Below, piece by piece: positions 1 through 64,000 of a stretch of 64,000 nucleotides of DNA. Made by a program: the position numbers and the translations under genes. The stretch's first letter is position 1. Every line of letters begins with the position of its first letter. The DNA is from an uncultured Oscillospiraceae bacterium (GTDB taxonomy: Bacteria > Bacillota > Clostridia > Oscillospirales > Ruminococcaceae): assembly GCA_964486925.1 (NCBI GenBank), contig CAZAOY010000002.1:14226-78225 (forward strand), given 5' to 3'. The notes beneath the pieces were generated by a model. The model had not been told where the DNA came from and searched no databases. It worked only from the letters and a program-made list of their open reading frames with translations.

Positions 1-50
1 ATTGTAGACGAATATTTGAATTTAGCTATTTTACAGCGACGGAAAATGTA

Positions 51-89
51 AAACGCACAGACTACGAGATGTTAGGTCTGTGCGTTTTT
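51..89 (+). terminator. Rho-independent terminator of an upstream (off-window) + strand gene
   Basis: Perfect 12-bp stem AAACGCACAGAC (51-62) / GTCTGTGCGTTT (76-87), followed by a T run. Confidence 0.7.
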
Positions 90-135
90 GGTTTATTGTT
101 ATGTTGTAACTTTTAACTGAAATATGAAATTAGCC

Positions 136-164
136 TTGCAATTAATTGCAGAATATGGTATACT
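136..164 (+). promoter_or_regulatory. SigA-type promoter with an overlapping palindromic operator
   Basis: TTGCAA (136-141), 17-nt spacer, TGgTATACT (extended -10, 159-164). The 14-bp perfect palindrome TGCAATTAATTGCA (137-150) covers the -35 and is a plausible autoregulation site for the downstream XRE-cupin regulator. Confidence 0.55.
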
Positions 165-224
165 AAAGTGGTAATAGGCAGTAGGGTCTATTGCCGTCTA
201 TTAATATATGAAAGGGATGGTTTT

Positions 225-776
225 ATGCTTAACAACGAGATTAAAGAGCTAACCAATCGGATAAAGGAGCTTAGAGAGATCTGCGATTATTCGGTAGAGG
301 ATATTGCAAAAGAGCTTAGCATAACTAAAGAGCAGTATGAAGGATATGAGCAGAATGGGGATATCCCAATCAGTGTGATATATGAGCTTGCACATATACT
401 GGGGGTTGATTTTACCGAGCTTGTTACAGGAAGCAGTGCGCATATCAACACCTATCAGGTGGTAAGAGCGGGCAAGGGTCATGATGTTGACCGTTTCCCA
501 GGCTACAGCTTTTTGGATCTTGCTTATCGATTCTCAAACAAGATTATGCAGCCACTCTTAGTAACGCTAGAGCCTAGCGATAAAAAGCCACAGCTTGTAA
601 CACATAAGGGGCAGGAGTTTAATATGGTGTTAGAGGGCAGTGTTACCATCTACTTTGATGATAAAGAGTTAGTATTAAATAACGGCGACTGTATCTATTT
701 TGACCCAACCCATCCGCATGGACAACGTTGTGCGTCGGATAAAACCGCGCGCTTTTTAACCATGATTGCAGAGTAA
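225..776 (+). CDS. XRE-family HTH transcriptional regulator with C-terminal cupin domain
   Basis: ORF 168..776. The likely true start is ATG 225 (MLNNEIKELTNRIKELRE), preceded by AAAGGGATGG. HTH segment YSVEDIAKELSITKEQYEGYEQ. Cupin signature GQEFNMVLEGSV...GDCIYFDPTHPHG. Confidence 0.85.
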   Translation: MLNNEIKELTNRIKELREICDYSVEDIAKELSITKEQYEGYEQNGDIPISVIYELAHILGVDFTELVTGSSAHINTYQVVRAGKGHDVDRFPGYSFLDLAYRFSNKIMQPLLVTLEPSDKKPQLVTHKGQEFNMVLEGSVTIYFDDKELVLNNGDCIYFDPTHPHGQRCASDKTARFLTMIAE

Positions 777-788
777 AGGAGATACAGC

Positions 789-2441
789 ATGATAGAGCGT
801 TTTCTTCCTCGTACCGAGTTTACCGACTATGAGGATTTTAAGGATAATTATAAGGTAGAGATTCCCGAAAACTTTAACTTTGGGTTTGATATAGTAGATG
901 AATGGGCAAAGCAGGATAAGGATAAGAAGGCCTTAGTTTGGTGCAACGACCACGGCGAGGAGCGAGAGTTTACCTTTAGTGAGATAAGTCTACTAAGCAA
1001 CAAGGCGGCAAATATGTTTGCAGACATGGGGGTAAAGAAGGGGACGGTGGTAATGCTAATCCTTCGTCGCCGTTATGAGTACTGGATCTGTGCTACAGCG
1101 CTTTGCAAGCTTGGGGCTATCCTAATCCCAGGGTCGCTACAGCTTACCAAAAAGGATATTGCCTATAGAGCAAAGGCCGCGGGGATTCATACCATCGTCT
1201 GCGTTCATGACGACTTTGTAATCTCGCAGGTAGAGCAGGCGAGGGATGAGGCTAGCGAGATAAAAAACTGCATGATAGTTGCGGGAGAGAGGGATGGATT
1301 TATCCAGTTTGACAAAAAGCTAGCAGGCTACAGCGAGGAGTTTTCCCGTCCTACAGGAGCGGACGCTACTACTAACGAGGATATAAGCCTAGTATACTTC
1401 ACCTCCGGCACTACCGGTATGCCGAAGATGGTAGCGCATAACTTTACCCACCCGCTTGGCCATATCGTAACCGCAAAGTATTGGCAGAGGGTACAGCCGG
1501 ACAAGCTTCATATGAGCGTTTCCGATTCAGGTTGGGCGAAGTTTGGTTGGGGTAAGATATACGGTCAGTGGATCTGCGGGGCGGTAATATTCTGTTACGA
1601 CATGGATAAATTCGTGCCAAAGCTACTGCTTGAAAAGCTGGAGAAATATAAGGTAACCACCTTCTGCGCGCCTCCTACCATGTTTAGATTTATGCTACAG
1701 GAGGACGTTAAGAGCTATGACCTATCCTCCATTGAGCACTGCGGGATTGCGGGAGAGCCGCTAAACCCAGAGGTGTTTAAGCAGTGGCATAACCTTACAG
1801 GACTAAAGCTGACAGAAGGGTTTGGACAGAGCGAATCCTCTGTAATTATCGCAAACTTCCCATGGTTTGAACCAATTCCCGGCTCAATGGGCAAGCCTTC
1901 ACCGCTATACAACATAACCTTGATTAATTCAGACGGCGAGGAGTGCGAGGATGGTGAGGAAGGCGAGATTGTGGTAATGGATATCGATAAGTACATGCCG
2001 ACAGGACTGTTCACCGAATACTTTAAGGATGAGGAGCTTACCCGCAAAAACCTACGTGGCAGATACTACAACACAGGGGATGTAGCATGGCGGGACAGTA
2101 ACGGTTACTACTGGTTTGTAGGACGTAATGACGATGTTATCAAGTGTTCAGGCTACCGTATCGGCCCGTTTGAGGTTGAGAGCGCATTACTTGAGCATAA
2201 ATCGGTGCTAGAGTGTGCAGTAACCGCCGCCCCTGACACTGTAAGAGGACAGGTTGTAAAGGCGACGGTGGTGTTAAAGGACGGCTATAGCTGCAGTCCG
2301 GAGCTAATAAAGGAGCTACAAACCCATGTTAAAAAGGTAACCGCGCCTTACAAATATCCACGGATAATTGAGTTTGTAACTGAACTTCCAAAGACTCTTG
2401 GCGGTAAGATAAAACGAGCGGAGATACGAAGCAAAAACTAA
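789..2441 (+). CDS. AMP-forming acyl-CoA synthetase/ligase (medium-chain/acetyl-CoA synthetase-like)
   Basis: 550 aa. AMP-binding core YFTSGTTGMPK, GEPLNPE, YNTGD, GRNDDVIKCSGYRIGPFEVE, and the terminal GKIKR lysine motif. RBS AAGGAG 12 nt upstream. Confidence 0.9.
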   Translation: MIERFLPRTEFTDYEDFKDNYKVEIPENFNFGFDIVDEWAKQDKDKKALVWCNDHGEEREFTFSEISLLSNKAANMFADMGVKKGTVVMLILRRRYEYWICATALCKLGAILIPGSLQLTKKDIAYRAKAAGIHTIVCVHDDFVISQVEQARDEASEIKNCMIVAGERDGFIQFDKKLAGYSEEFSRPTGADATTNEDISLVYFTSGTTGMPKMVAHNFTHPLGHIVTAKYWQRVQPDKLHMSVSDSGWAKFGWGKIYGQWICGAVIFCYDMDKFVPKLLLEKLEKYKVTTFCAPPTMFRFMLQEDVKSYDLSSIEHCGIAGEPLNPEVFKQWHNLTGLKLTEGFGQSESSVIIANFPWFEPIPGSMGKPSPLYNITLINSDGEECEDGEEGEIVVMDIDKYMPTGLFTEYFKDEELTRKNLRGRYYNTGDVAWRDSNGYYWFVGRNDDVIKCSGYRIGPFEVESALLEHKSVLECAVTAAPDTVRGQVVKATVVLKDGYSCSPELIKELQTHVKKVTAPYKYPRIIEFVTELPKTLGGKIKRAEIRSKN

Positions 2442-2458
2442 GATAAAGACTGGATATA

Positions 2459-2511
2459 AAAATGCACCATTAGATGTTTGATTTAATCAACATTTAATGG
2501 TGCATTTTTTA
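2459..2511. terminator. Bidirectional rho-independent terminator
   Basis: 18-bp stem AATGCACCATTAGATGTT / AACATTTAATGGTGCATT (one G-U), flanked by an A run on the left and a T run on the right. It sits between convergent genes. Confidence 0.8.
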
Positions 2512-2632
2512 TGTAGTTTTTGAGCTATTAATTCAGTATGCCTGTCCACCAAAAAGGTATAAGTTACCCTTTTAAGGTAGATACTAACCTTTGTAAACTC
2601 TTTAGTTTTAGTAAAATTTAATTTAAAGGATA

Positions 2633-2872
2633 CTACTGTTTGAGCTTTGAGTTAAAGTTATCAACAACCTCTTTAGAAAGGATCTCGATAAACTCATCCG
2701 GAGTTGGAACCTTTCCATCGGGGGATATTTTTTTGCGATATTCTATAGTTTCTGGGTCGTCATTGCTGTATGCGGCTTCGATAGCTTTTCTTATTCTGTC
2801 ATACACAATTGCTTCGTTTACTCCTTCTTTTTGTGCTATCTGTTTGATTGCTTTGCTGTACTTGCGTTTCAT
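2633..2872 (-). CDS. Small protein resembling the extreme C-terminal segment of the Spo0A DNA-binding domain
   Basis: 79 aa. AIVYDRIRKAIEAAYSNDDPETIEY...DGKVPTPDEFIEILSKEV parallels the Spo0A tail ...RVERAIRHAIEVAWSRGN...KAKPTNSEFIAMVADKL (recalled from memory). No receiver domain or main HTH is present. Confidence 0.45.
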   Translation of the reverse strand: MKRKYSKAIKQIAQKEGVNEAIVYDRIRKAIEAAYSNDDPETIEYRKKISPDGKVPTPDEFIEILSKEVVDNFNSKLKQ

Positions 2873-3047
2873 TGATTGATTGCTCCTTACGTTGTTGTAT
2901 TACCCAAATTTATGCACTAATATATTGCCTATATTTGGAGATAATACTAGTTTATCAAATACTTTATTGCATTTAACCCATATTCGGGTAGAATGTATAT
3001 TTTTTATTGTTACATTAGAAGTATCTATTATGAATTGGAGGGCTTGA

Positions 3048-3308
3048 ATGAATTATTCAGAAATTATTGTAATGCGTATAACCTCGTTATGCAGATCAAG
3101 AGATATTGCATATAATAAGCTAGCCACAATGAGTGGTCTTAATCAATCTACAATTGATAATATCGTTAGAGGAGTGACAAAAAATCCAAGAATTATCACA
3201 CTTCATCATATTGCCATAGGTTTTAGCATGACAATTTCGGAATTTTTAGACTTTCAAGAGTTAAACGAGTATTCGTTTGACGATGACATAATGAATGACA
3301 GCGAATAG
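3048..3308 (+). CDS. XRE/Cro-type helix-turn-helix protein
   Basis: 86 aa. IAYNKLATMSGLNQSTIDNIVRGVTKNPRIITLHHIAIGFSMTISEFLDF is a typical HTH_3/HTH_26-like pattern. Confidence 0.7.
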   Translation: MNYSEIIVMRITSLCRSRDIAYNKLATMSGLNQSTIDNIVRGVTKNPRIITLHHIAIGFSMTISEFLDFQELNEYSFDDDIMNDSE

Positions 3309-3390
3309 ATATTTTAACGCACAATCCATGTAGCGTTGCTACAGGAACTGAGTTTTGGGGTTTGCAGGGACGCTTTCTTTGCAAGCTCCT

Positions 3391-3636
3391 TTAATAATCA
3401 GTGGGTATCTCATCTGGTAAAGGTTCTCTAACATGTTTAACCATATCCTTTGAACAGGCTTTGAATCTAAAATAGTTCTGCTTGGCTTTAGCTAGGGTTA
3501 GCTTGTTGCAGTCGGAATACTCCTCTAGGTCATATACGCCATCATCCTCCCAAAAGCAGACGGGGCAGATGTAGTAATCTCCTGTAGGTTTTTGTAAGAA
3601 AGTTTTGTATCCGCAACATGGACAGTCGTATTTCAT
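3391..3636 (-). CDS. CPCC-family cysteine-rich protein
   Basis: 81 aa. The N-terminus MKYDCPCCGYKTF...YYICPVCFWEDDG matches the CPCC-family signature. Confidence 0.75.
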   Translation of the reverse strand: MKYDCPCCGYKTFLQKPTGDYYICPVCFWEDDGVYDLEEYSDCNKLTLAKAKQNYFRFKACSKDMVKHVREPLPDEIPTDY

Positions 3637-3682
3637 TGTTATTCTCCATAATAGTATTTTATAGTTATAGCCGATTAAGGTT

Positions 3683-4120
3683 TTATTGACGATTGTAGTA
3701 TTCTATTCCTTTTGTTGGCTTAAAATATGTTCTTATATATCCATCTGGTGAGAGGACTAAAAATTCGTTAGTTTTTACGTGATAAAAAAGGGTGTCATCA
3801 TCTTTACCCTGTTTACTTAAAATATCTGTACTTTGCTTGTAAGCCGCAATAAGCTTGTTGGCATTCTTAAGGTATTCTTCTTTAGTAATACTGCCAAACT
3901 GTTGGTGGTGTTTATTGTAATGGTTTTGATAAAGCTCTTTTGTCCGAAACTGGTATGTCTTTTTGGGGGCATTGCTTTTAGCGCTACTGGACTGCTTGCT
4001 TGACTGTGAAGTTACATCCGAAGGCTCCTGCTTTGCAAGGGAGTCGCACCCGAACGCAAAGAGGGCATAAAGCAGTATAACCAGTAATAACAGGTAATGT
4101 CGTATTTTGTTCATCTGCAT
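3683..4120 (-). CDS. Lipoprotein of unknown function
   Basis: 145 aa. Signal peptide plus lipobox LFAFGC, then a Ser/Lys-rich linker, then an ~85-aa C-terminal domain (YQNHYNKHHQQFGSITKEEYLKNANKLI...NEFLVLSPDGYIRTYFKP). Confidence 0.6.
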   Translation of the reverse strand: MQMNKIRHYLLLLVILLYALFAFGCDSLAKQEPSDVTSQSSKQSSSAKSNAPKKTYQFRTKELYQNHYNKHHQQFGSITKEEYLKNANKLIAAYKQSTDILSKQGKDDDTLFYHVKTNEFLVLSPDGYIRTYFKPTKGIEYYNRQ

Positions 4121-4389
4121 ATTCCTAACCTAATTTATTACGGCTTCTATATTCAATTAACCATAGACCATTACAGATTAGTGATAACCCTTCTTACCAA
4201 TAGAATTGTAGTAGGATATGTATTACTAAGCTATAAGCTAATAGTTAACGTACACAGTTGCCATTATAGTTATTATACGACAAAATGTTACATATGTCAA
4301 TAACTCTATTACATTTATTTAGATATTTGTCACAAGTAAGTCATGAGATATAGTGGAGTTATGGGCTACATTTAGCATAAATAATAAAA

Positions 4390-4490
4390 AAGGCTATGAC
4401 ATAATGGGACTTTGTATATACAAAAGTTCCCTACGATATATTGTGGATATATTGGTATAATACCACAATGTAAAGTTATGTCATAGCCTT
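4390..4490 (-). terminator. Nested hairpin structure, probable terminator of the 4535..4912 gene
   Basis: Perfect 15-bp outer stem AAGGCTATGACATAA (4390-4404) / TTATGTCATAGCCTT (4476-4490). It encloses two inner hairpins (GGGACTTTGTATATACAAAAGTTCCC and ATTGTGG...CCACAAT). On the minus strand the stem is followed by TTTTTATTATTT. Confidence 0.4.
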
Positions 4491-4534
4491 CAAAAGAAGG
4501 AGTTATTTATTAAATATGAGCCTTAAGCATTTAA

Positions 4535-4912
4535 CTAAAAAGAGATGTAATGTCCTGAATTGCTAAGGATAATAGATGAAACAAGTCCTTCTGCCTCTAG
4601 CGGTACCTTAGCGGTAAGCTTTGTACGTTTATAGGTAGAGTCGACCCCTCTAAACTCATCGGGTACTACATTTACAGGAAAGTATGCAGGGTAGGCAGCG
4701 GACGTACCCGATATTGTAGGGTTGTTTAGATTGTTTGTGGTTAAAAAGTAATCTGGTGCTAGATTTTTGCCTTCATTGTTAAATGCATTTCTTGATTTTT
4801 TGGATCTAAGAGATACCGATATAACATTCTCTACCTTATTTTTTATTGCAGTAGCGGCTCTTTCTGCCTGGTCTATATCATCAAAATTTGCGGTAATTGT
4901 AATATATTCCAT
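4535..4912 (-). CDS. Hypothetical protein
   Basis: 125-aa ORF with an upstream GGAA-rich RBS region. I recognised no motif. The competing + strand ORF 4767..4961 looks less protein-like. Confidence 0.4.
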   Translation of the reverse strand: MEYITITANFDDIDQAERAATAIKNKVENVISVSLRSKKSRNAFNNEGKNLAPDYFLTTNNLNNPTISGTSAAYPAYFPVNVVPDEFRGVDSTYKRTKLTAKVPLEAEGLVSSIILSNSGHYISF

Positions 4913-5040
4913 AAAATATTCCTTTCATTATTATCAAACTATCTGCTTATATTGCGTTTAAATATAAGCATCTGCGACTACTGTAAACAATAGTAGCTTT
5001 ATTAGTATTGACAATTTTGAAATAAATATTAACTTTTGAA

Positions 5041-5634
5041 TTAATTTACATGGATTTTTTCGCAGGAAAGGATGTAAAAACCTTTCTTTTTGTATAAAAT
5101 ATCAACGTAGCCAAAAATTTCTTGCAATCTTTTTATACTGCTGTTAGCCCCGTGTTTTTGTTGTATTACGATGTAAAGCTTGCCGTTATTATTAAGGTGG
5201 TGGTAGGACTGCTCGTACATATCATAGATAACCGCCTTGCCCGCATGGATTGGCGGGTTTAGCACGATACTGTCATAGCAACCTGTTATAGCCTTAAAGC
5301 TATCGCTATGGATAATGTCAGCATTTATACCGTTTCTTTCGCAGTTTTGGCTAGCGTATCTTAGCGCCCGCTCATTTACATCCGCCATAGACAGCGTTAG
5401 GTTATACACCTTAGCTAAAGCAATCCCGATTGCACCGTATCCGCAACCGAGGTCAAGCATACTGCCGCTTAGCGCAGGGAGATTTTTAATTAACAGATCG
5501 GAAGCATAGTCCACGTGGTCGGGGGAGAAGATACCCGAATCGGTGGTAAAGGTAAAGTCTTTCCCGCTAAAGCTGTATGAAACTGTTTGTATGTTGGATT
5601 TTAATGTATCGTCGGCGATAAAATAATGGCTCAT
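5041..5634 (-). CDS. Class I SAM-dependent methyltransferase (RsmC/RlmG small-domain type)
   Basis: 197 aa. SAM motif I LDLGCGYGAIG and catalytic-type motif VLNPPIHAG (NPPxH), as in rRNA N2-guanine methyltransferases. Confidence 0.85.
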   Translation of the reverse strand: MSHYFIADDTLKSNIQTVSYSFSGKDFTFTTDSGIFSPDHVDYASDLLIKNLPALSGSMLDLGCGYGAIGIALAKVYNLTLSMADVNERALRYASQNCERNGINADIIHSDSFKAITGCYDSIVLNPPIHAGKAVIYDMYEQSYHHLNNNGKLYIVIQQKHGANSSIKRLQEIFGYVDILYKKKGFYILSCEKIHVN

Positions 5635-5944
5635 AATAACTCCTTTTGGTTAGGTTAGGGTTTTGCTGGCTTAGTAATGGTTAGGTTTATTGGGATATCA
5701 ATAAAGCTTAACCTTTATATCGATAGCATATTTAATCTAACGGCTTTGCCAAAGCTTTTACAGAATGAACAAGGAATAAAAGGTCAAATAGCTATAATTA
5801 AAATAATATCACATATAATGATAAAATTCAAGATCCTTACTGTAAATTAACAAGAAAATCTGTAATACTTCTTTACATAGCGGCTTATTTATGTTATAAT
5901 TACAGAATAGAGGTATAAAAATAATATGTCTGGGGGAGTGTTAC

Positions 5945-8176
5945 TTGAAGATACGCAAAGCGCAGATTGGTGCTATAATCCTTGCGGGTTGCCTTTTACT
6001 GCTTACATCGGTAGTTTTATTTGTTTATAACAGCTATCTTAAGAACCATCTGATACAGCAGACGGTTAGTACTTTAGATGAGGTAAAGCTTCAACAGATG
6101 TACAACTTTGATTCAAAGTTAACAGCTCAAAAGGAAACGATGAAGGGGTTTGCCTACCTTATAGCAAACCTGCCTAAGGATAAGCCTACACTTGTAAAGC
6201 ATTTAACAGAGCTTGTAAAGAACACCGATTTTGAGTACATGACCTTTGCCTATCCTGACGGCATAGCATTTAACAATGAAGGTATCGATATGGATGTGTC
6301 CGACCGATCCTACCTTGGCAAGGCGTTAGCGGGGGAGACCGTTATCTCAGACCCGGTTATGTCTAAGGTTAGAAATGCAAAGATTATCGTTGTGGCTACC
6401 CCTGTGGTAGCAGACGGTGTTACCGTCGGGGTGCTTACAGGATCGTATAAATCCGAAAATCTAGACAAACACTTCCTACCCTCCTTTAGCGGGTATGGGT
6501 ATGCTTACATTACCACTAATAGCGGGGATGTTGTAGCTAAGACCACCAATACCTACAGATTACTTGACAAGGATAATATCTTTGAGTTTTGGAAGGGAGC
6601 AATCTTTTACCAGAATGATTCTATAGAAACGATAAAGCATAACCTCCATAACAACAAGGGCGGGTCAGCGTGGTACAACTTTAAAGGTCAAAAGCGATAT
6701 ATGCAGTACCGCACCATAGAGGTTAACGACTGGAACATCTTCTCGGTTGTACCTGAACAGGCGATAATGAAGAATACCACCTACATACTAACCGCCTCTA
6801 CCATCATGACCATCGCTATTGCTTTAGTATTTTTAATCATGGCGCTAATACTATACACCTACCAAAAGCGTTACAACAAAAAGCTTTCGGATATAGCCTT
6901 TGTGGATGAACTGACCAAAGCGCCAACCCTTGCAAAGTTTAAGATGGAAGCGCAAAGGTTATTAGAGGAAAATCCTGACACCCAGTATATCTTGGTTAAG
7001 TGCGATATCGACCGATTCAAGCTTATTAACCAGACTCTAGGCTACGCACAGGGGGATAGGATACTATGCTGTGTTGCCGATGCGTTTAGGGAGAATTTAC
7101 AGGATCATAACGAAACCTTTGGACGGGTTAACACTGATGAGTATATTGTACTTCACAAGGTCGTGTCACAGGATCATTTAGTTAAGCTTAGTGATAACTT
7201 TCATAGCCTTTTCCGCAAGCATATCGGAGAGGATTTTGAGTACGAAATTAAATTCCCGACGGGGCATTATATGATTCCAAAAGGGGATAGGGATATATCC
7301 AGCGCTATCGAGCGGGCGAATGTGGCGCACCGTCGTGCTAAGGAGCTGGGGGTGGAGCTTGTAGTCTATAATGAGGAGCTTATAGAGGAGGCACTTCGCC
7401 GTAAGGACATTGAAAATAGGATGAACCTAGCGCTTGCTAATGGTGAATTTAAGGTATATCTTCAGCCGAAATATAGACTAATGGATGAACGGCTTGATGG
7501 TGCAGAGGCTTTAGTTAGGTGGAGAGCGAGCGATGTTGACGTTGTCTATCCAAACAGCTTTATCCCGATATTTGAGGACAACGGCTTTATAGTAAAGCTT
7601 GATATGTATATGTTTGAGAGTGTCTGTAAGCTTATAAAGGGATGGATTGATGAGGGGGTAACCCCTGTAGTGGTATCGGTAAACTTCTCAAGGCTTCATC
7701 TTGAGAACGACGAGTTTGTAAAACAGCTTTGCTCCATAGCCGACAGATGTGGCGCACCAAGGAATTATCTTGAGCTCGAGCTGACCGAAACCACCATCTT
7801 TGACAACGAGGAGGTTTTACAGCTAGTAGTAGAACAGCTTCATTCTGCGGGATTTACATTATCTATGGATGATTTTGGCACGGGATATTCCTCTTTAGGA
7901 CTGCTTAAAAACCTTGCAGTGGACGCTATAAAGCTTGATAGAAGCTTCTTTGTATCTGCTAATGGTAACAAGCGTGCCAAGACGGTGTTAACCCATGTTA
8001 TCGACATGGCTAAGGATCTAGAGGCGCACACTGTGGCAGAGGGGGTTGAGATTAAGGAACAGATCGATATCCTAAAGCAGTTAGATTGTGATATGGTGCA
8101 GGGGTACTACTACTCCAGACCGCTTCCTGTTTCGGACTTTTATGAAAAGCTTATAGCAGAGAGAGCCAGTTCTTAG
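5945..8176 (+). CDS. Membrane sensor protein: periplasmic Cache-like domain, degenerate GGDEF domain, EAL c-di-GMP phosphodiesterase domain
   Basis: 743 aa with a TTG start and two TM segments flanking a ~250-aa extracytoplasmic domain. The GGDEF position reads NTDEY. EAL residues are intact (EALVRW, VNFS, ELELTE, DDFGTGYSS, KLDRSF, AEGVE, QGYYYSRP). Confidence 0.85.
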   Translation: MKIRKAQIGAIILAGCLLLLTSVVLFVYNSYLKNHLIQQTVSTLDEVKLQQMYNFDSKLTAQKETMKGFAYLIANLPKDKPTLVKHLTELVKNTDFEYMTFAYPDGIAFNNEGIDMDVSDRSYLGKALAGETVISDPVMSKVRNAKIIVVATPVVADGVTVGVLTGSYKSENLDKHFLPSFSGYGYAYITTNSGDVVAKTTNTYRLLDKDNIFEFWKGAIFYQNDSIETIKHNLHNNKGGSAWYNFKGQKRYMQYRTIEVNDWNIFSVVPEQAIMKNTTYILTASTIMTIAIALVFLIMALILYTYQKRYNKKLSDIAFVDELTKAPTLAKFKMEAQRLLEENPDTQYILVKCDIDRFKLINQTLGYAQGDRILCCVADAFRENLQDHNETFGRVNTDEYIVLHKVVSQDHLVKLSDNFHSLFRKHIGEDFEYEIKFPTGHYMIPKGDRDISSAIERANVAHRRAKELGVELVVYNEELIEEALRRKDIENRMNLALANGEFKVYLQPKYRLMDERLDGAEALVRWRASDVDVVYPNSFIPIFEDNGFIVKLDMYMFESVCKLIKGWIDEGVTPVVVSVNFSRLHLENDEFVKQLCSIADRCGAPRNYLELELTETTIFDNEEVLQLVVEQLHSAGFTLSMDDFGTGYSSLGLLKNLAVDAIKLDRSFFVSANGNKRAKTVLTHVIDMAKDLEAHTVAEGVEIKEQIDILKQLDCDMVQGYYYSRPLPVSDFYEKLIAERASS

Positions 8177-8354
8177 TTGTCGTTAATTTAAAAGGAATTT
8201 TTATTGGATACTTGCCAAAAGAATTTCGCATAGATTACTTATCTTGTGTATGAAACGGTATCTATGCTTAAGTGGTTAGCATATTACAAATTCGCAAAAT
8301 ATATTGCCAAAATATGCAGTTTTTATCGCTTTAGAAAAAATATTCAAAAAGGGG

Positions 8355-8384
8355 TTGCAAAACCCACCCATATGGTGGTATAAT
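8355..8384 (+). promoter_or_regulatory. SigA-type promoter
   Basis: TTGCAA (8355-8360), 18-nt spacer, TATAAT (8379-8384). Confidence 0.5.
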
Positions 8385-8440
8385 GTATAGAAGTAGGGCA
8401 GATGTTATGCGGCTTAAATTATAAAAAGGGTGTTTTACTT

Positions 8441-8650
8441 ATGGTTACGTTAAAGGTAAATGGTGTTTCCCATATGGTTGACGAGAGCAAGCCTATTGCG
8501 GTTATAATGAAAAAACCTCATCCGTGCGGTGGTTTTGAGTTTTTGATACTGCGTATGGGGATGGATTTTAAACTGCAATGCGTAAAATGCGGGCATACTA
8601 TAATGGTACCACGTAACAAGATTGAGAAAAATATTAAAAAGCTTGTCTAA
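8441..8650 (+). CDS. DUF951-family small protein
   Basis: ORF 8402..8650. The likely start is ATG 8441, after AAAAAGGG. MKKPHPCGGFEFLILRMGMDFKLQCVKCGHTIMVPRNKIEKNIKK matches the DUF951 pattern (KKxHPCG...RxGxDxxxxCxxCGH). Confidence 0.7.
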   Translation: MVTLKVNGVSHMVDESKPIAVIMKKPHPCGGFEFLILRMGMDFKLQCVKCGHTIMVPRNKIEKNIKKLV

Positions 8651-8816
8651 CTTAACGCTTAATATAACCTATCGGCTTAAAATCTGCTTAGGCGGTTTAT
8701 ACGGAAATTAAGCTTACTACCTTTTGACCTGTAGTTGACTGTTATGTGATTTAGGCAACGTGTTAAGTACGCCAACCCCTTTTTGGGTGGCAATGAATAT
8801 AAATCTTGGAGGATGT

Positions 8817-9893
8817 ATGTTTGAGAAACTAGAGTTTACCCAGGAGAGGTATAACGAGATAAACGAAAAGCTGATGGATCCTAACATTATAAGTGATAAC
8901 AACCAGTACAAGAATCTAATGCGCGAGTATAAGAATCTTACCCCTGTTATCGAGAAGTTTATCGAGTATAAGGCGGCTAGGGATGCTTTTGACGAGGCGA
9001 AGGAGATGTTAAACGAAGGGGGGCTGGATAAGGACTTTAAAGAGATTGTACAAGAACAGTACGACCAGAATAAAGAGCTTATGGCGACCCTTGGCGAGGA
9101 GCTTAAGATTCTACTGCTACCACGTGACCCTAACGATGACCGCAGTGTTATTATGGAGATCCGCGGAGGTGCGGGGGGCGACGAATCGGCGCTATTTGCC
9201 CATTCATTATTTAGGATGTACTCTATGTATGCCGAGTCAAAGCGATTTAAGATAGATATCATAAGCCTTAACGAAACCGAGCTTGGTGGTATTAAGGAGG
9301 TTTCCTTTGCTATTGAGGGGGAGGGAGCGTACTCACGGCTTAAGTTTGAAAGCGGGGTACATCGTGTACAGCGTGTTCCCGAAACGGAATCACAAGGACG
9401 GGTTCACACCTCTACCGCAACGGTAGCGGTACTTCCAGAGGTTGAGGAGGTCGAGATTGACATTAACCCTGCCGACCTACAGATCGATACCTTTAGGGCA
9501 AGCGGAGCGGGCGGACAGCACATTAACAAGACCGAATCCGCAATCCGTATCACCCATATACCGTCGGGTGTAGTGGTAGAGTGTCAGGATGAGAGAAGTC
9601 AACATAAGAACAAGGATAAAGCGCTTAAGATTATCCGTTCTAAGCTATATGAAACCAAGATGCAAGAGCAGAATGATGCAGTAGCGTCCGAAAGAAAAGC
9701 GCAGGTAGGTTCGGGGGATCGCTCCGAACGTATCAGAACCTACAATTACCCTCAAAAACGTCTAACCGACCATAGGATAGGCTACACCTCATACCAGCTT
9801 GAGGCACATCTAAACGGTGACCTTGACGGCTTGTTTGATGCGTTAGCTACCGCCGATCAAGCGGCAAAGCTAGCGGCGGCGGGTGAGAAGTAG
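8817..9893 (+). CDS. prfA: Peptide chain release factor 1
   Basis: ORF 8760..9893. True start ATG 8817, after GGAGGA. RF1 stop-codon-recognition tripeptide PET (VQRVPETESQGRVHTS) and the GGQ motif (SGAGGQHINKTESAIRITHIPSG). Confidence 0.97.
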   Translation: MFEKLEFTQERYNEINEKLMDPNIISDNNQYKNLMREYKNLTPVIEKFIEYKAARDAFDEAKEMLNEGGLDKDFKEIVQEQYDQNKELMATLGEELKILLLPRDPNDDRSVIMEIRGGAGGDESALFAHSLFRMYSMYAESKRFKIDIISLNETELGGIKEVSFAIEGEGAYSRLKFESGVHRVQRVPETESQGRVHTSTATVAVLPEVEEVEIDINPADLQIDTFRASGAGGQHINKTESAIRITHIPSGVVVECQDERSQHKNKDKALKIIRSKLYETKMQEQNDAVASERKAQVGSGDRSERIRTYNYPQKRLTDHRIGYTSYQLEAHLNGDLDGLFDALATADQAAKLAAAGEK

Positions 9894-9902
9894 GCAGTGG
9901 GA

Positions 9903-11003
9903 ATGATGGATAACGATAGAATGACTAAGGGCGGATTTAGCGAGGGCGAATCCGCCCCACAACACCAAAATCAATACGACACAAAGCTACTAACCCCGAC
10001 AAAGGAAAACCTATTAATTGCCGCTCGCGAGATTAAGTCAGGGCGATTAGTCGGTATGCCGACCGAAACGGTGTACGGGCTTGCGGCGAATGCATTAGAC
10101 GAGGATGCGGTAGCTAGTATCTTTAAAGTTAAAGGACGTCCGGCGGATAACCCGCTGATAGCGCATATCTGCTGTATGGATCAGCTTAATCTGTTAGCAA
10201 GGGATATCCCACAGCTAGCATATAGGCTAGCCGAGCGGTTTTGGCCGGGGCCGTTTACCATGGTATTGGATCGGTGCAGTGGTGCGAACAGCTTTTTGAC
10301 CGGCGGGCTTGATACCGTTGCGGTACGAATGCCCGCCCATGAGGTAGCTTTAGCGCTGATTACCCAGTGCAACACACCGTTAGCCGCTCCCTCCGCAAAC
10401 CCGTCGGGCAGACCAAGCCCCACTACGGCAGAGCATGTGTACAATGACCTATACGGGCAGATAGGATACATACTGGATGGCGGAGGCTGTGATGTTGGGG
10501 TGGAGTCCACTGTAGTTAGGGTTTATGCCGACCGAGTAGAACTTCTTCGACCGGGTGCGGTAACCGTTTCCGAGATCCAGTCGGTAACAAAGGGGCGAAA
10601 GGTAATGGTTGCTAAAGGGGTTACCACTGCTGTGGAGGATGAGGTTTGTCTATCCCCAGGGCTACGGTACAAGCACTACTCACCAAAGGCGAAGGTTGTA
10701 CTGCTAGAGGGTGGGTATGGTGATTTTTGCAGGTATGTGGCTAAAAGAGCCGTTAACAGTGATAGCCGTATCGGGGTTATGTTATTTGATGATGATGAAA
10801 GGGTGCTTGATCTGCCGTATGTGACCTACGGGGGGCAGACGGATGTAAGAGAGCAGGCTAAAAGACTGTTTTCATCGCTTAGAGCACTTGATAGTTTGGA
10901 TGTTGATACTGTGTACGCACGGTTTTATAAGGATGACGAGTTAGGGCTTGCGGTCTATAACAGGCTTATCCGTGCGGCAGGATTTGAGGTAGTAACGTTA
11001 TGA
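9903..11003 (+). CDS. tsaC: L-threonylcarbamoyladenylate synthase (Sua5/YwlC long form)
   Basis: GMPTETVYGLAANA, KGRPADNPLIAH and SANPSGRPSPT motifs, plus a C-terminal Sua5 domain. The start is uncertain (GTG 9897 or ATG 9903/9906). Confidence 0.9.
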   Translation: MMDNDRMTKGGFSEGESAPQHQNQYDTKLLTPTKENLLIAAREIKSGRLVGMPTETVYGLAANALDEDAVASIFKVKGRPADNPLIAHICCMDQLNLLARDIPQLAYRLAERFWPGPFTMVLDRCSGANSFLTGGLDTVAVRMPAHEVALALITQCNTPLAAPSANPSGRPSPTTAEHVYNDLYGQIGYILDGGGCDVGVESTVVRVYADRVELLRPGAVTVSEIQSVTKGRKVMVAKGVTTAVEDEVCLSPGLRYKHYSPKAKVVLLEGGYGDFCRYVAKRAVNSDSRIGVMLFDDDERVLDLPYVTYGGQTDVREQAKRLFSSLRALDSLDVDTVYARFYKDDELGLAVYNRLIRAAGFEVVTL

Positions 11004-11596
11004 TTATTGGTCTTACAGGGCAGAGTGGTGCGGGAAAATCCACCATTAGCAGTATATTTAACAAAAAGGAATACTTTATTATTAACTGTGATGTTATTGC
11101 GCATGAGGTGATATCCACCAACAAGGACTGCTTTAGACAGCTTGTTGACGAGTTTTCCACCGCTATAGTAGATAGCGACGGCGGAATTAACCGTAAAGCG
11201 CTAGGGCGTATCTGCTTTAACGATCGGTCAAAGCTAAAAACCCTAGACACCATCACCCACCCATTTATTATAAATACCATTAAAGAAAAGATAAAATACC
11301 TAAATAATGCGGGGATTAAGAAGGTTTTACTCGACGCACCTACTCTATTTGAAGCCCATGCCGAGTGCCTTTGCGACACCATTATCTGCGTTATCGCCGA
11401 CAGCGAGCTTAGACTAAAGCGGATTATGGAGCGTGACAACATCTCTTTAGAGGACGCTACAATGAGGATTAGATCCCAACATAACGATGAGTTTTACAAG
11501 GAACGCAGTGATTATGTTGTGTACAACAACGGCTCGTTATGGCAGTTTATGAATGAGATTGAGGGAGTTATTGCAACAATAGAAGCAAAACAGTAG
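11000..11596 (+). CDS. coaE: Dephospho-CoA kinase
   Basis: 198 aa. MIIGLTGQSGAGKST P-loop at the N-terminus. There is a 4-nt overlap (ATGA) with tsaC. Confidence 0.9.
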   Translation: MIIGLTGQSGAGKSTISSIFNKKEYFIINCDVIAHEVISTNKDCFRQLVDEFSTAIVDSDGGINRKALGRICFNDRSKLKTLDTITHPFIINTIKEKIKYLNNAGIKKVLLDAPTLFEAHAECLCDTIICVIADSELRLKRIMERDNISLEDATMRIRSQHNDEFYKERSDYVVYNNGSLWQFMNEIEGVIATIEAKQ

Positions 11597-11715
11597 GGGA
11601 GCGGATAGTATCTAGTATCTAGAAGCTAGTTCTAGAAGTCACTACTACCCGCAGATTTAGTTATAGGTATACTAAAAGCTTACAACTAACTACTAAAAAC
11701 TACATGGGGGTTACG

Positions 11716-12336
11716 ATGAAGCAAAATAGGGGAACTAGACGAACCCGAAGGAAACAGACAGGGCGGTATATACTACTGCTAGCTTGTTTAGCGTTAGTTT
11801 TAGTAGCTATTCTGGCGGTAGTTAACTTCTTCTCTAACCGTGACAGCGCTAACTCCTATGACAGGTTGCGGCTTCCTAAAAAGTATTCTGAATATGTAGA
11901 GAGGTACTGCAAGGAGTTTAAGGTGGACGAGTATATCGTCTATGCGATGATGAAGCAGGAGAGCAACTTTATCCCCACAGTGGTGTCTGTTGACAATGCC
12001 AGAGGGTTAATGCAGTTAACCGAGCCTACCTTTGATTGGGTTAAGGGAAGGCTTAAGGATGGCAAAAACGTTACATTCGATGACATGTTTGACCCCGAAA
12101 TCAACATCCGTTACGGTGTATATCTGGTTTCCTATCTGGACAACAAGTTTAACAGCTTTGATAACATTGTAGTTGCCTACCATGCGGGGATGAACATTAC
12201 TGACAGGTGGCTTAAAAACAAGGAGTATTCCTCTGATGGCGTTACACTGGATGTAATACCATACAAGGATACAGCCTATCATCTTAGCAAGGTAAAGAAG
12301 TATTATGAAGAATATCTAGAGATTTACAAGAAATAA
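11716..12336 (+). CDS. Membrane-anchored lytic transglycosylase (SLT domain)
   Basis: ORF 11704..12336, with the likely start at ATG 11716. N-terminal TM anchor. SLT catalytic region AMMKQESNF...ARGLMQLT...AYHAG. Confidence 0.8.
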   Translation: MKQNRGTRRTRRKQTGRYILLLACLALVLVAILAVVNFFSNRDSANSYDRLRLPKKYSEYVERYCKEFKVDEYIVYAMMKQESNFIPTVVSVDNARGLMQLTEPTFDWVKGRLKDGKNVTFDDMFDPEINIRYGVYLVSYLDNKFNSFDNIVVAYHAGMNITDRWLKNKEYSSDGVTLDVIPYKDTAYHLSKVKKYYEEYLEIYKK

Positions 12337-12441
12337 TACCTATAGTAATAAAAACTCTAGGTGTTACGATGGATAGATTTGGTATATTCCCAATATATAT
12401 AACAATTAGTATAAACAGCGCTATGATAAAGGAGAAGGATT

Positions 12442-13860
12442 ATGAGTAGTGAGAAAAAGACCAAGGCAAAACAGCTACAGGAAAGCTTAACCCTTAAAAG
12501 GGTTAACGGTGCGGCAAAATTTTCAGCAGAGGAGATAAAAGAGATTGACGCCTTCTGCGAGGGGTACAAGACCTTTTTAGACAACAGCAAGACCGAGAGA
12601 ACCTGCGTTACCTATACAATCGGGTTACTTAAGGAGCACGGTTTTACCGAGTTTGACCCATCAAAAGCCTACAAAGCAGGGGATAAGGTTTACCTAAACA
12701 ACCGCAACAAATCTCTGATTACAGCGGTTATCGGGTCGGCTGATATAAAGGAAGGGGTATCCATCCTTGCTTCCCATATCGACTCACCACGTATCGACCT
12801 AAAGCCAAACCCTCTTTATGAGGAGGCAGAGCTTTCACTCTTTAAGACCCACTACTACGGTGGTGTAAGGAAGTATCAATGGACTGCTATCCCGCTAGCT
12901 TTGCATGGTGTGGTGGTTAAGGCTAACGGTGAAGCGGTAACGGTTTGTATCGGTGAGGATGAATCTGACCCGGTATTTTGCATAACCGATCTGCTACCTC
13001 ATCTGGCGGCTGATCAAGCTAAACGTACGCTGAACGAAGGTATCAAGGGTGAGGAGCTAAACATCCTAGTTGGTTCTCGCGCATTTGGTGAGATTGAAGC
13101 GGATGAAAACATCAGTAACAAGGTTAAGCTAAACATTCTAGCTATCCTAAACGAACGTTATGGTATGGTTGAGAAGGATTTCCTATCAGCAGAGTTTGAG
13201 ATTGTACCGGCAGGCAGGACACGTGATATCGGTTTAGACCGTAGCTTAATCGGCGGATACGGACAGGACGACCGTGTATGCGCATACACCTCATTAATGG
13301 CGACCATTGAATGTCAAAACCCAAAACACACCATCGTTAACATCTTTGGCGACAAAGAGGAGATTGGCAGTGAGGGTAACACAGGGCTTAAGTCCAGGGC
13401 GTTACAGTACTTTATCACCGACCTTGCAAAGGCAAACGGTGTATCTGGACGTTTAGTGCTTACAAACTCAAAATGTCTATCGGCGGATGTTAGTGTAGCG
13501 TTTGACCCGACCTTCCCTGACGTTACTGAAAAGTACAACGTTTCTCATCTTAACTACGGTGTTTGTCTGACTAAGTATACAGGTTCACGTGGTAAGGGCG
13601 GATCTTCCGATGCGAGCGCGGAGTTTATGGGATATGTTCGTGGTATCTTTGAAGCGGAGGATGTACTATGGCAGACCGGTGAGCTTGGTAAGGTTGACCA
13701 AGGCGGCGGCGGTACTGTTGCGGCATATATCGCTAACCTAAATGTAGACGTTGTGGACGTTGGTGTACCTGTGTTATCAATGCACGCACCGATGGAGGTA
13801 ACCTCTAAGATTGACGTTTATTCCACCTACAAGGCTTTCTTTGCATTCTGCAAGAGATAG
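12442..13860 (+). CDS. M18-family aminopeptidase
   Basis: 472 aa with RBS AAGGAGAAGG. Metal ligand motifs SHIDSPRIDLKP, GQDDRVCAY, DKEEIGSEG and SMHAPMEV. Confidence 0.85.
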   Translation: MSSEKKTKAKQLQESLTLKRVNGAAKFSAEEIKEIDAFCEGYKTFLDNSKTERTCVTYTIGLLKEHGFTEFDPSKAYKAGDKVYLNNRNKSLITAVIGSADIKEGVSILASHIDSPRIDLKPNPLYEEAELSLFKTHYYGGVRKYQWTAIPLALHGVVVKANGEAVTVCIGEDESDPVFCITDLLPHLAADQAKRTLNEGIKGEELNILVGSRAFGEIEADENISNKVKLNILAILNERYGMVEKDFLSAEFEIVPAGRTRDIGLDRSLIGGYGQDDRVCAYTSLMATIECQNPKHTIVNIFGDKEEIGSEGNTGLKSRALQYFITDLAKANGVSGRLVLTNSKCLSADVSVAFDPTFPDVTEKYNVSHLNYGVCLTKYTGSRGKGGSSDASAEFMGYVRGIFEAEDVLWQTGELGKVDQGGGGTVAAYIANLNVDVVDVGVPVLSMHAPMEVTSKIDVYSTYKAFFAFCKR

Positions 13861-13880
13861 TGATTTACAGATAATATACT

Positions 13881-13907
13881 GGGCTGTGGTAAAACACGGC
13901 CCTTTTG
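13881..13907 (+). terminator. Rho-independent terminator
   Basis: GGGCTGTG / CACGGCCC stem (one G-U), followed by TTTT. Confidence 0.6.
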
Positions 13908-14059
13908 TTATTTAAGCTGTGATAAAAAAGTTGCATTTGACTTAACCAATTAAGGGTGGGTGGCACTATATAGTAAAAAGACTATTAATTCGGCTTGCTA
14001 TAGAGCTATCCTGTTAGAAGGTAGTGTATGGCTAGGTCTAAGATTAAGGGGGTGAAGCT

Positions 14060-15607
14060 TTGGAGCAGGATAGGGTTAATCTACTAATTGCCGAAAATAT
14101 GAAGAAGATATTTTCCTTTAGCCTATCCAGAGTGGGAAACACAGCACAGGCAGAGGATTTAGCTAGCAATATCTATCTGGAGCTTTTACGCTCTTGTAAA
14201 ACCATCCGCAATGATGAGGCTTTCTATGGATTTATGTGGGGGGTAGCGCATAATGTCTACAAACGTTTTCTTCGCAAGAAAAGGACTACAGTACCATTTG
14301 AGGAATATCTGGCGGGAAATATAATGCAGATGTCGGACGAGGCTTTTGATGATAGAATTAGCTCTCTAAAAAGGGAACTATCGTTACTATCCAGTCAGTA
14401 TAGGGAATGTACCGTTTTGTATTACATAAAGAACAAATCCTGTTTGGAAATTGCCAGCACCCTTAATATCTCCGCCGAGATGGTAAAGTATTATCTGTTT
14501 AAAGCAAGAAAGCTTATAAAGGAGGGTATATCAGTGCAACGAGAGCATGGTGAGAGGAGCTACAATCCCGATGTATTTAGTATGGATTATTGGGGGACTG
14601 GCCCTAGTGATGAATACTGGAGGGTATTAAAGAGGCGGTTGCCGGGTAATATACTGCTCTCGGCATACTATGAGCCGCTGACGGTTACTGAGTTATCTAT
14701 AGAGCTTGGGGTTTCGGCTGTGTATCTTGAGGATGAGCTTGAGATATTACTAAGCCACAACCTGTTAAAACAGCTTAGAAACGGAAAATACCAGACTAAT
14801 ATAGTAATTTTCACTTTAGAATATGAAGAGGAGTGGTATAACAAAACTAAAGGGTATTACAAAAAGCTAGCCAAGAAGCTTTGTTGCTTTATTGAGGAAA
14901 ATGAGGAAGCGATTAGGGCGGTAGGGTTTAATGGCAGTGGTAGATCTAAAAACACCGTTTACTGGTATATGGTTGTGCTGTCGTTATTGCATGGATATAA
15001 CCTATCACAAAGCAGTGATGACTACCCGCTCTTGTCAAACGGCAGTCATGGTTACGTTTATGGCTACAACCGCGATTACTCCAACCATAAATTCCTCGGC
15101 ATTGAGTGCGCTAACACTAAAAGCATAACCCCTCCTTCACTTGCTACAGTTAACTATAGGGTGTTTAATTGCAATCATAGCTTTGAGAATTACAGGGCAT
15201 ATCGCGACACAATTATAGAGGTTATGCAGGGTATACCACCACACGATATTGAAGTGGCAGCACTGCTTGTACAAGGTGGATACCTGTGCTCTGACGAAGG
15301 CTTTCTAAAAGCTAACTTTCCAGTCTACACTGTGTCACAGTTTAATGAGCTATTAGAGCTACTATCCCCTATAACAAAGGAGATAGCCAGTGAGTTTTTG
15401 CAGATAAACAAGATAGCGGTAAAGATACTCTCCTCACATGTTCCAAAAGCCTTAAAGGAGCGGTGTGGTACGCTTGGGATGGTGATTAGTGGAATGGCAG
15501 CGATGGCCTGCACTGTTGAAGAAATCTGCGGACAGGGTATGCTTACCCTGCCAAAACACAAGGAGATAGTTTCGGCCTTTGGGGTTGTGGAGGGATCAGG
15601 ATGTTAA
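14060..15607 (+). CDS. Sigma-70 family (ECF-like) RNA polymerase sigma factor fused to a ~350-aa C-terminal extension
   Basis: 515 aa with a TTG start after AAGGGGG. Region 2 (AEDLASNIYLEL...FYGFMWGVAHNVY) and region 4 (ECTVLYYIKNKSCLEIASTLNISAEMVKYYLFKARKLIKEG). A wHTH-like segment follows (LTVTELSIELGVSAVYLEDELEILLSHNLLKQ), then an uncharacterised domain. Confidence 0.7.
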   Translation: MEQDRVNLLIAENMKKIFSFSLSRVGNTAQAEDLASNIYLELLRSCKTIRNDEAFYGFMWGVAHNVYKRFLRKKRTTVPFEEYLAGNIMQMSDEAFDDRISSLKRELSLLSSQYRECTVLYYIKNKSCLEIASTLNISAEMVKYYLFKARKLIKEGISVQREHGERSYNPDVFSMDYWGTGPSDEYWRVLKRRLPGNILLSAYYEPLTVTELSIELGVSAVYLEDELEILLSHNLLKQLRNGKYQTNIVIFTLEYEEEWYNKTKGYYKKLAKKLCCFIEENEEAIRAVGFNGSGRSKNTVYWYMVVLSLLHGYNLSQSSDDYPLLSNGSHGYVYGYNRDYSNHKFLGIECANTKSITPPSLATVNYRVFNCNHSFENYRAYRDTIIEVMQGIPPHDIEVAALLVQGGYLCSDEGFLKANFPVYTVSQFNELLELLSPITKEIASEFLQINKIAVKILSSHVPKALKERCGTLGMVISGMAAMACTVEEICGQGMLTLPKHKEIVSAFGVVEGSGC

Positions 15608-17364
15608 AGGGTTTTGTTTTTCTATTAAAGTACTGCTATAGCTTTAGCAAGCGGTATGTGATTACCATTGTTGCATTACAGTTTGTATCCTCCTCGATAC
15701 CGCTTGTCAGCGTAATAATGCCAAAGTATATTATCGATGAGTTAATCGGTAACAAGAGGGTTAATATGTTAGTGCTGTATATCGGAATACTGCTTGCGGT
15801 GAACTTCTTTGGAGGGATGGTTATTAGCTATCTGCGGGGGGCGTCCTTTGCCGCTAAGGGGGTTGTGTTTAACAGGTTTCAGACATTTATCGCAGAAAAG
15901 CTTGCTACCTGTGATTTTGAGCAGATAGAAAACCCAGAGTTTTTGGATATAAAGGCAAAGGCACACAAGTTTTTGTATGCAAATGGACAGGGGTTTGGGG
16001 TTGTGCTTGACAGTGCTATAAATATACTAGGTAAGGTTTTTATATTTGGTGGGTTAATTGCAATTTTGTCTACACTTAACATCCTGGTTGTGCTTTTGTT
16101 TATAGGTCTTGTACTTTTGGATTCTTTTGTAGATATGAAGATGCGCAAGAACTATGTTAAGTGGGATATGGAGAAGGCGCCTATAGAGCGAAAGACCACC
16201 TATCTTATTAATATGATTGAGGATTTTACCTTTGGTAAGGAGATTAGGCTGTATGGGCTTAAGGATTTTATACTAAAAAAGGTATCTAACCATCTGGATA
16301 ACTCTAATGAGTTTTATAAAAAGCAGGTTAAGGGTGCGGCTAAGGTGCAGTACTTTAGTACCTTCACCTCCCTCCTACGAGATGGTGTATCGTATGGTTA
16401 TCTGGTTTATCGGATACTGCTAGGGGCGATTGGGATTGGTGATTTTACTATGTATCTATCGGCAATCTCCCAGTTTTCGGGTTCTATGAATGAGGTTATG
16501 CAGTCGCTACTAAACATTAAGCAGTTTAGCGGTTACTATGACGCACTTGATAGGTATATGAACGTTTTAGCTAATATGCGTGAGGGTAAGGGATTGGCTA
16601 TTTCGGGGGATGGGTATACAATTGAGTTTAAGGATGTATCCTTTAGATACTCAGGGCAGAGCGATTATGCTTTGCAAAATGTTAATTTAACTATTAGGCA
16701 GGGCGAGAAGTTATCGGTAGTAGGGGAGAATGGAGCGGGGAAAACCACCTTTGTAAAGCTGTTAACAAGGTTATATGATCCCACCGAAGGGGTGATAACG
16801 TTAAACGGTGTTGATATACGTGATATCGATTATGACCAGTACCAGTCCATCCTATCGGCTGTGTTCCAAGACTTTAAGCTATTCTCATTTACCCTTAAAG
16901 AGAATATTGCATTTAATGATGCTATTAGAGTAGAGGACGGTATAGTAGAGGGGTGTCTTGTACGAAGTGGATTCTCTGATAAGCTAGCTAGGCTTTCAAA
17001 GGGGGTTAATAGCTATATCTACAAGAATTTTGAAGCTGATGGGTTTGAGCCATCGGGGGGCGAGGGGCAAAAGATAGCGCTAGCACGTGCGCTATATAAG
17101 GCTGCGCCTATTGTTATACTTGATGAACCCACAGCCGCACTTGACCCACGAGCTGAATATGAAATCTATCAGCATTTTAACGAGCTTGTTTTAGGAAAGA
17201 CGGCGATATACATATCCCACAGGCTATCGAGTGCACGATTTTGTGATAGAATTGTAGTATTTAAAACCGGTAGAATTGTGGAGTACGGCACACATGATGA
17301 GTTAATAAGCCAAAACAAAACCTATGCTGAGCTGTTTGGTATGCAAGCACAGTTTTATCTATAG
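15601..17364 (+). CDS. ABC exporter, fused permease/ATPase
   Basis: 587 aa. N-terminal 6-TM exporter domain, Walker A GENGAGKTT, signature PSGGEGQKIALARAL, Walker B VILDEPTAALD. The start overlaps the sigma gene stop by 7 nt. Confidence 0.9.
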   Translation: MLKGFVFLLKYCYSFSKRYVITIVALQFVSSSIPLVSVIMPKYIIDELIGNKRVNMLVLYIGILLAVNFFGGMVISYLRGASFAAKGVVFNRFQTFIAEKLATCDFEQIENPEFLDIKAKAHKFLYANGQGFGVVLDSAINILGKVFIFGGLIAILSTLNILVVLLFIGLVLLDSFVDMKMRKNYVKWDMEKAPIERKTTYLINMIEDFTFGKEIRLYGLKDFILKKVSNHLDNSNEFYKKQVKGAAKVQYFSTFTSLLRDGVSYGYLVYRILLGAIGIGDFTMYLSAISQFSGSMNEVMQSLLNIKQFSGYYDALDRYMNVLANMREGKGLAISGDGYTIEFKDVSFRYSGQSDYALQNVNLTIRQGEKLSVVGENGAGKTTFVKLLTRLYDPTEGVITLNGVDIRDIDYDQYQSILSAVFQDFKLFSFTLKENIAFNDAIRVEDGIVEGCLVRSGFSDKLARLSKGVNSYIYKNFEADGFEPSGGEGQKIALARALYKAAPIVILDEPTAALDPRAEYEIYQHFNELVLGKTAIYISHRLSSARFCDRIVVFKTGRIVEYGTHDELISQNKTYAELFGMQAQFYL

Positions 17365-17402
17365 GATATCGATACGGTAGCGAGTCTACCATATAGTACA
17401 AA

Positions 17403-17450
17403 GTAACCATGGCGAGTGGGTTGTCAATTCGTAATGGTTATTTTTGTTTT
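17403..17450 (+). terminator. Possible weak terminator
   Basis: TAACCAT / ATGGTTA stem with a large loop, followed by TTTTTGTTTTT. Confidence 0.35.
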
Positions 17451-17478
17451 TATCGGATAAGCTTATAGATAAATTTTT

Positions 17479-17508
17479 GTCATTAATGAAATCTACCCTG
17501 CATATAAT
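17479..17508 (+). promoter_or_regulatory. Possible sporulation-sigma (SigE-like) promoter of spoIIIA
   Basis: GTCATTA (17479-17485), 15 nt, then CATATAAT (17501-17508). This resembles the B. subtilis SigE -10 consensus CATACAnT. It is a match by eye only. Confidence 0.3.
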
Positions 17509-17573
17509 GTTTGTGTACAAGCTAAATTGTGGCTCACAAAAATAAAAACGTTAAAAAGCAAGGAGTGTAAAGG

Positions 17574-18506
17574 ATGGAATGTTATAACAGTGCGGCTAGG
17601 GCATTGCCTAAAAAGCTGTCGGACATGCTAATGCAGGTAGAGGATGGGATTAAGGCACAGACCTATGACATAAAGCTTAAGGCGGGGAGTGCTATCCAGC
17701 TACGAAGCAGGGATAAAACGCTGTTTTTATCCAATAACGGCAACCTTAGTGTGATTATGGACAAGAACTTCTATCGGGTGACGGTGGAGGATATAAAGGA
17801 AGCGGTTAAGGTGCTGACAAACTATTCGCTACATAGCAGTAAAAACCAGATTGACAACGGATTTATCACCATCGACAAGGGACACCGTGCGGGGCTTAGC
17901 GGGAGCTATACCGGCGGGGAGAGTAGCTTTTCGGTGCGGGATTTTAATAGTATAAACCTGCGTATCGCGCGCCAGATTAAGGGGGTGTCGGCACAGGTTT
18001 GTAACCGTATCTTTAGGGAGCGGCTTGCCAGTGTGCTAATAGTTGGCAGACCTTCTTCGGGCAAGACCACGCTTATACGGGATATCGCCTATCGTATGGG
18101 GAGTAAGCAGGTGTTAGGGCGGTATATTAACCTTTCGGTGGTGGATACACGATGTGAGCTTGCGGCTACCTATAACGGAATATCGGCATTTGACCTTGGG
18201 GAAACCACCAGTGTGTTTTCGGGGTATCCTAAGGAGTTTGGGGTGATGACTGCGCTTAAGACCATGTCCCCTTCTGTAATAATGCTTGATGAGATTGGTA
18301 GCCTTAGCGAGTATGAGGCGGTAAGAGCCTGCTTAAATGCGGGGGTGGAGGTTATCGCCACGGCGCACAGCAGTACCATCGAGCAAGCACTGCGACGTGA
18401 CTTTATTAGACGCGCAGTGGACGAGGGGTGCTTTGAGTATATAGTGCTAATCGATGACGGCTGTAGGATTAAGGAGATAAGTCGGGTGGGGGAGGATAGG
18501 ATATGA
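17574..18506 (+). CDS. spoIIIAA: Stage III sporulation protein AA (ATPase)
   Basis: 310 aa. Walker A GRPSSGKTTLIRD, Walker B VIMLDEIG. It is the first gene of a cluster followed by AB-AE homologues. Confidence 0.9.
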   Translation: MECYNSAARALPKKLSDMLMQVEDGIKAQTYDIKLKAGSAIQLRSRDKTLFLSNNGNLSVIMDKNFYRVTVEDIKEAVKVLTNYSLHSSKNQIDNGFITIDKGHRAGLSGSYTGGESSFSVRDFNSINLRIARQIKGVSAQVCNRIFRERLASVLIVGRPSSGKTTLIRDIAYRMGSKQVLGRYINLSVVDTRCELAATYNGISAFDLGETTSVFSGYPKEFGVMTALKTMSPSVIMLDEIGSLSEYEAVRACLNAGVEVIATAHSSTIEQALRRDFIRRAVDEGCFEYIVLIDDGCRIKEISRVGEDRI

Positions 18507-19012
18507 AGCTTGCCTTGTTAATTATGATTATGATGGTCGGGGTGACGATTGGGGTGTATGTAAAGGGGTGTTATCTTCGTAGAGAGCGGCTTTTAATGGC
18601 GTACATACAGGCATTTGAGCGGATACTTCTTCATGTCACCATCGAGAACAAGCCCACCTTTGATATAATAGAGCAGATCAATGAGGATGAACGGTTTAAG
18701 GACTGCACAGTATTCTCATACTGCAACGACAGGCTAAAGAATGGAGAAGGGTTTGAAAGCGGGTATCGCCATGCAGTGGAGCAAGCCTTTACAAAGACCC
18801 CTCTACTGACCGAGGATGTAGCGGTTATAGCAGAGCTTTCGCAGGTTTTGGGCGGGTACGAAACGGACGAGCTTGCAAGCCAGTTAAGGGTGATGATAAG
18901 TAAGCTAAAACAGCTTTATAACGATGCGGTAACCCTTACCAAGACGCAGGGAAAGATGTATCAAACGCTAATAAGCCTAGGTTTCGTAGCGGTTTCGATA
19001 GTACTACTTTAA
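18503..19012 (+). CDS. spoIIIAB: Stage III sporulation protein AB
   Basis: 169 aa with an N-terminal and a C-terminal TM helix. The size, operon position and 4-nt overlap with spoIIIAA all fit. Confidence 0.75.
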   Translation: MKLALLIMIMMVGVTIGVYVKGCYLRRERLLMAYIQAFERILLHVTIENKPTFDIIEQINEDERFKDCTVFSYCNDRLKNGEGFESGYRHAVEQAFTKTPLLTEDVAVIAELSQVLGGYETDELASQLRVMISKLKQLYNDAVTLTKTQGKMYQTLISLGFVAVSIVLL

Positions 19013-19058
19013 AGGGAAGAGCTATTTGTGCCAAATAGCACAAGGAATGGAGATTAAC

Positions 19059-19253
19059 ATGGGTGTTGACTTAATATTTAAGATAGCGGGGATTGGGATA
19101 ATCGTAGCGGTGTTAAATCAGCTATTAGCACGGTCAGGCAGGGAAGAACAGGCGATGATGACCACCCTAGCGGGGCTTATCGTGGTGCTTATGATAATAA
19201 TCTACGAGATTAGAGATCTGTTTGACGTTATAAAGACGATATTCGGACTGTAG
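19059..19253 (+). CDS. spoIIIAC: Stage III sporulation protein AC
   Basis: ORF 19026..19253, with the likely start at ATG 19059, 7 nt after GGAG. MGVDLIFKIAGIGIIVAVLNQLLARSGREEQAMMTTLAGLIVVL is a typical SpoIIIAC two-TM sequence. Confidence 0.85.
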   Translation: MGVDLIFKIAGIGIIVAVLNQLLARSGREEQAMMTTLAGLIVVLMIIIYEIRDLFDVIKTIFGL

Positions 19254-19369
19254 CTATTACTTTCGCACTTAGTAGTAGCAACTGTATTTGCGTTTCTTTG
19301 AATATTAGCTGTAAACAAGAGAAAAAACTAGCGACAATTAAGTGCCAAAGTAAGAAAAGAGGTGGTATT

Positions 19370-19762
19370 ATGGACATATATAAAGTAATGGGGGTAGCGC
19401 TGATAGGGGTTATCCTAAACATACTCTTTAAGCAGTACAAGCCTGAATATGCTTTGTTTGTATCAATCGCTACAGGTACGATAATCTTTACCTACGTTAT
19501 TACCGCTCTAATGCCGGCGTTTGATTCCATTAACCAGATTCTAACCGCCTACAAAAGCTCCTCAATCTACATAATGGCGATTCTAAAGACTTTGGGGATA
19601 TGCTATATCTCCTCATTTATAGCCGACTGCTGTATCGACTGTGGACAGACTGTAATAGCGGGCAAGGTAAATCTTGCGGGAAAGGTTAGCATTGTGGTAA
19701 TATCGCTACCGCTGTTTGACAACATTATACAGCTAGCGGTATCGCTACTTAATAAGGGGTAG
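19370..19762 (+). CDS. spoIIIAD: Stage III sporulation protein AD
   Basis: ORF 19298..19762, with the likely start at ATG 19370, after AGAGGTGG. MDIYKVMGVALIGVILNILFKQYKPEY is a SpoIIIAD-like N-terminus. Four TM segments. Confidence 0.85.
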   Translation: MDIYKVMGVALIGVILNILFKQYKPEYALFVSIATGTIIFTYVITALMPAFDSINQILTAYKSSSIYIMAILKTLGICYISSFIADCCIDCGQTVIAGKVNLAGKVSIVVISLPLFDNIIQLAVSLLNKG

Positions 19763-19766
19763 TGCT

Positions 19767-20918
19767 ATGCGTTTAATAAGGGTGGTGCTTTGGGTTATCG
19801 TAATAGTCCTAATAAGCGGTAGTGGTTGCATTACGGTATCTGCAAAGGAGAAAGAATCCGACCCCATAGAGCAGTTTAACGAGCTGTACGACAGGGCGGG
19901 GGTAGAGGAGATTTGGTACGCTGTACCTGAAGAGAGCCGTGAGCTACTGCGAAAGAACGGTATAGGTGAGATAAGCCCTAGCACGCTGATTAACCTCGAT
20001 GCGGGTAGGGTGTTTACCAATATAATCGACATGTGCAAAAGTCCTATTGATAGGTTTGCCAACACCTTTTTCAGCCTTTTAGGGGTGCTGTTGGTGGCGG
20101 CAATTATCGACGCTATAAAGCACAGCTTTAACTCCGAGCAGTATAACAATGTGTTTGAGGCGGTGACGGTGCTTTCCACTGCGGGGGTTATACTATCGGG
20201 TGCTATCGGACTTGTTAACCAGGTTATAGACAAGCTAGAGCAGACCAATCAGTTTATTCTAAGCTTTATCCCTGTCTACTCGGGGATAATACTGGCTAGC
20301 GGGAAGCCGCTTACCGCCGCGGCTTATAACGGTGCGCTATTTACGGCGATACAGGTTATCACCACCATCTGCGCACAGATGTTACTGCCGTTAATTAGCA
20401 TATATCTTGCAATTACCATCGTCTGCTCGGTGGGCAACATGGTAAATATCAGCAGTATAGGTACTAGCATTAACAAGCTGGTGGTATGGGTTTTATCCTT
20501 TTGTATGACGATATTTATCGGGATACTCTCCATCCAGAGTGTTATCGCAACCGGTGCGGATAATATCGGGTTAAAGGCGACACGGTTTGCAATGAGCTCC
20601 TTTGTGCCTGTAGTTGGCGGTGCTATCGGGGACGCGTTGGCTTCGGTGTATGGTGCGTTAGGTCTGCTTAAATCCACTGTGGGAAGCTTTGGGATCATCA
20701 CAGTAGCGGTAAGCTTTCTGCCTATACTAATAGATATTGTAATGATGATGTTAATCCTAAACATTACCGTAATACTGGCGGACATTCTAGCGGTAACCTC
20801 CGTTAGCAGTATCTGCAAAAATATCAGCCGTGTATTAGGTTTATTGCTAGGGATAATGCTTTGTTTTATCGTGATGATAATAATATCGGTTTCGCTTATG
20901 ATACTTGTGACGGGGTAG
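19767..20918 (+). CDS. spoIIIAE: Stage III sporulation protein AE
   Basis: 383 aa. Signal/TM segment, a soluble ~90-aa segment, then a polytopic membrane domain. It sits directly after spoIIIAD. Confidence 0.85.
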   Translation: MRLIRVVLWVIVIVLISGSGCITVSAKEKESDPIEQFNELYDRAGVEEIWYAVPEESRELLRKNGIGEISPSTLINLDAGRVFTNIIDMCKSPIDRFANTFFSLLGVLLVAAIIDAIKHSFNSEQYNNVFEAVTVLSTAGVILSGAIGLVNQVIDKLEQTNQFILSFIPVYSGIILASGKPLTAAAYNGALFTAIQVITTICAQMLLPLISIYLAITIVCSVGNMVNISSIGTSINKLVVWVLSFCMTIFIGILSIQSVIATGADNIGLKATRFAMSSFVPVVGGAIGDALASVYGALGLLKSTVGSFGIITVAVSFLPILIDIVMMMLILNITVILADILAVTSVSSICKNISRVLGLLLGIMLCFIVMIIISVSLMILVTG

Positions 20919-21056
20919 AAAAATGGGCTTAACATATCTGTAACACATATTAAGCTACCGTCATAATATATGTCATGAGGCAAAACTACAGGAGAAAACA
21001 AAGAGTAAGTACGCTGTAGCCGCCTTATAATAATACATTTTATGGAGGATTTAATT

Positions 21057-21185
21057 ATGTGTAATTGCGGAAACAATGGTTGCGGACTATCTAACATGAG
21101 CCCTTGTACTTGGATCATCATCCTAATCGTCCTATGGTACTTCTGCTGTAATCAAAACAACAGACCTTTTAGCTGTAACGACTAG
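21057..21185 (+). CDS. Candidate 42-aa Cys-rich membrane micro-protein (not in the supplied ORF track)
   Basis: ATG 21057, preceded by GGAGGA with a 7-nt spacer. Translation: MCNCGNNGCGLSNMSPCTWIIILIVLWYFCCNQNNRPFSCND. It has 8 Cys and a central hydrophobic helix. TAG at 21183-21185. A strong terminator lies 85 nt downstream. Confidence 0.4.
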   Translation: MCNCGNNGCGLSNMSPCTWIIILIVLWYFCCNQNNRPFSCND

Positions 21186-21269
21186 TTCCTAAAATGTACC
21201 ATTAAGGGCAACATTACTTACGTAGATAACGTTTTGTAATACTACGCGTAGTAATAGCTAGATAGCGAC

Positions 21270-21302
21270 AAAAATCCCCGCCATATAGGTGGGGATTTTT
21301 TG
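21270..21302 (+). terminator. Rho-independent terminator
   Basis: AAAATCCCCGCC-ATATA-GGTGGGGATTTT, followed by TTTGC. Confidence 0.8.
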
Positions 21303-21467
21303 CTATTTTTGGTTAATTCAAAAGTTTAACTCAAACTATTGAACCAAGCAGTAGAATGTGGTATACTAGTTATAATGTACTGTGCAATAAAACAGCACCA
21401 TTAATAATCTTTGCTAAGAAGTAAAGAGTACTAATATCTAACGAATTAACGTTGAATAGGGAGGGTT

Positions 21468-22349
21468 ATGAGGCCTTATAGTGTATTAAAATCTGTTCTA
21501 GCGCTTGTTGAGGAGGGTTTAACTCGAAGGATAACCATAGAGGAACTAGCTAGAGTGGTGGGGATCTCACAGGTGCATCTACAGCGTATATTTAAATCTG
21601 CCTTTAAAATCCCGATTGCTAGGTATATTAGGCTACGAAAGCTGTCGGTGGGGTTAGAGAGGTTAGCTTTTTCGGATTATCGGGTAATTGATGTTGCAAG
21701 CGAGTTGGGGTTTGAACATGAGCAGTCCTTTATTCGTTGCTTTAAGGGGGAATTTGGGATAACTCCAAGCAGGTTTAAAGGGACAGGTGTAGCTTTAAAA
21801 GCTACACCTGCTTTGACTATGAAGGAGTTTATAAGCACCTCAAATGGAATAATACACATGCCTGATGTGGTAGTGCTTTCGGGGATGGAGCTAGTGGGCA
21901 GGGTAAACTACAATTCACAGGAGGAAGCTCTTGAAAAAGCGCCAAGAGTTGCTATGCAGTTTTGGGAGCAGGACAGGCCAAGGATTAAAAATGCCGTTAA
22001 CCCTGATGTATACATAGGGTTAACCCGCATGGATAGGATGATTAACAAATCGGTGTACTACCTCTCATCCATCCAAACCGCAGGAAAGGGAAAACTTCCA
22101 GATGGGCTTGTGTTTGATAGTTTACCACCCTCTAAGTACCTTCGGTTTTCATATATAGGCAACCACAACTACCAAAAGCTAAACAAAGAGGTAGCGGATG
22201 AGATGTACCGAGCCATCGATGAGTTTATGCGGACAAACACTAGATATATAGCGGACAAAAACATCTTCTTTGAAAGGATTGACGAGAAGCTGAATGACGA
22301 CTTCTACTGTTTTATGGAGTGGTTTACCCCCACTGCGCTAAAGCAATGA
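21468..22349 (+). CDS. AraC-family transcriptional regulator with GyrI-like effector-binding domain
   Basis: 293 aa. N-terminal AraC HTH pair (IEELARVVGISQVHLQRIFK...VASELGFEHEQSFIRCFKGEFGITPSRF). The C-terminal ~160 aa are of GyrI/SOUL-like size. Confidence 0.85.
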   Translation: MRPYSVLKSVLALVEEGLTRRITIEELARVVGISQVHLQRIFKSAFKIPIARYIRLRKLSVGLERLAFSDYRVIDVASELGFEHEQSFIRCFKGEFGITPSRFKGTGVALKATPALTMKEFISTSNGIIHMPDVVVLSGMELVGRVNYNSQEEALEKAPRVAMQFWEQDRPRIKNAVNPDVYIGLTRMDRMINKSVYYLSSIQTAGKGKLPDGLVFDSLPPSKYLRFSYIGNHNYQKLNKEVADEMYRAIDEFMRTNTRYIADKNIFFERIDEKLNDDFYCFMEWFTPTALKQ

Positions 22350-22409
22350 TATAAAATGTTCATCTACACCTTCGCCAAAGTGATATACTTTATGGCGGAG
22401 GTGTTTATT

Positions 22410-23342
22410 ATGGAGAATATTAAACTACGAAAAAGCTTTAACAATGCAATGGAGAGGTTTGTTGAGAAGATTAAGAATTCTAGGCGGTGTCTTGCCGCAT
22501 TTTTAATTGGAAGTGTATCTCATGATCTAATATGGGAGTGGTCGGATCTTCAGATACTAGTTATCTTTGATGACAGCTTTAAAGGAATGCACCATTCCCA
22601 GAGCCAGACTAGGTACCACATAATTGAAGAGGGTGTTCCAATCCTTGTTGATGTACGCAGGAAGAGTGAGTTTATAAGTTATCTGGGCAGTGCGAATGTG
22701 GCAGATTATTACTTTTGTGCAATCTCTAAAAGCACAGCTTTGTTTATAAACGACCCCACAATTAAGGACTACCTTGAGGATATCTTTTACATTGGTGATA
22801 GGGATAGGCAGGGGGAGATGCTTTTAGGATTCTCTAACGCTGTCTACTATATGAACAAGGCAGAAAAGAACTTTAGGGTCAAAAAAAATTCAGAGAATGC
22901 AGTATTCTTTCTGCTACAGGTAGCACAAGGCATTGCCTGGCTAGAGGTAGCAAAATGTAGATTATTTCCCGAACGAGAGATAATCGCACAGGCAAAGAAG
23001 CTAGATCCTAAGCTATTTAGCCGTATCTATGACCGAATGATCTATGAGTCTGTAACCGATCAGATGATAGAAGAGATTATCAGTATAAACCTAGACTATC
23101 TGGTTAGCAATACAAAGGAGGTCTATCTCCCTATACTTAGTTACCTTGAAAAATGGGGCAACCTTGATGGGTTTTCCATGCCAATACGACCAGATGGATT
23201 TGGGATTAACTTTGACTGGCTTCGCCGAATGGGCATTGCTAAGCTAGAGCCTGTACCAATAAAGATAGACTCACAGAATGAGGAGTTTTACCGCTATAGA
23301 TATGCGTTGGACGAAAGGTATAAAGGTGAGGTATATGGATAA
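22410..23342 (+). CDS. Nucleotidyltransferase-fold protein (antibiotic-NTase-like) with a helical C-terminal region
   Basis: ORF 22356..23342, with the likely start at ATG 22410, after GGCGGAGG. Pol-beta-type NTase pattern FLIGSVSHDLIWEWSDLQILVIFDD...VDV, followed by ~230 aa, mostly helical. Confidence 0.55.
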   Translation: MENIKLRKSFNNAMERFVEKIKNSRRCLAAFLIGSVSHDLIWEWSDLQILVIFDDSFKGMHHSQSQTRYHIIEEGVPILVDVRRKSEFISYLGSANVADYYFCAISKSTALFINDPTIKDYLEDIFYIGDRDRQGEMLLGFSNAVYYMNKAEKNFRVKKNSENAVFFLLQVAQGIAWLEVAKCRLFPEREIIAQAKKLDPKLFSRIYDRMIYESVTDQMIEEIISINLDYLVSNTKEVYLPILSYLEKWGNLDGFSMPIRPDGFGINFDWLRRMGIAKLEPVPIKIDSQNEEFYRYRYALDERYKGEVYG

Positions 23343-26211
23343 ATTTATCTATGTTAATGGTGCTAGAGAGAATAACCTAAAGAATGTTACAGTAAAGATC
23401 CCACATGGTAAGCATACGGTGGTTGTGGGGGTTAGCGGGTCGGGGAAGTCGTCACTTGTGTACGACGTTATCTATGCGGCAGGGCAGAAGCGGTTGTTGG
23501 ACTGTTTATCCGAAACCGCGAGGCGGTATACCAATCAGCTAAAACAACCGGATGTAAACTTTATCGACGGGCTTACACCTGTAATCAGCGTTAAGCAGTA
23601 CAAGCCGAATATTAATCCACGCTCCACAATAGGAACACTTTCAGAGATTAGCACCTATCTGCGTTACCTCTACTCCGGCATGGGGCGGGCTCACTGTCCC
23701 GTCTGTAAAAGGGAGTACCATGTTATAACCCTCCAGTACCTTGTAAAGGAGCTTGAGGAATTGCTTCACGGCACGGTAGTTGAGGTCTGCTTTCCCATAT
23801 ATAAGAACAGGGTAATAAAGAGCGAGGATTTTTTTGCAGGGATACGGTCTAAGGGGTATAAAAAGATTTTGGTAGATGATAACCGACTGGATCTGCGGGA
23901 CTGGATAGAGCTTGATGATAATCCCCACTCTATCCTAGTGGTGGCGGGGGTGATTAGGATAGATAAAACTCTTAGCTATAGCGACATAACACTTTTAAGG
24001 ACGGCATTACTACATGGTGAGGGTTTTATAACCATTAAGGCAACTTCAAAAACAAGCAATAATTTAGGACACAAAGCTTTCTTTGAAAGACACGGTTGCC
24101 CAGAGCACGGTATGGTCACCGCAGAGATACTGCCCTCCTTCTTTTCCTTTAATGAGCCCTCCAGCGGTTGTGAGGAGTGTAACGGCTTGGGAATAACTAA
24201 GCTTTGCATACCCGAAGTTGTGGTGCACAACGGGGCTAAGTCGTTACAAAAACGCCCATTTTACCCATTGCTCTTTCTTGATATGAAAAAACCGTATGAC
24301 TACTGCTTGATATACAGCCTTGCAAAGTTTTATAACTTTTCCCTAGACACACCATTTGAGGATCTGCCCGACTTTGCAAAGGAGATATTATTCTATGGCA
24401 CAAAGGGAGAATCTTTTCCCTTTATCCTGCCAGATAGCTACAAAAAGGAGTTACCAGAATACCAAAGAAGCAATATCGGAAATACCGTTTCCTTTGAGGG
24501 AATTGTGAGCAGTATTAACCGATACTACCTAGAACATAAAAACCAAAAGCCTGTGGGTTGGGAGGAGTATCTGTATAACACCTATATGGTAGATGAGATC
24601 TGTCAATCCTGTGGTGGGTCAAGGCTAAAGCCGCAAAGAGGGCTTATTACCATAGAGGGGATTGACTATCATACGGCTGGGGAGATGGAGTTTACCGAGC
24701 TGCAGCGGTTTATCAATAATATTACGGTGCCGAATGAAAGAGCAGATATGCTTCTTCCGCTTTTAAATGAGATTAGATTTAAGGTTAACTCCCTTGTGGA
24801 GATAGGGTTAGGGTATCTTTCGTTAAACCGACGAACTGATACATTATCAGGAGGGGAATATCAGCGGGTACGGTTAGCAGGTCAGATTGGGGCGGGACTA
24901 ATGGGGCTAACCTACATTATTGACGAGCCTACCACAGGGCTTCACAGCGCCGATAATGAGAGGATTGTAAAGCTGATTAACACCCTTATCAGTAAGGGTA
25001 ATACCGTTATTACCATTGAACACGATCCGGAGGTAATAAAAAAGGCAGACCACATTATCGAGGTAGGTAAAGGTGCGGGAGAGAGTGGCGGAGAGATCAT
25101 AGCAGAGGGTTCGCTAGCAGAGATACTAGCCAATGATCGGTCGGTAATAGCCCCATTTTTACGTAGCAATTCAATTGTACACACCATAGAACAGAGTGCA
25201 CCTATTGATGATAACTATATTAAGGTGGTGGGTGCTAAAGCTAACAACCTCAAAGATATTGATGTTTTAATCCCGCTTAACAGGGTTGTCTGCTTAACTG
25301 GAATTTCGGGATCGGGTAAAAGCACTCTAGCTATTGAAGTGTTATACAAGGCGTTTTGGTCAATGTTACACAACACAAGAGTGGTAGCGGGCGAACACCT
25401 AAGGATAGAAGGAATGGAGAGGGTTAAGGACGTTTACTGTATCGATCAGTCCGCTATCGGCACTTCAAAGGTTTCCATTCCAGCTACCTATATGGGGATA
25501 TTTAATGCTATAAGGGAACTCTTTGCTAACTGTGACCAGGCGGTGGGGTTAGGGTTAGACCATATCTCCCACTACTCCTTTAAGTCGGCAGGAGGATGTC
25601 CGTCCTGTAGGGGGGCGGGAGTTATAGATACTCACATTCAATTTCTAGGGGATCTAAGCGTGACCTGCCCTGTATGTAAAGGGGCGAGGTACAAGGATGA
25701 TGTCTTGCAGGTACGGTACAGGGGAAAGACTATAAGTGAGGTTTTAGAACTTACGGTGGAGGCGGCGATACTATTCTTTAGCGACCACCCATACATCATA
25801 AACAAGCTTACCTATATATCTGATCTAGGGCTAGAATATATGAAGCTAGGACAGCCGATAAACACTATATCAGGTGGAGAGTCGCAGCGGTTACGATTAG
25901 CAAAGGAGCTAGGTAAGATCCGCAGGAGCAAGAATATGCTATACATCCTTGACGAGCCCACCACTGGACTACATTCAAAGGATATTAAAAAGCTTATATG
26001 TGTAATAAATAGAATTGTATCAAGTGGCAATACTGTCCTACTCATCGAGCATAATACCGACATAATCCTATCCTCAGATTATATAATCGACATGGGTCCA
26101 AAGGCAGGTAAGGATGGCGGCAAGGTTTTAGTATCTGGCAGTGTGTCAGATGTAATGGACTGTCAGCAGTCGGTAACGGGTCGGTATCTAAGGGAGCTAT
26201 TAGGAAGATAA
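23335..26211 (+). CDS. UvrA-like ABC ATPase (divergent full-length UvrA paralog)
   Basis: ORF 23278..26211, with the likely start at ATG 23335 (MDKFIYVNGARENNLKNV), overlapping the NTase stop by 8 nt. Two ABC modules: GVSGSGKSS / LSGGEYQRVRLAGQIG / IIDEPTTGLH and GISGSGKST / ISGGESQRLRLAKELG / ILDEPTTGLH. UvrA Zn modules are present (CPVCKREY, CEECNGLG, CQSCGGSRL, CPSCRGAG...CPVCKGARY). Normally invariant stretches are diverged (IYAAGQKRLLDCLSETARRYT versus canonical [21 protein letters not shown]). Confidence 0.85.
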   Translation: MDKFIYVNGARENNLKNVTVKIPHGKHTVVVGVSGSGKSSLVYDVIYAAGQKRLLDCLSETARRYTNQLKQPDVNFIDGLTPVISVKQYKPNINPRSTIGTLSEISTYLRYLYSGMGRAHCPVCKREYHVITLQYLVKELEELLHGTVVEVCFPIYKNRVIKSEDFFAGIRSKGYKKILVDDNRLDLRDWIELDDNPHSILVVAGVIRIDKTLSYSDITLLRTALLHGEGFITIKATSKTSNNLGHKAFFERHGCPEHGMVTAEILPSFFSFNEPSSGCEECNGLGITKLCIPEVVVHNGAKSLQKRPFYPLLFLDMKKPYDYCLIYSLAKFYNFSLDTPFEDLPDFAKEILFYGTKGESFPFILPDSYKKELPEYQRSNIGNTVSFEGIVSSINRYYLEHKNQKPVGWEEYLYNTYMVDEICQSCGGSRLKPQRGLITIEGIDYHTAGEMEFTELQRFINNITVPNERADMLLPLLNEIRFKVNSLVEIGLGYLSLNRRTDTLSGGEYQRVRLAGQIGAGLMGLTYIIDEPTTGLHSADNERIVKLINTLISKGNTVITIEHDPEVIKKADHIIEVGKGAGESGGEIIAEGSLAEILANDRSVIAPFLRSNSIVHTIEQSAPIDDNYIKVVGAKANNLKDIDVLIPLNRVVCLTGISGSGKSTLAIEVLYKAFWSMLHNTRVVAGEHLRIEGMERVKDVYCIDQSAIGTSKVSIPATYMGIFNAIRELFANCDQAVGLGLDHISHYSFKSAGGCPSCRGAGVIDTHIQFLGDLSVTCPVCKGARYKDDVLQVRYRGKTISEVLELTVEAAILFFSDHPYIINKLTYISDLGLEYMKLGQPINTISGGESQRLRLAKELGKIRRSKNMLYILDEPTTGLHSKDIKKLICVINRIVSSGNTVLLIEHNTDIILSSDYIIDMGPKAGKDGGKVLVSGSVSDVMDCQQSVTGRYLRELLGR

Positions 26212-26258
26212 AGATAAGCTGTGACGAGGTGGGATCGTTACAGCTTATCTTGTTTTGT
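26211..26258 (+). terminator. Rho-independent terminator
   Basis: AAGATAAGCTGTGACG / CGTTACAGCTTATCTT stem, followed by GTTTTG. Confidence 0.7.
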
Positions 26259-26314
26259 GGTGGGATGTGTTAACTTACTTTATATTAATAATATCTTAAT
26301 TTTACCTTTTTTAA

Positions 26315-26343
26315 TTGAAATCCCCATGTAAAGGTGGTATAAT
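26315..26343 (+). promoter_or_regulatory. SigA-type promoter (extended -10)
   Basis: TTGAAA (26315-26320), 17-nt spacer, TGgTATAAT (26338-26343). Confidence 0.6.
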
Positions 26344-26398
26344 GAATTGATAGCAAAGTTTTGTAATGCTACAACTTTTCAAACCTGAAAGTGAGAGA

Positions 26399-27508
26399 AT
26401 GAGTATGAGTAGATTTGTGGGTAATGAATGCCCCATCTGTAATAAAAAGTTTACCGATAAGGACGATATCGTGGCATGTCCCGAGTGTGGGACACCTTAC
26501 CACCGTGAGTGCATAAAGCAAAATGGTAATACCTGCGTTATGAATAACCTTCACGAAACCCATACCTTCTGGAAGTCTAAGCAGGAGGAGAAGGAGGAGT
26601 TTGCAAAGCGTATGGTGGAGGCTGAGGGGGCGGGTAACGTCTGCCCTCGGTGCGGCACGGTAAACGGCACGCAGGATACACTCTGTAAAATCTGCGGTAG
26701 TGTCCTTGCTCCTGTAGCACAGAAAACACAGGATACCACAAATCCGCCACAGGACACAATAAACCCGCCACAGGATATCCAACATAATCCATATCAAACT
26801 AAAGGCGCAGATATCCCGCCGTTTGGAGCAGACCCAAAGAGTGGGTTTGAACCAAATCAACACTACAACCGCCCGAACATTAACGATACAGATAACCAAA
26901 ATCAGCTACCGCCCGGATTTATGCCCTATAACCCATATACCACACCGTTTGGAGGACTAAATCCGGATGAGTTGATTGATGGGGTTGCGGTAAAGGATCT
27001 AGCGGTGTTTATAGGCAGGGGTTCTGACCAGTATCTTATTAAGTTTAAGATTATGGGTAGGAGCGTTATGACCCTTAACCTTGCGGCGTTTTTCTTTAAC
27101 GGATTGTTCTTTTTATACAGGAAGATGTATGGGCTTGGTACTCTAGTACTGCTTTCATTTGTGGTGCTTTCTGTGCCGGGGATGTTAATCTCACTTAATA
27201 ATATGATTCTATCGGTGCTACCTTCAAAGGCGCTTCCGATTAATGTAGATAATTTAGCTACAATTGCTTCGGTATTTTCTGTGCTTCGGCTTTCGGTAAT
27301 GTTCTTTAGCGGTATGATGGCTAATCGGATCTACAGATCACACTGTATTAGCAAGGTTAAGTCGATTAAGAGTCTTAAGCTTAATGAGCGGGAGTATTAT
27401 GCTACCCTAAATAAGCGTGGTGGGGTAAATATGAATATTATTATCCTGCTGTTAGCGGTGTATTTTGGACTTAGCTTTTTACTCTCTGCATTTATTGTTT
27501 TAAGCTAA
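26399..27508 (+). CDS. Zinc-finger/zinc-ribbon protein with a Pro/Gln-rich linker and a C-terminal DUF2628-like membrane domain
   Basis: ORF 26366..27508, with the likely start at ATG 26399, after GTGAGAG. CPICNKKF...CPECGTPYHRECI (RING/PHD-like) and CPRCGTVNG...CKICG (zinc ribbon). QDT(T/I)NPP repeats. C-terminal TM helices (NGLFFLYRKMYGLG). Confidence 0.6.
   Translation: MSMSRFVGNECPICNKKFTDKDDIVACPECGTPYHRECIKQNGNTCVMNNLHETHTFWKSKQEEKEEFAKRMVEAEGAGNVCPRCGTVNGTQDTLCKICGSVLAPVAQKTQDTTNPPQDTINPPQDIQHNPYQTKGADIPPFGADPKSGFEPNQHYNRPNINDTDNQNQLPPGFMPYNPYTTPFGGLNPDELIDGVAVKDLAVFIGRGSDQYLIKFKIMGRSVMTLNLAAFFFNGLFFLYRKMYGLGTLVLLSFVVLSVPGMLISLNNMILSVLPSKALPINVDNLATIASVFSVLRLSVMFFSGMMANRIYRSHCISKVKSIKSLKLNEREYYATLNKRGGVNMNIIILLLAVYFGLSFLLSAFIVLS
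26729..26791 (+). repeat. 3 x 21-nt in-frame tandem repeat
   Basis: CAGGATACCACAAATCCGCCA / CAGGACACAATAAACCCGCCA / CAGGATATCCAACATAATCCA, encoding QDTTNPP-QDTINPP-QDIQHNP. Confidence 0.6.
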
Positions 27509-27529
27509 GGCATGTTTAAAGGGGTTTAG

Positions 27530-29413
27530 ATGGAGGAGAAGATAAAGAAACTGCATGACAAGGCGAGAGGTCTTGAGCTTACACCCGGTGTATATCTTAT
27601 GAAGGATAAATCGGGTGAGGTTATCTATGTAGGTAAGGCAAAGATGCTTAAAAATCGGGTAAGCAGTTACTTTACAAACATTAATGCACATACCGAAAAG
27701 GTGTACAAGATGGTAACCCAGGTGGAGGACTTTGACTATATCGTCACCACCGGTGAGTTTGAGGCGCTGGTATTAGAGTGTAGCCTAATAAAACAGTACA
27801 AGCCAAAATACAACATCCTGCTAAAGGACGACAAGGGGTACAACTATATTAAGGTGGAGAAGCCGAGTCTGTATCGATATCCTAAGATAAGTCCTTGCAT
27901 GAAGATGGGGGATGACAGCTGTGACTACCTAGGCCCATTTACCAGTACCTATACCGTAACCAGTGCGGTGGAGCAGGCGAACAAGATATTTATGCTACCC
28001 ACCTGTGGCAAAAGCTTTGAGAATGTGGGGAAAAAGGGGTATAAACCCTTAAGACCCTGCCTAAACCACTATATTAAACAGTGTATGGGGGTTTGCGGGG
28101 GTAAGGTTCGGCATGATGTGTACATGGAGAACTTTAACAGCGCTTTGTCCTACCTTAAAAAGGGGAGTGCCGAGCTTATCGAGTCGCTTAGTAGGGATAT
28201 GGAATCGGCGGCGGAGTCGCTTATGTTTGAAAAGGCGGCGGCGATTCGGGATAAGATCAATGCGATAAAGAAGATTAACCAGACCCAGAAGGTTTATATG
28301 ATAAACGCTAAGGATCAGGATGTTATCTGCATGGCGAGCAACTCCGATATATCGGTTATTACGGTGATTAACTTTAGAAACTCTATGCTTGTGGACAAGC
28401 AGGAGTTTGTGTTTTACGATGCATTTGACCAAGCGGCGCTTAGAGGGGATTTTATCGCTAACTTCTACCAGAATAAATCCGATATCCCAAACAGCGTGCT
28501 AATCGATGAGGAGATAGAGGATCGAAAGCTGATACAGGATATGCTCTCTAAGCTTGCGGGTAAGCGGGTGTTTGTGACGGTATGCAGTAGCTCTGACCAC
28601 AAAAAGTTAATGGCAATCGCCAGAAAGAATGCGGTAGACAGGCTTTCAAAGGCGGTAGGACGTACTACTAAGGAGCTGTCGGCGCTAGAGGAGCTACAGC
28701 AGATGTTAAAGCTTGATAAGCCCCCGATGTATATAGAAAGCTACGATATCTCTAACCTTGGCGACTCTAACATTGTCGGGGGGATGGTGGTGTTTGAGAA
28801 TGGTAGACCGCTAAAATCCGCCTACAAGCGGTTTATGATAAAGGATGTGGTGGTGCAGGACGACTATGCCAGCATGAGCGAGGTGATAACCCGCCGTTTT
28901 AACCGTTACCTTAATCGTGATACCGACAGCGATACCGATGAGGGGTTTGCAAGGCTACCCGATCTGATACTGCTAGACGGCGGTAAGGGGCATGTCAACA
29001 CAATCTCACCTATCCTAAAGCAGATGGGGCTTTCTATCCCGCTATTTGGGATGGTTAAGGACAGCAAGCATAAAACCAAGGCGATAGCGGCAGACAAGGA
29101 TGAGGACGGGCAGAACCACGAGGTATCCTTCTCCACCTTAAAATCAGCCTTCACCCTAGTTACCAACATACAGGATGAAGTCCATAGATTCTCCCTAGCC
29201 TACCAAAAGCAGAAACGAAAGTCCTCTGCATTTGAACTTTCGCTGACAAAGGTCAAGGGTATTGGACAGAAAAAGGCGGTAGCGCTTATTAAGCATTTTA
29301 AGACCCAAAAGGAACTACGACAGGCAGAGGTAAAGGATTTAATGTCCGTCGCGAAGATAAACGAGGAAACCGCCACACGACTACACAAATTTTTACAGGA
29401 ACAGAAGGTTTAG
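27530..29413 (+). CDS. uvrC: Excinuclease ABC subunit C
   Basis: 627 aa. GIY-YIG domain (GVYLMKDKSGEVIYVGKAKMLKNRVSSYF...YNILLKDDK), a UVR domain (FEKAAAIRDKINAIKK), an RNase H-like domain, and a C-terminal HhH (KGIGQKKAVALIKHF). Confidence 0.95.
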   Translation: MEEKIKKLHDKARGLELTPGVYLMKDKSGEVIYVGKAKMLKNRVSSYFTNINAHTEKVYKMVTQVEDFDYIVTTGEFEALVLECSLIKQYKPKYNILLKDDKGYNYIKVEKPSLYRYPKISPCMKMGDDSCDYLGPFTSTYTVTSAVEQANKIFMLPTCGKSFENVGKKGYKPLRPCLNHYIKQCMGVCGGKVRHDVYMENFNSALSYLKKGSAELIESLSRDMESAAESLMFEKAAAIRDKINAIKKINQTQKVYMINAKDQDVICMASNSDISVITVINFRNSMLVDKQEFVFYDAFDQAALRGDFIANFYQNKSDIPNSVLIDEEIEDRKLIQDMLSKLAGKRVFVTVCSSSDHKKLMAIARKNAVDRLSKAVGRTTKELSALEELQQMLKLDKPPMYIESYDISNLGDSNIVGGMVVFENGRPLKSAYKRFMIKDVVVQDDYASMSEVITRRFNRYLNRDTDSDTDEGFARLPDLILLDGGKGHVNTISPILKQMGLSIPLFGMVKDSKHKTKAIAADKDEDGQNHEVSFSTLKSAFTLVTNIQDEVHRFSLAYQKQKRKSSAFELSLTKVKGIGQKKAVALIKHFKTQKELRQAEVKDLMSVAKINEETATRLHKFLQEQKV

Positions 29414-29415
29414 AT

Positions 29416-30075
29416 ATGAGCATTACCTACAACGATATAAGGCAGAACAAGAGCATTAGAAGCTACATTGAACAGGCGGATAAAACCCTAGGAGCACTAG
29501 GGTTTACCGAACATTCCTTCGCCCACGTTACCATAACCGCAAACACCGCAAGCATGATCCTAACCGAGCTAGGCTACAGCCAGCGGGAGTGCGAGCTTGC
29601 ACGGATTGCAAGCTTTATGCACGATATTGGTAACATCGTAAACCGTATCGACCACGCACAGAGCGGGGCGGTTATCGCCTTTACCCTGCTAGAGCGTATG
29701 AACATGCCACCAGAGGAGATAGCGATTATCGTAAACGCCATCGGTCACCATGATGAAACCACGGCGGCGGCGGTCAGCCCCGTAGCGGCGGCGCTAATCC
29801 TAGCGGACAAGACCGATGTGCGCCGTAGTCGTACCCGAAACCGTGATTTTCTTACATATGATATCCACGACAGGGTAAACCATGCTGTGGTAGGCTCTAG
29901 GGTGTATATTGATGAAGAGAAATGTATCGTGCTAGAGCTTGATATCGACACAAAGCTTTCCCCTGTAATGGATTACTTTGAGATTTTTTTAGGGCGGATG
30001 CTGTTATGCCGAAAGGCGGCGGACTTTTTAAATGTAAAGTTTAAGCTTATAGTAAACGGTCAACAGCTTGTTTAG
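29416..30075 (+). CDS. HD-domain phosphohydrolase
   Basis: 219 aa. H...HD motif (FAHVT...FMHDIGN) and a later HHDE. Confidence 0.75.
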   Translation: MSITYNDIRQNKSIRSYIEQADKTLGALGFTEHSFAHVTITANTASMILTELGYSQRECELARIASFMHDIGNIVNRIDHAQSGAVIAFTLLERMNMPPEEIAIIVNAIGHHDETTAAAVSPVAAALILADKTDVRRSRTRNRDFLTYDIHDRVNHAVVGSRVYIDEEKCIVLELDIDTKLSPVMDYFEIFLGRMLLCRKAADFLNVKFKLIVNGQQLV

Positions 30076-30077
30076 GG

Positions 30078-30824
30078 ATGGAGAACGGATTAATGCAGGA
30101 TGAGATAGAGAATGTATACAGGTATGAGTGGCTTAGTGACAGCATAACGGTATGTGTTTCAAACGAGCACAGGTTTGGGACGGACGCATTTCTGTTAGCG
30201 GACTTTTGTAACGCAAAGCGGCGGGACAGGGTTTGCGATCTAGGGACAGGTTGCGGGATTATCCCGCTAGCGGTGCTACGAAACTACTCCCCAAGCTACA
30301 TATTAGGGGTGGATATACAGGAGCAGGCGGTATTGCAGTTTAACGAGGGTATTCGGTTATCAAGCTGCGGCAAGGTGGTTAAGGCGGTGTGTGCGGATCT
30401 TAAAGAGATTGGCGGGATGGTCGACAAAGCCTCATTTGATGTGGTTACATGTAACCCTCCATACAAGCTTAACGACACTGGGATAAAGAGCACCCTCACC
30501 GCCCAGATGATTGCCCGACATGAGGTGCTGTGTACCATAGATGACGTCTGTAAAGCTAGTGCAAAGCTACTGCGGTTTGGCGGAAAGCTTTGTATCTGTC
30601 AGCGCCCCGAGCGGCTAGGAGATGTGATAGTCGCCATGAAATCGGCGGGTATTGAGCCTAAGCGTTTACGGTTTGTATCCAAGAACCCGAACAGTGACCC
30701 ATGGTTATTTTTAATCGAGGGTAAAAAGGGAAGTAACCCTTACATGAAGGTTGAGAAGGGGTTGTATCTTTACGACGATAACGGCGAGTATACCGACGAG
30801 ATGAAGGGGATTTATAGGATGTAA
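30078..30824 (+). CDS. tRNA (adenine-N6)-methyltransferase, TrmN6/YfiC-like
   Basis: 248 aa. GTDAFLLADF, SAM motif DLGTGCGIIPL, catalytic NPPY and the downstream ARHE, as in TrmN6. Confidence 0.8.
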   Translation: MENGLMQDEIENVYRYEWLSDSITVCVSNEHRFGTDAFLLADFCNAKRRDRVCDLGTGCGIIPLAVLRNYSPSYILGVDIQEQAVLQFNEGIRLSSCGKVVKAVCADLKEIGGMVDKASFDVVTCNPPYKLNDTGIKSTLTAQMIARHEVLCTIDDVCKASAKLLRFGGKLCICQRPERLGDVIVAMKSAGIEPKRLRFVSKNPNSDPWLFLIEGKKGSNPYMKVEKGLYLYDDNGEYTDEMKGIYRM

Positions 30825-30931
30825 TGTTTGGTTATGATGGATATAACACATCTATTATTCAAGATAGTTTTATTCAGGGCTTTGAATTTCGCATGTAGTG
30901 TTTACTTAAGTAAGGTGAAGTAGTGATACAA

Positions 30932-31465
30932 ATGAAAAAGATAATATTAGCATTATTTCTAACAGTAATAGTAATTTCTTCATTTAATGGATGTACAGTG
31001 GGTAGTGATAGAACAAGTATTATTAATAGTTATATTGGTTTAGTATTTACCTGCCCGAATGAACAGCTTATAAAGGCGGACGATGAGTTTATGAAGATAC
31101 TCTCGGGAGATATCAGCCCAAACGACGCTAAAACGAACCCAGTTACCGACGAACTAACGCTACTGTTCTCTGATTTAACTACGCAGGCACAGCTGGAAAA
31201 GATAATTAGCCTTGATGAGATTATGAAATATAACCAAACCGCTAGGGAGGAGGGTTTTTTGACCACTCCTAAAAATATCACCATTACAAAGGACAAAAAA
31301 GACAGTAACCTATATCAGGTGGAGTTTGACCTAGAGATAGTACAAGATGGAGAAACAAAAGTAATAAAGACAACCTCCTCGGTGCAGTTTGATAAGGATA
31401 GGATAAGCTATTTTAACATCCATACCAAAGAGGTGGTAAAGACATTGTTACGGCTAGATAAGTAG
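30932..31465 (+). CDS. Lipoprotein of unknown function
   Basis: ORF 30923..31465, with the likely start at ATG 30932. Signal peptide plus lipobox SSFNGC. Confidence 0.55.
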   Translation: MKKIILALFLTVIVISSFNGCTVGSDRTSIINSYIGLVFTCPNEQLIKADDEFMKILSGDISPNDAKTNPVTDELTLLFSDLTTQAQLEKIISLDEIMKYNQTAREEGFLTTPKNITITKDKKDSNLYQVEFDLEIVQDGETKVIKTTSSVQFDKDRISYFNIHTKEVVKTLLRLDK

Positions 31466-31548
31466 TGGGTTAAATAACCCATGCTCGGTATGGTAATGTA
31501 CACTAAAAGAATAAAACAGGTAAAATACTTAGTAGTCGGCATAGTAGT

Positions 31549-31616
31549 ATATACCTAAAGCTGGTGTTGTATGAAGATTTCATCTTAATACAACATTAGC
31601 TTTAGGTATATTTTTA
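31549..31616 (+). terminator. Long-stem rho-independent terminator
   Basis: ~30-bp imperfect hairpin ATATACCTAAAGCTGGTGTTGTATGAAGAT / ATCTTAATACAACATTAGCTTTAGGTATAT, followed by TTTTT. Confidence 0.75.
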
Positions 31617-31765
31617 TTAGGCAACATTTGTAAAGTCTGTTTGTATTTATTATGGTTTTATCTATTTTATGTTACAGTTTATATGAGTGTTAAACATGCC
31701 ATAAAAAGCTTTCCCTTGGCAAGGTGTTTAAATTATTAAATATTTATCTGTTCACTAAAATTTTA

Positions 31766-31794
31766 TTGATTTAATTGTCAAATTATGATATAAT
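31766..31794 (+). promoter_or_regulatory. Strong SigA-type promoter (extended -10)
   Basis: TTGATT (31766-31771), 17-nt spacer, TGaTATAAT (31786-31794). The -10 half is duplicated at 32155-32163, just upstream of ruvC. Confidence 0.6.
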
Positions 31795-31810
31795 AAACAT
31801 GTAAAAGGAA
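31783..31810 (+). repeat. 28-nt direct repeat, copy 1
   Basis: TTATGATATAATAAACATGTAAAAGGAA. It is 27/28 identical to 32152..32179. Confidence 0.9.
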
Positions 31811-31887
31811 TTGTAAATCTTCGATTTACATTATGTGTTTATTCTATCTTTAAAGGAAGAAAGCCTAGACGGCTATAAATTATTCAC

Positions 31888-32150
31888 TCAACTTTCGCAC
31901 CTCGTAAATACTGGCTGTAACATGGCAAAGCGGGTAAGTTTGACTATTTTTGTTTGCTTTTTTGCTTTAAATCTATGCCCTACACTATCGCAACCACCCT
32001 GTGGTTGCTTAGGGGCTTGCCGCCCTCTGCCCGCTTTTAAAGGAAAAGCCTGCGGGCGGGATATTACAATGAGGCTCTGCCTCAAACTCCGCTGGGGTAG
32101 AACCACCCCAGACCCCATTCTTTTAGAGATTACGAAGGTGCGAAAGTTGA
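31888..32150 (+). repeat. Structured GC-rich repeat element, copy 1 (MITE-like or ncRNA; unclassified)
   Basis: 263 nt. The ends TCAACTTTCGCACCTCGTAA ... TTACGAAGGTGCGAAAGTTGA form a ~20-bp terminal inverted repeat. Internal hairpins: GCAACCA-CCCTG-TGGTTGC, TGAGGC-TCT-GCCTCA, CTGGGGT-AGAACC-ACCCCAG. A second copy lies at 33447..33707 on the other strand. Confidence 0.85.
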
Positions 32151-32151
32151 T

Positions 32152-32179
32152 TTATGATATAATAAACACGTAAAAGGAA
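32152..32179 (+). repeat. 28-nt direct repeat, copy 2
   Basis: TTATGATATAATAAACACGTAAAAGGAA, immediately after repeat element copy 1 and 43 nt upstream of the ruvC ATG. Confidence 0.9.
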
Positions 32180-32221
32180 AAACCAAATAACCAAACAAAT
32201 AAATAAAAAGTGGTGCAATAG

Positions 32222-32719
32222 ATGAAGGTAGTAGGGATTGACCCTGGGTATGCGATAGTGGGGTATGGTGTGGTGGAGTATGTAAAGTCTAGGTTTGTGA
32301 CACTAGACTACGGCTCGGTGATAACCACTGCGGACACACCGTATGAAAGACGGCTTTTGACGATATATGGCGACCTGTGCGACCTGTTTATGATACATAA
32401 ACCCGATGCAGTAGCTATAGAGCGGCTTTTTTTTACCACAAACCAAAAGACCGCAATGGCTGTAGCGCAGGCAAGGGGGGTTATCATCCTTGCCGCTACC
32501 ATTAACAATATAAAGGTGTACGAATACACCCCGCTACAGGTTAAACAGTCGGTGGTTGGGTATGGGAAGGCGCAAAAACATCAGGTGCAGGAGATGACAA
32601 GGCGACTGCTAAACCTTAAGGAAGTGCCAAAACCCGATGATACGGCGGATGCGCTTGCGGTGGCGATCTGTCATGCCCATGGGGCGGGGTCGCTAATGCG
32701 GTATGCAGATGGAAGGTAA
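32222..32719 (+). CDS. ruvC: Crossover junction endodeoxyribonuclease RuvC
   Basis: 165 aa. VVGIDPGYAIVGYGVV (catalytic Asp), AIERLFF, and DDTADALAVAICHA at the C-terminus. Confidence 0.93.
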   Translation: MKVVGIDPGYAIVGYGVVEYVKSRFVTLDYGSVITTADTPYERRLLTIYGDLCDLFMIHKPDAVAIERLFFTTNQKTAMAVAQARGVIILAATINNIKVYEYTPLQVKQSVVGYGKAQKHQVQEMTRRLLNLKEVPKPDDTADALAVAICHAHGAGSLMRYADGR

Positions 32720-32804
32720 GTAATGCTATGCGTAATAAGCAAGCGTTGCTTGACACCTATGCAAAGCTACAGTAGGATAGTATAAGCGGTTGAAAGGATA
32801 GAGT

Positions 32805-33407
32805 ATGATATATAGTTTAAAGGGTGTGCTTGTGCATACCGAGATAGGGCTTGCGGTAATTGAATGCGGCGGGGTTGGGTATGGTGTAAGGACGTCACTG
32901 TCCACCCTTGGGGCGTTACCGAAGATTGGGGAGGTTGCTACCGTCTACACCTATATGAGTGTACGTGAGGACGCGGTGGAGCTGTTTGGATTTGCGGATA
33001 AAGAGGAGTTAAACTGCTTTAAAATGCTAATATCGGTATCGGGGGTAGGCCCTAAGGCGGGGATCTCGATACTGTCTGATCTCACTCCTCAAAAATTTGC
33101 GCTATGCGTGGCGACAGGGGATAGCAAGGCTCTTACAAAATGTCAAGGTATCGGGCTTAAAACCGCTAGTCGTATTGTACTGGAGTTAAAGGACAAGATA
33201 GCTAAAGAACAGATATCGGGCAAAAATGCAGTCTATGCCGATATCCCGCAGATTTCGTCAAACTCCGCAACCTCAGAAGCGATTAGCGCACTGGTGGTGT
33301 TAGGCTACTCACAAAGCGAAGCCGCAATGGCTATCGCTAAAGCAGAACCCGACGCAACGGTAGAGGATTTAATTCGATTAGGACTAAAACGTCTGGCGAT
33401 GAACTAG
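32805..33407 (+). CDS. ruvA: Holliday junction DNA helicase subunit RuvA
   Basis: 200 aa. MIYSLKG...GVGYGV OB domain, HhH motifs (VSGVGPKAGISIL, GIGLKTASRIVLEL), and C-terminal domain III (ALVVLGYSQSEA). Confidence 0.93.
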   Translation: MIYSLKGVLVHTEIGLAVIECGGVGYGVRTSLSTLGALPKIGEVATVYTYMSVREDAVELFGFADKEELNCFKMLISVSGVGPKAGISILSDLTPQKFALCVATGDSKALTKCQGIGLKTASRIVLELKDKIAKEQISGKNAVYADIPQISSNSATSEAISALVVLGYSQSEAAMAIAKAEPDATVEDLIRLGLKRLAMN

Positions 33408-33446
33408 CGTTAAACGAAACTAATATAAAAACAAAACTAACATAAA

Positions 33447-33707
33447 TCAACTGTCGCACCTGCGAAACCCTAAAAAAATGGGGTCTGGGGTGGTTCTACC
33501 CCAGCGGAGTTTGAGGCAGAGCCTCATTATAATCACCCGCCCGCAGGCGTACCTATAAAAGCGGGTAGAGGGCAGCAAGCCCCTAAGCAACCACAGGGTG
33601 GCTGCGATAGTGTGGGGCATGAATTTGAAGAAAAAAACAAACTGAAAATAGTCAAACTTGCCTGCTTTGCCATTTTACAGCCAGTATTTGCGGGGTGCGA
33701 AAGTTGA
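33447..33707 (-). repeat. Structured GC-rich repeat element, copy 2 (inverted relative to copy 1)
   Basis: The reverse complement aligns end to end with 31888..32150. It has the same termini (TCAACTTTCGCACC...GGTGCGACAGTTGA) and the same three hairpins. It is flanked by the 11-nt direct repeat ACAAAACTAAC (33431-33441 and 33711-33721). Confidence 0.85.
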
Positions 33708-33909
33708 GTAACAAAACTAACCCAGTCTGGTGGTTTAAACATAGTCAGCTGCATATCTGGAACGCATACAATGAGTTCCCTATATTGGTTACGTTCCTAC
33801 ATTAGTTTCATTGTTAAATTGGTTTCATTTATTCGATCTATCACATACATACAAAACATTCAGACTTATCCATATAATGGCACAGCTAGCGAAAGATGAG
33901 GGTACTATA

Positions 33910-34959
33910 ATGCTGCAATCCGGCAAAGATTTTGATTTTGAGAATAGACTAGATGACAGGGTAACTACCCCCGAGTTTGGATCGGAGGATGCTCTTATTG
34001 AGTTCTCCCTTCGTCCTAAAACGCTAGGCGAGTATATAGGGCAGGAGAAGGCTAAGGAGAATCTTTCCATCTTTATCGAGGCGGCAAAGGGTAGGGGAGA
34101 ACCACTTGACCATGTTCTGCTCTACGGCCCTCCCGGGCTTGGTAAGACCACGTTGTCAAACATTATTGCAAACGAAATGAACGTTAACATAAAGATTACC
34201 TCAGGGCCTGCTATCGAAAAGCCGGGGGATCTAGCGGCACTGCTCTCTAACCTTAGCAGCGGGGATATCCTGTTTATCGATGAGATACATCGGCTCTCCC
34301 GCTCGGTTGAGGAGGTTTTATACCCCGCTATGGAGGACTTTGCGCTTGATATCATGATAGGCAAAGGCCCTTCGGCACGTTCTATTAGGATAGACCTACC
34401 TAAGTTTACCCTAGTTGGGGCGACTACAAGGGCGGGACAGCTAACCACCCCGCTTAGGGATAGGTTTGGGGTAATACTACGGCTTGAGCTTTACAACAAA
34501 GAGGAGCTTGCGACTATAATCCAAAGGAGCGCTAACATACTGGAGATACCATGTAACCATGGGGGTGCGCTAGAGCTTGCAATTCGCTCAAGGGGTACTC
34601 CACGTATCGCAAACCGCCTGCTAAAGCGGGTGAGGGACTTTGCGCAGGTTTTGGGGGATGGTACTATCACCGACAAGATCGTGGATGTAGCGCTAAGTAA
34701 GCTTGAGATTGACGGACTGGGACTGGACAACATCGACCGACGGATGTTAGACTGTATTATTAAGATGTATGGCGGCGGCCCTGTCGGACTTGATACCCTT
34801 GCGGCGGCGCTTGGTGAGGAGGCTATCACGCTGGAGGATGTCTATGAGCCGTATCTAATGCAGTTAGGTTTTCTAAGCCGAACCCCACGAGGACGGTGTG
34901 TAACACAGCTTGCCTACAAGCACCTAGGTTTGGCGATCCCTGGACAGCAGACGTTGTAA
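33910..34959 (+). CDS. ruvB: Holliday junction DNA helicase RuvB
   Basis: ORF 33811..34959, with the likely start at ATG 33910, after [18 protein letters not shown], Walker [10 protein letters not shown], Walker [10 protein letters not shown], sensor/arginine finger motifs, and the C-terminal wHTH. Confidence 0.95.
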
Positions 34960-35243
34960 TTATATATAATTGCCCACTTTAGCTGATATTACTAGATAAC
35001 CACTTGCGGGCAGGTCATGCAGTTACAAAGGTGAAGATGGGTTAGTGTAATATTAATATGGTTTTATTGCCTTATACGCGATGCAAATGAATATTTAAGT
35101 ACATTTAGATGATTTTGACATATACTATTATAAAAAATAGTTAGTTTGAAAAATTAAGTGAAAGGAAGCTTTATACGAGAGTGTACGGTTTTTATACCAC
35201 GGTTATTATACTGAATGCTCTTGTTTAAAGTATGGTTTGAGAT

Positions 35244-36596
35244 ATGGGTAGACTTTTTGGAACAGATGGAGCAAGAGGGATTGCTAATGTGGATCTTGAT
35301 TGCGAGATGGCGCTAAAGATTGGTAGGGCGGCGGCTTTTGTGCTTACCCGTCATACCGAAACGAAGCCTAAGATTGTAATTGGGATGGATACTAGGGTAT
35401 CTTGTGATATGTTGCAGTCGGCGCTCTGTGCGGGGATCTGCTCTGTTGGAGCGGATGTGGATATCTTAGGGGTTGTGCCTACCCCTGCGGTGGCTTATCT
35501 AATCTGCGAATATTCGGCGGATGCGGGGATTATGATATCTGCCTCCCATAACCCTGTGGAGTACAACGGTATCAAGCTGTTTAGCTCTACCGGCTACAAG
35601 CTTTCCGACGAGATGGAGGAGGAGATCGAAAGCCTAGTGTTGGATGACCCATCCCCTGTAACCCTTAAAACTGGGGTTGAGATTGGACGTATCTACAAGC
35701 GTAAGAGCGCGGTTAAGGATTACATCGACCATATCAGAAGCACTACCGATATCGACCTAACAGGGATAAAGGTAGCGCTTGACTGTGCTAACGGTAGTGC
35801 GAGCGTTACGGCTAGGATGTTGTTTAGCGGACTTGGTGCGGAGTGTGTTATAATCCATGACAGCCCTGACGGTATGAATATCAATGAAAACTGCGGTTCG
35901 ACAAGCCTAGACTCCTTAATCTATGCGGTTAAGAGGTATGAATGTGATTTAGGGATTGCGTTTGATGGAGATGCTGATAGGTGCCTTGCGGTGGACGAAA
36001 ACGGCAGGCGGCTTAGCGGGGATCAGATTATCGCAATACTTGCTAAGGATATGAAGGATAAGGGTAAGCTTGTGGACGATACCGTTGTGGTGACGGTTAT
36101 GTCAAACTTTGGTATGCATAAGTTTGCTAAGGATAATGGTATCTCGCTAAAGGTTACCGGAGTTGGGGATAGGTATGTCCTAGAGGAGATGGTAAAATCG
36201 GGATATAACATCGGGGGCGAGGAATCGGGGCATATTATCTTCTCGGATTTTGCGCAGACAGGGGATGGACAGCTGTCGGCGGTACAGCTACTGACCATCT
36301 ATAAAAAATCGGGTAAATCTTTATCGGAGCTAGCGTCGGTTATGACCCGCTCACCGCAGTATCTAACCTCTGTGAACGCTACAGCGGAGCAAAAGGAGCT
36401 GTTTAAGGGTGATGAGGAGATTGAAGCGGTGATAAAGCAGGTGGAACGAGAGCTTGCAGATACCGGACGAGTGCTTGTTAGACCGTCGGGCACTGAAAAT
36501 ATAATTAGGGTTATGATAGAGGGTGCGGACTACAGCACCATTAAGGGATACTGCGGAGTTATTAGCAGAAAGATTGAGGAGAGGATAAACCGTTGA
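35244..36596 (+). CDS. glmM: Phosphoglucosamine mutase
   Basis: 450 aa. MGRLFGTDGARG, phosphoserine loop SASHNPVEYNGIK, metal loop FDGDADR, sugar loop GEESGH, and RPSGTE. Confidence 0.95.
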   Translation: MGRLFGTDGARGIANVDLDCEMALKIGRAAAFVLTRHTETKPKIVIGMDTRVSCDMLQSALCAGICSVGADVDILGVVPTPAVAYLICEYSADAGIMISASHNPVEYNGIKLFSSTGYKLSDEMEEEIESLVLDDPSPVTLKTGVEIGRIYKRKSAVKDYIDHIRSTTDIDLTGIKVALDCANGSASVTARMLFSGLGAECVIIHDSPDGMNINENCGSTSLDSLIYAVKRYECDLGIAFDGDADRCLAVDENGRRLSGDQIIAILAKDMKDKGKLVDDTVVVTVMSNFGMHKFAKDNGISLKVTGVGDRYVLEEMVKSGYNIGGEESGHIIFSDFAQTGDGQLSAVQLLTIYKKSGKSLSELASVMTRSPQYLTSVNATAEQKELFKGDEEIEAVIKQVERELADTGRVLVRPSGTENIIRVMIEGADYSTIKGYCGVISRKIEERINR

Positions 36597-37465
36597 GGAT
36601 TGCAAACGAATGGAAGGACTACAGCATTATCGATACAGCAGACGGCGACAAGCTAGAACGTTGGGGGGACACACTTTTAGTGCGTCCCGACCCGCAGATT
36701 ATCTGGGGTGCTGACGAGGATAACCGTAGTGACCTTTGGCAGAAGGCGAACGCACGTTACAACCGCTCTAATAAGGGCGGGGGCGAGTGGGCGTTTCGTA
36801 CAAGGCTAAAGGACAGCTGGATTATAAAGTATAAACAGCTTAGCTTTATTATTAAGCCTACTGGGTTTAAGCATACAGGGCTATTCCCTGAACAGGCGGT
36901 AAACTGGGATATGTTTGACAAAGCCGTAAGAGCGGCAAACCGCCCGCTAAAGGCGCTAAACCTATTCGCCTACACAGGGGGAGCAACCCTTGCGTTAGCG
37001 GGAGCGGGGGCGGCGGTCACCCATGTGGACAGCTCAAAGGGGATGGTCGCTTGGGCAAGGGAGAATGCGAAGGTGTCGGGTTTAGAGGATAGACCTATCC
37101 GCTGGATTATCGACGACTGCGAGAAGTTTGTACAGCGTGAGATTAAGCGGGGCAACCGATACGACATAGTAGTAATGGATCCGCCCTCCTATGGCAGAGG
37201 ACCAAACGGCGAGATCTGGAAGCTTGAAGAACAGATCCACGACCTAGTAAAGCTTACAACGAAGGTGATGAGCGATGATCCTGTAATGTTTGTACTTAAT
37301 TCATATACCACAGGGTTATCCCCGTCGGTAATGGCGTATCTACTGGGTGTTACCGTAGGTAAGCGGTACAGCGGGGGTAGCGTGACGGCGGACGAGATAG
37401 GTCTACCGGTAGAGCAGTCGGGTTACCCGCTACCATGCGGCTCGACAGCTATCTGGACACGCTAG
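36593..37465 (+). CDS. Class I SAM-dependent (rRNA large-subunit type) methyltransferase
   Basis: 290 aa with a TTG start overlapping the glmM stop. LNLFAYTGGATLALA (motif I) and VVMDPPSYGRG (motif IV DPPS), as in the RlmI/RlmK-type enzymes. Confidence 0.8.
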   Translation: MRIANEWKDYSIIDTADGDKLERWGDTLLVRPDPQIIWGADEDNRSDLWQKANARYNRSNKGGGEWAFRTRLKDSWIIKYKQLSFIIKPTGFKHTGLFPEQAVNWDMFDKAVRAANRPLKALNLFAYTGGATLALAGAGAAVTHVDSSKGMVAWARENAKVSGLEDRPIRWIIDDCEKFVQREIKRGNRYDIVVMDPPSYGRGPNGEIWKLEEQIHDLVKLTTKVMSDDPVMFVLNSYTTGLSPSVMAYLLGVTVGKRYSGGSVTADEIGLPVEQSGYPLPCGSTAIWTR

Positions 37466-38356
37466 ATGGATTTTATCCGTTTAAGGAGAGTGAAATTGAG
37501 CAGGTTAGTAGAGATAAAGGATGTTTCCTTTTCATATAAGACCCATGATGAGGATAACAACATAGTAAAGACAAAGCAGGTTTTAAGCGGGATTAACTTT
37601 ACGGCGGATAGCGGGGAGTTTATCGCAGTGCTTGGGACTAATGGGTGCGGTAAATCCACCCTTGCTAAGCATATTAACGCAATACTCCTCCCCGAAAGCG
37701 GGGTTGTGGTGGTGGACGGAATCGACACCTCCAATGAGCAGATGTTGTTCTCTATCCGTCAAACAGTGGGGATGGTGTTTCAAAACCCAGATAACCAGAT
37801 TGTGGCGACGGTGGTAGAGGATGATGTAGCGTTTGGTCTGGAGAACATCGGTGTACCTCAAAAGGAGATGAGGGAGCGGGTGGATAAGGCTTTGGCGGAT
37901 GTGGGGATGAGTGAGTACACAAACCACTCACCAAGCCAGCTTTCGGGCGGGCAGAAGCAGAGGGTTGCGATAGCGGGGATACTGGCATTATCTCCTAAAT
38001 GTATCGTGCTAGACGAGCCAACCGCAATGCTAGACCCAAAGGGTCGCAGGGAGGTTATCTCAACAATCCTACGGCTAAAGCGCGAGCATAACACCACAGT
38101 TATACTGATAACCCATTTTATGGATGAGGCGGTTAAGGCTGATAGAGTTGTGGTTATGGATAAAGGCGGGGTCGCATTAGCGGGTACGCCTAAAGAGGTG
38201 TTTACAAACGTAGATAAGATAAAGGGTATGGGGCTTGATGTGCCGCAGGTGACACAGCTAGTGTATGAGCTTCAAAAGCAGGGTATTGACCTTCCTGATG
38301 GGATACTGTCGGTGGAGGAATGTGTAGCCGAGTTAGAGAAGATTTTAGCGGGATAG
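37466..38356 (+). CDS. ecfA1: Energy-coupling factor transporter ATPase EcfA1
   Basis: Walker A GTNGCGKST, Q-loop, LSGGQKQRVAIAG, LDEPTAMLD. It is followed by ecfA2 and ecfT. Confidence 0.9.
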   Translation: MDFIRLRRVKLSRLVEIKDVSFSYKTHDEDNNIVKTKQVLSGINFTADSGEFIAVLGTNGCGKSTLAKHINAILLPESGVVVVDGIDTSNEQMLFSIRQTVGMVFQNPDNQIVATVVEDDVAFGLENIGVPQKEMRERVDKALADVGMSEYTNHSPSQLSGGQKQRVAIAGILALSPKCIVLDEPTAMLDPKGRREVISTILRLKREHNTTVILITHFMDEAVKADRVVVMDKGGVALAGTPKEVFTNVDKIKGMGLDVPQVTQLVYELQKQGIDLPDGILSVEECVAELEKILAG

Positions 38357-38380
38357 CTTAAGCAAAGTGGGGTGATTAAT

Positions 38381-39247
38381 ATGGTGGATAATGTGATAGA
38401 GGTGTCAAAGCTGTCCTATATATACGGGCAGGACACACCATTTGTAAAGACAGCGGTGGATGATGTTAGCTTTAGCGTTAAGCGGGGCGACTTTGTTGGG
38501 GTTATCGGGCATACAGGCTCGGGCAAGTCCACCTTGATACAGCATTTTAATGGGCTAATTAAGCCGACAAGCGGTAGCATAACGGTAGATGGCGTTAACA
38601 TATGGGGGGAAAAAACCGATAAAAAGCTAGTACGGTTTAAAGTGGGACTGGTGTTTCAGTACCCAGAGTATCAGCTTTTTGAGGAAACGGTGTACAAGGA
38701 TGTTGCCTATGGCCCCACAAATATGGGGCTTTCCAACGAAGAAATAAAGAGTCGTGTATATGACGCTATAAGCAGTGTGGGACTGGATGAAGCTGTGATG
38801 GATAAGAGTCCGTTTGAGCTTTCAGGGGGGCAAAAGCGCCGTGTTGCTATTGCGGGGGTGCTTGCAATGAACCCGTCGGTGCTGATACTGGACGAGCCTA
38901 CGGCGGGGTTAGACCCAAAGGGGCGGGATAGAATCCTCTCGCTGATTAAGGAGTACCACAAAAAGAGCGGTGCAACGATAATCCTAGTATCCCATAGTAT
39001 GGAGGATATAGCACGGTACTGCCAGAGCGTTTTAGCGATGAACAAGGGTAAACTGTTTGCGTTTGATACGGTGGACGCTGTGTTTAAACGTTCGGCAGAG
39101 CTTGAAAGATTAGGGCTTGCAGTGCCGCAGGTATCAAAAATGTTTAATATACTCTCACAAAAATTTGACTTTACCGAAAAAGAGGTGTATACTATAGAGG
39201 GGGCAAAAGCGCAGATACTGGAATATCTTATAAAAAAAGGTAGGTAA
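38381..39247 (+). CDS. ecfA2: Energy-coupling factor transporter ATPase EcfA2
   Basis: ORF 38372..39247, with the likely start at ATG 38381. GHTGSGKST, LSGGQKRRVAIAG, LDEPTAGLD. Confidence 0.9.
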   Translation: MVDNVIEVSKLSYIYGQDTPFVKTAVDDVSFSVKRGDFVGVIGHTGSGKSTLIQHFNGLIKPTSGSITVDGVNIWGEKTDKKLVRFKVGLVFQYPEYQLFEETVYKDVAYGPTNMGLSNEEIKSRVYDAISSVGLDEAVMDKSPFELSGGQKRRVAIAGVLAMNPSVLILDEPTAGLDPKGRDRILSLIKEYHKKSGATIILVSHSMEDIARYCQSVLAMNKGKLFAFDTVDAVFKRSAELERLGLAVPQVSKMFNILSQKFDFTEKEVYTIEGAKAQILEYLIKKGR

Positions 39248-39310
39248 TCTGGCTGTACCGCTCACCTTCAACAGACTTGACATGACTACGTTTAAAAGGG
39301 GGACTGATTC

Positions 39311-40111
39311 TTGTTAAAGGATATAAAGATAGGGCAACATTTTCCGGGCAGTTCCTTTGTACATCGGCTTGATGCAAGGACGAAGATAATACTAACGTTA
39401 GGTTATATAACCGTTTTATTCTTTGTAAAGACCATTGTGGGGTTTATACTACCAATAGCGTATCTTCTAGCGGTAATCCTTATCTCAAGGATACCTATTA
39501 AGGTGGTGTCAAAGAGTATTAAGCCGATTATACCGCTGATACTGCTGACCTCACTGCTTAATATGTTTTTAATCGAGGGCAGGCCTATATTTACCTTTTG
39601 GATCTTTACCATGACCTATGAGGGGGTTTATCTTGCCTTGGTTATGATAATTCGTATCATCTGCTTGATAGTAGGAAGCTCGATGATGACCTTTACCACC
39701 TCACCGCTTGATTTAACAGACGCGATAGAACGACTGTTTAAGCCTCTTAAGGTGATAAAATTCCCCGCTCATGAGGTAGCGATGATGATGACGATAGCGC
39801 TACGGTTTATCCCGACTTTAATCGAGGAAACCGAAAAGATAATGAACGCTCAAAAGGCGAGGGGCGCTGACCTTGAATCGGGTGGTATTATAAAAAAGGG
39901 TAAGGCGATGGTGCCTATACTCGTTCCGCTGTTTGTGTCTGCATTTAGGCGGGCGGAGGAGCTAGCGCTTGCGATGGAATGCCGCTGTTACAACGGCGGA
40001 GAGGGCAGGACAAGGCTTAAGGTTCTACGCTACACCTCGCTAGATTTAATAGCGGTAGCGGTATCGGTGATAATATTTGCGGCGATAATTTTGCAAAGGA
40101 TGTTTATATAA
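39311..40111 (+). CDS. ecfT: Energy-coupling factor transporter transmembrane protein EcfT
   Basis: 266 aa with a TTG start after AAAGGGGG. Polytopic membrane protein carrying the conserved KIMNAQKARGAD coupling-helix motif. Confidence 0.9.
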   Translation: MLKDIKIGQHFPGSSFVHRLDARTKIILTLGYITVLFFVKTIVGFILPIAYLLAVILISRIPIKVVSKSIKPIIPLILLTSLLNMFLIEGRPIFTFWIFTMTYEGVYLALVMIIRIICLIVGSSMMTFTTSPLDLTDAIERLFKPLKVIKFPAHEVAMMMTIALRFIPTLIEETEKIMNAQKARGADLESGGIIKKGKAMVPILVPLFVSAFRRAEELALAMECRCYNGGEGRTRLKVLRYTSLDLIAVAVSVIIFAAIILQRMFI

Positions 40112-40896
40112 TGCGACAGCTACTGGTTGAGATTTCGTTTTGTGGTAAGAACTACCACGGATATCAGGTGCAGAAGAATGCATTAGCGGTAGCGGATGTT
40201 TTGCAGGACTGCATAAAAAAGGTTATCGGGGTAAGGGAGGATATTATAGGCTGTTCCCGCACCGATACAGGGGTTCATGCAAATTCGTACTACTTTACCA
40301 TGAAAACAAGCTGTAGGATACAAGGTGACAGCCTATTAAGGGGTCTAAACCATATCCTACCTAATGATATAGTAATAAAGCAGATTAAAGAGGTGGATTT
40401 ATCATTTCATCCACGGTACAACTGTATAAAGAAGGAGTATCTTTATATAATCCATAATGCGCCGCTTAAAGACCCGTTTAGGGCGGGGATGGTGCTTGAA
40501 TATCCGTATAATATGGATGAAAAGCTGATGGATACCGCCGCTAGGATGTTTGTTGGTACACATGATTTTAGGGGTGTTTGCGGGATAAACCGAAAAATTG
40601 TAGAGGATACCGTACGCACTGTGTATGAGTCTACGGTGTACCGTTTAGGGGATGATGTAGTCTTTAGGATTGTCGGGGATGGTTTTTTATACAAGATGGT
40701 ACGTATTATTGTAGGTACTCTAATCTCGGTAAACGAGGGGAAGCTAAACTGCGATGATATTAAAAACATCCTAAGCAGTCAAACCAGAGATTCACACTCC
40801 AAGACAGCACCACCGGATGGATTATACCTTAATAAGATATATTTTGACGAAGTAAACTATGTAACTCGAAAGGGGGGGTATAGTGCCGATTATTAG
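40111..40896 (+). CDS. truA: tRNA pseudouridine(38-40) synthase
   Basis: 261 aa. GYQVQ and the catalytic SRTDTGVHAN motif. This is the classical ecfA-ecfA-ecfT-truA order of Firmicutes. Confidence 0.93.
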   Translation: MRQLLVEISFCGKNYHGYQVQKNALAVADVLQDCIKKVIGVREDIIGCSRTDTGVHANSYYFTMKTSCRIQGDSLLRGLNHILPNDIVIKQIKEVDLSFHPRYNCIKKEYLYIIHNAPLKDPFRAGMVLEYPYNMDEKLMDTAARMFVGTHDFRGVCGINRKIVEDTVRTVYESTVYRLGDDVVFRIVGDGFLYKMVRIIVGTLISVNEGKLNCDDIKNILSSQTRDSHSKTAPPDGLYLNKIYFDEVNYVTRKGGYSADY

Positions 40897-42019
40897 CATT
40901 GAGAATGAGAAGAAAAGACGGATACGCAAACGAATTGTAAGTCAGCTAACCTTTGTACTGGTACTGATTGTAATTGTAACCATTGTGGTATACTCTCTGC
41001 TTACCAGTAAGTTTTCAGAGTTAGCACATTCTATAAAGACGCTAACCACCACAGAATCCTTTCCGATTGTCGCAAAGCAACATCAGCTAAAGGAGATACA
41101 GCCTATTGATAACGCTTTAGTAGTGTTGACCAAGGCTAGTGTGTTCTTCTACGACTACAAGGGGAATGTAATCTCCGAGATAACCCATGGATTTTCAAAT
41201 CCAGTAATAAAGACAGCGGGGATCTACTGTATAGTATACGACCGTGGTGGTGTATCCTACAAGATGGCGTCGCCCTACCACTCATACATAGAGGAAAAGA
41301 CCGATGGCAAGATTTTATCGGCTAACATCACAAAATCAGGCAGGGTAGCGGTAGCACAGCTTCACCCGCGGTATTCATCGTTAGTCACCGTAAAGGAGCG
41401 AAGCGGCAGTAAGATATATGAATGGTACTCTGCCCATGACAAGCTGGTGGATCTTACCTTTAATCAGTCGGGTTCGGGGTTACATGTAGCGACGGTAATA
41501 CCTTCTAAGGGGCTGTTGTCCACGGTAATATACGAGCTTGACTTTAAGTCAAAGGATGAGGTATACAAAACCCAGATACTGGATAGCGTACCTTTCTCGG
41601 TAATAAGCAAATCAAACGGCAAGGTATGTGTAGTAGGGAACAAGGATGTAACCACCATTGATGGGAAGGGGACTATTATATCCCAGTACTTTCCTTACAC
41701 ACCAATTGCAGGGTATCTTTTAACCCAGACAAACACCTTCTTAATAGTTAAAAATCTAACTAACAACAACCACACCCTACAGGTGTTAAACAGAGATGGG
41801 GTACTGGATTCTAGCATTAATCTATCGGACAAGCAGTTTAGGAGCGAGTATGTTGACGGGAAGGTATACCTTCTTGCTAACGACAAGCTGTATATATATA
41901 ACATCGGTTCTAAGGAGATGAAAAAGGAAAAACTGGAAAAGACCTATAAGGATCTAGCGGTAGTACAGGGTAATGTGTACCTCTTAGACGACAACGAAGT
42001 AATTAAGATAAGAGTATAG
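40883..42019 (+). CDS. Membrane-anchored protein with repeat/beta-rich ectodomain (DUF5711-like by recollection)
   Basis: 378 aa with a GTG start after AAAGGGGGGG, overlapping truA by 14 nt. A basic N-terminus plus a single TM helix, then a ~320-aa beta-rich region. Confidence 0.5.
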   Translation: MPIISIENEKKRRIRKRIVSQLTFVLVLIVIVTIVVYSLLTSKFSELAHSIKTLTTTESFPIVAKQHQLKEIQPIDNALVVLTKASVFFYDYKGNVISEITHGFSNPVIKTAGIYCIVYDRGGVSYKMASPYHSYIEEKTDGKILSANITKSGRVAVAQLHPRYSSLVTVKERSGSKIYEWYSAHDKLVDLTFNQSGSGLHVATVIPSKGLLSTVIYELDFKSKDEVYKTQILDSVPFSVISKSNGKVCVVGNKDVTTIDGKGTIISQYFPYTPIAGYLLTQTNTFLIVKNLTNNNHTLQVLNRDGVLDSSINLSDKQFRSEYVDGKVYLLANDKLYIYNIGSKEMKKEKLEKTYKDLAVVQGNVYLLDDNEVIKIRV

Positions 42020-42082
42020 CAATGGTAGGGTGTTGCGTTACCACCGAATAGCAACATCAGTTAATATTTTTGCGGTGGGGAA

Positions 42083-42832
42083 ATGGAGCTTAAAATGTCG
42101 GTAAGTTTAATTCTAGATGTACTCGTACTGGTCATTATTGGTATTATGGTTGCTGTTGGGTTAAGGCGAGGTTTTTTTAAGACTATAATCTATACAGCGG
42201 GTTGTCTTGTATCCTTTATAATCTCGTACTTTGTCAGCAAGATACTTGCGAAGTTTGTGTACGAAAGTTATATTGTGGGATCTATTGTTGACAGCACACA
42301 AAACTTTATTAAGAATGCGGGGGAGAATGTTCGGTTTGAGAGCGTTATCAAGACCACGTTAAACAAACTTCCTGTGTATGCAAAAAACTTTATACTATCA
42401 GACACTACCACCGAAAAGATTGTTAAAGAGGTAAAGGGCAAGACTGGTGGGGCGGTTGAAAATATTGGTAAGGTGGTTGCAGAGCAGTACGCCGCTCCGG
42501 TAATCCTACCTGTTATCCAGGCGGTTATCGCTATACTTATCCTAATTATACTACTTATGATATTAAAGGGTGTTTCTGAGATGATTTCGGACATGCTAAG
42601 ACGTACGGTATTTGGTACAGCGGACATCGCGTTAGGTGGTGCGCTAGGTCTTTTGCAGGGTGCGATCTTTGTATTCTTTTTAGTGTTCTTTGTAAAGATA
42701 ATAATGTTTTTAACTGCTAATGAGATTAACTTCTTTAATGAAACGGTAATAGGTAATACCACCTTCTTTAAGCTGTTTTATAACTTTAACACCGATGTAC
42801 TTAGTAGCTGGGCGGGTAGTGCATTCGACTGA
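42083..42832 (+). CDS. CvpA-family membrane protein
   Basis: 249 aa. N-terminus LILDVLVLVIIGIMVAVGLRRGFFK, typical of CvpA. Four or more TM helices. Confidence 0.6.
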   Translation: MELKMSVSLILDVLVLVIIGIMVAVGLRRGFFKTIIYTAGCLVSFIISYFVSKILAKFVYESYIVGSIVDSTQNFIKNAGENVRFESVIKTTLNKLPVYAKNFILSDTTTEKIVKEVKGKTGGAVENIGKVVAEQYAAPVILPVIQAVIAILILIILLMILKGVSEMISDMLRRTVFGTADIALGGALGLLQGAIFVFFLVFFVKIIMFLTANEINFFNETVIGNTTFFKLFYNFNTDVLSSWAGSAFD

Positions 42833-42840
42833 ATTGTAGG

Positions 42841-42913
42841 ACTGTAATGTCAGACTGTACTGTCAGACTGTACTGTCAGACTGCACTGTCAGACTGCACT
42901 GTCAGTGTTACTG
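42841..42913. repeat. Intergenic tandem repeat, 5 x 13 nt plus a partial unit
   Basis: ACTGTAATGTCAG / ACTGTACTGTCAG x2 / ACTGCACTGTCAG x2 / TGTTACTG. It starts 9 nt after the cvpA-like stop and lies ~100 nt upstream of pgsA. Confidence 0.95.
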
Positions 42914-43010
42914 AAAAATCATAAGCAATAATACTAATTCAATGTAAGCAGATTTATAAAAGAAAGCTTTATGGTTTTAGTATTAACCTTATCTTGTCTA
43001 TCTGTGGGGG

Positions 43011-43583
43011 GTGGATACTATCTTTAATATTCCTAACATGCTGTCTGCTTTTCGCATACTGATAATCCCTGTGTTTATCTGGTCGTACTTTGAGTATAGG
43101 GAGATAAATATTTTAATCCCCATAGCGGTTTTACTGCTGTCTGCCTTCACCGATATAATCGATGGCATTATAGCCAGAAGGTTTAACATGATTACACAGT
43201 TAGGTAAGTTTTTAGATCCTCTAGCCGACAAGCTTACCACCTTTGCAGTGGTAGTTTGTATCTCGATAACCTATCCTGTAATTGTAATCTTTGTAGTAAT
43301 CTACTTTGTAAAAGAGCTTTTAATGCTGATCGGTGGGATTATATTAATCAAGAACGGTTACAGGATGAAATCCGCAAGGTGGTTTGGAAAGTTTACTACG
43401 GTGTTTTTATACTGCATGATAGTAACTATCCTAATTATCCCAAACCCATCCACCACCCTTTTATTCTGGCTTGTAGTAGCCTCTGTAGCGGTGGTTATAA
43501 CCTGTCTAATACTCTACATCCCCGAATACAACGAGGGTATGCGTTATATAAAGTCCAAACAGGCAGATAACGGCAGGGGTTAG
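43011..43583 (+). CDS. pgsA: CDP-diacylglycerol--glycerol-3-phosphate 3-phosphatidyltransferase
   Basis: 190 aa with a GTG start. CDP-alcohol phosphatidyltransferase motif DIIDGIIARRFNMITQLGKFLDPLADK. Confidence 0.85.
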   Translation: MDTIFNIPNMLSAFRILIIPVFIWSYFEYREINILIPIAVLLLSAFTDIIDGIIARRFNMITQLGKFLDPLADKLTTFAVVVCISITYPVIVIFVVIYFVKELLMLIGGIILIKNGYRMKSARWFGKFTTVFLYCMIVTILIIPNPSTTLLFWLVVASVAVVITCLILYIPEYNEGMRYIKSKQADNGRG

Positions 43584-43598
43584 TTTTTATAATAGTGA

Positions 43599-43644
43599 AA
43601 TAGGGAAGTAACAAAATGAAGGTTTTGTTACTTCCCTATTTTTG
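43599..43644 (+). terminator. Rho-independent terminator
   Basis: Perfect 18-bp stem AATAGGGAAGTAACAAAA / TTTTGTTACTTCCCTATT, followed by TTTTGG. Confidence 0.85.
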
Positions 43645-43782
43645 GTTTACCACGTGTTATATATGTATGTTTAGGTTTTATACGTTTACGTTAGCTTAGC
43701 GCACCGCTAATGTAGGGGACGCATTGCATGCGTTTTAGATTGCGCTATGCTTGGTTAGGGCTGTTGACTTTAATATATGTGT

Positions 43783-43827
43783 CGTGGTGCGGGCGGAGCA
43801 GACCCGCCTCGCACTACGTTTGTTTGT
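43783..43827 (+). terminator. GC-rich hairpin plus T-rich tract (second terminator or leader element)
   Basis: CGTGGTGCGGGCGG-AGCAGAC-CCGCC(T)CGCACTACG: 14 bp with one bulge and one G-U, followed by TTTGTTTGT. Confidence 0.4.
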
Positions 43828-44109
43828 ACACATAAAAGGGATGGATATAAACCTTCCCTATATAGTGAAACAGGTGTAATAACCAACAAAATATCGTAAA
43901 GGGTACAAACCTACGCACAAGTAACATAAGTGTATGCTATATCATAAACTACATTGTACTGCTGAATATCTACTCCTTAAAGTGTACAGCAGTGATGTAA
44001 AAAATTATGATAAAGTAAGCTAAAGTATAATGGTTACATACAGCCAAAAGGCGGGTATGTATATAAGATTGCCTTTTAACTAATGTCTAGAAGGCGGCTT
44101 GTATAATAA

Positions 44110-45600
<1,491 letters not shown>

Positions 45601-45650
45601 TAGCTGTTACTATGTAACTAAATGATACGGTAGCTTTGCGGTTAACCGTA

Positions 45651-45695
45651 AAACTCCCCCAACAGATTTTGCTCTGTTGGGGGAGTTTATTTTGT
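45651..45695. terminator. Bidirectional rho-independent terminator
   Basis: Perfect 15-bp stem AAACTCCCCCAACAG / CTGTTGGGGGAGTTT, followed by a T-rich tract. It sits between convergent genes. Confidence 0.85.
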
Positions 45696-45706
45696 ATTAA
45701 TTTACG

Positions 45707-46603
45707 CTATTCTGCCTTACGGGAGGTAATTGCAACACCCGCTAGGATTAATGCTCCGCCTATCAGCGATGACAGGGTAGGGTACTCCCGGTTACCGAAC
45801 ATATCAGGGATTATCGCCGCAAAGATTACCACGAATACAGGCTCGATCGACCAGAATATCGAGGTGGTGGTAGGGTCTAGATGCTTTTGCGCAATCAAGG
45901 TAAACAGATACCCGAGTGCGCAGGCGAACACCCCGCAGTAGAGCACGCTTAGCAGGATAGACGGGTTACTAAGCTCCATCCGATACTGCCCGAATACAGG
46001 CATTGCAATCCACGCTATAACCGCCGAAAATCCCGAATGAACAAAGGTTATAAGCATTACATCATACTTAGTGGTCATATAATCCCCCACAAGCAGATAG
46101 ATACAGGTTAAAAGCGAGAAGATTAACGTTAACAGATCCCCTATGTTTAATGCGGAGAAAGAGAACGCTAAAGGCGAGAGCGAGATTATCCCGCAGATTA
46201 AAAGTAACCCCGCTACGATAACGCTAATCCCCGCTACGGTGTATCGTGTAGGCTTTCGCTTAAACAGAAGGTATACGAAAAACGGCATGAACATTACGTA
46301 TGTAGTGCCGATAAACCCCGAGTTTGTAGCGGTGGTAAACCGTATCCCCTGAACCTGAAAGAAGGAGGAGAAGGCTAACAGTGCGCCGTAAACCGCCCCG
46401 CCTACTATCATCTTTTTGGTGATTTTATTGAGCTGTTTAAAGCATAGAATAAAGAGTGTTATAGTCGAAACCGTCATACGAAGTGCGATAAATGGGACAG
46501 AGTCCACCGCATTAGAGATGTTCTTCATCAGCGGGAAAGCCGCCCCCCACATCGCAACGGTCAGAACTAGAAGTAGCTTATATTTAAATTTATTATCCTT
46601 CAT
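45707..46603 (-). CDS. DMT-superfamily (EamA) transporter
   Basis: 298 aa, ~10 TM helices, two EamA-like halves. The start overlaps the stop of the upstream GH36-like gene by 11 nt. Confidence 0.85.
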   Translation of the reverse strand: MKDNKFKYKLLLVLTVAMWGAAFPLMKNISNAVDSVPFIALRMTVSTITLFILCFKQLNKITKKMIVGGAVYGALLAFSSFFQVQGIRFTTATNSGFIGTTYVMFMPFFVYLLFKRKPTRYTVAGISVIVAGLLLICGIISLSPLAFSFSALNIGDLLTLIFSLLTCIYLLVGDYMTTKYDVMLITFVHSGFSAVIAWIAMPVFGQYRMELSNPSILLSVLYCGVFACALGYLFTLIAQKHLDPTTTSIFWSIEPVFVVIFAAIIPDMFGNREYPTLSSLIGGALILAGVAITSRKAE

Positions 46604-48518
46604 ACACCGCTTTAATCCTTACTATCTCTGATGATTTTTCCGCCATACCCTCAAAGGTTAACCCTATGTTAGTAAGCTCATCCGCTGTCATTAGCTTTGT
46701 TACACCGCTGTCGGTAAAGGATACCTCATATCTATCGCTAGTTAGTCCCATTAGCTTTACCGTCTGGGTAGGGCTAGCGCCTTTTAGCCTAAAGGCAAAT
46801 ACTAGGCTATCACCGTTTTTAGCGCTAAAGGCAAATGCAGGGAATCGCTCTCCGCCGTCCTTTAGCGGCTGTGCGGTTAGGCGGTAGACGTCACCGTGAC
46901 GGATAAAGTCCTTTGAGATACTGTTATAGAACTGCACATGCTCGGCTATGCGGTTGCGACACCAGTCAGGCATTGCTTTAAAGTCGTAGGAGAACCCTAA
47001 AACCCCCATTAGTGCGGCGCGTATTATAAGGTCAAGCTCGGTCTTTGGCATATCCTTAGTAATAGGATGATGAACCCCGCAGTTATGGTCGCCAAAGGTT
47101 ACGTCCGACCAACTAAAGTGGAAGCAGACACTAGGATGTAGGTAGGATAACGCTCCCCAGTAGCATTGTAGGTGAAGGTCGGTAAAATCAGGGTCGCTTA
47201 GGAAGGTTATATGGGTGTGTGCTAACATCTCGATATCCCCACGTTGACCGCCCGAAGCGCAGTTTTCTAGGATTACCTTCGGATATTTTTGTCTTACATC
47301 GTCCAAGAATTTGTAGTATCCCTTATAGTGCGCATATAGTCCGTCGTCCTTGCCGTGGCCGTGGTTTTCGCAGTTACAGCCTGGGGCAGGGTTAAGGTTA
47401 AAGTCTAGCTTTATCCAGGTTGCACCGTACTCGGCGATAATCCTGTCCATTACCCCCATCGCCCATTCACGCACAGCTTCACTGCCAAAGCAGAGGTAGC
47501 CTAAGCTTTCGCCGTCACGTTTTGCCACAAAGTGCGGGTGGGTGGTGTTAAGCTTAGCGTCCTTGCCGATAGCCTCAATCTCGCACCAGATACCGGGGTT
47601 AATCCCACCCTCACGAGCCTTATCGCAGAGGGATTTCATACCAGATTTAAACCGTACGGTGTTTATGACCTCCCAGTCCCCACGTTTAGAGAACCACTCC
47701 TCAGGTGCGTCCTTGGTTTCCTCGCCAAACCAGCCCGCATCCATCATGGTATGGGTACAGCCTATCTCCTTAGCGAGCATGCTGTTACTCTGGAACACAT
47801 CCTCGTTAACAAGCCTATCCTCATACACCCACCATGTATTCACTTCAACTGGTAATTCTGGGAAGCTTTGCTCATCAAATACCGTTACATATTCCTTAAA
47901 GTACCGTCTAATGTCAAGACAGGCAAGCTCTGCTACATCGGCATAGGCGATGTAGAGCGGGGCATTTGTAAAGGAGTCACCTGAATTTACTACGGTGGTA
48001 AAGTTTTCGGATGAGATACCCATTAATACGGTACAGCCGTTAGCTGTAGGGGTTACTACACAGTCCCAACATCCCGACCAACCTAGCGTAAAGCAGGTTG
48101 CCCCGCTGTCGGCGGTTAGCTGTGCGAATGGGATATGTTCCCCACAGGAGCGGCCGTTAGTCCCGCCAAACCAGAGCGGTTTATCCGCTACCGCTGATTT
48201 TGGATGGTATTCGTTACCCCATCCCGAGCCGTAGTAGTCCAGGGTAGGGGGTGTACTGCTTGCTACAGTACCACCTAGGTGTAGCTTAGATACGCTAACC
48301 GCTCTATTTGAGTTGTTAATTAGTGTAGCGCTGTATCGGGCGGTAGAGTATCTTGGATCGTATTCCTCCGTTATAGTTATAAAGCAGTTTTCATACCCTT
48401 CTATCGCCTGCTGATATTCGTTTTTGTTAAGACCCTTTAGTCCTTTCCTACCTTTGAGGGTTAACTCGTAGGAATGCTGTTTACCTTCAATTATTAAGCT
48501 GTATACAAACTGCTTCAT
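46593..48518 (-). CDS. GH36-like glycoside hydrolase (alpha-galactosidase family)
   Basis: 641 aa. MMDAGWFGE...RGDW...FKSGMKSLCDKAREGGINPGIWCEIE...HPHF, then WIKLDFN and ENCASGGQRGD. These parallel the GH36 motifs (DDGWF, GLWxEPE, KWDxN, ENCSGGGGR). Confidence 0.7.
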   Translation of the reverse strand: MKQFVYSLIIEGKQHSYELTLKGRKGLKGLNKNEYQQAIEGYENCFITITEEYDPRYSTARYSATLINNSNRAVSVSKLHLGGTVASSTPPTLDYYGSGWGNEYHPKSAVADKPLWFGGTNGRSCGEHIPFAQLTADSGATCFTLGWSGCWDCVVTPTANGCTVLMGISSENFTTVVNSGDSFTNAPLYIAYADVAELACLDIRRYFKEYVTVFDEQSFPELPVEVNTWWVYEDRLVNEDVFQSNSMLAKEIGCTHTMMDAGWFGEETKDAPEEWFSKRGDWEVINTVRFKSGMKSLCDKAREGGINPGIWCEIEAIGKDAKLNTTHPHFVAKRDGESLGYLCFGSEAVREWAMGVMDRIIAEYGATWIKLDFNLNPAPGCNCENHGHGKDDGLYAHYKGYYKFLDDVRQKYPKVILENCASGGQRGDIEMLAHTHITFLSDPDFTDLHLQCYWGALSYLHPSVCFHFSWSDVTFGDHNCGVHHPITKDMPKTELDLIIRAALMGVLGFSYDFKAMPDWCRNRIAEHVQFYNSISKDFIRHGDVYRLTAQPLKDGGERFPAFAFSAKNGDSLVFAFRLKGASPTQTVKLMGLTSDRYEVSFTDSGVTKLMTADELTNIGLTFEGMAEKSSEIVRIKAVYEG

Positions 48519-48535
48519 CTATCTCTCCTTATGGG

Positions 48536-50809
48536 TTAAATTGTAATCTCCTCGCCGTTAAAGCTGATAGTTATGCTATCCCCTTCAAGACGCGTTGCGG
48601 TAGCACTGTCCTTGCTTACTTTAATCTCAATCATCCGTCCTAGGTAGAAAACCCTAAAGCTGTAGCCCTCTAGCTCGGTTGGAAGCATTGTGTTAAAGAT
48701 TAGCTTTCCGCTGTCGGTACGCATACCTGCAAAGCCGTTTACCACGCACATCCATGAACCCGCCATGCTTGCGGCATGGATACCGTCACTTGTGTTGCGG
48801 TGCATATCGTGGTAGTCGGTTAGGGCGGTGTGTTCAAAGTGCTTAAAGGCGTCGTTGGTTCTGCCGATCTCGCAGGCTACTATCGAGAAGATAGCGGCGG
48901 AGAGTGAGCTGTCGTGGGTGGTTAACGGCTCATAGAAGTCGTAGTCACGTGCCTTTTGCTCCTTTGTAAACTTACTGCTGCATAAAAACTCCGCAAGCAC
49001 TGTATCAGCCTGTTTGCAGACCTGATGACGGTAGATAACAAGCGGGTGGTAGTGGATTAGCAGTGGGTAGTTCTCTTTAGGGGTGTTTGCAAAGTCCCAC
49101 GGCGCTTTATCCAAAAAGCTGTCGTCTTGAAGGTTAATCCCTAGCTTCTCATCGTACGGAAGATAGATGTTCTCGCCCGCTTTACGCCACTCTGACAACT
49201 CATGATTCTTTAGTGAGATTTTATCCGCAAGTGCTTTGTAGGCGGCTTCATCCTCTGATTTTAGCTTTTCTAGCATATCTGCGGCAAAGAGCAGATTTTC
49301 GCTTGCCAGTAGGTTTGTATAGAAGTTGTTGTTTACAATCGCTGTATATTCATCAGGCCCTGTAACGCAGTTTATGCAGAATTTGCCACCCTTTGTAGGG
49401 ATGTATGAGCCTAGGTCGTTCCATAGACGTGCGGTTTCCGCTAGGATTTCGCAACCCATCTTTACCATAAAGTCGTTGTCGTTGGTTGCAAGGTAGTAGC
49501 GTTTTAGCGCAAACACTACGTCGGCATTAATATGGTACTGTGCCGTTCCCGCAGGGAAGTAGGCGGAGCATTCATCACCGTCGATGGTGCGCCATGGGTA
49601 TAATGCACCGATATCGTGCGCCATCTCTCTTGCACGGTTTCTTGCCTTTGGTAGGATGTTGTATCGGTACTCCAGTAGCTTTTTGCTAATACTAGGGTCG
49701 GTGTGTAGGAAGAACGGTAGGATGTAGGTTTCGGTATCCCAGAAGTAGTGGCCTTCGTAGCCTTCGCCCGTAAGTCCCTTAGCGGCGATGTTTGTATGAC
49801 CGTCACGTCCTACCGACTGTAGTAGGTGGAACACATTAAGCTTCATAGCGCAGTTTAGGGTGTCATTCCCCTTAATCTCAACCGCCGCACCCTGCCAAAA
49901 CTCGTCATAGTATCCACGTTGTTCGGTTATTAGGGTATCAAAACCGACAGCTTTAGCGTCCTCTAGTGCTTGTACCGCCGACTGGTAGGCTTTGTTTGTA
50001 TCGGTAAAGCGGTCGTCGCTGTAGGCGATTAGCTTTGTTAGGGTAAAGGTGTTATCCTGTGTTAAATTTGGCTTTATTATGGTGCGAACCTCAAGGGTAT
50101 CGGTTTCTGCTGTGATAGTACAATCAGCGCTAACCTCATGGTGTACAAGGCAGTGTACGGTGAATTTAGTATTTTTGGTGATGGAGGAGATCGAGAGGTC
50201 AGCGCCGTTAGCCTTAACCGTGGTAGGGGAGAGGACACGACCGCTAAAGCCCGCACCTACACGAGGATCATCCTCCGCTACCATGTTGGTAACGTTACCG
50301 TTAATGGCAGAGGTTATGGTAACCTCACCCGAGAAGTTAAGCGGGGTAACGCTGTAGCTAATCGCCGCAATCGACTGGCGGGTCATGCTAACTAGGCGGG
50401 TACTGCAAAGCTTTAGCTTTTTGCCGCTACCTAACGTCACAGTCACGCTACGGGTTAGCACCCCACCCTGCATATCAAGCTCACGGCTGTAGTCGCTAAG
50501 CTTAGACGAAAACAGATCCACTACCTCGCCGTCAACCGACATCTTAATAGGCTTTGCGTCGATCACGTTTAGCAGTGTCTGCCCCTTATCGGGGAAACCA
50601 TAAGCACTTTCACCGTATAGAATCTTCTCGCTTTCATAAAAACCATTTAGATAGGTTCCGTCTGTAGATATTTTAGGGTCGTTACAGCCCTCCTCAAAGT
50701 TACCTCTAAACCCGATATAACCATTTGCTAGGGTAAAGAGCGTTTCATTCTTTTTAAATGCGGATCTATCAAGGGAACTTTCTTTATAGATGTATTCGTT
50801 ATTTGCCAT
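48536..50809 (-). CDS. GH65-family glycoside phosphorylase/hydrolase (kojibiose/nigerose/maltose phosphorylase family)
   Basis: 757 aa. FTLANGYIGFRGNFEE near the N-terminus and the hallmark KGLTGEGYEGHYFWDTETYILPFF. Confidence 0.9.
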   Translation of the reverse strand: MANNEYIYKESSLDRSAFKKNETLFTLANGYIGFRGNFEEGCNDPKISTDGTYLNGFYESEKILYGESAYGFPDKGQTLLNVIDAKPIKMSVDGEVVDLFSSKLSDYSRELDMQGGVLTRSVTVTLGSGKKLKLCSTRLVSMTRQSIAAISYSVTPLNFSGEVTITSAINGNVTNMVAEDDPRVGAGFSGRVLSPTTVKANGADLSISSITKNTKFTVHCLVHHEVSADCTITAETDTLEVRTIIKPNLTQDNTFTLTKLIAYSDDRFTDTNKAYQSAVQALEDAKAVGFDTLITEQRGYYDEFWQGAAVEIKGNDTLNCAMKLNVFHLLQSVGRDGHTNIAAKGLTGEGYEGHYFWDTETYILPFFLHTDPSISKKLLEYRYNILPKARNRAREMAHDIGALYPWRTIDGDECSAYFPAGTAQYHINADVVFALKRYYLATNDNDFMVKMGCEILAETARLWNDLGSYIPTKGGKFCINCVTGPDEYTAIVNNNFYTNLLASENLLFAADMLEKLKSEDEAAYKALADKISLKNHELSEWRKAGENIYLPYDEKLGINLQDDSFLDKAPWDFANTPKENYPLLIHYHPLVIYRHQVCKQADTVLAEFLCSSKFTKEQKARDYDFYEPLTTHDSSLSAAIFSIVACEIGRTNDAFKHFEHTALTDYHDMHRNTSDGIHAASMAGSWMCVVNGFAGMRTDSGKLIFNTMLPTELEGYSFRVFYLGRMIEIKVSKDSATATRLEGDSITISFNGEEITI

Positions 50810-50816
50810 AGTTAAT

Positions 50817-52961
50817 CTACCTTCCTTTATTAATTATAATCTCTTTATCGGTCACAAGCTTTACTGTATATGGACAGTCACTCGAAACCTTAACATCATA
50901 TACACCGTTCTTGTAGCTAAAGTCGATTGTAGCTTCACCCACACGGATGTTTTTAAGCTCCATACTGTTCCATTCCTTTGGTACTGCTGGTTTAATAACT
51001 ATAGTATTGCTGATAAGCTGTGGATTAATCCCCGCAAAGCATTCTACAACCGGAACTAACATAGAATACACCGTCCAAGCTTGGGTAAAACAGCCGTAGT
51101 CAGGTGACATCTCGGTAATGGAGTTTGGCATTACCAGAGAGAAGGTTTTGCACATGCGTTTTAGCAGTGCAAGAGCGCTGTCGGTTCTGCCGTTTCGTCC
51201 TAGCGCTACTGCGTGAACCCCTGTAGAGATGGTCATGGTGTTAGCGTGCATAAATCCTGCTAGGTATGTGCCGTATTCACCGATATATTCATCCGAGTCC
51301 ATTACATCTAGTGCACGGTCTGTATGCTCTTTAGTAGCGATTAGCGTTTCCATCGGGATTAGGATAACCCAGTTTTTGTTGATTACCACAGGGGTATCTT
51401 CATCTTGTGGTAGGGTTTTCATCCTATCCTTTAGATTTTCAAGGTACCGGTTGTATACAGGGGTGATTGTACCTGTATAACGCTCGTCATGCTGTAGTAT
51501 CTCGATACTGCGGATTATCTCGGATGGTGTTCCGACTGCGTCTATAAAGGTACCCTGCTCATCGTCCCATAGGCGGGTGTTTATTATCTCTTTTAGCTTG
51601 TTAGCGGTGGTTAGATACCACTTGCTATCCTTGGAAAACAGCTTTGCCATGTCTGCCATGTCATACAGCGCCTTACAGGTGTAGACAGCGGTGTCGATAA
51701 GCTCTGCGCTAAGGCCTTGTATCTCGATAATACCGTATCCGCTAGGTAATAGGTCGTTATCCTTATCCATTATATCCAGTAGCCAGTGGATACCCTTTTC
51801 GCAGTAGTCGTAAAGCTCCCTTACGGTATCGATATCTCCTGTCCAACGTAGGTAGTTGTACACCGCTGTGATGTAGTGGGCGGTTTCTTGGCTGTTTCCT
51901 GGGTTTGAGATTTTACCGTTACTGGTAATCTCGTGGACGATTCGTCCGTTATTGTTGTGGGATACGCTATAATCGTGTAGTAGCTTTAGAGTTTGCTTTG
52001 CAAGGGTAAACTCACCCATTGCTAAAAGTCCCTGTATCGAGTAAGAATTATCACAACCAAACCACCATAGGTATTCCGGAGCACCTGCCGATAGCGCTCT
52101 GCCGTACTCCCCGCAGTCGCTGATTAACCAGTCGGTATTAAACTTTACCCATTTAAAGATGTTATCAAACTCTTTATCGCTTGTGGTTAGCTTTGTCTGC
52201 AAATCAATATCTTTGTAGCGATCAATCTTAACCTGTAATAGGGAGGTGTCCTTTAGGGTTTCAAGCTCACAAAGCAGCTGATCCTTTGTGGTAAAAGACC
52301 CTGCTATGTAGTAGTAAACGGAGGTTTCGCCATCAATAGTTATGGTAGAGGAAAGCTTAGCACTTACACCATTGCTTTTAGTTTTGTGAGGGGAAAACTG
52401 CTCTTTAGAGATAATAGCCTTGGTATTAACACTGCTACCTACCCCGCCAAACCAGTTATGTCCGTTATCCTTAGCGATAACGTATCCACCCTCTACCTCG
52501 GCAGAATCCTCGCAGTCCTCTATCCCGCTCTCTTTAGAGTACCAGACAGGCAGGATATCAAAGTTAACCACAAAATCAAGGTTAATTGTAGTAGGAGTAC
52601 TGCTGTTAAAGGTGTAACGCACCACCACCCCGCGAGCGTTATCAGGGGAGTACTGAAACCTTGTGTACTCGATACCGTTAGAGTTATACAAAAACTCGTT
52701 GCCGTACGGTAGGGTTTTATAGGAGGAGGCTTTATCAAAGCTACCGTTTACCCCTAGCCAAAATCCGTCCGCTACCTTTATTGGATGTGTCCAGACACCG
52801 CCCATCTCATCGGGTAGGTGATGGCCGAAATCGTAAAAGTTACCGTCCTGCCAGCCGATGGTTTTACATCCTTCACCTGAGGTAGCATACTGGTACTTTC
52901 TATTGTTTGTACTGTCGATTTTTATGTCGAAAAAATGCTCATCATGTCCGTTTTTAATCAT
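50817..52961 (-). CDS. (alpha/alpha)6-barrel glycoside hydrolase, glycogen-debranching-enzyme (GDE_C)-like
   Basis: 714 aa. YLWWFGCDNSYSIQGLLAMGEF...GRIVHEI...ETAHYITAVYNYLRWTGD resembles the WFGRD...G.IPH...Y..TGD pattern of amylo-alpha-1,6-glucosidase-type domains. Confidence 0.6.
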   Translation of the reverse strand: MIKNGHDEHFFDIKIDSTNNRKYQYATSGEGCKTIGWQDGNFYDFGHHLPDEMGGVWTHPIKVADGFWLGVNGSFDKASSYKTLPYGNEFLYNSNGIEYTRFQYSPDNARGVVVRYTFNSSTPTTINLDFVVNFDILPVWYSKESGIEDCEDSAEVEGGYVIAKDNGHNWFGGVGSSVNTKAIISKEQFSPHKTKSNGVSAKLSSTITIDGETSVYYYIAGSFTTKDQLLCELETLKDTSLLQVKIDRYKDIDLQTKLTTSDKEFDNIFKWVKFNTDWLISDCGEYGRALSAGAPEYLWWFGCDNSYSIQGLLAMGEFTLAKQTLKLLHDYSVSHNNNGRIVHEITSNGKISNPGNSQETAHYITAVYNYLRWTGDIDTVRELYDYCEKGIHWLLDIMDKDNDLLPSGYGIIEIQGLSAELIDTAVYTCKALYDMADMAKLFSKDSKWYLTTANKLKEIINTRLWDDEQGTFIDAVGTPSEIIRSIEILQHDERYTGTITPVYNRYLENLKDRMKTLPQDEDTPVVINKNWVILIPMETLIATKEHTDRALDVMDSDEYIGEYGTYLAGFMHANTMTISTGVHAVALGRNGRTDSALALLKRMCKTFSLVMPNSITEMSPDYGCFTQAWTVYSMLVPVVECFAGINPQLISNTIVIKPAVPKEWNSMELKNIRVGEATIDFSYKNGVYDVKVSSDCPYTVKLVTDKEIIINKGR

Positions 52962-53057
52962 TTTAACTCCCTATATGTCCAATCCCCTGTCATAATCACT
53001 TTAAATTATGACAGGGGAATGACTAGATTAATTTATTATTGTTCTTGTTTTTAAACC

Positions 53058-54569
53058 TTATTGAGCCGCGATCCATGCATCGATCTGAGTTTGAGCTTCA
53101 GCAATTAGATCCTGAAGTCCAGCCGCATCAAGTTTTTTCTTAAATTCGTCATTAACCTTGTTGATGTCGATAACGCCCTTGCCTAGGTTTTCCATATATT
53201 CGTCCATTACAACGCCGATCTGGCTAACCTGTGCTTTAGTCTTGCTTTGGTCGTATACAAAACCAACAAACTTAGTAACTTCGGAATCCTTATCCCAGTT
53301 CTTTAGCATTTCAATGTCTGATTTAGGGTATTTTGCAGAGAAACGTGCTAGACGGATATCATTCCACATCCAGGTGTTCATGTTGTACTTGTCCGCATCA
53401 GCAGTAGCGCTTACATCAACAGCACCATCAGCTAGCTTGTAGTTAACGCCTTCAACACCGTATGACCATAGATCGTAGTTTGCTTGATCCTTCTTAATCC
53501 AGTTAATGAAAGCTACTGCTTCATTAGGGTTCTTGCTTGAAGAAGGAACTGCTAGCATGTTATCCCCTGCAAGGAAGATTCTGCTAACCTCCGGAGTGAA
53601 CTTAACTGTTTCAACCTTACCATCCGGTACGTTACCTAGGAAGGTGTCGATACGTTCAGAAGCTCTCATAGCGTTTGAAGGAACTGCCGCAACCTGACCG
53701 TAGTCAAATCCTGTATCAGGGCTTTCAACCTTAGTGGTGTCAGCTGCGATATAACCTTTGTCACGCCATTCTTTAATCTTAGTGTAAGCCTTTGTAAAGC
53801 CTTCAGATCCTACAGTAGAGTATACCTTGTTATCAGCAGGATCTACATAGATTGGACGTGCACTACCGTCACCGATAGGGTAGAAGTAGTTTGCGTATAC
53901 TGGCATAAACTGATTAAAGTTTACTGCACACATAGGGATCATATCTTTTTCGTTTTTAACGATTGCTTCAAGATATTTTTCCATACCTTCGACAGTGGTA
54001 ATTGGTTCGATGTTGTATTTTTCTCTTAGATCACCACGGATGTCAAAAGTACTTGCAAAGTCGGTCATTGGGATAACACGAGGGAAAGCGTAAAGCTTAC
54101 CGTTAACCATACCACCCTTTAGGATGTAGTCAGGGGTATTTGCCTTAAGGTCAGCGCCGTTTTGTGCAAACGCTTCGTCGATAGGCTGATAAACCTTCTT
54201 AGCTACTAGGTCTGATAGGGTAGAAGCATGTGCCCAAGCGATATCGTATACAGTACCGCCTGCGGTATCAAGTGCTAGCTTGTTCCAGTAGTCATCTGCA
54301 AACTTAACGGTAACGTTAATGTTAAGTCCGTCTGCAACCAGCTTTTCATTTACAGCTTTAGTTACAGCCGCCGCTCCGCTAGATTCAGTACCAGGGAAGA
54401 TTGCTGTTAGGTTTACAACCTCACCGCCATTTGCTTTTGATGAGCTGCCTTCACCTGCCGCACTGCTAGAACTTCCAGAGCTGCTAGAGCTACTAGAGCC
54501 ACATCCTGCAAGTGCTGTTGCAGCTAGTGAAGCCGCAATCAAAAATGCTGATAGTTTCTTAAATTTCAT
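53058..54569 (-). CDS. ABC transporter extracellular solute-binding lipoprotein (large LplA-type)
   Basis: 503 aa. Signal peptide with lipobox LAGCGS, followed by a poly-Ser linker. Operon position is upstream of the hydrolases and downstream of two permeases. Confidence 0.85.
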   Translation of the reverse strand: MKFKKLSAFLIAASLAATALAGCGSSSSSSSGSSSSAAGEGSSSKANGGEVVNLTAIFPGTESSGAAAVTKAVNEKLVADGLNINVTVKFADDYWNKLALDTAGGTVYDIAWAHASTLSDLVAKKVYQPIDEAFAQNGADLKANTPDYILKGGMVNGKLYAFPRVIPMTDFASTFDIRGDLREKYNIEPITTVEGMEKYLEAIVKNEKDMIPMCAVNFNQFMPVYANYFYPIGDGSARPIYVDPADNKVYSTVGSEGFTKAYTKIKEWRDKGYIAADTTKVESPDTGFDYGQVAAVPSNAMRASERIDTFLGNVPDGKVETVKFTPEVSRIFLAGDNMLAVPSSSKNPNEAVAFINWIKKDQANYDLWSYGVEGVNYKLADGAVDVSATADADKYNMNTWMWNDIRLARFSAKYPKSDIEMLKNWDKDSEVTKFVGFVYDQSKTKAQVSQIGVVMDEYMENLGKGVIDINKVNDEFKKKLDAAGLQDLIAEAQTQIDAWIAAQ

Positions 54570-54636
54570 GTTTACTCTCCTTTGGAATTAAATTTATGAA
54601 TATGCCTTGGTAGGCAAAACCAATAAAGTTATGAAG

Positions 54637-55512
54637 TTAACCCTTAACCGCACCAACCATAATACCTTTAACAAAGTATTTTTGAACGAATGGATATAGT
54701 AGTACGATCGGTCCGATAGTGATAAATAGTGTTGCGATCTGGAAGGTTTGTGCCGGGATTTCAATGTTACCCATCGACCCATTCTGGCGTATAAAGTCGA
54801 TAATCGACTGGATACGATACAGCATGTACTGTAGTGGATATAGGGTTTTGTCATTGATAAACCATAGCGCAAGACCCCAGTCATTCCAGTACCCTAGTCC
54901 TATAAATAGCGATACCGTCGCAAGGATTGGGGTAGAAAGCGGAAGGATGATTGAGAAGAATGTCTTTAGGATTGAACATCCGTCAATCTCTGCGCTTTCA
55001 ACAAGTGAAGGCGGGATGGTTTTAAAGTAGTTTCTCATTAAGAAAACGTTAAACGGTGAAACAAGCATTGGTAGTATTAACGCCCAGATTGAGTCGGTTA
55101 GCTTTAAAACCTGTGTACATACCAGATACCACGGTAAAAGACCCGCGCTGAAAACCATTGGTATGTAGAAGAACATCGAGATTTTATCTCTGTATTTAAC
55201 ACGTTGGATTGATAGGGCATAACCCGCCATACCACATGCAATCAGTGATAGCACAGTACCCACTACCGTAACAACTATCGATACACCGTATGCAGAATAG
55301 ATTGAACTATCCTGAAACACCAGCTTGTATGACTGTAAAGAAAATTCTTCAGGTATTAGCTGATAACCGTTCTTTACAACGCTCATCTCACTGCTAAAGG
55401 ATACCATTAGTGTCAGCACTATTGGGTAAAGACAGATAAAAGCACCTATAAACAGGATTATATTTAGTATAACCTGAACCAGTGTCTCGTTTTTATCTTT
55501 GATTTGATTCAT
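54637..55512 (-). CDS. Carbohydrate ABC transporter permease (LplC-type)
   Basis: 291 aa, 6 TM. EAA-loop AEIDGCSILKTFFSIILPLS. Confidence 0.9.
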   Translation of the reverse strand: MNQIKDKNETLVQVILNIILFIGAFICLYPIVLTLMVSFSSEMSVVKNGYQLIPEEFSLQSYKLVFQDSSIYSAYGVSIVVTVVGTVLSLIACGMAGYALSIQRVKYRDKISMFFYIPMVFSAGLLPWYLVCTQVLKLTDSIWALILPMLVSPFNVFLMRNYFKTIPPSLVESAEIDGCSILKTFFSIILPLSTPILATVSLFIGLGYWNDWGLALWFINDKTLYPLQYMLYRIQSIIDFIRQNGSMGNIEIPAQTFQIATLFITIGPIVLLYPFVQKYFVKGIMVGAVKG

Positions 55513-55534
55513 ACGATTACTCCTTTGTATTTTT

Positions 55535-56479
55535 TTAGAACAGAGCGCTATCCTTATCGTAAAGCTTAACTAGCTGATTAGAGCCCCAAACAAGGATAAA
55601 TCCTACCACCGATTGATACAAGCTTACCGCCGCTGTAGGGCCAAAGTCTGCCGCTTGCTTAATAGCACGGAATATGTAGGTGTCGATAACATCGGTGTAC
55701 TTAAATAGTAGACCGTTATCGCCGATAATGGAGTATATTGTTCCAAAATCTCCTCGGAGCATACCACCAATACTTAATAAAAGTAGTGTTATAATAGTAG
55801 GGGTAAGCATTGGAAGGGTTATAGCCTTAATCTGTTGCCAACGTGTAGCACCGTCTAGTGACGCCGCTTCGTATAGCTGTTCATCGATACCTGTAATGCT
55901 TGCAAGGTATACTATTGAGGAGTAACCCGTACCCTTCCATATACCGGTAAAGATAATAATCCAAGGCCATGGTTCTGCTATCTGTGACCATACTATAGGA
56001 TCTCCTCCAAATAACGCTACGATCTGGTTTGCAATACCCATCTGGTCGGAGAATACAATCTTTGTAACAAGCTTCCCGATAACAACCGCAGAGAAGAAGT
56101 ATGGTAAAAACATTGCATTCTGATAGAATTTCTTTGCCACGCCGTTACGGATTTCATTTAGTATTATCGCTACCGATACACTGATAAATGTTCCCAGTAC
56201 TATACTGGCTGCATTTAGGAATATGGTATTTAGTGTTGTTCTTGCAAAGTAAACGCTAGAAAAGTAGAATTTAAAGTTGTCAAGCCCAACAAATTCACTT
56301 TGGAATTTGTCTACAAAGTTGAAGTTTTGAAACGCAACGATTATACCGGGTAGGGGAAGATACGCAAATAGAAACAGTATCGCCGCCGCTGGCACAATCA
56401 TAAGGTAGTATCCCCAATTTCGCTTCATCTCGGATAGGAATGTTTCTTTTCTAATAGTATTTTTTGCCACTGTGATCAA
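55535..56479 (-). CDS. Carbohydrate ABC transporter permease (LplB-type)
   Basis: 314 aa, 6 TM. EAA-loop EAASLDGATRWQQIKAITLPML. Confidence 0.9.
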   Translation of the reverse strand: MITVAKNTIRKETFLSEMKRNWGYYLMIVPAAAILFLFAYLPLPGIIVAFQNFNFVDKFQSEFVGLDNFKFYFSSVYFARTTLNTIFLNAASIVLGTFISVSVAIILNEIRNGVAKKFYQNAMFLPYFFSAVVIGKLVTKIVFSDQMGIANQIVALFGGDPIVWSQIAEPWPWIIIFTGIWKGTGYSSIVYLASITGIDEQLYEAASLDGATRWQQIKAITLPMLTPTIITLLLLSIGGMLRGDFGTIYSIIGDNGLLFKYTDVIDTYIFRAIKQAADFGPTAAVSLYQSVVGFILVWGSNQLVKLYDKDSALF

Positions 56480-56550
56480 CCTTTCTTTATTTAATTTTTG
56501 GCTTTTTAATTAGCTTTATCACCTCTTTCAATGGTAAATATTAGGTATTT

Positions 56551-56579
56551 TCAAAAACGTTTTCGCAAAATCGTTTTTG
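56551..56579. promoter_or_regulatory. Two adjacent LacI/CcpA-type operator-like palindromes
   Basis: TCAAAAACGTTTTC (56551-56564) and CAAAATCGTTTTTG (56566-56579). Both are CG-centred A4/T4 palindromes, lying between lacI-family gene and the transporter operon. Confidence 0.4.
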
Positions 56580-56620
56580 TAAATGCGGACAAAAAATAGC
56601 CAAGCTATGATTTGTGCGCA

Positions 56621-57634
56621 TTATATCTTAACGCTACCTCGAACAACGAGTGAATGGTTTAGGAGTAACCTATCCACATTAGAGATATCACCCATAATCC
56701 TTCTTAATAGCTTAGCACCTTCGTATCCGCCTAAAGAAACATCCTGCTTTATAGTAGTAAGCGATGGGTTAAAGTAGGAGGCTAGTGGTATGTCATCAAA
56801 TCCTGTGACGTTAAAATCCTCGGGTACGGAGTATCCTTCGTCCTGTATGGCACGTATAGCGCCAACCGCCATAATGTCGCTCATGCAGACAAAGGTGTCA
56901 ACCGACTTTTTATTGGATTTAATAAATGCTCTTACCTGTTCGTAAGCTATCTCCTCACTAAAGTCACAGTAAAGGACGTTGTTTGTTAACAATGGAATGT
57001 CATGATCCCTTAAGGTGTTTTGTATGCCTGCCATACGCTCTAAAGCCACGACAGCATTCTTTTTGCCCGAAACAACGCAAAACCGTTTGTTACCTTTGGA
57101 TATCAAAAGCTCCATCATATCCCGCATTGCAGCAATGTTATCGATAGATACGCAGGCGACCATATTAGCCACAACAGGTACATCCAGTACAACACAAGGA
57201 ATAGAGGACTGAACCAGTTCTTTAAAGTATTCGTCGGTGGTGGTAATACCACTAAGTATTACCCCGGCAATGTTACGTTCCTTACAAAAGGAAGCGTAGG
57301 ATTTCTGCTTTTGATGGGATGAGTCGGTAGCGTAGACCGAAACCTCCAAACCTACCTCAAAGGCATATCGGTATACCCCTTGAAGGATTAGCGACCAGTG
57401 GTTATCGTACCTGCTACTGTCTAGTAGCCCCGAGATAATGACGCCTATGTAGGTTGGTTCTTTAGAGGATAGTCCTCTGCCGATTAGGTTTCTGGTGTAA
57501 CCTAGCTCTTGTACAGATTTTAGAATACGATTTTTAGTTTTTTCTGATATGTCAGAATAGTTGTTTAAAGCACGCGATACCGTTCCTATCGAAACCCCCG
57601 CATGTTTAGCAACATCTTTAATCGTCACAACCAT
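56621..57634 (-). CDS. LacI-family transcriptional regulator
   Basis: 337 aa. N-terminal HTH VTIKDVAKHAGVSIGTVSRALNN plus a periplasmic-binding-protein-like sugar domain. Confidence 0.92.
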   Translation of the reverse strand: MVVTIKDVAKHAGVSIGTVSRALNNYSDISEKTKNRILKSVQELGYTRNLIGRGLSSKEPTYIGVIISGLLDSSRYDNHWSLILQGVYRYAFEVGLEVSVYATDSSHQKQKSYASFCKERNIAGVILSGITTTDEYFKELVQSSIPCVVLDVPVVANMVACVSIDNIAAMRDMMELLISKGNKRFCVVSGKKNAVVALERMAGIQNTLRDHDIPLLTNNVLYCDFSEEIAYEQVRAFIKSNKKSVDTFVCMSDIMAVGAIRAIQDEGYSVPEDFNVTGFDDIPLASYFNPSLTTIKQDVSLGGYEGAKLLRRIMGDISNVDRLLLNHSLVVRGSVKI

Positions 57635-57789
57635 CTAAGCCGTTACCCCCAAACTTCCTACCTCCCAAAAACTTTGGTTTAAACAGATAGTTTTATTACC
57701 GTACTATCAATATATCACAATATTAACGAAAAGTCAATAGTTTTTTGGTATTTATAATTACAACATTTTATGGTTTTGGAAAAAACGTC

Positions 57790-57818
57790 TTGACTTTCGA
57801 GTAATTATGTGTTACATT
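57790..57818 (+). promoter_or_regulatory. SigA-type promoter
   Basis: TTGACT (57790-57795), 17-nt spacer, TGtTACATT (57810-57818). Confidence 0.5.
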
Positions 57819-57833
57819 AATGAAAAAGAAAAT

Positions 57834-57875
57834 TTGGGTATCTTCTGTATCCATTGGGATACTTTTTGTATCCCA
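57834..57875 (+). promoter_or_regulatory. Tandem ~21-nt leader repeat; the second unit is a perfect hairpin
   Basis: TTGGGTATCTTCTGTATCCA followed by TTGGGATACTTTTTGTATCCCA (TGGGATAC / GTATCCCA, 8-bp stem). It lies between the promoter and the serine-hydrolase start. Confidence 0.3.
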
Positions 57876-57905
57876 CGAGATTAAATGATTGTGAGGTTAC
57901 TAATA

Positions 57906-59324
57906 ATGGGTGAAAATTACATAAAGAGCGGGTTTAACCGCAGAGCGCTTAAAAGCTATTTTGAGGAGAATGTAAAGGCAGGTAATGATATCTATAACAT
58001 ACAGATCTATCGTAACAACGAGCTTTTGTTAAGGTTTGCGCCATCGCCTTACGACTGCGGGATAAAGAGCGAGATCTACTCATTTAGCAAAAGCTTTGCT
58101 TCTACGGCTGTTGGCATTGCTGTGGATTCGGGGTTAATTACAGTAGAGGACAGGGTGGTGGATTTTTTTGGTGATAAGCTACCGAGTGAGGTTAGTGAGA
58201 ATCTGTCGTGCATGAGGGTAAAACATCTTCTATCTATGAATACGGGTCACGACAGCTGTGTTATGTCTCATATGTATGGCTCGGATGATGGGGTTAAGGC
58301 GTTTTTGGCAGAACCTGTGCAGAATCTGCCCGGTAGTAAGTTTGCGTACAATACCGGCGCTAGTTATATGTTATCCGCTATTATTACGAAGGTAACGGGG
58401 CTTAGTCTGCTTGATTATCTTATTATAAAGCTGTTTAAACCGCTTGGTATCGTTAATGCCTACTGGCCTAAACGTGGGGGCGAGGTTAGCATGGGTGGTG
58501 CGGAGCTTTGTATCTCGAGTGATGATATGGTAAAGCTAGGGTTATTATACCTAAATAATGGGGTCTGGCAGGGTAGGCAGATTATCTCAAAGGAGTGGAT
58601 CGCTAGCGCTACCTCCATCGTATCGGACACCACCTCTAACGGTACTCCCGACTGGCAGAGCGGGTATGGATATCAGTTTTGGATGAACAGCGAGGGCGGA
58701 TACAGGGGTGACGGGGCGTTCGGACAGCTTTGTATGGTATTTCCGGAGGATAACACCGTCGTGGCTGTACGTGCTGAAACTACAGATATGCAGTGTGAGA
58801 TTGATATGTTACTCAAGCTTTTAAGGGACTGCGACAGCGTGGATGAGGAGATAGCTACCGATGACTGTATCTTTAGCTATGAAACCTTGCCAGTAAATGC
58901 AAAAGACTTTGCTGGGCTTGATAGGGTATATCGCTTAGAGGATAATGCGGCGGGGATAACCCTTATAAGGTTTTATAGATCAGAGGATAACACCCTTAGC
59001 TTTATCTTTAGCGATGGAACAAGGGAGCAGAGTATCGAAGCCGGTAGCGGTAACTGGCAGTATAGCCAGATTGAATCGGCGGCTATAAAACCAAAGCTTA
59101 TGGATATAATGGAATCATCACTATTCGAGCGGGTAGAGATGGTATCCTGCTACACCGTTAAGGGGGAAAGGTTGGTTATCCAGTGCAGGCTGTTAAACGC
59201 TCCGCATAGGATTAAGATATCATTCTCCACCAGTCAAGACGGTAGTGAGATTGAGGTTAGCTTTACCTCACGGTTTAACCTTATAACCCCTAAACTGTCT
59301 TTAATAAAGGGACAGTCGGTGTAG
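57906..59324 (+). CDS. Serine hydrolase (class C beta-lactamase/PBP-like fold) with a C-terminal extra domain
   Basis: ORF 57885..59324, with the likely start at ATG 57906. S-x-x-K motif YSFSKSF and Y-x-N motif FAYNTG. About 150 extra C-terminal residues. Confidence 0.8.
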   Translation: MGENYIKSGFNRRALKSYFEENVKAGNDIYNIQIYRNNELLLRFAPSPYDCGIKSEIYSFSKSFASTAVGIAVDSGLITVEDRVVDFFGDKLPSEVSENLSCMRVKHLLSMNTGHDSCVMSHMYGSDDGVKAFLAEPVQNLPGSKFAYNTGASYMLSAIITKVTGLSLLDYLIIKLFKPLGIVNAYWPKRGGEVSMGGAELCISSDDMVKLGLLYLNNGVWQGRQIISKEWIASATSIVSDTTSNGTPDWQSGYGYQFWMNSEGGYRGDGAFGQLCMVFPEDNTVVAVRAETTDMQCEIDMLLKLLRDCDSVDEEIATDDCIFSYETLPVNAKDFAGLDRVYRLEDNAAGITLIRFYRSEDNTLSFIFSDGTREQSIEAGSGNWQYSQIESAAIKPKLMDIMESSLFERVEMVSCYTVKGERLVIQCRLLNAPHRIKISFSTSQDGSEIEVSFTSRFNLITPKLSLIKGQSV

Positions 59325-59448
59325 ATTTAGGGTTATATCTGTCTTAGGATAGCGTATCATATCTTTATTGGGCAATCGATCAACAATATAGTACCACGTA
59401 GCATCTTGTTGCCCAATTAAATTGTAGGTTTTAGGGGGTGAGGGTAAC

Positions 59449-60813
59449 GTGGCTAAGAGGGTTCGCTTTGTGGTGGATGTTATCCTAGCCTTAATCTTGA
59501 TAGCGGGGGTGTTACTGCTGTTTAACTTTTTTTGGTTTGGTAGCTATACCGAGGTAAACTTTTCATCGGGGTATAAGAGGGTGACAAATCCTGCTAAGGG
59601 GTACTATTCCCAGTTTCAGAGCGAGGGGGGAGATCCCCAGTTTGAGGGACTGTCTGATAAGGGAATTTCGGTGGTACTGCTAACGTTGGATCTAAAGGAT
59701 TTTGTGGATAGCGATATCTCAAAGGAAAGGCTTGATGAGCTGGATCGATCCTTTCAGAAGGCTAGAAGCTTTGGGTTGTCGGTGGTGTTTCGGGCGGCTT
59801 ATGGGTTTTCAGAGGAGTATAAGAGGAAGGACCCTTCCGATATCAAGCGGATACTGGGGCATATAGACCAGCTGTCGCCAATCCTTAATAAGCACAAGGC
59901 GATAATACTGTCGGTGCAGGCGGGTTTTTTAGGGCCGTGGGGGGAATGGCATAGCACAAGCTTAGCGGACAGCAGGGGGAATATTCCACGGTGGGTGGTG
60001 AATGAGATTGTATCAAAGCTTTGTAGCGCTGTACCAGAGCCTATCTCTATCGCTCTTCGCCGACCTAGCTTTGTAAGACAGCTTGATGAAAAGCGGGTGG
60101 AGCTTGCCAGAATTGCGGTGCATAACGATGCACTTCTATCAAGCGACACCGATATGGGAACCTATCAAAGCGAGGGGTACAGCCGAAGTGATGAACTTTT
60201 GTATCTGTACAACCGACAGGCAAGGGTAGCAAATGGGGGAGAGATGCCAACCTTAAGCGACTACACCTCTCCCGACAATGCATTAGAGGAGTTTAGCAAG
60301 CTAAAGCTTACCTACCTTAACAACGAGTACAATAAAGAGGTGCTAAGCTACTGGGCGCAGTATATGTACAGCGGCAGAAGCTTTTATGATGAGGTAGGCA
60401 GTAGGCTAGGGTATCGGATTATGGTAGAGAAGGCAAAGCTTCCAAAGCGGATTACCGACAGCCACACCTTTATTGTGACAGTGAAGGTGTATAACGATGG
60501 CTTTAGCAGTCTGGTACAGCCGTTTGGTGCGGAGCTTGTGGTAATAGACGGCGATAATAAAACCGCCTACCCCATGAAGTTTGACGATACAGCCCTATCA
60601 CCGGGAAACAATACCACCCTAAGGGCGGAGGTTTCGGTAAAGCTTAACGGCAAAAACCCTATAATAGGGGTTAGATTACCACGTGACGACGAGGACTTAC
60701 GGTCGGATGATAGGTACTGCATTAGCTTTTCAAACTCTAACATTGAGGTTATAGACGGAGTTAATGTTTTAGGCCGGTATAGGCAGATAAACTTGGGGTA
60801 TCGTTTGTTATAA
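59449..60813 (+). CDS. Membrane-anchored protein, putative glycoside-hydrolase-like (DUF4874/DUF4832-type by recollection)
   Basis: 454 aa with a GTG start after AGGGGG. N-terminal TM anchor. The GFLGPWGEWH and NGGEMP segments are reminiscent of TIM-barrel-like DUF4874/DUF4832 proteins. The family assignment is unverified. Confidence 0.45.
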   Translation: MAKRVRFVVDVILALILIAGVLLLFNFFWFGSYTEVNFSSGYKRVTNPAKGYYSQFQSEGGDPQFEGLSDKGISVVLLTLDLKDFVDSDISKERLDELDRSFQKARSFGLSVVFRAAYGFSEEYKRKDPSDIKRILGHIDQLSPILNKHKAIILSVQAGFLGPWGEWHSTSLADSRGNIPRWVVNEIVSKLCSAVPEPISIALRRPSFVRQLDEKRVELARIAVHNDALLSSDTDMGTYQSEGYSRSDELLYLYNRQARVANGGEMPTLSDYTSPDNALEEFSKLKLTYLNNEYNKEVLSYWAQYMYSGRSFYDEVGSRLGYRIMVEKAKLPKRITDSHTFIVTVKVYNDGFSSLVQPFGAELVVIDGDNKTAYPMKFDDTALSPGNNTTLRAEVSVKLNGKNPIIGVRLPRDDEDLRSDDRYCISFSNSNIEVIDGVNVLGRYRQINLGYRLL

Positions 60814-60828
60814 ATTAGTAGTGCTAAA

Positions 60829-60868
60829 CAAAATAGCGACCGCTTTCAAAACGCAGTCGCTATTTTTG
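60829..60868. terminator. Bidirectional rho-independent terminator
   Basis: AAATAGCGAC / GTCGCTATTT stem, flanked by an A run and a T run. It sits between convergent genes. Confidence 0.8.
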
Positions 60869-60869
60869 G

Positions 60870-61214
60870 TTAGTTACTAAGCTTATATAGTGCATACTGA
60901 TTTAGCGAAACACCCTCTTTTTTCGCTTCAATTACAAGACGCTTATGCAGAGATTTTGGTAACCGCACTACAAATTTACCATTATATCTATCTGTTTCAA
61001 GTGGCTTTGGGATTGCAATATCGTTAGCAAGCTTTGTTTCAATATAACCCTCCATCGCTTCCATTAGGTCACGATAGGCTTCTTCAAAGGTATCACCTGT
61101 GCTTTGACAGCCGTCAAGTTCCAAAACTGTGCCGTGGAAATACCTTCCGCTTTCGTCTGTAATTGGCTTGATTATATAGTTGTAAGGCAGCTGCATATAT
61201 TCTTGTACGCTCAT
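60870..61214 (-). CDS. hicB: HicB-family antitoxin
   Basis: 114 aa. HicB N-terminal fold (YFHGTVLELDGCQSTGDTFEEAYRDLMEAMEGYIE) plus a C-terminal RHH (FVVRLPKSLHKRLVIEAKKEGVSLNQYALYKL). Confidence 0.85.
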   Translation of the reverse strand: MSVQEYMQLPYNYIIKPITDESGRYFHGTVLELDGCQSTGDTFEEAYRDLMEAMEGYIETKLANDIAIPKPLETDRYNGKFVVRLPKSLHKRLVIEAKKEGVSLNQYALYKLSN

Positions 61215-61228
61215 AAATACACCCCTTG

Positions 61229-61450
61229 TTATTTTATTCTGCTTAAAATATCTTTGACATAAACCGCTTTGAGCGGAGTTTCATTTTTTATGGTAATTAC
61301 ATCGCCTTTTGTATTAATGTAATGGCAATGTGAGCCTTTTTGACGGTCAAGCTTGTATCCGTGGGAAGTTAAAACCCTGTCAGCTTCAGCCATTCTAATG
61401 CCGTTAGGTTGTCGTTTCATTTTATCTATTATTTTATCAATCCCTGCCAT
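61229..61450 (-). CDS. hicA: HicA-family mRNA interferase toxin
   Basis: 73 aa. LTSHGYKLDRQKGSHCHYIN...ITIKNETPLKAVYVKDI, typical of HicA (the GSH catalytic His region). It lies upstream of hicB. Confidence 0.85.
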   Translation of the reverse strand: MAGIDKIIDKMKRQPNGIRMAEADRVLTSHGYKLDRQKGSHCHYINTKGDVITIKNETPLKAVYVKDILSRIK

Positions 61451-61472
61451 TTATACACCACCTATTATAGAT

Positions 61473-61501
61473 ATAGTATCATATTTAGTATCATTTGTCA
61501 A
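61473..61501 (-). promoter_or_regulatory. hicAB promoter with direct-repeat operator
   Basis: On the minus strand: TTGACA (61496-61501), 17 nt, TACTAT (61473-61478). ATGATACTA occurs twice (plus-strand TAGTATCAT at 61474-61482 and 61487-61495), overlapping the -10 and the spacer. Confidence 0.5.
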
Positions 61502-61560
61502 GTGAAAATTTTATACGAATATATTTATTTGGGGGTATCCCTGTGCTTGTTGGCGACAGT

Positions 61561-61646
61561 ATATAAAACTATCCGCCTGCACCATAGGTGTAGACGGATA
61601 GTTTTATATGTGTCTGCACGGACTTTGCCCGTTATCGTGCAGACAC
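61561..61646. repeat. Two adjacent perfect hairpins (15 bp and 11 bp)
   Basis: ATATAAAACTATCCG (61561-75) / CGGATAGTTTTATAT (61595-609), and GTGTCTGCACG (61610-20) / CGTGCAGACAC (61636-46). They lie downstream of the araC-like gene stop. There is no clear T tract. Confidence 0.6.
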
Positions 61647-61694
61647 GATGGATTAGTATAGACTTACATTTCGTTAGCTTATCTTTCGCTTAGG

Positions 61695-62531
61695 CTAACC
61701 TTTCTTCTTTACCGCAATCCAGATCTCGCTTACATAGTCGGCGGAGGTTGAATCACCGTTTGTGTACATCTCGATGTCAAAACACGGAACAATCTCGTAG
61801 TCGGAGGTTGGAAGCCATTCGCTGTACACCCTATGCCACATATCCTGTATTGCGTTTGGCATAGGACCTACACATTTAAATACCGCCCAGGTAGCGGCAG
61901 GGATGGTAAACTTCTCAAACCCTTCCGGGATCTCCTGACCCTCTTTATATGGGTCTGCTATGCTGTAGTTAAAGCTATCACCTTCTGCTTCATGACAGAT
62001 TCCAAAGACACCGCAAGCTACCTTGCCGTAACCCTTTTCATAGTATTCCTTCCAAAAATTGGGGATCTCTGTCTGTGAATTTTCTAGAGTAAAGGTTCTT
62101 TTCATACCAAAAACGTCAAACTTGTCTTTTGTTTGTATACTGTAATCCATAAAACTACCGCCTTCCAATTTAAGCTTAATTACGATGGGAACGAATGATC
62201 GAAGGATAGCTCCATCCTTTTTAGCCGCAGTGGGGGTTATGCCATGAAACCTTGTGAAAGCTTTTGTAAAGCTTTCGGGGGAGTCATATGAAAACTTTAG
62301 TGCGGTATCTATCACCTTAGCACCTTTGTTAGCCAGATCACTCCCCGCAAGGGATAAACGCCTGTTTCTGACGTATTCTCCTACAGTTATACCTGTCAGG
62401 ATGTTAAATACCCTTTGAAAGTGAGAGGCTGATAGGTAGATATGCTTTGAGATATCCTCTACCACAAAGTCCTCGCAGATGTTGTCCTCAATATACCTTA
62501 GTGCTTGGTTTATGCCGCTTATCCAGTCCAT
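61695..62531 (-). CDS. AraC-family transcriptional regulator with GyrI-like effector-binding domain
   Basis: 278 aa. ISKHIYLSASHFQRVFNILTGITVGEYVRNRRL...FSYDSPESFTKAFTRFHGITP. The C-terminal half is GyrI-like. Confidence 0.85.
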   Translation of the reverse strand: MDWISGINQALRYIEDNICEDFVVEDISKHIYLSASHFQRVFNILTGITVGEYVRNRRLSLAGSDLANKGAKVIDTALKFSYDSPESFTKAFTRFHGITPTAAKKDGAILRSFVPIVIKLKLEGGSFMDYSIQTKDKFDVFGMKRTFTLENSQTEIPNFWKEYYEKGYGKVACGVFGICHEAEGDSFNYSIADPYKEGQEIPEGFEKFTIPAATWAVFKCVGPMPNAIQDMWHRVYSEWLPTSDYEIVPCFDIEMYTNGDSTSADYVSEIWIAVKKKG

Positions 62532-62640
62532 GCTGTCGCCCCCTTCTCTAATGGATGTAGCTATTATCGATATATCTATAATAGCATATAAATTGGATTA
62601 AATCCTGTTTTATTCTGCTTTGATGTGTCCGAGTATAATA

Positions 62641-62671
62641 GAAATCCCCGCATAAAGCGGGGATTTCTACT
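62641..62671 (-). terminator. Rho-independent terminator
   Basis: GAAATCCCCGC / GCGGGGATTTC 11-bp stem, 20 nt beyond the zinc-ribbon gene stop. Confidence 0.6.
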
Positions 62672-62690
62672 GTAAATTATCGTAAAACGA

Positions 62691-62963
62691 TTAACCTCTC
62701 ATTTTAGCGAAGCAGTCGCTGCAGTATACAGGTCTGTCTTCTCTAGGTCTAAAAGGAACTTTAGCTTCTGCGCCACAAGATGCACAGTTAGCTGTGAACA
62801 TCTCTCTTTGTGGTTTAGCACCAGCTTTGCGATTGCTACGGCAATCTTTACATCTTTGTGGTTCGTTTTCGAAACCTTTTTCCGCGTAGAATTCTTGTTC
62901 ACCAGCTGTGAATACGAATTCAGCTCCACAATCTTTACATACTAGGGTTTTGTCTTGAAACAT
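62691..62963 (-). CDS. Zinc-ribbon (double CxxC-x17-CxxC) small protein
   Basis: 90 aa. CKDCGAEFVFTAGEQEFYAEKGFENEPQRCKDC and CASCGAEAKVPFRPREDRPVYCSDC. RBS GTGAGGTAAAG. The overlapping ORF 62699..62929 in another frame is rejected. Confidence 0.7.
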   Translation of the reverse strand: MFQDKTLVCKDCGAEFVFTAGEQEFYAEKGFENEPQRCKDCRSNRKAGAKPQREMFTANCASCGAEAKVPFRPREDRPVYCSDCFAKMRG

Positions 62964-63254
62964 TTTCTTTACCTCACTTAGGATTAATATTTTTTTGCCC
63001 GTTGACGGGATAAAACCGACACCTTTGATTACAATTGGTGTTATAGTAACGACGTGGAGAGGTCACAAACACAACCAACGCTCTTAGTTAAGCTAGCAGG
63101 GCATATATATAATTGGGAAGCTTCCCAATATAAACATAGTAGTATATCGCATAATCTCTATCTATTAGGACTACGGATAATGAGTATTGCATGGGCATGA
63201 TCGCACGAGATCCGCCTTCACCCAAAGCACCGCACCCTCGAAAGATGGTACACT

Positions 63255-63872
63255 TTAGGAATCTGACTTTAGTTTTGATTTGGCACGCCTTAGAGCGTTG
63301 TCAACCGATTTAATGGGGATCTCTAGGATAGAAGAGATTTCTTTGTAGGAGTAATTTTTAAGATGTAGGATTAATACCGCTTTCTCAAGACGTGACAGCT
63401 TGTCGAAGATGGTAGCGATAAGCCCCTTGTAGCTCTCCTGTTCGATGTAGATATGCTCGGGATTTAGGGAGTTACTACTGTTACTGGCAAAGGACAGATC
63501 ATGAACGTCATCTAGTGACAGCGCATTAGTGTAAAACCTTTCCTTGTTGGTGGATCGCTTTAGGAAGAAATTCTTTACCTTATTGCTGATACAAACGTTT
63601 GCGTATGTATAGAACAACACTTCCTTGGAGCTGTCAAAGGAGAATATCGCATCAACAAGTCCTAGATAGGCTTCCTGTCGAATATCATCCGCATATGAGG
63701 CAGTGCGATAGGGGGATACCTTCTTTTCGATTAGACCTTTGTATCGGCTAATCAGCTGATTTAGAGCTATAACCTCTCTACCTTGTAGATCACAATCTTT
63801 GGATCTGCAAAGATCGATTAGCTCGTTATCCTCTAAAGCTGATAGATCGCTCTCAAATGGCAGATGTACCAT
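63255..63872 (-). CDS. Sigma-70 family RNA polymerase sigma factor (group 4-like)
   Basis: 205 aa. Region 2 (ADDIRQEAYLGLVDAIFSFD...FYTYANVCISNKV) and region 4 (EKAVLILHLKNYSYKEISSILEIPIKSVDNALRRAKSKL). Confidence 0.8.
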   Translation of the reverse strand: MVHLPFESDLSALEDNELIDLCRSKDCDLQGREVIALNQLISRYKGLIEKKVSPYRTASYADDIRQEAYLGLVDAIFSFDSSKEVLFYTYANVCISNKVKNFFLKRSTNKERFYTNALSLDDVHDLSFASNSSNSLNPEHIYIEQESYKGLIATIFDKLSRLEKAVLILHLKNYSYKEISSILEIPIKSVDNALRRAKSKLKSDS

Positions 63873-64000
63873 TAATATACTCCATTTACATAAAGTTTAC
63901 CTTTTAAAAACATTAAAATCTGTCATACTAAAATGACAGATATCAACGGATCTTAATTCACTTAAGTATTACTTCTATATTAATGATACACTATTTATGA

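Follow-up and report, generated by a model that had tools for sequence, protein, structure and literature searches.

Inverted Repeats in the ruv Operon

The locus lies in a 64-kb window (the whole stretch of DNA that was analyzed) and centers on three genes of the + strand: ruvC (32222-32719; Pfam RuvC, 5e-52), ruvA (32805-33407; Pfam RuvA_N, HHH_5, and RuvA_C), and ruvB (33910..34959; Pfam). The true start of ruvB is at 33910, with an N terminus that matches that of relative L022, and the spacer between ruvA and ruvB is therefore 502 nt. The best sigma-70-type promoter of the region (31766..31794, + strand), composed of TTGATT, a 17-nt spacer, and TATAAT with TG, is kept in the same relative. 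In the closest relatives, L021 and L022 (RuvA 79% identical), the gene order is ruvC-ruvA-ruvB-pgm and ruvA is separated from ruvB by 64 and 34 nt, as anticipated in an earlier note on this DNA, which held that ruvA and ruvB are normally adjacent.

Two related sequences are found within this arrangement. Copy 1 (270 nt; 31886..32155, + strand) sits between ruvC and the conserved ruvC promoter, which reads into both, and copy 2 (268 nt; 33442..33709, − strand) is inverted in the ruvA-ruvB spacer. Together, the copies bracket a 1.3-kb segment holding ruvC and ruvA (32222..33407, + strand). The closest relatives have neither copy at the orthologous sites, and their ruvA-ruvB spacers show no similarity to the element. 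The end-to-end inverted pair described in the earlier note (31888..32150 and 33447..33707) is real, with homology extending to 31886-32155 and 33442-33709. BLASTN of 31888-32150 against the 64-kb window aligned the copies at 89.0% identity over 264 columns (E = 3e-93), with 29 substitutions and 4 indel columns. No third copy was found in the window by this search, in which other matches were at most ~27 nt, or by an inverted-repeat finder, and the pair thus stands alone there. These differences cluster at 31951-31974 and 32040-32047, in agreement with the T-rich segment and the loop singled out before, and also in the vicinity of the right end. A 52-nt block (32068-32119) is the same in both copies, which are ~11% divergent elsewhere; a run of identity as long or longer occurred in 381 of 20000 shuffles (p ~0.02).

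As the earlier note had it, the repeats are GC-rich islands in AT-rich intergenic DNA, with a core GC content of 53-58% compared with 20-35% for the flanking spacers. The predicted fold has a minimum free energy of −107.7 kcal/mol in the + sense (z −7.2) and −101.2 kcal/mol in the − sense (z −5.8), and the folds contain the terminal closing stem of ~20 bp and the three hairpins that had been proposed. The reading frames through the two copies differ, and there is no conserved ORF. ORFs crossing the copies have no Pfam match, and no protein resembling the 112-aa read-through ORF or the 12 concatenated frames was present in a collection of 5.8 billion sequences. Scanning of 49 ORFs across the 64-kb window revealed no transposase, integrase, or recombinase, which bears out the impression that no mobile-element gene adjoins the repeats. 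Short Logan contigs from SRR10912415 were used for comparison. The left junction of copy 1 is also found in the independent Logan assembly L035 (99.8% identity), and contig L001 (99.4% identical) covers the stretch from ruvC to copy 2, where it ends inside the 52-nt block common to copy 1.

Terminal Inverted Repeats and the IS4 Family

The terminal motif TCAACTTTCGCACC, at up to one mismatch, has four occurrences, which fall exactly at the four ends of the two copies; shuffles gave a mean of 0.27 matches and never attained 4. Copy 1 has the left terminal inverted repeat ACTCAACTTTCGCACC (31886..31901, + strand) and a right one that reads GGTGCGAAAGTTGATT on the + strand (32137..32152, − strand). 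In element orientation, the left repeat of copy 2 (GGTGCGAAAGTTGAGT on the + strand) is at 33694..33709 (− strand), and its right repeat (AATCAACTGTCGCACC on the + strand) is at 33445..33460 (+ strand). An IS4-family clade whose transposases match NCBIfam NF049925 has these 14-16-bp termini, (AC)TCAACTTTCGCAC(C), as its terminal inverted repeats. The left end of copy 1 agrees at 14/14 positions with the left end of a Geobacillus IS (L040) and at 13/14 with the ends of an Aliarcobacter IS (L036), and all four window ends agree at 13-14/14 positions from tip to tip and inward, with similarity extending into GTAAAT. Tip, register, and orientation agree with the clade at all four ends; each copy has a mutated right tip, GATT where the clade has GAGT.

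The sole significant-looking external match to the 281-nt unit covers 27/30 nt in Aliarcobacter and Arcobacter plasmids, and it is the exact left end of a 1482-bp IS (L036, 2507-3988) with ends ACTCAACTTTCGCACA and TGTGCGAAAGTTGAGT. This IS encodes a 452-aa DDE transposase (Pfam DDE_5 and DDE_Tnp_1) that scores 269 bits against NF049925 "IS4 family transposase" (cutoff 250). NF049925 members from Geobacillus (599 bits; TCAACTTTCGCACCT), Alicyclobacillus (ACTCAACTTTCGCAG), Selenomonas (557 bits; ACTCAAACTTCGCA), and A. cryaerophilus (ACTTAACTTTCGCAC) have the same ends; in all, the clade elements compared come from six plasmids and five genera, with Geobacillus, Alicyclobacillus, Selenomonas, and Aliarcobacter among the hosts. 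The earlier note had said that an IS-end match to a known family would remove the novelty of the repeats, and it is such a match that we find.

Insertion sequences of the NF049925 (transpos_IS4_4) clade, such as those on Aliarcobacter butzleri plasmid NZ_CP104333.1 and Geobacillus sp. 12AMOR1 plasmid CP011833.1, resemble the window elements in their terminal repeats and in their insertion into AT-rich DNA. They are, however, ~1.5 kb long rather than 270 bp and carry a transposase, whereas the window elements have none and an unrelated interior, which shows no similarity to any of the IS elements sampled. An ORF matching the NF049925 DDE transposase is absent from the element and from the 64-kb window, and the element is therefore a derivative of the clade and not a member of it. 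A likeness between GAAGGTGCGAA and the end of Escherichia coli IS5 was set aside as its orientation is inside-out, the real match being to the IS4 clade. The sequence does not fit dif/Xer sites, attC sites, group II intron ends, CRISPR repeats, or Tn3 ends.

Prokaryotic MITEs are shorter than ~500 bp, have terminal inverted repeats of ~4-30 bp, and have no transposase (PMC10969869, section 2.1). Their ends are related to those of an autonomous IS able to mobilize them in trans, flanking direct repeats are present at least in young copies, there are multiple dispersed copies or insertion polymorphism, and the elements are AT-rich, with AT-rich intergenic targets and a stable stem-loop transcript (PMC10969869). 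The window elements measure 270 and 268 bp, have terminal repeats of 14-16 bp and neither transposase nor coding capacity of their own, share their ends with NF049925-clade elements, and occupy two different sites in the 64-kb window. They are also like bacterial MITEs in their AT-rich intergenic location, very stable predicted fold, probable co-transcription with neighboring genes, and recognizable IS family of origin. In contrast to bacterial MITEs, they are not AT-rich, as their core GC content indicates, and they differ further in having two documented copies only, atypical flanking duplications, and a second, unrelated small repeat module inside. Known bacterial MITEs include the Correia elements of Neisseria, RUP and BOX of pneumococcus, and bcr1 and the IS231-derived MIC231 cassettes of the Bacillus cereus group. 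No further full-length copies of the window element were found in genome, metagenome, viral, plasmid, and phage collections; scans with conserved-block, end-plus-gap, and hairpin-plus-module patterns (genome, metagenome, and viral) turned up nothing beyond the short module and chance matches to coding sequence.

Because the ends match those of a known IS4-family insertion sequence, we consider the repeats to be an ordinary kind of feature: both are very probably MITE copies, non-autonomous and derived from the IS4 family, that represent a new family of a familiar type. The MITE-like mobile element suggested in the earlier note is thereby supported and made specific, its termini being the inverted repeats of full-length NF049925-clade elements. 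The terminal repeats would be the binding and cleavage ends for an IS4-family DDE transposase of this clade, presumably encoded outside the window and acting in trans. In an Oscillospiraceae-like lineage, one copy would have inserted into the ruvC promoter/leader region and the other, oppositely oriented, into the ruvA-ruvB spacer. The two have bases beyond the right tip in common, which points to a short local hop as the origin of copy 2, with copy 1 as its parent. The ruv transcription unit includes both copies, and their passive transcription into highly structured RNA is therefore probable. If they influence ruv expression, or if RecA mediates an inversion of ruvCA between them, this would be a hypothetical side effect.

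Flanking Duplications and Alternative Explanations

The DNA flanking the copies is at odds with the target duplication of the clade. Duplications of 5 bp are present in 7/7 full-length relatives with readable flanks (TATTA, TATTA, TATTT, AAATA, AAATA, TTAAA, and CTAAT), but the window copies are without them: a matching 5-bp pair is absent at the canonical ACTCAAC tips, where copy 1 has TATTC/TATGA and copy 2 has TTGTT/TATGT. Copy 2 is instead flanked by a 12-bp direct repeat, AACAAAACTAAC (left, 33430..33441; right, 33710..33721), that abuts the canonical left tip exactly and is offset from the right tip by TAT (3 nt). A boundary repeat of at least 11 nt occurred in 1 of 20000 flank shuffles (p about 1e-4). 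Copy 1 has no direct repeat at its own tips. A 28-bp direct repeat, TTATGATATAATAAACATGTAAAAGGAA, is found near it, the upstream copy of which (31783..31810, + strand) includes the extended −10 of the ruvC promoter and precedes the left tip by 75 nt. The downstream copy (32152..32179, + strand; 27/28 identical) abuts the right end of copy 1, ~45 nt before ruvC. The promoter region of L022 (2371-2385) has ATTTATGATATAATA in unchanged form.

Copy 2 may have a non-canonical origin, either copied from copy 1 by repair or template switching or produced by the aberrant use of a surrogate end, a scenario that we judge unlikely but to be taken seriously. It is consistent with the duplications of 12 and 28 bp rather than 5 bp, with the mutated right tip of both copies, and with the presence in both of TTTAT(G) beyond the right inverted-repeat core, which in copy 1 belongs to ATTTATGATATAAT, the ancestral ruvC promoter sequence seen in L022. 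The exact abutment of the 12-bp repeat on the canonical left tip speaks for ordinary transposition, however, and the shared 3-5 nt are AT-rich, like the preferred targets of the clade (TATTA and TATTT), such that their sharing could be coincidence. There are two copies only and no third to polarize these events.

The earlier note had also raised the prospect of a multi-copy family of structured small-RNA genes with a defined orientation, which we now regard as extremely improbable. The fold is indeed very stable in the + sense, the hairpins are kept between the copies, and one A-to-G change is compatible with G-U pairing in the + sense only. That last observation holds for the single base pair but fails as a hint of strand, since the substitutions fit the − sense equally well: RNAalifold counts five one-sided compatible changes in the + sense and six in the − sense, and compensatory double changes between the copies, the covariation that had been proposed as a check, are absent in either sense. 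The impression that the elements belong to no known RNA family is upheld by Rfam 15, which gave no match at gathering thresholds across the whole window and, at E values up to 10 over 31700-33900, only chance-level snoRNA/sRNA matches (E at least 1.6), none of which explains the elements. ARAGORN found no tRNA or tmRNA genes. Neither copy has its own promoter or terminator, the only strong promoter being that of ruvC, and the copies are oppositely oriented within a single operon. The whole unit is without a homologue in the genome, metagenome, viral, plasmid, and phage collections. Counting strongly against an RNA gene is the coincidence of the perfect closing stem of ~20 bp with the ends used by IS4-family transposases. 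An element that is a MITE by origin could nonetheless have been exapted, with the copies or the internal module now under selection and acting on the ruv operon as an attenuator or stabilizer in the ruvC leader or as a long-range sense/antisense duplex of ~265 bp that, on the polycistronic RNA, loops out ruvCA for RNase III processing. Both copies lie in the transcription unit, downstream of the conserved promoter, and the extended −10 is duplicated directly downstream of copy 1, at 32155-32163, as though restoring ruvC transcription. In addition, the module block is identical in otherwise diverged copies, and the fold of copy 2 (−100.1 kcal/mol) is more stable than that of copy 1 carrying 29 random substitutions (mean −85.3, S.D. 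8.2; 19/500 as low). This preservation signal is weak and equal on both strands (37/500 in the − sense), compensatory double changes are again missing, and the relatives do without the elements; exaptation seems to us quite unlikely.

It is less probable still that the pair serves as the two arms of an invertible DNA switch, with ruvCA flipped by homologous recombination or through a dedicated invertase, which we rate as very unlikely. Inverted repeats of 268 bp placed 1.29 kb apart, with a 52-nt identical block, would be enough for RecA-dependent exchange, and the duplicated extended −10 is inside the would-be invertible segment, beside ruvC. Known invertons have far shorter arms and a far smaller cargo, however, and the 64 kb yielded no invertase or recombinase. 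The two assemblies show the same arrangement but, because their contigs stop inside the repeats, they are blind to recombinant arms.

An Embedded Module and Implications for the ruv Operon

The block common to the two copies contains a 49-nt module with two hairpins. In copy 1 (32068..32116, + strand), it consists of ATGAGGCTCTGCCTCA, AACTCCG, CTGGGGT-AGAACC-ACCCCAG, and ACCCC and scores 63.6 bits (E = 1.6e-13) with covariance model R1; the module of copy 2 (33480..33528, − strand) is the same and is recognized by the same model. The general layout is a constant hairpin (A/T)TGAGGCTCYGCCTCA(A), a constant linker ACTCCG, a sequence-variable hairpin, and ACC(C). Outside the window, single modules and inverted pairs of modules occur in phage contigs and in several phyla, and one identical core is shared by Oscillospiraceae-like, Christensenellaceae, Synergistaceae, Oligoflexus, and Acetobacteraceae genomes as well as several viral contigs. 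Four Acetobacteraceae have the module at an orthologous site, where the core is 100% conserved, compared with 45-80% for the adjacent coding DNA. The covariance model gave 26 matches at E ≤ 2e-4 in ~200 kb of fetched loci, inverted pairs included, and in helix 2 of the module 8/10 pairs have changed on both sides. Inverted modules form a larger hairpin in L030 (4998-5225), and L026 has three units; a BLASTN search of phages with the repeat returned one module match.

Like REP/BIME/REPIN repeats, the module is a short, conserved palindromic unit that is dispersed singly or as inverted pairs, and it likewise is a GC-rich intergenic hairpin. REPs are species-specific, however, whereas the 24-29-nt core of the module is identical across phyla and in phage contigs, and the succession of a constant hairpin and a sequence-variable, covarying one is unlike these repeats. 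The neighboring ORFs of seven modules are housekeeping or phage genes, and none encodes a RAYT-like or other transposase. Rfam searches of module-bearing loci gave nothing relevant, and a literature search for the sequence gave unrelated primer matches only. The two strands are not discriminated by the mismatches (9 G-T versus 11 A-C). A leader peptide (MRLCLKLR...) was rejected because the frame breaks or reaches stops in other instances, such as a TGA in L020, and because there is no Shine-Dalgarno sequence. Association with the gene of a neighboring 180-aa ORF was likewise dismissed, the product being lipoprotein-like and of no family. Whether the module is an undescribed functional nucleic-acid motif that has spread horizontally, partly by phages, and is not the mere end of another MITE family, we consider doubtful; such a motif could be a portable protein-binding, recombination, or RNA-processing site.

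Overall, what looked like a novel structured RNA is a transposon relic of recognizable IS4 lineage and, as such, of little importance. The repeats are nonetheless of use for annotating metagenome-assembled genomes (MAGs) from gut Clostridia, as assemblies break inside the element and spurious ORFs run through it. They also illustrate that insertion of an element can enlarge a compact ruvCAB operon, here to a ruvA-ruvB spacer of 502 nt compared with 34-64 nt in the closest relatives, and leave two recombination genes enclosed by inverted repeats of 268 bp. Only the embedded module might offer a new lead, as a very short motif with a covarying hairpin and no assigned family that is shared across phyla and phages.

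Structure and context of the repeat pair

Alignment of the two stretches and reading of positions 31700–33900 bear out the inverted repeat pair described in the earlier note, each copy being slightly longer than reported there: copy 1 spans 31886–32155 (+ strand, 270 nt) and copy 2 spans 33442–33709 (− strand, 268 nt). By BLASTN, 31888–32150 matches itself and 33707–33447 (89.0% identity, 264 columns), with no further match in the window above ~27 nt. Across the 64 kb, the only further long repeat that repeat finders detect is a 9-nt periodic array in a collagen-like gene; this array (~44410–45200) is the product of the collagen-triple-helix-repeat gene at 44140–45600 (Pfam Collagen, 1e-32). 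The copies differ by 29 substitutions and 4 indel columns, which cluster where the earlier note placed them and also near the right end, a cluster it had not listed. The element core has 53–58% GC versus 20–35% in the spacers, in keeping with the GC-rich islands described, and its very stable predicted fold (−107.7 kcal/mol, z −7.2, in the + sense; −101.2 kcal/mol, z −5.8, in the − sense) contains both the hairpins and the ~20-bp closing stem that had been proposed. Two short Logan contigs from SRR10912415, 99.4–99.8% identical to the window, show the same outer-left junction for copy 1 and the same inner junction for copy 2; both end inside the repeats.

Copy 1 lies in the leader of ruvC (32222–32719; Pfam RuvC) in the + sense, and copy 2 lies in the opposite sense between ruvA (32805–33407; Pfam RuvA) and ruvB (Pfam RuvB). 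Comparison with relatives sets the ruvB start at 33910, giving a spacer of 502 nt. The best promoter-like site of the region, the ruvC promoter (31766–31794; TTGATT, 17-nt spacer, TATAAT, with TG), is upstream of copy 1 and conserved in the Logan contig L022; both copies lie inside the ruv transcription unit. The best named RuvA relatives are from Oscillospiraceae (60–64% identity), and the closest two are on Logan contigs L021 and L022 (79%). Both contigs keep the order ruvC-ruvA-ruvB, L021 also retaining the downstream pgm, methyltransferase, ECF transporter genes, truA and others. Their ruvA-ruvB spacers of only 64 and 34 nt support the view that these genes are normally adjacent, and neither BLASTN nor the covariance model of the internal module (see below) finds element similarity at either site. 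On this comparison, both copies are lineage-specific insertions. The window spacer also holds ~190 nt (33722–33909) with no counterpart in the whole spacers of the closest relatives (34–64 nt), and there is a TATAAT at 33873–33878, just upstream of ruvB.

Pfam scans of 49 ORFs, almost every one in the window of at least 150 aa, describe the ordinary chromosomal set of a spore-forming Clostridium-like organism, including the spoIIIA operon, uvrA, uvrC, prfA, ECF transporter genes, and sugar utilization genes. No transposase, integrase, reverse transcriptase, or recombinase is among the 49, so that the reported lack of a transposase or reverse transcriptase gene beside the copies holds across this whole set. 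The window proteins form singleton 90% clusters, and the 180-aa ORF upstream of copy 1 (30923–31465) encodes a lipoprotein-like protein without family. Downstream of this ORF is an AT-rich near-perfect palindrome (31549–31611; 30-nt arms, 90% complementary, 3-nt loop), also present in Logan contig L035 and probably a terminator-like hairpin. A stretch of ~2.6 kb (2441–5041) has only short ORFs (<146 aa) and no Rfam or tRNA matches.

Affiliation of the ends with an IS4-family clade

The sequence TCAACTTTCGCACC, allowing at most one mismatch, occurs four times in the window, exclusively at the four element ends; shuffled sequences averaged 0.27 matches, none attaining four. The sole BLASTN match of the unit in the plasmid collection is weak (27/30 nt, E 0.8, on two Aliarcobacter/Arcobacter plasmids) and coincides exactly with the left terminus of a 1482-bp insertion sequence (IS; positions 2507–3988 of plasmid NZ_CP104333.1, L036) with the ends ACTCAACTTTCGCACA and TGTGCGAAAGTTGAGT. 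Its product, a 452-aa DDE transposase, scores 269 bits against the NCBIfam model NF049925, "IS4 family transposase" (cutoff 250). Related transposases were found on other plasmids by tblastn; members checked against NCBIfam pass NF049925, and the same ends recur in IS elements of Geobacillus (599 bits; TCAACTTTCGCACCT), Selenomonas (557 bits; ACTCAAACTTCGCA), A. cryaerophilus (286 bits; ACTTAACTTTCGCAC), and Alicyclobacillus (not scored; ACTCAACTTTCGCAG). In tip-to-tip alignment, each of the four window ends agrees with the clade ends at 13–14 of 14 positions, which favors the MITE-like element offered as one of two candidates in the earlier note, and the match of the window left ends to the Aliarcobacter IS runs on into GTAAAT (20/24 positions). 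A lone 27/30 match by chance is plausible; chance is not a plausible account of a match exactly on both IS termini, in register and orientation, repeated in four further genera with transposases of this clade. The interiors of the clade IS elements and of the window element are unrelated, as commonly happens where the cognate IS has not been sampled.

On the Aliarcobacter/Arcobacter plasmids L036 and L038 (CP146529.1), two related IS4-clade elements, whose ends read ACTCAAC... and ACTTAAC..., are present in several copies, some of them adjacent or nested and beside a Tn3-family transposase; one 83-kb plasmid was matched by tblastn in five places.

The other candidate, a multi-copy structured sRNA, draws on the stable fold. 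When copy 1 was given 29 random substitutions and refolded in 500 simulations, the mean energy was −85.3 (sd 8.2); the real copy 2, at −100.1, was matched or undercut by 19 of the 500 (37 of 500 in the − sense). One-sided compatible changes number five in the + and six in the − sense. Structure is mildly preserved between the copies with no strand preference, a pattern that DNA or RNA hairpins would fit equally. There are no compensatory changes between the copies, just two sequences being compared, and neither copy has its own promoter or terminator. Rfam, in line with the earlier failure to match known RNAs, gives zero matches at gathering thresholds and chance-level ones only at E up to 10. 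On these grounds we reject the element as a known or recognizable RNA gene, and the sRNA candidate is not supported. As for coding, the read-through ORFs use different frames in the two copies, and no protein in the protein collection resembles any of the 12 element frames.

Five features of the prokaryotic MITE definition (PMC10969869, section 2.1) are found in the element: a length below 500 bp, terminal inverted repeats, absence of coding capacity, insertion into AT-rich intergenic DNA, and a stable fold. We consider it very probable, from its ends, that the element is a non-autonomous derivative (MITE) of the NF049925 IS4 clade, outside the IS family proper because it lacks a transposase. 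An end match to a known IS family is what the earlier note held would remove the novelty, and the NF049925 IS4 clade provides it.

Flanking duplications

Perfect 5-bp, AT-rich target duplications abut the ACTCAAC tips in all seven full-length relatives with readable flanks (TATTA, TATTA, TATTT, AAATA, AAATA, TTAAA, and CTAAT), and a more distant Limosilactobacillus element has an 8-bp duplication. The window copies deviate: a 5-bp duplication is absent at their canonical tips (TATTC/TATGA at copy 1, TTGTT/TATGT at copy 2), and longer repeats are present. Copy 2 is flanked by the 12-bp direct repeat AACAAAACTAAC (33430–33441 and 33710–33721), which touches one tip and is 3 nt (TAT) off the other; of 20,000 flank shuffles, just one produced a repeat of 11 nt or more. 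At copy 1, a 28-bp direct repeat of the ruvC promoter −10 region (31783–31810 and 32152–32179; 27/28 identical) has its right copy touching the element and its left copy 75 nt upstream, with a partial inverted copy (31831–31853) within the 75-nt segment. The −10 region is thus present three times, and the two copies upstream of the element, one direct and one inverted, together form a long hairpin. Such a triplication is not what a simple target duplication by the element would produce.

The right tip is mutated in both copies (GATT instead of GAGT), and TTTAT(G) beyond it is common to both, continuing at copy 1 as ATTTATGATATAAT, identical to the promoter of L022. The simplest reading, to our minds a rather unlikely one, makes copy 1 the parent of copy 2, which would have been derived from it with a few flank bases and through a shifted right end; the 12-bp and 28-bp duplications are left without explanation by it.

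The internal module and implications

The longest stretch without a difference between the copies measures 52 nt (32068–32119), a length reached in only 381 of 20,000 shuffles. A two-hairpin module of ~49 nt (32068–32116 and 33480–33528) lies inside both copies. Of the whole element, nothing but the core of this module, GAGGCNNNGCCTCAAACTCCGC, turned up elsewhere: it occurs in MAGs of Oligoflexus, Acetobacteraceae, Roseococcus, Christensenellaceae, and Synergistaceae, in metagenome contigs, in one human-faecal phage contig, and in IMG/VR contigs. This core is identical across several phyla and viral contigs. Across the true instances, the first hairpin, (A/T)TGAGGC-TCY-GCCTCA(A), and the linker after it, ACTCCG, are constant; the second hairpin, followed by ACC(C), is perfectly paired and unrelated in sequence from one instance to the next. 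Besides the window pair, instances were noted in loci L002–L007, L009, L014, L018, L020, L023, L025, L026, L030, and L034; exact-pattern matches in L008, L011, L015, L024, L027–L029, and L031–L033 fall within a phage gene and were set aside as due to chance.

A covariance model built from 15 instances gave 26 matches (E ≤ 2e-4) in ~200 kb of fetched loci, the window having only the two within the copies and the close relatives none. Helix 2, in the variable hairpin, covaries: both sides change in 8 of 10 pairs, and 94% of cells are paired versus ~54% with partners slid one column, figures from an alignment fitted to the model, which favors structure somewhat. G-T (9) versus A-C (11) counts give no strand signal. 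The module occurs alone, as inverted pairs bounding small units (~228 nt in L030, 4998–5225; ~130 nt for three in L026 and one in L018), and, in four Acetobacteraceae, downstream of a gene at an orthologous site, where the 29-nt core is 100% conserved versus 45–80% for neighboring coding DNA. No transposase was found beside any instance, and the module has no Rfam match. We read the module as a second small repeat, REP/REPIN-like or MITE-end-like, that lies nested in the IS4-derived element or was captured by it.

Module-like sequences, GGGGCTC(C/T)GCCTCAAACTCCGCTGG...CCAGAC(C/T)CC, occur in L012 (719–773), L016 (7852–7906), and L017 (235–289), metagenome contigs of eukaryote-like look with G/A-rich low-complexity sequence nearby (covariance model, 36–51 bits). 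In L007 (265–364; metagenome contig Ga0123355), a long perfect hairpin replaces or interrupts the second hairpin, which suggests nesting of small repeats; Rfam matches there are chance ones of miRNA type.

The element has IS4-clade transposon ends and no gene, and its two insertion sites are empty in relatives. From the established behavior of MITEs and DDE transposases, a cognate NF049925-type transposase binding the inverted repeats would mobilize it in trans, and passive co-transcription of the copies would yield a hairpin-rich RNA. It is possible that copy 1 attenuates ruvC transcription from the upstream promoter, with the duplicated extended −10 compensating, that the sense and antisense copies pair on one mRNA, or that RecA mediates inversion of ruvCA between the copies. 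The kind of element, an IS4-derived MITE, is already known; the family is new, and of the leads only the cross-phylum module has some novelty.
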